From IMG/VR virus record IMGVR_UViG_2698536387_000003: a stretch of 9,195 nt of DNA, one strand, 5' to 3'. The position numbers were made by a program, and so were the translations under genes. Source of the DNA: a virus (lineage: Duplodnaviria; Heunggongvirae; Uroviricota; Caudoviricetes). How positions within the stretch are numbered: position 1 is the first letter of the stretch; each line of letters begins with the position of its first letter. Below are positions 1 to 9,195 of the stretch, in pieces. The notes beneath the pieces were generated by a model. That model saw nothing but the letters and a program-made list of their open reading frames with translations, was not told where the DNA came from and searched no databases.

Positions 1-89
1 GGGTTTGCATAGGCGTCACCCTGACCGTTGTAAACCCACAGAGTGGTACCGGCACCTTTTACCGGCTCAAGGGGATTTGGTGTTGCCAT
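1..89 (-). CDS. V: Major tail protein, lambda gpV homolog; N-terminal ~29 codons only, gene continues past the window start
   Basis: Reverse complement from the ATG at 89..87 translates [30 protein letters not shown], closely matching the recalled lambda gpV N-terminus ([30 protein letters not shown]). A GAGGA Shine-Dalgarno lies about 5 nt upstream. Position directly after the U homolog matches lambda gene order. Not in the ORF track because it has no stop in the window. Confidence 0.8.
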
Positions 90-96
90 ATCGTCC

Positions 97-492
97 TCAC
101 ATCTCGTATGTAATGGAATAAGTCAGATCTGCAGAACTCCATAACGCCATATCGTCATCACGACGATACTCATAGCCCTGCGTAACCATCGTGGTAATCA
201 GTCCTGCCAGTGCCGGGATCGCGGTCATCGCCGGGTAAATCCGGCTTTCCATCCACTGATCAAGCTCTGAATCCGGTACCTGTGCCGGTAAAAACACCTC
301 AATATGCAGCGTGGCCCGCCAGGTATCTGCATCCAGCTCTTCACCGGTATACTCTGCATCCGTCAGATAAACCGCGATCGCAGGAAAATCCTCTTCGTCA
401 AAAACAACGGGGCGACCATCAAACAGCGTCGCCCCGTGTTCATGCTGCTCGAGTGCATCCAGCACTGCGGCACGAATGTCAGTGTGTTTCAT
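97..492 (-). CDS. U: Tail terminator (tail tube completion) protein, lambda gpU homolog
   Basis: 131-aa [31 protein letters not shown]...[10 protein letters not shown] aligns along its full length with recalled lambda gpU ([28 protein letters not shown]...DLTYVITYEM). Its ATG overlaps the Z stop in an ATGA arrangement at 489..492. Confidence 0.92.
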
Positions 493-1022
493 CGTTTTAT
501 TGCAATCCTCAGTTGTTGTTTCAGCGCGGATGCCAGTTCTTTAGGCAGGCGTTCACGCCGGATACGGTCAACATTCTCATCAAATGCCTGTTTCAGTGGG
601 GCCGCCATCGGGATTTTCACCACATCAATGGGGTAACGGTTTTTCCCGGCCACACGCTGCATGACATGCCAGCGACCATTTTTTAATCGCTGAATAAATG
701 CCCGCTGATACCGATGCTGACCGGCTTTAAGTATGCTGTCCGGACGACGCCCCGGCATCCTGATCCCCAGCTTAATCACAGGGAGATCACCGCGGTTAAC
801 GATAATTCTGGCATTCGGATTTCTGACCGTGGCCCGTTTCAGTCTGGACCGTTCCTTTACCAGTTTCCGGCTCACCCTGGTCTCCCGGGCAACCTGTGAT
901 GAAGACTGATTAATCGCCGTTGTGGCCACGCGGTTAATGGTCATTGCAGAAGCCGCCGGAATGGCGTTTTTACGAACCCGACTCAGATTATCAATCGCCT
1001 GCTCAAGCCCTTTTATCGCCAT
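489..1022 (-). CDS. Z: Tail completion protein, lambda gpZ homolog
   Basis: 177-aa ORF begins MAIKGLEQAIDNLSR and ends FIQRLKNGRWHVMQRVAGKNRYPIDVVKIPMAAPL...[25 protein letters not shown], matching recalled lambda gpZ at both termini. Follows FII as in lambda. Confidence 0.9.
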   Translation of the reverse strand: MAIKGLEQAIDNLSRVRKNAIPAASAMTINRVATTAINQSSSQVARETRVSRKLVKERSRLKRATVRNPNARIIVNRGDLPVIKLGIRMPGRRPDSILKAGQHRYQRAFIQRLKNGRWHVMQRVAGKNRYPIDVVKIPMAAPLKQAFDENVDRIRRERLPKELASALKQQLRIAIKR

Positions 1023-1037
1023 AATTTCACCCTGCGT

Positions 1038-1391
1038 TTATCGTCGCCGGTTAACGGCGGGTGGTTGCCCACGGTTGAGCCAGAGATAACAGCTGCCCCC
1101 GTCATCCGGAGAAACACGATCCACCCAGAACGTCTCACCATTAATGGTCAGCGTGTCACCACGCCGCACAGCACGAACCGTATCCGTCCGTACAAATAAT
1201 GACGGGCTGCTTCCTTCAATACGGACCCCGCTACCGGCAAATCCCAGCGACTCCGGATCGTCAAAAACCCCCTGAACTTCTCCGCCACACTGTGCCCCCG
1301 AGGTGAACTGTGCACAGAGCCCCATCACTTCAACAATCGTACTGTCCACCCCGGCAAGGGCAGCATCAAAGGCATTCTGAAAATCACGCAT
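1038..1391 (-). CDS. FII: Head-tail connector protein, lambda gpFII homolog
   Basis: The ORF track gives 1038..1427 (129 aa). Homology to lambda gpFII (MADFDNLFDAAIARADETIRGYMG...GDTLTI...FWVDRVSPDDGGSCHLWLGRGVPPAVNRRR) begins at the internal MRDFQNAFDAALAG, so the start is placed at the ATG at 1391..1389, giving a 117-aa product. That ATG overlaps the FI stop (ATGCGTGA), consistent with translational coupling. The alternative starts at 1427 or 1409 cannot be excluded from sequence alone. Confidence 0.85.
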   Translation of the reverse strand: MRDFQNAFDAALAGVDSTIVEVMGLCAQFTSGAQCGGEVQGVFDDPESLGFAGSGVRIEGSSPSLFVRTDTVRAVRRGDTLTINGETFWVDRVSPDDGGSCYLWLNRGQPPAVNRRR

Positions 1392-1758
1392 AAACAGCCA
1401 TTCCGCCATCAACGTGTGTTTTTGCATCTGAGGACATAATCAGAATCACCCGACCAACATCCGCAAGCTCAACGGATTCCCCTGTTTCACCATCAATGCC
1501 ACAGAGATGGAGGCAGGTCAGAACTCTGATGCGCGTTAACGCACCGGATGTATCCTCACGAACATCATGAGCCGCGGTTTCCCGCTCCCGGATCACCGTA
1601 TCCCCAACCTGAACATCCTCGCCGGATGACTGTATTTCCTCTTCCCATTCCGCCACCCGCTGCGCTATCTCTGCGGCACTCCCGGATATATCCGGCTCAC
1701 GCCCCAGAATCAGGGCCAGTTCATCAAGCCGTTTCAGATTTTGCTCTTTCGTTGCCAT
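1384..1758 (-). CDS. FI: DNA-packaging protein, lambda gpFI homolog
   Basis: The ORF track gives 1384..1806 (140 aa), but the first 16 codons would run through the E-FI intergenic hairpin. The internal ATG at 1758..1756 (MATKEQNLKRLDELALILG...) is preceded by an AGGGGG Shine-Dalgarno 6 nt upstream. The product is acidic with a C-terminal domain, similar in size and character to lambda gpFI, and sits between E and FII. Confidence 0.8.
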   Translation of the reverse strand: MATKEQNLKRLDELALILGREPDISGSAAEIAQRVAEWEEEIQSSGEDVQVGDTVIRERETAAHDVREDTSGALTRIRVLTCLHLCGIDGETGESVELADVGRVILIMSSDAKTHVDGGMAVYA

Positions 1759-1770
1759 ATCAGCCCCCTG

Positions 1771-1801
1771 TGAAAAAAGACACGGGGGCATTTCGCCCCC
1801 G
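1771..1801 (-). terminator. Intrinsic-terminator-like hairpin between E and FI (7-bp all-GC stem CGGGGGC/GCCCCCG, 5-nt loop, then UGUC and a U6 run on the transcript)
   Basis: Plus-strand 1783..1789 cgggggc and 1795..1801 gcccccg are perfect reverse complements, separated by atttc. On the minus-strand transcript the stem is followed by UGUCUUUUUU (plus-strand A-run at 1773..1778). It lies in the 51-bp gap between the E stop (1810..1812) and the FI start (1758). Confidence 0.55.
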
Positions 1802-1809
1802 CTCACGGA

Positions 1810-2838
1810 TTATTTCACCTGTACCACCACAAACTCATCCGGGTCCGGCAACACCATCAGCGGCGCGGACTGCGTCATGGTAAATTCACGGGCGGGATCC
1901 CCCACCGTCAGCCAGTGTTTCGGATAACGGGAAGAGGCCACCACACCTTCGGACAACGCCTGAGCATCCTGAATGGCACCGTAACAACGGATCCCATCTG
2001 CAGCAGTATTCCCCAGAACCAGCGTGCCCTCCGGCAGATAACGTTTTTCGATACCGTCTTCTGCTATATAAGACGTTTTCGCCACCACAATGGCCAGATC
2101 GCCGTAATACCCCTTGAAGGACACCACTGCGCCCAGATCTTTCACTGCCGTTTCGAGTTGAGAATTTGAACCGCGACGGGTATCCAGTTTTTCGCGGAAC
2201 AGCTTAAAACCATTCAGAAGACGCCAGACGGTACCGTCCATAATGGCAATATTCACAAGACCGCTGGCCTGGTCGCAGTAGAGGTCAAGATCATGTGTAG
2301 GATCGAACGTGTCACGATCCTGTTTTGACCACTCCTTACCACTACCCTGAGTGATGTTATTCTTCGTCGACCTGCCAAAATCGACCTCAATTTTCTCGAA
2401 CTGGTCTCCTTCCATCGTATATTTGCCATACAACACAGCATTTACCGCCTGCATTTCTTCCACCTGGACAATCGCGTGCTCTTCCTGTTTGAGGTTATCG
2501 GTAATGATACGCAGACGGCGGTAAGCCGGATCGTTCAGTTGAGCCGGATCTTCACCAGGAAGGCGCTCAACCGCCTGCTGGTAATTAAATTCGTGTTTCG
2601 GCTTGACGTAGCCCGGACGTAACACGCGGGTTTCACCACCACGATGACGCAGCACTTTTCCTTCAACAACCGGGGAGATATAGGCCGCCACCGGCGTTTT
2701 TCCGGTAATTTTGTCCAGCATCACCTCTTCGGTATGGAAATTCACCGTACGGCGGAAAAACAGCTCCAGAAACAGCGCACGAAATTTCACTTTTTGTTCG
2801 GTATAACCGAGTAACTGGCGGGTCGTAAACAATCCCAT
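1810..2838 (-). CDS. E: Major capsid protein, lambda gpE homolog
   Basis: 342-aa ORF aligns end to end with recalled lambda gpE (341 aa), including long conserved runs such as PGYVKPKHE, DPAYRR, AIVQVEEMQAV, KLDTRRGSNS, LETAVKDLG, GDPAREFTM and QSAPLM. Confidence 0.95.
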   Translation of the reverse strand: MGLFTTRQLLGYTEQKVKFRALFLELFFRRTVNFHTEEVMLDKITGKTPVAAYISPVVEGKVLRHRGGETRVLRPGYVKPKHEFNYQQAVERLPGEDPAQLNDPAYRRLRIITDNLKQEEHAIVQVEEMQAVNAVLYGKYTMEGDQFEKIEVDFGRSTKNNITQGSGKEWSKQDRDTFDPTHDLDLYCDQASGLVNIAIMDGTVWRLLNGFKLFREKLDTRRGSNSQLETAVKDLGAVVSFKGYYGDLAIVVAKTSYIAEDGIEKRYLPEGTLVLGNTAADGIRCYGAIQDAQALSEGVVASSRYPKHWLTVGDPAREFTMTQSAPLMVLPDPDEFVVVQVK

Positions 2839-2867
2839 AAATCAGTTCCTTTCATTCAGAAATCAGT

Positions 2868-2887
2868 CAGGCCACCGCGGTGGCCTG
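2868..2887. repeat. Perfect 20-bp palindrome CAGGCCACCGCGGTGGCCTG in the D-E intergenic spacer
   Basis: Read directly from the sequence at 2868..2887. It lies between the D stop (2896..2898) and the E start (2838). It could form a hairpin of up to 10 bp around the CGCG centre (no unpaired loop in the ideal palindrome, so the real stem would be about 8 bp). No U-tract follows it on the transcript. Confidence 0.6.
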
Positions 2888-2895
2888 ATAACGTG

Positions 2896-3243
2896 TTACG
2901 GCAGCGCCGCGTGACTCAGGGCACTGCCGGCAAAGGCATTTGCCTTTTTGTGTTCATCCACACTTTCAGGCCAGCGGATTGCCTCCGTCGCAAAGGTCCC
3001 CGACTTGTAATAGGTCAGTACCGTCTCTGTGCCTTCAAGCGGCAGTACCAGTATGCCAACTGCACTACCGGCTTTCTGTCCGTCCCAGACCACCAGTTTC
3101 CCGGTAGCTTCATCCAGCATCAGGGGCGTCAGTGCCGGTGTTGCCGAGGAAATCCCGCTGCTGCCTGTGGCGGTATGAGCCGGATCATTACCGGCAAAAA
3201 TACGTACTTCCGCACGCTGTTCAGTGATGTTTTTCGTTACCAT
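2896..3243 (-). CDS. D: Head decoration protein, lambda gpD homolog
   Basis: 115-aa ORF contains DPAHTAT, TPLMLD, KLVVWDG, AVGIL, YKSGTF and AFAG in the same order as recalled lambda gpD (110 aa). An AGGAGG Shine-Dalgarno lies about 10 nt upstream of the ATG at 3243. Confidence 0.92.
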   Translation of the reverse strand: MVTKNITEQRAEVRIFAGNDPAHTATGSSGISSATPALTPLMLDEATGKLVVWDGQKAGSAVGILVLPLEGTETVLTYYKSGTFATEAIRWPESVDEHKKANAFAGSALSHAALP

Positions 3244-3279
3244 ATTGTAAAAACCTCCTGTTGATGGTCAGCACTGACT

Positions 3280-3882
3280 TCATGGCATGGCCATGAGCAT
3301 TTTCACGTCCGCATCACCGTCTGCTGACGTCTGTGGCACGCCACCCTGTACCGCAGCCGGTGAATGGTTCGCCATGATGCGTTCAAACAGGGCGGTTGTG
3401 GATGCAGAGACCGGTTCTGCCTTACCTGATCCCGCAGCCAGCACAGCCCGGGCGCTCTCCACAGTCATTCCCGGGCAGGCAGCCAGCTGTTCAGCCTGCG
3501 CCTCAGCCCCTTTTGCCTCATCCAGTGCCATGATCTGATCACGGAGTGAGGGTCCGGCATCCGCCTGCGGTGAAGCAGCCAGGATCGGGCGGGCTTTTTC
3601 CACCGTCATCTCCGGCATCGCCGCCAGCGTTGCCGCCAGTTGTTCACGACCGTTCGCTTCTTCACACGCCATAATGCGATCGGCTTCACTCTGCGTGGAT
3701 GCCACCGGCTGCTGCGGTGCCGCCGCAGCCAGAATCGCCCGGGCCTGTTCAACGCTCATGCCCTGTTGTCCTGCCAGCATCGTGGCAAGCTGTTCACGTC
3801 CTTTCGCTTCCTGGCATGTCAGGATCCCCATCACTCGCTGGTTCTCCTGCGCGGCGGCTTCCGTTGCAGTTAATTGCGGCAT
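3280..3882 (-). CDS. Nu3: Capsid scaffolding protein, lambda gpNu3 homolog; nested in frame within the 3' part of C
   Basis: The in-frame internal ATG at 3882..3880 is preceded by a strong GAGGAGG Shine-Dalgarno inside the C coding sequence. The resulting 200-aa product (MPQLTATEAAAQENQRVMGILTCQEAKGREQ...) parallels the lambda arrangement, where Nu3 is the in-frame C-terminal part of C and contains a RIMGILNCEEAHGRE-type motif. Confidence 0.7.
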   Translation of the reverse strand: MPQLTATEAAAQENQRVMGILTCQEAKGREQLATMLAGQQGMSVEQARAILAAAAPQQPVASTQSEADRIMACEEANGREQLAATLAAMPEMTVEKARPILAASPQADAGPSLRDQIMALDEAKGAEAQAEQLAACPGMTVESARAVLAAGSGKAEPVSASTTALFERIMANHSPAAVQGGVPQTSADGDADVKMLMAMP

Positions 3883-4785
3883 AGTGCCTCCTCTGACATT
3901 ACTGTTCAGCGCCGTGGCCATCACACTGATGGCATCCGACGCATTGACTAATTCATCCGCCAGCCCGGCATCAATGCCGGACTGACCTTCAAAAACGGCG
4001 GCCTCTGTTCCCGTGACGGCATCAACAGACAGACCGGTAAACATCGCCACTTTTTCGGCAAACATCCGGCGCGCCGCATCAATGCGCTGCTGCATGTCCT
4101 GGCGAACCTCTGCCGGTAAGGCTTCAAACTGATTGCCATCCACCTTGTGCGCCCCTGAGTAAATCAGCGTGATATCCACACCGGCCTGCGCCAGATGACC
4201 GGCATAGCTGACATGGCTCATCATCACGCCAATGGAGCCGATACGGGATGTCTGGGTAACCAGCCGTCGGGAGCAGGCCGACGCCAGCAGCATGGCTGCA
4301 GAACAGGCCGTGTCATTGCACAGTGCCCAGACCGGCTTCTGCTGACGGAGGCGGTAAATCATGTCAGCGCAGTCAAACGCGCCGGCGGCCTGCCCGCCCG
4401 GACTGTCAATGTCCAGCAGTACGCCCCGCACCTGGCTATCCGCCATTGCCTGCTGAAGACAGGCGACAATGCCGTCATAGCCTGTCATTCCGGAAAATGG
4501 CCGCATACCCCCCAGCCGGTGCACCAGCGTGCCGGTCACCGGCAGTACAGCAATACCGTTCACCACCCGGTAAACACGGGCCGGTCGTTTACCTCCGGCC
4601 ATGTACTCGTCCGTTTCAGCCAGCATTCCGGGAGCATCAAGCTGTACCTGCTGCTGTGGTACCGAAAGACTTGCTGCCCCCATCTCGCGCCCGAGCGCGC
4701 AAAAGAAAACCCGCGCATAGGCGGGCTCCAGAAGCAGCGGTTCATTGAATGCTGCGGCAATAATGTGTGAAAGATTACGTCTCAC
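3280..4785 (-). CDS. C: Prohead protease / minor capsid protein, lambda gpC homolog (S49 SppA-like serine peptidase) with a C-terminal scaffold region
   Basis: 501-aa ORF. The N-terminus (RNLSHIIAAAFNEPLLLEPAYARVFFCAL) matches recalled lambda gpC (RNLPHIASMAFNEPLMLEPAYARVFFCAL). It carries the S49-type DSPGG motif and a conserved serine context (CNDTACSAAMLLASA versus lambda ANDMNCSAGQLLASAA). The product is longer than the 439 aa I recall for lambda gpC because of repeat expansion in the C-terminal part. Confidence 0.9.
   Translation of the reverse strand: MRRNLSHIIAAAFNEPLLLEPAYARVFFCALGREMGAASLSVPQQQVQLDAPGMLAETDEYMAGGKRPARVYRVVNGIAVLPVTGTLVHRLGGMRPFSGMTGYDGIVACLQQAMADSQVRGVLLDIDSPGGQAAGAFDCADMIYRLRQQKPVWALCNDTACSAAMLLASACSRRLVTQTSRIGSIGVMMSHVSYAGHLAQAGVDITLIYSGAHKVDGNQFEALPAEVRQDMQQRIDAARRMFAEKVAMFTGLSVDAVTGTEAAVFEGQSGIDAGLADELVNASDAISVMATALNSNVRGGTMPQLTATEAAAQENQRVMGILTCQEAKGREQLATMLAGQQGMSVEQARAILAAAAPQQPVASTQSEADRIMACEEANGREQLAATLAAMPEMTVEKARPILAASPQADAGPSLRDQIMALDEAKGAEAQAEQLAACPGMTVESARAVLAAGSGKAEPVSASTTALFERIMANHSPAAVQGGVPQTSADGDADVKMLMAMP
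3349..3837 (-). repeat. Diverged in-frame tandem repeats (period about 140-160 nt, 3 full copies plus one partial) encoding the scaffold motif R-[VI]-M-x-[IL]-x-x-[EQ]-E-A-x-G-R-E-Q-L-A...G-M-[ST]-V-E-x-A-R-x-[IV]-L-A-A
   Basis: Protein copies: RVMGILTCQEAKGREQLATMLAGQQGMSVEQARAILAAAAPQQ, RIMACEEANGREQLAATLAAMPEMTVEKARPILAASPQ, QIMALDEAKGAEAQAEQLAACPGMTVESARAVLAAGSG, and a partial ERIMANHSPAA. The repetition is also visible at nucleotide level (recurring gccataat/gccatgat, tgttcacg and ccagaatcgcccgggc segments). Confidence 0.75.
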
Positions 4786-6367
4786 GGGGTGTTGTCTCCT
4801 CTTCCGGCCTGCGACTCTCCGCTATCTGCTGCTGATACGCCTGCGCTATCCACACCGGACGTGAGAGTCCGGCTTTTTGCCGCTCTGCAGATTCCCTGAC
4901 CTGCTGGCGGAAAATGTCCTGATAATCCTCGCCCATCAGCGCCAGCTCTTTCTCATACGTGCTCAGTCCGGCCTCAATGCGCATCACCGATTCCTGAACC
5001 TCCTTGAGCCCGTCAATGGCCATTCTTCCGGCTCCAATCCACTCTGCCCGTGACCAGGCTGATCGCGCCTGATAAAAATCAAAACGTGCCCGTGGCGGAC
5101 GAATAATCCCCCGAAGAAGTGCCTCTTCCAGCCAGCAGGAAAACATCTGCGTGGCCAGCCGGGCCGCAATAAATTTTCGCCGCCCCATAAAATAGCGCCA
5201 CGACTCATTGGCGGAGGCGCGGGCACTTGAGTAACTGACCTTCGAGTAATCACGGGACAACTGTTCGTAGGAAACGCCAAGACCGGCGGCGATATACCGC
5301 AGCAACGCCTGTTCAAGCGCAGAAAATCCATTGTCTGAATCCTGCGCAGTCTGTAGTTTCAGATCATCACCAGGGAAAAGGTGCGGAATTTTGACACCGC
5401 CCAGTGTCACGTTATTCGTGTCATACCAGCTGGAGAACTTCTCCAGAATATTAATAAGCGGATTATCTTTCTGCTCCTGTGGCGCGCCGGCGATATATTC
5501 AAAGGCCTTTTCGGTATCAAGTTCACTTTCAATCGTCGCTGCATACATCGCCTTCACTATGGCCGACTGAAGCTGTGTTGCCTGCAGGGAATCGAGCATC
5601 TTCAGCCGTTCCATGACGCTGTAAAACTGGTTGGCCCCACGGGTCTGCCCGTCCTCCACCGGCTCGAAAATATGCAGCATGGCCGGACGCCCGGTGGGAA
5701 GTTCACGCGGGATCCGTTCCCATCGTCCACTCCCGGAGAACGGAAAATCATCCTCACAGATATGGTACGCAACGGCACGGCCATATCGATCGACCTCCAC
5801 CCCGGCCCGCAGAAAACGGTTCCCCATACCGTGTCCTGGCGTGTCCACCCGTTTCGGACTCACGGCTTTAAAACGCGTACGGAATAACTGCGTGGTTTCC
5901 GTATCCCAGACCGGCTGCACAAAGATTTCGCCGTTAAACGCATGAACGCCCACACCTTCACGGATAAATTCCGTGAACGTGCGTTTTCCTTCCACGTCGA
6001 TCTCGCCAGACATCCCTTCGGCGTATTCCGACCAGGCCGCCTCCACCTCATCGACAAAGCTTTTTGCTGCGGTCTCCCGCATCCCCAGCCAGCGCCAGTT
6101 CGGACGGTAGCTGATCAGAAACATATGCCCGACAATGTGATCCTTATGCAGAGCCACCGCATTAGCCGCTATTCCGTTATTGCGCACCAGATCATCTGCC
6201 CGGGCATTCCCCAGACGCAACGCGGGCAGCAGGGCCGCATCGGCACTCTGCGCCGGTGGCAACCACTCAGCCATTTGCCCGCCAAATCCTGCACCGCCCC
6301 CGTTGTAGCTGAGACTCTCACGAAGCGGAACGCCGTTCACATCAATCAGGACAGGCGTTCGTTTCAT
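4775..6367 (-). CDS. B: Portal protein, lambda gpB homolog
   Basis: 530-aa ORF aligns throughout with recalled lambda gpB, for example GNARADDLVRNNG, FEPVEDGQTRGAN, QLQSAIVKAMYAATIESELDT, LRYIAAGLGVSYEQLSR, ARASANESW, GRMAIDGLKEVQE and EAGLSTYEKE. Its ATG overlaps the W stop (ATGA at 6364..6367). Confidence 0.95.
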   Translation of the reverse strand: MKRTPVLIDVNGVPLRESLSYNGGGAGFGGQMAEWLPPAQSADAALLPALRLGNARADDLVRNNGIAANAVALHKDHIVGHMFLISYRPNWRWLGMRETAAKSFVDEVEAAWSEYAEGMSGEIDVEGKRTFTEFIREGVGVHAFNGEIFVQPVWDTETTQLFRTRFKAVSPKRVDTPGHGMGNRFLRAGVEVDRYGRAVAYHICEDDFPFSGSGRWERIPRELPTGRPAMLHIFEPVEDGQTRGANQFYSVMERLKMLDSLQATQLQSAIVKAMYAATIESELDTEKAFEYIAGAPQEQKDNPLINILEKFSSWYDTNNVTLGGVKIPHLFPGDDLKLQTAQDSDNGFSALEQALLRYIAAGLGVSYEQLSRDYSKVSYSSARASANESWRYFMGRRKFIAARLATQMFSCWLEEALLRGIIRPPRARFDFYQARSAWSRAEWIGAGRMAIDGLKEVQESVMRIEAGLSTYEKELALMGEDYQDIFRQQVRESAERQKAGLSRPVWIAQAYQQQIAESRRPEEETTPRET

Positions 6368-6570
6368 AACCTCACTCCCAGCGGACGACGGCGACGCCGG
6401 GTTGTCCCCAGTACCGACTCCGCATCATTGATCGCCCGGTTAAGCTCATCCAGAGAAGCCGCCGTATATTCAATTCTGCGACCATCTTTCTGGACAGACA
6501 CCACCCGTTTACCGGTTAATAAATCAAGGCGCGCCTGACGCAGCGCCTGCAGTTCAGCGACTGTAACCAT
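6364..6570 (-). CDS. W: Head-tail joining (head completion) protein, lambda gpW homolog
   Basis: 68-aa ORF MVTVAELQALRQARLDLLTGKRVVSVQKDGRRIEYTAAS... matches recalled lambda gpW (68 aa; ...[26 protein letters not shown]...). Its start overlaps the 3' end of A by 17 nt. Confidence 0.9.
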   Translation of the reverse strand: MVTVAELQALRQARLDLLTGKRVVSVQKDGRRIEYTAASLDELNRAINDAESVLGTTRRRRRPLGVRL

Positions 6571-8303
6571 TCACTCCTCCGGACAGCTTCGCTGCCAGTT
6601 CTTTCAGGGTTGGCCGGGTCGTCTCTTCTTCCCGGGATTTTGCCAGTACAGCCAGATCAAGCTGCCAGCGTTGCACGGACACACGTAATGCCGCGTAGGC
6701 ATACACCAGGCAGTCCAGCGCTTCGTTACGCCGCTTTTTGTTATCCCACAGCAGACGCATCTTTCCTTTTTCCCACTTCTCCACCAGCTCTTCCGCCACC
6801 AGTTGCTGCGCCTCTGTCTGCGAAAAAATCTCCGGATCATCAGGAAAACGGATGGCATACGACGTGGCTTCATCCGCAGGCGTGGGATCGGCTTTCATAC
6901 GGGCATAGAGAATTTCTTTTGCGGTGTCCGTTCCCACTTCACACAGATACACGCCCCGCTGATTGCGGGTTTTCGGCATGGTGATCACCGGCTTGCCATA
7001 GACAGACGCGCCTTTTACCGGCAGCACCCGGAAAACACCGTGTTTTTTTGATCTCTGATAAACAATTTCACCATCGATCCCCCCGGTGTCCCAGCAGACA
7101 CGGGAAATAGTCATTTCGGTGCCATCCGCATGGCGGTATTTTTTGTTGATCGCCGCATCCACACGTAACAGCGTCTCTTCCTCATCGGGACGCCCCATAA
7201 TGATGATTTTATCCACCAGAAAGGCTTCCTCTCCCGGTGCCCATCCCCAGACATACATCTCAAAACGGTTTCGCTGCGAGTCAATGCCCGCCGTCAGATA
7301 AACCACCCGGGCAGGCACCGCCGCCGTGTAACGCACCACCTTATCCATCAGTACCTGGTGATCGAGTTTTTCGCCCACGGCCTCTTCCCAGGTCTCGCCC
7401 AGCGTGGTGTTCACAAAGGTTTTCAGGCCGTTGGGATCTTTCAGTGCATCCAGCCAGTCATAGACAATCTGTACCCAGGTGGTGAACGGACTGTACGCCG
7501 TCCAGATATGGAACATGATGGAGCGCGGCGGCGGAATTTCATCACCCCGGGCGCTGAAAAACGTCAGACCGTCACGGGTCCACATGCCCGTGTTTTCACA
7601 GATCCACCGCCCGTTGCTCTGGTCCAGTTCAGACTGATGGATCACGCAGCCATGATGTTCACAGAGGTAGAAAACACTTTCAGGGCTGTCCTTCTCCCAT
7701 TTAAGCCCAAAAGGCGTGGACTCATCGCCAAATTTCAGATACTGCGCCTCCCCACAGTGCGGGCAGGGCACATAAAAACGCATAAAATGCGCCGACTCGT
7801 TAGCGGCTTTTTCGATCTGGCAGGTGCCTTTGATTTTAGGCGTCGAGCCGCGAATGGATTTTGGCCACACCGACCCCTCAATACGCTTATCCCCCAGCAG
7901 GGTTGGCGAGCCCTCTTTTTCGACATCCGGCTCGAACGAGGAAAGTTCGTCATAGCAGACCACGTCAACGGATTTTTCACGGTAGTTTTTGGCGGCAGCG
8001 CCGCCCAGGCACCAGAAACCGACGCCCGATGAAAAGCGTTTCAGCGTGAGAGTATTGTCACGATGTTTACGACCCAGCCATGGGGAAAGGTCTTTCAGGC
8101 ATGGCACGTTCCGAATCGTCGCCTCCACGTGAGACTTCATAAAATCTTCAGCGGCAGAATCCGTGGGCTGAAAAAGCAGACTGTTTCGGGATTTATGCTC
8201 AATAAAATACCCGACCACCCCCAGCAACATCTTTGTATAGCCAACACGGGCAGATTTAATCAGNNNNCATCATATTATTCAGTTGTTGCTCTGATATATT
8301 CAT
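6554..8303 (-). CDS. A: Terminase large subunit, lambda gpA homolog; interrupted by a 4-N run at 8264..8267 with about 60 codons apparently missing
   Basis: The 558-aa ORF (6554..8230) aligns with lambda gpA from its internal KMLLGVYAYFIEHK to the C-terminus (CPHCGE, FVNTTLGETWE, LTAGIDSQ, WDTGGID, GTDTAKE, KKRRNEALDC). Upstream of the N-run the same strand encodes LIKSARVGYTK, matching lambda VVKSARVGYSK. Beyond the N-run an ATG at 8303..8301 encodes MNISEQQLNNMM, matching the lambda gpA N-terminus MNISNSQVNRL. The two flanks are in different frames if the gap is exactly 4 nt. Confidence 0.9.
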
Positions 8304-8673
8304 CAAGTAAATCCGGTAATTTATCCCCTGCCCGCGCACACTGATTTGCCCCCTTAGCAATAAGGGTTTTCAGATGGTCAAGATGGCGCGGTGTTAAATC
8401 AGGAAACTGTCGCTGCATGGATAAAGGGATGGAATCAAGCGTACTGGATAACGCCATTGCCAGCTTACTGAGGGCAAAAATACAGAACCCGGTGTCAATN
8501 NNNNNCACATCGTTTTTACTTCTCCTCAGATACGATATGTAAAAATCGCGCCAGGCATCCAGATCCAGTTGCCCTCGCTTATTCGATATCGGGGCACCCG
8601 GCAATTTCTGCAATCTGCGAAGCTGGCGATCGGTCAGACTTAAATGCCTGGCAACTTCAGTCTGCGTAGCCAC
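8275..8673 (-). CDS. Nu1: Terminase small subunit, lambda gpNu1-like; GTG start; interrupted by a 6-N run at 8500..8505; N-terminal DNA-binding domain differs from lambda
   Basis: The C-terminal 74 aa (IDTGFCIFALSKLAMALSSTLDSIPLSMQRQFPDLTPRHLDHLK...LPDLLDEYI) match the lambda Nu1 C-terminus (VETAFCTFVLSRIAGEIASILDGLPLSVQRRFPELENRHVDFLK...IPGLLSEYI). The N-terminal 56 aa (MATQTEVARHLSLTDRQLRRLQKLPGAPISNKRGQ...) have an HTH-like pattern in the same position as lambda's but a different sequence. The start codon is GTG at 8673..8671 with a GAGGTGAGGA Shine-Dalgarno region immediately upstream. The product is about 50 aa shorter than the 181 aa I recall for lambda Nu1, consistent with missing sequence at the N-run. 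Confidence 0.82.
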   Translation of the reverse strand: MATQTEVARHLSLTDRQLRRLQKLPGAPISNKRGQLDLDAWRDFYISYLRRSKNDVXXIDTGFCIFALSKLAMALSSTLDSIPLSMQRQFPDLTPRHLDHLKTLIAKGANQCARAGDKLPDLLDEYIRATTE

Positions 8674-8720
8674 TCCTCACCTCGCAAAAACTCTCACCTC
8701 ACAATCACAACAAAACCGGT

Positions 8721-8819
8721 CATGTCCGGTTTACATGTCTGTTTTTTGTTCATGTCCGGTTCACAGAAGACCTGTTTTTATATTTTTCATATAGTTAACT
8801 TGAAGAGAAACCGGACATG
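8721..8819. repeat. Candidate cosB terminase-binding R elements: three exact copies of the 11-mer CATGTCCGGTT (two on plus, one on minus) flanking an AT-rich segment
   Basis: Exact 11-mers at 8721..8731 and 8751..8761 (plus strand) and 8809..8819 (minus strand), with an AT-rich stretch at about 8771..8805 between the second and third. The arrangement of repeats around an AT-rich bend site parallels lambda cosB (R3, I1, R2, R1), but the motif differs from the lambda R sequence (CGTTTCC-type). Confidence 0.6.
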
Positions 8820-8856
8820 GATCCCGGAAAATTTTCATAAATAGCGAAAACCCGCG

Positions 8857-8868
8857 AGGTCGCCGCCC
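8857..8868 (-). other. cosN cohesive-end sequence, identical to the lambda 12-nt sticky end GGGCGGCGACCT; the wider cos region spans roughly 8700..8900
   Basis: The minus strand at 8868..8857 reads GGGCGGCGACCT and is followed by CGCGGGTTTTCGCTATTTATGAAAATTTTCCGG, which is identical to the first 45 nt of the lambda genome left end as I recall it. The sequence on the other side of the nick (minus-strand ...TTCGTGGGTCCTTTCCGGCGATCCGACCGGTTACG) closely matches the lambda right end, where cosQ is expected. Confidence 0.9.
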
Positions 8869-8903
8869 CGTAACCGGTCGGATCGCCGGAAAGGACCCAC
8901 GAA

Positions 8904-8920
8904 ATGATAATAATTATCAT
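8904..8920. repeat. Perfect 17-bp palindrome ATGATAATAATTATCAT on the right-end side of cos
   Basis: Read directly from the sequence. The left arm atgataat is the reverse complement of the right arm attatcat, around a central a. It lies about 35-50 bp from the cosN nick, in the region whose lambda counterpart has a similar TGATAATGATTATCA element. Confidence 0.6.
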
Positions 8921-8981
8921 CTATATAAGGTTTATCACAACATGTGTGTACGCCATCAAACCACGAGAAATAATCAATTAT

Positions 8982-9012
8982 GACGCAGGTATCGTATTAA
9001 TTGATCTGCGTC
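8982..9012. promoter_or_regulatory. Inverted repeat GACGCAG-N17-CTGCGTC upstream of the ylcI-like ORF; candidate operator or protein-binding site
   Basis: 7-bp arms at 8982..8988 and 9006..9012 are perfect reverse complements, with AT-rich partially symmetric flanks (caattat / aaattaa). A possible -10 (gataat, 9036..9041) and weak -35 lie just downstream, ahead of the ATG at 9075. Confidence 0.4.
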
Positions 9013-9074
9013 AAATTAACGTAAAAGCAACTTCAGATAATACAAATCAGCAACACTGAATATGGGGAAACATT

Positions 9075-9195
9075 ATGTCATCAAAGAACAGAACCCGCAG
9101 AACAACAACCCGCAACATCCGATTTCCAAACCAGATGATTGAACAAATTAACATCGCTCTTGATCTGAAAGGTTCAGGTAATTTTTCAGCGTGGG
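9075..9195 (+). CDS. ylcI: Small YlcI-like (DUF3950) protein, putative DNA-binding; 3' end lies beyond the window
   Basis: The ATG at 9075 is preceded by GGGGA 6 nt upstream. Translation is MSSKNRTRRTTTRNIRFPNQMIEQINIALDLKGSGNFSAW..., which matches the 64-aa ORF I recall at the lambda right end and in DLP12-type prophages adjacent to the Nu1 homolog. Not in the ORF track because there is no stop within the window. Confidence 0.6.
   Translation, partial: MSSKNRTRRTTTRNIRFPNQMIEQINIALDLKGSGNFSAW

Follow-up and report, generated by a model that had tools for sequence, protein, structure and literature searches.

The 3' part of the head maturation protease gene described here, which also encodes the scaffold, contains three tandem in-frame copies of a motif that occurs once in phage lambda. 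The gene represents the phage 21 type of the nested pair C/Nu3 known from lambda. The triplication is already known, GenBank having carried an annotation of it from the early 1990s (1993) on. In M81255.1 ('Bacteriophage 21 head gene operon'), gene 6 carries three repeat_region features, Tri1 box, Tri box and Tri3 box. The box is the most conserved element of lambda-type scaffolds. The GenBank note on each Tri box reads 'function unknown; putative'. We take M81255 to be the record of Smith & Feiss (Gene 1993). Thus the box expansion reported in the preliminary description of this DNA is real, but it is not new. Indeed, since the Tri boxes have long been annotated and the gene is present in about a third of complete Escherichia coli genomes, the triplication as such is ordinary. 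The new findings are descriptive and concern the age of the three boxes and the conservation of their positions, the extent of the family of single-box proteins, the modular fold predicted for the boxes, and the natural deletion alleles.

The head operon and the nested gene pair

The minus strand of the window (the whole analysed stretch of 9,195 nucleotides) encodes a lambdoid head operon, as seen from the ORF list and Pfam. A gene for a 501-aa protein, with a GTG start overlapping the 3' end of the portal gene, lies between this lambda-type portal gene and the genes for D/E-type decoration and major capsid proteins (Table 1). The remaining ORFs are analogues of FI, FII, Z and U downstream, and of W and terminase upstream; these assignments are based on the gene order and on the Pfam families recorded for their counterparts in related loci. 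The listed terminase ORF begins at an internal Met and has 558 aa, compared to 642 aa in related loci. Runs of N at 8264-8267 and 8500-8505, in the region of the terminase large subunit N-terminus and Nu1, produce X residues in two ORF translations.

Table 1. Features of the head operon and of the nested protease and scaffold genes. Positions are those of the window; amino acids are numbered along the 501-aa protein.
Feature	Positions	Strand	Basis or remark
Portal gene	4775-6367	minus	Phage_portal_2, PF05136
Head maturation protease/scaffold fusion gene (phage 21 gp5, lambda C analogue)	3280-4785	minus	501 aa, ORF list
S49 (SppA-like) serine peptidase domain, aa 146-293	3907-4350	minus	Pfam PF01343, Peptidase_S49, E 7e-35
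Shine-Dalgarno box GAGGAGG, 4 nt 5' of the nested ATG	3887-3893	minus	sequence
Nested in-frame scaffold gene, 200 aa (phage 21 gp6, lambda Nu3 analogue)	3280-3882	minus	ATG 3882-3880
Box R1 (Tri1), ENQRVMGILTCQEAKGREQLATMLAGQQGMSVEQARAILAAAAPQ, aa 314-358	3712-3846	minus	GenBank Tri1 box = 3712-3815
Box R2 (Tri), EADRIMACEEANGREQLAATLAAMPEMTVEKARPILAASP, aa 367-406	3568-3687	minus	GenBank Tri box = 3565-3675
Box R3 (Tri3), LRDQIMALDEAKGAEAQAEQLAACPGMTVESARAVLAAGS, aa 414-453	3427-3546	minus	GenBank Tri3 box = 3421-3534
Tail helix motif TTALFERIMANH, initially described as a partial fourth copy	3364-3399	minus	counterpart of lambda TALDRLM
Decoration protein gene	2896-3243	minus	HDPD, PF02924
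Major capsid protein gene	1810-2838	minus	Phage_cap_E, PF03864

In addition to the Pfam match to the S49 family, residues 77-290 of the 501-aa protein match the SppA structures 3rst/4kwb from PDB (E about 5e-16). Together with the nested in-frame start and its GAGGAGG box, the S49 domain bears out the initial identification of the gene as an analogue of lambda C/Nu3. An equivalent nested CDS ('gene 6' or 'scaffolding protein') with a ribosome binding site is annotated in both M81255 and OL657228. Judging by these signals, a 200-aa scaffold identical to the protease's C-terminal portion is likely to be made from the nested start. The candidate scaffold matches the PHROG families phrog_8940 (capsid assembly protein, E 2.7e-31) and phrog_8399 (head scaffolding protein, E 8.5e-36), with three matching stretches in each case.

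Over its whole length the 501-aa gene is 98.7% identical at the nucleotide level to genes 5/6 of phage 21 (M81255.1, OL657228.1), and the same level is seen in about a dozen other phage-collection records. The window protein differs from phage 21 gp5 in 9 of 501 residues and has 54% amino acid identity to lambda C. The window is a prophage copy. In the public assembly collection, 2442 indexed blocks contain exactly this 501-aa protein. E. coli O157:H7 strain 493/89 is 100% identical to the window over the segment 3280-3900 (621 bases), and 1870 of the 5426 complete E. coli genomes contain a match to this segment.

Three boxes in the scaffold

The box HMM identifies three boxes in the window protein (75-80 bits each) and one in lambda C (aa 357-399); the window box nearest to the single box of lambda is R1. 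Local alignments between boxes score 85-101, compared to means of 24-26 for shuffled sequences (z = 12-17, with none of 2000 shuffles scoring as high). The ungapped self dot-plot of the 200-aa product contains diagonals at +50, +47 and +97 aa with scores 89, 78 and 77, whereas the maximum among shuffled sequences is 49 (mean 30, sd 5). The self dot-plot of lambda Nu3 contains no diagonal, its best score being 27 against a shuffle mean of 26.8. The preliminary description listed three tandem in-frame copies of the motif, against one in lambda, and proposed a self dot-plot as a check. The HMM and the alignments agree with this count, the off-diagonal signal is present in the 200-aa product, and lambda has a single copy and no diagonal. 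The three boxes occupy the M81255 coordinates of the three Tri boxes of phage 21 gene 6.

At the DNA level the repeat signal is weak. The identity at offsets of 150, 141 and 291 nt is 0.44, 0.38 and 0.41, respectively, compared to 0.30 +/- 0.03 at in-frame offsets; the enriched offsets of 150 and 141 nt agree with the initially suggested period of about 140-160 nt. The nucleotide identity among the boxes is 59-66%. A DNA repeat search of the box region produced only seeds of 12-22 nt, and Tandem Repeats Finder reported no array in this region, since the box copies are too diverged.

The last box, R3, is followed by a tail of 48 aa, in which a partial fourth copy had been proposed. This copy amounts merely to ERIMA, and its alignment to the boxes is at the chance level (z about 0 or below). 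Proteins with one box and proteins with three both have a motif of the TALDRLM type after their last box; at this position phage 21 reads AMFEHFMANH, and the window has ALFERIM. Since the tail motif is common to the one-box protein, it is not a product of box expansion. Thus the fourth copy has to be dropped: the ERIMA match is at chance and the lambda tail has a counterpart. For the 200-aa product AlphaFold predicts a low-confidence tail helix spanning approximately residues 160-172.

Age and conservation of the boxes

The boxes are 67-83% identical to each other in codon positions 1 and 2, but only 36-44% identical in position 3, where the changes are near saturation. This pattern is that of old copies maintained at the protein level. 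Moreover, R1, R2 and R3 are each more similar to the box at the same position in P0136, P0138 (505 aa, with an S49 domain) and P0139, which are three-box proteins representing other 50%-identity clusters, than to the other boxes of the window protein. For instance, the alignment scores of R1 are 144-163 with other R1 boxes, but 83-100 with R2 and R3 of the window. Such same-position orthology indicates that the triplication predates the divergence of these lineages and that each position has been kept. The conservation of each of the three positions suggests that multivalency matters. On the other hand, the two boxes of the relative P0155 are each other's closest match, which indicates an independent duplication.

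Conservation is also seen at short distances. Among 115 close E. coli alleles, polymorphic columns constitute 28-45% of the boxes, 35% of the protease core, 57-75% of the linkers and 60% of the tail. Thus the conservation of the boxes is similar to that of the protease core, and the linkers and the tail vary more.

The box family

The consensus of the family, RxRIxGILxCxEAKGRExLAxxLAxxPGMTVExAKxILAAAP, covers about 40 residues, of which I7, E12, A13, G15, R16, A20, L23, A24, A34 and L38 are near-invariant. In R3 the near-invariant GRE is replaced by GAE, whereas the arginine is present in 139 of 146 boxes and is retained in R3 of the divergent three-box relatives. Thus the third box of the E. 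coli and phage 21 lineage is slightly degenerate at the most conserved motif.

The search of 1.84 billion representative proteins with the three-box profile identified 414 clusters (E <= 0.001). Among the best 150 of these, 133 have one box, 12 have two and five have three, the multi-box members being mostly phage 21-type fragments. In the long members inspected, the box is situated about 80-100 aa from the C-terminus. Ten long members were scanned for protease domains. Nine contain S49, and the tenth, P0240 (375 aa), contains a ClpP-type protease (PF00574) with the box C-terminal to it. The co-occurrence with two protease families means that the box is a portable module, separate from any one protease fold. 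No model matching the box was found in Pfam and NCBIfam, and a word-indexed protein search with the three-box profile returned just 15 short fragments.

Several family members are unusual fusions. In P0080 (721 aa) and P0084 (577 aa) the reading frame runs past box 3 (...VLAAGSG) into unrelated sequence, which in P0084 is rich in Gly, His, Thr and Ala; these proteins are taken to be candidate prophage deletions that fused head and tail genes. P0195 (844 aa) and P0170 (504 aa) are in-frame fusions of lambda C with further sequence that is apparently of phage origin; in P0170 the foreign part ends just upstream of mid-C. Both are probably either deletion derivatives or lambda sequences that entered public assemblies from vectors.

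Predicted structure

In the AlphaFold2 model of the 200-aa product, built from a 13-sequence alignment, each box contains three short helices, separated by a conserved KGR turn and a PGM loop. In this model pLDDT reaches 75-84 in the boxes, but stays under 60 in the linkers and under 50 over most of the tail. The single-sequence model has the same helix-loop-helix units in each box. The mean pLDDT of the models is moderate (64-68), and pTM of both is 0.27-0.30; with pTM of 0.27, no fixed arrangement between boxes is predicted. Thus each box is predicted to fold alone as a small helical unit, with short flexible linkers stringing the units together like beads.

The helices are amphipathic and rich in Ala and Leu, and the net charges of R1, R2 and R3 are 0, -3 and -3, respectively. 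Comparison of the box profile with PDB sequences yielded nothing relevant at E <= 10, and Foldseek comparison of the model with PDB and BFVD yielded no match at E <= 0.001. Lambda gpNu3 is reportedly intrinsically disordered, going by the title of Medina et al. 2011, and in that case the predicted box helices may form only on binding.

Variation in box number among prophages

The box number varies: there are deletion alleles with 2 or 2.5 boxes, and expansions are rare or doubtful. Indeed, length differences among close relatives map to the box array. The allele frequencies given below are rough, being based on contig and block counts. In the 451-aa allele, an in-register crossover between R1 and R2 at GAAGCGAA leaves two boxes; it is represented by about 20 sequence clusters, one of them from E. 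albertii. In the 452-aa allele (one contig), R1 is joined directly to the linker preceding R3, again leaving two boxes. The 482-aa allele has a 57-nt deletion within R2, between CTGGCGGC and CTGGCTGC, and has lost the loop and the last helix of this box; it is very common, the exact protein being indexed in 3592 blocks. The 472-aa allele lacks the N-terminal half of R2 and is found in 53 contigs, named Shigella flexneri. Given that the 482-aa allele lacks half of the second box, either a head can be built with fewer than three intact boxes, or the heads of these prophages are defective.

Two longer forms were observed. The 551-aa allele contains a 150-nt duplication creating a fourth box, a hybrid of R3 and R2. 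Both records of this allele, LS992828.1 and UNQM01000006.1, contain N at gene positions 1323 and 1473 (5323/5473 in L004, 2323/2473 in L011). This expansion is doubtful and may be an assembly artefact, as the Ns are exactly one duplication unit apart and the accessions, GCA_900537015.1 and GCA_900536945.1, are adjacent. The 657-aa allele, from a complete E. coli genome (CP007136.1; L005 4001-5974), contains an in-frame tandem duplication of 468 nt that begins where the protease domain ends and extends to the middle of box 3, with GGCTG-type microhomology at the join. The duplicated part is 99.1% identical to the window gene, so the event looks either recent or an assembly error.

The junctions of the variants coincide with microhomologies of 5-8 nt (GAAGCGAA, CTGGC(G/T)GC, ATGAC). 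The copy number probably shifts by unequal or illegitimate recombination at such short microhomologies between boxes, which would generate the 2-box and 2.5-box alleles. In the loci of the 451-, 482-, 551- and 657-aa alleles the neighbouring head genes are unchanged in order and sizes. All 19 full-coverage phage-collection records with the gene span the full three-box length, and short forms are seen in bacterial genome and metagenome assemblies only. Thus the suggestion that the array is a site of recombinational length variation is right insofar as its length varies, but the array is not a hot spot of near-identical repeats, the copies being old and diverged.

Possible role of the boxes

For lambda Nu3, interactions with E, C, B and with itself have been reported (PMC3224144), and the P22 scaffold binds the coat N-arm via a C-terminal helix-turn-helix (PMC9965877). 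By analogy with these interactions and with the P22 anchoring, the boxes are rather likely to be scaffold contact modules on the inner capsid shell, forming a multivalent scaffold and tethering the protease. Their target would be the inner face of the shell built of the major capsid protein gp7 (the E analogue), and the boxes may also bind each other. The trivalent scaffold would then nucleate or cross-link capsid subunits. In the full-length product, the boxes would bring the protease into the prohead, where it would afterwards degrade the scaffold. The N-arm region of the E analogue, for which its first 45 residues were taken, has a net charge of +2. Since the boxes are neutral to acidic, any electrostatic contact would be opposite in polarity to that in P22.

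An effect of the box number on the stoichiometry or spacing of capsid contacts, which was suggested initially, is plausible. It is possible, though doubtful, that the valency of the scaffold is determined by how many boxes it has, and with it the number of scaffold molecules needed per prohead and the protease loading. If so, lambda (one box), the 451- and 452-aa alleles (two), the 482- and 472-aa alleles (2.5), phage 21 (three), and perhaps forms with more would constitute a natural allelic series for testing the control of capsid assembly by valency.

Another explanation, which is unlikely, is that the boxes are modules of scaffold self-association rather than capsid binding, three of them allowing for a network or a higher-order core. 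Nu3-Nu3 and Nu3-C interactions of lambda, with dimers in the yeast two-hybrid assay (PMC3224144), and the amphipathic Ala/Leu-rich helices of the boxes are consistent with it. However, the same study reported the Nu3-E interaction (PMC3224144), and the AlphaFold models, with pTM of 0.27-0.30, contain no box-box packing, although a monomer model is blind to intermolecular packing. Self-association and shell binding are compatible with each other.

Somewhat less likely again, the extra boxes could be redundant, one being sufficient as in lambda, so that the expansion would be near-neutral and would mainly add length. Most family members indeed have a single box, R3 lacks the near-invariant Arg of GRE, and the 2-box and 2.5-box alleles are common in prophages whose neighbouring head genes retain their order and size. 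On the other hand, all three positions are kept as orthologous boxes across different 50%-identity clusters, amino acids are retained while third codon positions are near saturation, the conservation of the boxes equals that of the protease core, and the three-box length is spanned by 19 of the 19 full-coverage phage-collection records.

Binding of the boxes to the portal (gp4, the B analogue), to build a portal-protease-scaffold initiator instead of touching the shell, is highly improbable: although lambda requires Nu3 to incorporate B and has C-B and Nu3-B among its listed interactions (PMC3224144), the box is also paired with a different protease family. Finally, the idea that the periodicity reflects a DNA-level element, such as the 'CII binding sites' of OL657228, and not a protein repeat, is effectively refuted: matches to TTGYN6TTGY do occur at 3630-3643 and 3864-3877 (plus strand), the places where this complete genome record of phage 21 has the sites annotated, but the window contains three matches with 1.66 expected and 45 of 200 shuffles reach three, so that they are attributed to chance, while the two sites are not equivalent in the boxes, one being inside R2 and the other upstream of R1, and conservation is in codon positions 1 and 2, not 3.

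The literature search found no paper on the structure of the shell-bound lambda scaffold. The prophage alleles with fewer boxes could be used for testing scaffold valency.

Comparison with known systems

The working analogy for the box is the P22 scaffold gp8 (PDB 2GP8), which likewise has a small helical hairpin-like unit near its C-terminus. The P22 unit is single, basic and located at the extreme C-terminus, whereas the window protein has three units, neutral to acidic, followed by the 48-aa tail. No sequence or fold relation between the box and 2GP8 was detected, although the fold comparison is a weak test, the model being a multi-unit chain of moderate confidence. Basic coat-binding residues of the P22 type are absent from the boxes (net charges 0, -3 and -3). 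Further, there is no protease in P22, whereas the scaffold of the window is nested in a protease gene.

In the P2 gpO-type fusion (Chang et al. 2009), an N-terminal serine protease and a C-terminal scaffolding or capsid-binding region are said to reside in one polypeptide. It is set apart from the gene described here by a protease family other than S49, and is not known to contain the box motif.

Genes 5/6 of phage 21 have the same nested start and ribosome binding site as the window gene, and three boxes at the same positions. The differences amount to a few substitutions, e.g. AMFEHFM in the phage 21 tail versus ALFERIM in the window.

The lambda C/Nu3 pair (NP_040584/NP_040585) likewise consists of an S49 protease and an in-frame nested scaffold at the same position of the head operon, and has the box and tail motifs in common with the window gene. 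However, lambda has one box, preceded by a low-complexity insertion of about 36 aa, whereas the window has three. The start of lambda Nu3 lies 63 codons further upstream, in the protease region (codon 239 versus codon 302 in the window). Nevertheless, the scaffolds are of nearly equal length, 201 aa in lambda Nu3 (L003 833-1438) and 200 aa in the window: in lambda this length is filled by the C-terminal segment of the protease and the low-complexity linker, and in phage 21 by the two extra boxes.

What the first reader, a model, noticed from the sequence alone, without database searches (positions are those of the whole stretch)
8264..8505. Both terminase genes are interrupted by N-runs that look like gaps of unknown length
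gpA-like sequence lies on both sides of the 4-N run at 8264..8267 (MNISEQQLNNMM upstream, LIKSARVGYTK-MLLGV downstream), but the two flanks are out of frame by one if the gap is exactly 4 nt, and about 60 residues of the lambda gpA N-terminal region are absent. The 6-N run at 8500..8505 sits where about 50 residues of Nu1 are missing relative to lambda. So the Ns are most likely placeholders for about 150-190 bp each. If they instead reflect true deletions, the prophage would be packaging-defective.
Basis: partly seen in the sequence, partly recalled or inferred. Interest (0 to 1): 0.45.

Follow-up and report, generated by a model that had tools for sequence, protein, structure and literature searches.

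The report
Assembly gaps in prophage terminase genes
The two short N-runs are placeholders left by a short-read assembler where two nearly identical prophages in the same E. coli O157 genome differ; they hide 183 and 117 real bases, and the DNA-packaging genes are almost certainly intact, so this is an ordinary artefact.

Summary
NNNN at 8264-8267 and NNNNNN at 8500-8505 are the only non-ACGT characters, and they interrupt a lambda-type terminase large subunit (gpA-like) and small subunit (Nu1-like) on the minus strand.

The window is the whole public contig LGBN01000156.1 (9195 bp). It comes from a MiSeq draft of an E. coli O157 isolate assembled with CLC Genomics Workbench.

The closest complete genome, O157 strain 493/89, matches the retained bases at all but 6 of 9185 positions. 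It has 183 nt where the window has 4 N (TerL codons 13-73) and 117 nt where it has 6 N (TerS codons 57-95). Both genes are intact there. Every related locus checked has a 183-nt spacer (126/126), and 91 of 92 have a 117-nt spacer.

493/89 carries a second, 98.3% identical prophage copy. All four gap edges fall exactly on positions where the two copies differ. 34 of the 35 local differences lie inside the hidden 300 nt. All six window mismatches carry the second copy's allele.

So the Ns mark places where the assembler could not choose between the two copies. They are not deletions. Interest is low.

The parts
8264..8267 (.). N-run 1 (NNNN). It stands in for 183 nt, TerL codons 13-73.
   Evidence: flanks anchor to L001 8764 and 8948; the hidden stretch runs exactly from the first (8765) to the last (8947) of a cluster of 32 differences between the two 493/89 prophage copies.
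8500..8505 (.). N-run 2 (NNNNNN). It stands in for 117 nt, TerS codons 57-95.
   Evidence: flanks anchor to L001 9179 and 9297; the hidden stretch is bounded by 9180 and 9296, the only two copy-to-copy differences between 8986 and 9666.
6554..8303 (-). Terminase large subunit gene (gpA-like), split by N-run 1. Codons 1-12 lie at 8303-8268; codons 74-642 plus the stop lie at 8263-6554.
   Evidence: translations; the full-length homologue is 66% identical to lambda gpA over 639 aa. Pfam GpA_ATPase and GpA_nuclease; annotated as an intact 1929-nt CDS in 493/89.
8275..8673 (-). Terminase small subunit gene (Nu1-like, GTG start). It is in frame across N-run 2 and overlaps the start of TerL by 29 nt.
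   Evidence: 40% identity to lambda Nu1 over residues 49-164. Pfam Phage_Nu1; intact 510-nt CDS in 493/89.
8721..8868 (-). cos region upstream of TerS. cosN (GGGCGGCGACCT) is at 8857-8868. Three R-like sites (CATGTCCGGTT) are at 8721-8732, at 8751-8761, and inverted at 8808-8819.
   Evidence: one exact cosN match, none in 200 shuffles; direct and inverted repeats. Assigning these sites to TerS binding is an inference from the layout of lambda cosB.
7187..7238 (.). Two single-base positions (7187 and 7238) where the contig carries the allele of the second prophage copy instead of the main copy.
   Evidence: the window has G and T here, matching L135, while the neighbouring variable sites carry the L001 allele.
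12..24 (.). Four positions at the contig end (12, 15, 23, 24) that carry the second copy's allele.

Best explanation
The two N-runs are assembly placeholders in a draft short-read contig. They are not biological sequence.

The source genome is an E. coli O157 isolate sequenced as MiSeq 2x250 and assembled with CLC Genomics Workbench 7.0.3. It carries two lambdoid prophages whose head and packaging regions are about 98-99% identical. The assembler merged the two copies into one contig wherever they agree. At small differences it picked one allele. At two stretches where the copies differ over a longer span it could not choose a path and wrote a few Ns.

The hidden stretches are 183 nt (TerL codons 13-73) and 117 nt (TerS codons 57-95). 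Both prophage alleles have these same lengths, so both terminase genes are in frame and full length. The number of Ns (4 and 6) says nothing about the true length.

Shown here: the identity of the record and the assembler; the hidden lengths in relatives; the exact coincidence of the gap edges with copy-to-copy differences; and the mosaic alleles in the contig.

Inferred: that the source strain has the same two copies as 493/89, and which internal step of CLC wrote and shortened the Ns.
For: 1. The window equals the reverse complement of NCBI contig LGBN01000156.1 of GCA_001282025.1, Ns included.
2. The accession belongs to Ferdous et al. 2015 (PMC4609726): Nextera XT, MiSeq PE250, de novo assembly with CLC Genomics Workbench v7.0.3. 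CLC de novo assembly has bubble size, perform scaffolding and update contigs steps.
3. The complete genome of O157 strain 493/89 (L001) matches all retained bases except six. It has 183 and 117 extra nt at the two sites, inside intact TerL (642 aa) and TerS (169 aa) genes.
4. Of the related loci, 126/126 have a 183-nt spacer and 91/92 a 117-nt spacer. No viral contig has the flanks 4 nt apart.
5. 493/89 has a second prophage (L135, at 3.49 Mb) that is 98.3% identical over 8.3 kb. Between L001 8017 and 9666 the copies differ at 35 positions: 32 at 8765...8947, then 8985, 9180 and 9296. The hidden stretches are exactly 8765-8947 and 9180-9296.
6. 34 of the 35 differences lie in the hidden 300 nt (Fisher p = 4e-25). 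The chance that all four edges fall on differing positions is about 2e-7.
7. All six window mismatches to L001 carry the L135 allele.
8. An independent draft genome (IMG 2534681773) also holds two co-resident copies that diverge at 8765, 8947 and 9180.
Against: - The reads of the source isolate were not available, so neither the true sequence in the gaps nor the presence of the second copy in that strain is observed directly.
- Simple word-size clustering of the 493/89 differences does not reproduce the two replaced units for any word size from 25 to 64. Positions 9180 and 9296 are 116 nt apart yet were replaced together. Position 8985 is only 38 nt from 8947 yet was written out.
- Why only 4 and 6 Ns remain is explained only from my memory of how CLC removes uncovered columns when it updates contigs. 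This was not tested.
- Which of the two alleles belongs to this copy in the gaps cannot be told. In strain LSU61 a window-like prophage carries the other allele.
Confidence: 0.93

Rival explanations
1. The Ns reflect real short sequences. The prophage has true deletions of about 180 and 110 nt in TerL and TerS and cannot package DNA.
For: With exactly 4 nt, TerL would be frameshifted. Defective prophages do occur in this lineage: the second 493/89 copy lacks 2.5 kb of head and tail genes.
Against: - N is not a base call, and the record is a scaffolded short-read draft.
- The nearest complete genome, with 6 mismatches in 9185 nt, has both stretches and intact genes.
- No relative has a shortened spacer, and no viral contig has the flanks 4 nt apart.
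- Two independent deletions whose four ends all fall on sites that differ between paralogous copies would need a coincidence of about 2e-7.
Confidence: 0.01
2. These are ordinary coverage gaps. The two stretches were poorly sequenced, for example through Nextera bias at lower G+C, and this has nothing to do with a second prophage copy.
For: The hidden stretches have lower G+C (47% and 44%) than the window (54%).
Against: The gap edges coincide base for base with copy-to-copy differences, and 34 of the 35 differences fall inside the gaps. The stated target depth was at least 60-fold. The six paralogue-type alleles in the contig show that reads of two copies were merged.
Confidence: 0.03
3. This is a collapsed-repeat interior. 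The hidden stretches are the parts that are identical among prophage copies, and the retained flanks are the unique parts.
For: This is the commonest cause of breaks in short-read assemblies of O157 genomes. The 2.2-kb terminase query has 7 places in 493/89.
Against: The opposite pattern is seen. The hidden stretches hold nearly all the differences, and the retained flanks are identical between the copies over 748, 194 and 370 nt.
Confidence: 0.02
4. The Ns are deliberate masking applied by a database or by whoever prepared the window.
For: Some collections used here are said to contain masked stretches.
Against: The same Ns are in the NCBI record itself. Masking would keep the length, whereas 300 nt are represented by 10 N.
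Confidence: 0.01

Closest known systems
Unresolved alternative paths (bubbles) and scaffold gaps in de Bruijn graph short-read assemblies of genomes with several near-identical prophages
   Same: N placeholders in a draft contig. The edges fall where two repeat copies diverge. The contig is a mosaic of alleles from both copies. The N count is unrelated to the true length.
   Different: The replaced units do not match a simple word-size model. The 4 and 6 Ns are far fewer than a distance estimate should give, which suggests a later trimming step.
Bacteriophage lambda terminase operon and cos site (nu1, A, cosN, cosB)
   Same: Gene order is cos, then small subunit, then large subunit, with overlapping genes. 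TerL is 66% identical to gpA along its full length. The C-terminal two thirds of TerS are 40% identical to Nu1. cosN is identical (GGGCGGCGACCT). Three repeats lie between cosN and the small-subunit start, one of them inverted.
   Different: The first 48 residues of TerS do not align with Nu1 by BLAST, and the protein is 12 aa shorter. The repeat motif CATGTCCGGTT is not found in lambda cosB. The DNA-recognition specificity therefore probably differs from lambda's.
Defective lambdoid prophages of E. coli O157 with real deletions in morphogenesis genes
   Same: The same lineage carries such a prophage. The second copy in 493/89 lacks U, Z, FII, FI and most of the capsid gene.
   Different: In the window the apparent truncations are Ns, not sequence junctions, and the corresponding genes are intact in both copies of the closest complete genome.

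Membership tests
Assembly gap / placeholder Ns in a draft genome | Ambiguity characters rather than called bases, present in the deposited draft record | tested here: met
   the Ns are in LGBN01000156.1; a short-read CLC assembly.
Assembly gap / placeholder Ns in a draft genome | The flanks are collinear with continuous sequence in closely related finished genomes, which carry extra bases at the site | tested here: met
   183 and 117 nt in 493/89; 126/126 and 91/92 related loci have these spacer lengths.
Assembly gap / placeholder Ns in a draft genome | Breakpoints coincide with repeat or paralogue structure of the genome | tested here: met
   all four edges lie on copy-to-copy differences (p about 2e-7), tested in the closest complete genome, not in the source strain itself.
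Assembly gap / placeholder Ns in a draft genome | Reads of the source sample span the site with the longer sequence | not testable with these tools
   No read data are available here.
Lambda-type terminase (Nu1/gpA) with cos site | Large subunit with gpA ATPase and nuclease domains | tested here: met
   PF05876 at 1e-55 and PF20454 at 2e-71; 66% identity to lambda gpA.
Lambda-type terminase (Nu1/gpA) with cos site | Small subunit of the Nu1 family | tested here: met
   PF07471 at 7e-19 over residues 49-150; 40% identity to Nu1. The N-terminal DNA-binding part does not align.
Lambda-type terminase (Nu1/gpA) with cos site | cosN nicking site and small-subunit binding repeats upstream of the operon | tested here: met
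   exact lambda cosN; three repeats in a lambda-like layout. Binding by TerS is inferred, not tested.
Truncated or pseudogenised terminase in a defective prophage | A sequence junction that joins the flanks with called bases and breaks the frame or removes a domain | tested here: not met
   only Ns join the flanks, and no relative shows such a junction.

The most novel reading that the evidence does not exclude
The hidden stretches and the six 'foreign' alleles could be more than assembler noise. They might mark real exchange of short tracts (gene conversion) between the two co-resident prophages, centred on the N-terminal, small-subunit-binding part of TerL. That is where the two copies differ by 10 of 61 residues while the rest of the packaging genes are nearly identical. 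LSU61, which has a window-like prophage carrying the other TerS/TerL allele, shows that such reassortment does occur in the population.
Probability: 0.1. Interest if true: 0.2.

Novelty: not a real feature. Interest (0 to 1): 0.05.

Why it matters
It matters mainly as a caution. The public record yields two artefactual proteins: a TerS with XX and a TerL lacking its first 73 residues. These could be misread as a packaging-defective prophage. The contig is also a blend of two prophage copies, so its SNPs should not be used for typing or for phage evolution. There is no new biology here.

Tried and rejected
- A pattern search for the two flanks joined by any 4 bases in viral contigs found nothing.
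- A look-up of the 558-aa internal-start TerL ORF found no record. The XX-containing TerS did identify the source contig.
- I first suspected a collapsed identical repeat inside the gaps. I rejected this because the gaps hold the differences, not the identities.
- I noted that both hidden stretches are exactly codon-aligned, which has a chance of about 1/81, and considered protein-aware masking. I rejected this because the Ns are in the NCBI record. The edges are explained by variable sites, two at third and two at first codon positions.
- I tried to reproduce the replaced units by clustering the copy-to-copy differences at word sizes 25-64. No single value fits.
- A literature search confirmed only that CLC has bubble-size, scaffolding and update-contigs steps. 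It did not show how CLC writes Ns.

Full report
**Observation.** The window contains exactly two runs of ambiguous bases, NNNN at 8264-8267 and NNNNNN at 8500-8505, and no others. Both lie in minus-strand genes. A gpA-like start, MNISEQQLNNMM (8303-8268), ends at the first run. The reading LIKSARVGYTKMLLGV... resumes at 8263 and runs to a stop at 6554. The distance from 8303 to 8263 is 40 nt, so a literal 4-nt filler would shift the frame by one. The Nu1-like gene (GTG at 8673, stop at 8275) stays in frame across the 6 N and reads as a 132-aa product with XX.

**What the genes are.** The full-length homologues in the closest complete genome are a 642-aa large subunit and a 169-aa small subunit. 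The large subunit is 66% identical to lambda gpA over its whole length and matches Pfam GpA_ATPase and GpA_nuclease. Residues 49-164 of the small subunit are 40% identical to lambda Nu1 and match Pfam Phage_Nu1. Upstream lies a cos site. cosN is identical to lambda's (GGGCGGCGACCT, 8857-8868 on the minus strand). Three copies of CATGTCCGGTT lie between cosN and the small-subunit start, one of them inverted, as in lambda cosB. That motif is not in lambda cosB, and the first 48 residues of TerS do not align with Nu1. The DNA-recognition specificity is therefore probably not lambda's; this is an inference.

**Where the window comes from.** A look-up of the XX-containing TerS found a single record: NCBI GCA_001282025.1, contig LGBN01000156.1, 9195 bp. 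The reverse complement of that record is identical to the window, Ns included. So the Ns are in the public deposit, and the window is an entire contig. LGBN00000000 is one of the O157:H7/NM isolates of Ferdous et al. 2015 (PMC4609726). That study used Nextera XT libraries, MiSeq 2x250 reads and de novo assembly with CLC Genomics Workbench 7.0.3. CLC's assembler has bubble-size, scaffolding and update-contigs steps.

**How much is hidden.** The best match among complete E. coli genomes is O157 strain 493/89 (NZ_CP038412.1, locus L001). The 2196-nt query corresponds to 2486 nt in that record. Exact anchoring gives three blocks:
- window 1-8263 = L001 502-8764
- window 8268-8499 = L001 8948-9179
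- window 8506-9195 = L001 9297-9986

There are only 6 mismatches in 9185 retained bases. The first run therefore stands for 183 nt (TerL codons 13-73, 61 residues) and the second for 117 nt (TerS codons 57-95, 39 residues). With these lengths both genes are in frame, and both are annotated as intact in 493/89.

Among IMG/VR and genome loci that carry both flanking anchors, 126 of 126 have a 183-nt spacer, 91 of 92 have a 117-nt spacer, and one has 116. No viral contig has the flanks 4 nt apart.

From my own knowledge of lambda gpA, the hidden TerL stretch covers the Nu1-binding N-terminus and the adenine-binding Tyr46, which is conserved here. The retained part resumes two residues before the P-loop KSARVGY(S/T)K.

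**Why the gaps are there.** Related alleles in public contigs diverge at precisely the gap edges. 29 of 124 loci that share the 30-nt left flank differ first at L001 8765, and many alleles have their last difference at 8947, or differ at 9180 or 9296. One draft genome holds two co-resident copies that differ at 8765...8947 and at 9180.

A query with that second allele showed that 493/89 itself has a second place for this region, at 3.49 Mb (H59). This second prophage (L135) is 98.3% identical to L001 over 8.3 kb. It shares identical portal and gpW proteins and has intact TerS and TerL, but it lacks 2.5 kb of head-tail genes.

Between L001 8017 and 9666 the two copies differ at 35 positions: a cluster of 32 from 8765 to 8947, then 8985, 9180 and 9296. 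The hidden stretches are exactly 8765-8947 and 9180-9296. Thirty-four of the 35 differences fall in the hidden 300 nt (Fisher p = 4e-25). The chance that all four edges land on differing positions is about 2e-7.

In addition, all six mismatches between the window and L001 (window 12, 15, 23, 24, 7187, 7238) carry the L135 allele. The contig is thus a blend of two prophage copies. Short differences were settled in favour of one or the other allele, and two longer variable stretches were left as Ns.

The exact codon alignment of both hidden stretches puzzled me at first. It follows from the edges being variable sites, two at third and two at first codon positions.

**Mechanism, shown and inferred.**
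- Shown: the Ns are in a CLC short-read draft.
- Shown: they replace 183 and 117 nt in every relative.
- Shown: their edges are copy-to-copy differences in the closest finished genome.
- Shown: the contig mixes alleles of the two copies.
- Inferred: the source isolate has the same two copies.
- Inferred: the assembler wrote Ns because it could not choose between two equal-length paths.
- Inferred, from my memory of the CLC manual and untested: the runs shrank to 4 and 6 N because uncovered columns are removed when contigs are updated from the read mapping.

Not explained: no single word size from 25 to 64 reproduces the replaced units from the 493/89 differences. Positions 9180 and 9296 are 116 nt apart but were replaced together. 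Position 8985 is 38 nt from the cluster but was written out. Either the source strain's second copy differs slightly from that of 493/89, or the Ns arise in the paired-read or scaffolding step.

Both alleles have the same lengths, and they differ by 10 residues in the TerL stretch and one (S57P) in the TerS stretch. The conclusion that the genes are intact does not depend on which allele truly sits in the gaps. That choice cannot be made from the contig, since strain LSU61 has a window-like, undeleted prophage with the other allele.

**Rivals.**
- Real deletions are contradicted by the nature of the characters, by every relative, and by the improbable placement of four ends on paralogue differences.
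- A plain coverage gap is suggested only by the somewhat lower G+C of the hidden stretches (47% and 44% against 54%), and it does not explain the edges.
- A collapsed identical repeat is the reverse of what is seen.
- Database masking is excluded because the Ns are in the NCBI record and do not preserve length.

**Verdict.** This is an ordinary assembly artefact in an otherwise typical lambda-type packaging module of an O157 prophage. The practical lesson is that the record's truncated TerL (569 aa) and XX-containing TerS are artefacts, and that the contig's SNPs mix two prophages.

Noticed in passing
window 8721-8868: A complete cos region. cosN is identical to lambda's (8857-8868, minus strand). 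Three CATGTCCGGTT repeats (8721-8732, 8751-8761, inverted 8808-8819) are laid out like lambda R1, R2 and R3. The motif is absent from lambda cosB, and the first 48 residues of TerS do not align with Nu1, which suggests a non-lambda cosB specificity.
   Followed up: partly
window 12, 15, 23, 24, 7187, 7238: All six mismatches to the closest complete genome carry the allele of that genome's second prophage copy. The contig is therefore a mosaic of two copies, caused either by assembler allele picking or, less likely, by real gene conversion.
   Followed up: yes
L135 (NZ_CP038412.1 3479058-3499788) versus L001 586-3088: The second prophage of strain 493/89 lacks about 2.5 kb (U, Z, FII, FI and most of the major capsid gene) and so is defective for head and tail assembly, although its terminase genes are intact. 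Strain LSU61 has the undeleted version at the same chromosomal place (L136).
   Followed up: partly
L001 8765-8947 (hidden by window 8264-8267): Differences between the two prophage copies are concentrated in TerL codons 13-73: 32 nt and 10 residues, mostly in residues 13-29 of the presumed small-subunit-binding N-terminus. TerS differs by one residue and the next 750 nt of TerL by none. This is a sharp mosaic boundary inside the gene.
   Followed up: partly
L006, L008, L010 and similar IMG/VR loci, L001 coordinates 9260-9618: A common group of related prophages matches up to L001 9259 and again from 9619 but not between. These prophages therefore carry a different N-terminal half of TerS and a different cosB next to the same TerL and the same C-terminal half of TerS, which looks like modular exchange of packaging specificity.
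   Followed up: no
window 8275-8303: The TerL start codon (8303) lies 29 nt upstream of the TerS stop (8275), so the two genes overlap. Lambda nu1 and A overlap in the same way, by 26 nt.
   Followed up: yes
L032 gene calls (window 6554-8263 and 8275-8673): The public gene calls on this contig are a 569-aa TerL that starts right after the N-run and a 132-aa TerS containing XX. Both are artefactual proteins that are now in sequence collections.
   Followed up: yes

What the first reader, a model, noticed from the sequence alone, without database searches (positions are those of the whole stretch)
8904..9195. Small YlcI-like ORF diverging from cos, with palindromic elements upstream
A conserved small basic protein (MSSKNRTRRTTTRNIRFPNQMIEQINIALDLKGSGNFSAW...) is encoded opposite to the head genes, immediately across cos. 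Upstream lie a perfect 17-bp palindrome (8904..8920) and a 7-bp inverted repeat with a 17-bp spacer (8982..9012) overlapping a putative promoter. A DNA-binding fold for this protein is my inference, not something the sequence proves. Its function and any role of these sites (autoregulation or cos-proximal packaging termination) are unknown.
Basis: partly seen in the sequence, partly recalled or inferred. Interest (0 to 1): 0.5.

Follow-up and report, generated by a model that had tools for sequence, protein, structure and literature searches.

The report
Fur box beside lambda-type cos
The 17-bp palindrome is a binding site for Fur, the host iron regulator, already shown to bind Fur in E. coli K-12 prophages; it travels with the phage DNA-packaging site (cos) rather than with the small gene next to it, a conserved gene of unknown function that phage lambda also carries unannotated.

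Summary
The window is a lambdoid prophage of E. coli O157:H7. Its order is terminase small subunit, cosB repeats, cosN (8857-8868), cosQ (8892-8898), palindrome (8904-8920), a 150-bp leader, then a DUF3950/YlcI-YnfO gene (9075 onward; 74 aa in the source genome).

The palindrome is a perfect Fur 7-1-7 box. It is identical 17/17 to the DLP12 'nohB' site, the third strongest predicted Fur cluster in K-12. It is homologous to the Qin 'nohA' site, which Fur gel-shifts and which was captured in vivo. A variant in CFT073 lies under a Fur ChIP-exo peak.

Among 131 lambda-type cos sites, 14 of 19 flank families keep the box 4-8 nt from cosQ. These include lambda, phi80 and N15, and several have no ylcI. 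ylcI copies in HK97-type Stx phages have no box. So the box goes with cos, not with the gene, and it is not a YlcI operator. Isolated phages that lack it show it is not essential for cos.

Purifying selection shows the ORF is real. An Arc/Mnt-like ribbon-helix-helix fold is plausible but unproven. The second repeat lies in a strongly conserved leader of unknown role. Most of this is already known; the constant cos-Fur box linkage may not have been described.

The parts
8164..8673 (-). Terminase small subunit gene (Nu1/NohA-like). Its start codon lies about 239 bp from the centre of the Fur box.
   Evidence: RefSeq annotation of the 100% identical locus: L003 5491-6000 equals window 8164-8673. 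ORF list.
8721..8819 (.). cosB-like region with three copies of CATGTCCGGTTT: 8721-8732 and 8751-8762 direct, 8808-8819 inverted. These are presumed TerS binding sites (R1-R3).
   Evidence: D1, I2, I4. The arrangement matches the R3/R2/R1 layout described for lambda-like cosB (PMC4669245). That these repeats are R sites is my inference.
8857..8868 (.). cosN 12-nt cohesive-end sequence. It reads aggtcgccgccc on the + strand, which is GGGCGGCGACCT on the - strand.
   Evidence: Identical to the annotated 12-nt sticky end of phi80 (L009 1-12). Directly precedes the lambda right-end sequence cgtaac.
8892..8898 (.). cosQ, the packaging-termination subsite. It reads AGGACCC, which is GGGTCCT on the lambda l-strand.
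   Evidence: Same 7-mer as the feature annotated cosQ in phage 434. The lambda copy lies at 48473-48479. Described as a highly conserved 7-bp site in PMC4669245.
8904..8920 (.). Fur box. It is a perfect 8-1-8 palindrome whose core, 8905-8919 TGATAATAATTATCA, is the Fur 7-1-7 motif. It also holds GATAAT-N-ATTATC.
   Evidence: Identical 17/17 to the DLP12 site, listed as 'nohB', 25.3 bits, in Chen et al. 2007. Homologous to the Qin 'nohA' site, whose centre maps to the published coordinate 1634624; Fur gel-shifts that site. A CFT073 variant lies under a Fur ChIP-exo peak. Kept in 14 of 19 flank families.
8953..9074 (+). Strongly conserved non-coding leader of the ylcI-type locus, with GGGG at 9064-9067 as the likely ribosome-binding site. 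No function has been shown.
   Evidence: Diversity is 0.048 for the leader and 0.024 for 8973-9013, against 0.18 at ORF third codon positions and 0.11 in 8921-8952. Alignment of 42 unique variants.
8973..9013 (.). Two interleaved perfect 8-bp inverted repeats with identical 17-nt spacers: ATCAATTA (8973-8980) with TAATTGAT (8998-9005), and TGACGCAG (8981-8988) with CTGCGTCA (9006-9013).
   Evidence: Most relatives, lambda included, have CTGCATCA, a 7/8 match.
9075..9195 (+). 5' part (40 codons) of a 74-aa DUF3950/YlcI-YnfO family gene. The full ORF is L003 6402-6626.
   Evidence: Purifying selection. The lambda homologue is complement(48109..48303) and is unannotated.

Best explanation
Two separate things sit side by side.

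(A) The Fur box. The 17-bp palindrome is a high-affinity operator for Fur, the host iron-sensing repressor, which binds as Fe2+-loaded dimers. It belongs to the lambda-type cos module. It lies 5 bp beyond cosQ, and homology between otherwise unrelated lambdoid phages ends right after it. Shown: the sequence match; Fur binding to the homologous K-12 site in vitro and in Fur-titration screens; and Fur occupancy in CFT073, with 4- to 8-fold derepression of the transcription units on both sides in a fur mutant. Inferred: in this O157 prophage Fur sits on the site when iron is plentiful and dampens transcription that starts near it or crosses it. That transcription runs rightward into ylcI and the other lysogen-expressed accessory genes ('morons'), and leftward across cos into the terminase operon. 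The output depends on context.

(B) The ORF. It is a genuine small gene of the DUF3950/YlcI-YnfO family. It lies antisense to the late operon, as prophage accessory and regulatory genes usually do. It most likely encodes an Arc/Mnt-like ribbon-helix-helix DNA-binding protein that acts as a dimer (inferred). The conserved leader with the two interleaved inverted repeats most likely holds its promoter and operator (weakly inferred).
For: Fur box identity:
- Perfect match to TGATAATNATTATCA, with 0.03 expected by chance.
- 17/17 identity to the DLP12 site. Chen et al. 2007 list that site as nohB, 25.3 bits, third strongest cluster in K-12, and cite the 1994 Fur-titration study for it.
- The Qin site centre at L004 1301 equals their coordinate 1634624. 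It scored 22.3 bits, was gel-shifted by 150 nM Fur, and was also selected in vivo by Vassinova and Kozyrev.
- CFT073 ChIP-exo peak P53 (1424699-1424711) overlaps CGAGAATAATTATCA, 5 nt from cosQ. It lies 221-233 bp upstream of the terminase small subunit gene. Genes in both flanking units rise by log2 2.1 to 2.9 in the fur mutant.

Linkage to cos, not to ylcI:
- 14 of 19 flank families keep the box.
- ylcI occurs without the box.

ORF is real.

Ribbon-helix-helix indications:
- AlphaFold core pLDDT is 73-83, with two helices joined by a G-x-x-N turn.
- HHalign places the family in register with Arc, Mnt and CopG. The best result is P=4e-4 against an Arc-family profile.
- A weak PHROG match to HicB-like proteins, E=0.012.
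- In Proteus islands that resemble phage-inducible chromosomal islands (PICIs), the family member is the lone opposite-strand gene between alpA and a primase operon. That is a regulator-like position.

Leader constraint.
Against: Regulatory output of the Fur box:
- In MG1655 a fur deletion changes none of nohA, ydfO, nohD or ybcV. All are nearly silent.
- In W3110 ynfO, ydfO, ylcI, ybcV and ybcW go down, not up, on very low counts.
- No K-12 or Sakai ChIP-exo peak is listed at these sites. Multi-mapping of repeated prophage sequence could hide them.
- The leftward promoter-like site whose -10 lies in the Fur box is no better than shuffled flanks give, across 15 contexts: mean score 7.31 against 7.14.
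- The NCM3722 iron data for the noh genes are confounded, because a whole prophage block moves together.

Fold of the protein:
- No Pfam ribbon-helix-helix family is hit. HHalign probability is only 34%.

Leader as operator:
- ylcI copies with the same NIRFP strand in HK97-type phages have no copy of the repeat half-sites within 700 bp.
- No consensus promoter was found on the + strand.
Confidence: 0.72

Rival explanations
1. The palindrome is a working part of cos. A protein bound there (Fur or terminase) slows or positions the packaging motor, which arrives from the ylcI side, about 17 bp before cosQ. That would help termination and cosN nicking, or it would couple packaging or terminase supply to iron status.
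For: The box is kept 4-8 nt from cosQ in 14 of 19 flank families, and homology between phages stops just beyond it. Its diversity is as low as that of cosN-cosQ. In MG1655 the site has no visible transcriptional output, which leaves room for a role outside transcription.
Against: Phages isolated as virions (4A7, 2B8) and 5 of 19 flank families have cosN and cosQ but no palindrome. Published work defines cosQ as a 7-bp site. The spacing to cosQ varies by 4 nt. fur does not appear in the main text of the genome-wide lambda host-dependency screen. The close linkage could be hitchhiking within a 30-bp stretch.
Confidence: 0.12
2. One reading: the palindrome, the downstream inverted repeat, or both are operators for the YlcI-like protein itself (autoregulation).
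For: Ribbon-helix-helix regulators commonly repress their own promoters through inverted or tandem repeats (established knowledge). The repeat region 8973-9013 is nearly invariant among ylcI-type loci and repeat-rich beyond chance.
Against: For the palindrome, it is present without ylcI, and ylcI is present without it. It is also already accounted for by Fur. For the repeat, most relatives have 7/8, and the half-sites are absent near ylcI in HK97-type phages although the predicted DNA-reading strand is the same.
Confidence: 0.2
3. The Fur box has no selected function in this prophage. It persists because it lies within about 25 bp of the essential cosQ/cosN and is copied along with them; at most it is a neutral Fur decoy.
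For: There is no expression change in MG1655. It is lost in 5 of 19 flank families with no evident harm to the phage. Many of the flank families may share a gp59-like gene, so there are fewer independent contexts than the count suggests.
Against: The variable positions are the ones Fur tolerates (the centre base and the outermost pair), while GATAAT is almost invariant across contexts. The 5-nt spacer between cosQ and the box is far more variable, with diversity 0.20 against 0.03. That argues against simple linkage. CFT073 shows real occupancy and regulation.
Confidence: 0.18
4. The conserved leader and its repeats act as RNA: a structured 5' UTR of ylcI, or a processing or pause site in the late transcript read from the opposite strand.
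For: Strong conservation of 8953-9013. The common variants of the TGACGCAG/CTGCGTCA repeat would still form G-U pairs in a minus-strand RNA (my reading).
Against: No Rfam match at E up to 1. Folding energies are ordinary on both strands, with z of -0.67 and -0.84. The two repeats are interleaved (A B A' B') with no loop nucleotides, so both helices cannot form at once. There are too few substitutions to test covariation.
Confidence: 0.08

Closest known systems
Fur binding sites upstream of nohA (Qin) and nohB/nohD (DLP12) in E. coli K-12 (Stojiljkovic 1994 Fur-titration assay; Vassinova & Kozyrev 2000; Chen, Schneider et al. 2007, PMC2189734)
   Same: They occupy the homologous position: 5-6 bp beyond cosQ, about 233 bp upstream of the Nu1-like gene, and upstream of ylcI/ynfO. 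The DLP12 palindrome is identical 17/17. The Qin site differs at the centre base and at the outermost pair of the 17-bp palindrome.
   Different: Those papers assigned the site to the noh genes, because ylcI and ynfO were not yet annotated. In the text I could read, they did not link it to cos or to lambda itself. Here the site sits in an apparently intact O157 prophage rather than in a cryptic remnant.
Fur ChIP-exo peak P53 in the E. coli CFT073 prophage (Gao et al. 2023, PMC10164565)
   Same: It has the same cos-proximal position and the same right arm of the palindrome. Fur occupies it in vivo, and both flanking transcription units are derepressed in the fur mutant.
   Different: The left arm is GAGAAT, not GATAAT. 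The neighbouring genes are a lipoprotein-like ORF and a TonB-family gene, not ylcI.
Lambda cos (cosB-cosN-cosQ) as defined by the Feiss laboratory
   Same: cosN and cosQ are identical or nearly so and stand in the same order and spacing. Lambda carries the same palindrome at 48452-48466 and the same ORF at complement(48109..48303).
   Different: The cosB repeats differ from lambda's, and homology to lambda starts only near 8824. The palindrome is not part of cos as defined in the papers I could read.
Arc and Mnt repressors of phage P22 (Pfam PF03869, ribbon-helix-helix)
   Same: They are small, basic phage proteins. The N-terminal motif N-[IL]-R-[FW]-P is followed by helix, G-containing turn and helix, and HHalign aligns it in register. 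The predicted secondary structure fits.
   Different: There is no significant sequence-family or structure-search match. The operator, the oligomeric state and any repressor activity are unknown.
Prophage 'moron' genes expressed from the lysogen (bor, lom) between the lysis genes and cos
   Same: It has the same genomic slot and the same orientation against the late operon. In lambda the ORF lies just upstream of lambdap78 and bor on the same strand.
   Different: I found no expression data for the ylcI-type gene in a lysogen, and no phenotype is known.

Membership tests
Fur operator (E. coli Fur regulon) | Match to the Fur box consensus (7-1-7 TGATAATnATTATCA; 6-1-6 GATAAT-n-ATTATC; 19-bp GATAATGATAATCATTATC) | tested here: met
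   14 of 14 specified positions of the 7-1-7 motif at 8905-8919. By hand, 15 of 19 to the 19-bp consensus. The consensus strings themselves come from my own knowledge of the Fur literature.
Fur operator (E. coli Fur regulon) | Fur protein binds the site in vitro | not testable with these tools
   Not tested for this exact DNA. The homologous Qin site was gel-shifted by 150 nM Fur (PMC2189734). The DLP12 site, identical 17/17, scored 25.3 bits in the same model.
Fur operator (E. coli Fur regulon) | Fur occupies the site in vivo | tested here: inconclusive
   A CFT073 variant lies exactly under a ChIP-exo peak. No peak is listed at the K-12 or Sakai copies, possibly because repeated prophage sequence hinders read mapping.
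Fur operator (E. coli Fur regulon) | Neighbouring genes respond to fur deletion or to iron | tested here: inconclusive
   CFT073: log2 +2.1 to +2.9 on both sides. MG1655: no change. W3110: decrease on low counts. NCM3722: noh genes are iron-repressed, but the result is confounded.
DUF3950 / YlcI-YnfO family | Score above the curated cut-off of the family models | tested here: met
   Pfam PF13132 scores 66.6 bits against a cut-off of 25. NCBIfam NF041551 scores 34.6 bits against 30. phrog_949 gives E=1.7e-31.
Ribbon-helix-helix superfamily (Arc/Mnt/CopG type) | Beta-strand, helix A, G-x-(S/T/N) turn and helix B topology | tested here: inconclusive
   AlphaFold gives helix 19-32, turn GSGN 33-36 and helix 37-55, with residues 11-18 extended. 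Core pLDDT is 73-83. In this fold the strand forms only in the dimer, and a dimer could not be modelled here.
Ribbon-helix-helix superfamily (Arc/Mnt/CopG type) | Detectable homology or structural similarity to known members | tested here: inconclusive
Ribbon-helix-helix superfamily (Arc/Mnt/CopG type) | Dimeric, sequence-specific DNA binding | not testable with these tools
   This needs biochemistry.
Lambda-type cohesive-end site (cos) | cosN 12-mer, cosQ 7-mer at the canonical distance, and cosB repeats next to the small terminase gene | tested here: met
   cosN at 8857-8868 equals the annotated phi80 end. cosQ AGGACCC lies at 8892-8898. Three R-like repeats lie at 8721-8819. The terminase genes are adjacent.
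Lambda-type cohesive-end site (cos) | The palindrome is a required part of cos | tested here: not met
   It is absent from the isolated phages 4A7 and 2B8 and from 5 of 19 flank families that keep cosN and cosQ.

The most novel reading that the evidence does not exclude
Host iron status, read through Fur, may be wired into the lambda-type cos region. A Fur dimer bound about 17 bp ahead of cosQ would meet the incoming packaging motor, or read-through transcription, just before the termination signal. It could then modulate packaging termination or terminase supply in lambda, phi80, N15 and their many prophage relatives. This would add a host-factor site to one of the best-studied DNA packaging signals. 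A secondary novel reading is that YlcI-family proteins are packaging-linked DNA-binding factors. They sit next to terminase genes of two unrelated types, and in some satellite-like elements they are fused to a small-terminase DNA-binding domain.
Probability: 0.1. Interest if true: 0.7.

Novelty: new member of a known kind. Interest (0 to 1): 0.38.

Why it matters
What is new for this window is modest. It turns an 'unknown palindrome' into a documented Fur operator, and it shows the small ORF to be a widespread gene that the reference record of lambda itself still leaves unannotated.

The comparative result is more useful. One of the strongest Fur sites in E. coli genomes is a near-constant neighbour of cosQ across lambdoid phages, whatever gene lies beyond it. 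Two practical points follow.
- Fur-regulon studies that assign these peaks to 'noh' genes are looking at a phage packaging region.
- O157 and other strains with many prophages carry several copies of a high-affinity Fur site, which may titrate Fur or tie prophage accessory genes to iron.

Whether the site matters for the phage is open and easy to test in lambda.

Tried and rejected
1. Leftward sigma-70 promoter with its -10 inside the Fur box (TTGTGA-16-GATAAT). Across 15 contexts the -35 elements score no better than shuffled flanks. I rejected it as a conserved feature; the -10-like hexamers are intrinsic to the Fur box.
2. A + strand promoter for ylcI. None appeared at the consensus threshold. 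Only weak and inconsistent candidates came up.
3. Structured RNA. No Rfam hit and ordinary folding energies on both strands.
4. ORFs that start at the ATG/CAT of the palindrome (8904..9059 + and 8795..8920 -). A 7-bp indel in relatives breaks the frame, so they are spurious.
6. Sequence bridges to ribbon-helix-helix families. A profile search against PDB, Pfam scans of 22 members and a profile search of the large protein database returned only DUF3950 or noise.
7. A tblastn hit in Pasteurella phage Pmp7. It lies on the strand opposite an annotated repressor and is probably spurious.
8. Sakai Fur peaks near ECs0835 and ECs1988. They lie inside tape-measure genes and are unrelated to cos.
9. Literature on a Fur box at lambda cos, on phi80 and Fur, and on ylcI/ynfO function. 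I found nothing specific in the held library. Seo 2014 and McHugh 2003 are not held.
10. PADLOC defence models gave only a negligible hit.

Full report
**What the window is.** The minus strand carries lambda-like head genes: decoration protein, protease, portal, head-tail joining protein and the large and small terminase subunits. Window 8674-9195 matches E. coli O157:H7 strain 493/89 at 100%. Related sequence occurs in 4582 of 5426 complete E. coli genomes, with a median of two places per genome. Read on the + strand, the region runs as follows:
- small terminase start codon at 8673;
- three CATGTCCGGTTT repeats, cosB-like (8721-8819);
- the 12-nt cohesive end cosN (8857-8868, identical to the annotated phi80 end);
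- cosQ, AGGACCC (8892-8898; annotated as cosQ in phage 434; lambda 48473-48479);
- the palindrome (8904-8920);
- a 154-bp non-coding stretch;
- the ORF, starting at 9075.

**Check of the observation.** The palindrome is perfect (8+1+8). The second repeat exists but has 8-bp arms: 8981-8988 and 9006-9013. It is interleaved with another perfect 8-bp repeat of the same 17-nt spacing, 8973-8980 and 8998-9005. Three such repeats in 176 bp compare with 0.13 expected, and 0.9% of shuffles reach three. The ORF starts at 9075. Its full product is 74 aa: MSSKNRTRRTTTRNIRFPNQMIEQINIALDLKGSGNFSAWVIEACRRRLINEKYSQFVPNKDKHDQSTCSDRFT.

**The palindrome is a Fur box.** Its core TGATAATAATTATCA matches the Fur 7-1-7 motif at every specified position. 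There is one hit in the window against 0.03 expected. I recalled the motif itself from the Fur literature. The test is the mapping onto published sites.
- Chen, Schneider and co-workers (PMC2189734) list 'nohB' (25.3 bits, third strongest Fur cluster in K-12) and 'nohA' (22.3 bits at coordinate 1634624). Their nohA oligonucleotide was shifted by 150 nM Fur. The same fragment had been selected in vivo by Vassinova and Kozyrev, and for nohB they cite the 1994 Fur-titration study.
- I fetched both K-12 loci. The published nohA coordinate falls on the centre base of the Qin palindrome TGATAATGATTATCA.
- The DLP12 palindrome ATGATAATAATTATCAT is identical to the window's at all 17 positions.
- Both lie 5-6 bp beyond a cosQ 7-mer and upstream of ynfO or ylcI. 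Those genes were not annotated when the papers were written.
- In CFT073, the Fur ChIP-exo peak P53 of Gao et al. (PMC10164565) lies at 1424699-1424711. That maps onto CGAGAATAATTATCA, 5 nt from cosQ and 221-233 bp upstream of the small terminase gene. Genes in both flanking transcription units rise by log2 2.1-2.9 in the fur mutant.

**The box belongs with cos, not with ylcI.** A blastn search showed several phages whose homology to the window ends at 8918-8920, the far edge of the palindrome. phi80, N15, mEp237 and an Stx1 phage all have cosN, cosQ and the palindrome, followed by unrelated sequence and no ylcI. I then scanned IMG/VR for the cosN-cosQ signature. Together with the loci already fetched, this gave 131 sites.
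- They fall into 19 families by the sequence beyond the palindrome.
- Fourteen families have a Fur-like palindrome (at most 3 of 14 mismatches) 4-8 nt after cosQ; five do not.
- Some of the families probably share a diverged gp59-like gene, so the number of truly independent contexts is lower.
- Among the variants, GATAAT in the left arm is almost invariant. The centre base is free (A, G or T). The outermost pair changes together in N15 (C...G for T...A).
- Within ylcI-type loci, the 5-nt spacer between cosQ and the box is much more variable than the box (diversity 0.20 against 0.03). That argues against pure hitchhiking.

Conversely, ylcI homologues in Stx phages with HK97-type terminases sit 41 bp from an HNH endonuclease gene. 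They have no Fur box and no leader repeats within 700 bp. The isolated phages 4A7 and 2B8 have cosN and cosQ but no palindrome, so the box is not an obligatory part of cos. Lambda itself has the box at 48452-48466.

**What Fur does there is less clear.**
- CFT073 gives clean repression on both sides.
- In MG1655 nohA, ydfO, nohD and ybcV are almost silent and unchanged in the fur mutant.
- In W3110 ynfO, ydfO, ylcI, ybcV and ybcW fall rather than rise, on counts below 30.
- In NCM3722 the noh genes are lower with iron, as the ent and suf genes are. A whole lambda-like gene block moves with them, however, so prophage induction and cross-mapping cannot be excluded.
- The consensus scan found one promoter-like site, on the minus strand, with its -10 (GATAAT) inside the box and pointing at cos. 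Across 15 contexts such pairings score no better than with shuffled flanks. I therefore do not claim that promoter.

My reading is that Fur binding is shown and repression depends on context. The selective reason for keeping the box beside cosQ remains open.

**The ORF.** It belongs to Pfam DUF3950 and NCBIfam YlcI_YnfO_N. The family is narrow: 100 cluster representatives at E<=0.001 among 1.84 billion proteins. All named members are from Enterobacterales. Third-codon-position diversity is 0.18, against 0.05 and 0.03 at positions 1 and 2, so the protein is under purifying selection. Lambda encodes a 64-aa homologue at complement(48109..48303), and neither J02459 nor NC_001416 annotates it.

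The conserved core is K-x-I-R-F-P, then helix, G-x-x-N-F-S-A-W-V, then helix. AlphaFold with 36 sequences gives helices 19-32 and 37-55 with core pLDDT 73-83. HHalign places NIRFP on the NLRWP strand of Arc, NFRMP of Mnt and ITLS of CopG. The best result is P=4e-4 and probability 34% against an Arc-family profile. Structure searches and Pfam gave no support. A ribbon-helix-helix fold is therefore the best guess and is not demonstrated.

Context adds hints.
- Two distant members fuse the domain to a small-terminase (Terminase_2) DNA-binding region.
- In Proteus and other islands that resemble phage-inducible chromosomal islands (PICIs), the gene is the lone opposite-strand gene between alpA, or the integrase gene, and a primase operon.
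- In phages it sits next to terminase genes of two unrelated types.

**The leader.** Positions 8953-9013 are almost invariant among 67 unique ylcI-type loci. Diversity is 0.024 for 8973-9013. That is as constrained as the non-synonymous positions of the gene. This stretch holds the two interleaved repeats. I found no convincing promoter, no Rfam family and no unusual RNA stability. A promoter/operator role is the default guess. It is weakened because ylcI exists without this leader elsewhere.

**Verdict.** The palindrome is a known kind of site, and its direct homologues are already in the Fur literature. The gene is a known family of unknown function. The comparative finding that a strong Fur box is a near-constant neighbour of cosQ, in lambda too, is something I could not find stated in the held literature. 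It is cheap to test and of moderate interest.

Noticed in passing
window 8501-8506: A run of six N interrupts the terminase gene region, so the large and small terminase ORFs are not listed intact in the window.
   Followed up: no
window 8721-8732, 8751-8762, 8808-8819: There are three copies of CATGTCCGGTTT, two direct and one inverted, between the small terminase gene and cosN. They are likely cosB R sites with a packaging specificity different from lambda's. Homology to lambda begins only near 8824.
   Followed up: partly
lambda NC_001416 complement(48109..48303); L145 1710-1904: Phage lambda encodes a 64-aa YlcI/YnfO homologue next to cos. The reference records J02459 and NC_001416 do not annotate it.
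   Followed up: yes
P0188, P0208; L143 4001-4390: Two distant family members fuse the DUF3950 domain to a Terminase_2 (small terminase) DNA-binding region. One lies between an integrase gene and a primase gene in a small satellite-like element.
   Followed up: partly
L139-L141 4001-4183; L140 3844-3858 and 3962-3978: In Proteus mirabilis, in islands that resemble phage-inducible chromosomal islands (PICIs), the DUF3950 gene is the only gene on its strand, between alpA and a primase operon. The motif ATAGTGTTCCTA occurs twice upstream of it.
   Followed up: no
L003 6708-7022 (just beyond the window's right end): In the source genome a PerC-family transcriptional regulator gene converges on the ylcI-like gene.
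   Followed up: no
L136 1155-1870 (CFT073); L015 (phage ev017); L007 2833-3159 (phage JLK-2012): TonB-family protein genes and a small lipoprotein-like ORF occupy the slot beside the cos-proximal Fur box in CFT073 and ev017. A TonB-family gene also lies next to ylcI in JLK-2012. These are iron-related cargo beside an iron-responsive site.
   Followed up: no
L144 152-165 and 227-240 (phage 434); about window 9027-9040: The curated phage 434 record marks matches to the CII consensus TTGYN6TTGY on the minus strand of the leader and inside the ORF. The window has TTAT in place of TTGT at the leader site, so that match is not conserved.
   Followed up: partly
window about 8925-8932: A 7-bp insertion/deletion separates two lineages of the stretch between the Fur box and the conserved leader. 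The window has the longer form (TATAAGGTTTATCAC); lambda and DLP12 have the shorter one.
   Followed up: no
supplement of PMC10164565 (W3110 versus MG1655): In W3110 the genes on the ylcI/ynfO side and appY are far more expressed than in MG1655, and they fall in the fur mutant. This may reflect strain background, or it may reflect Fur countering silencing of these prophage genes.
   Followed up: partly
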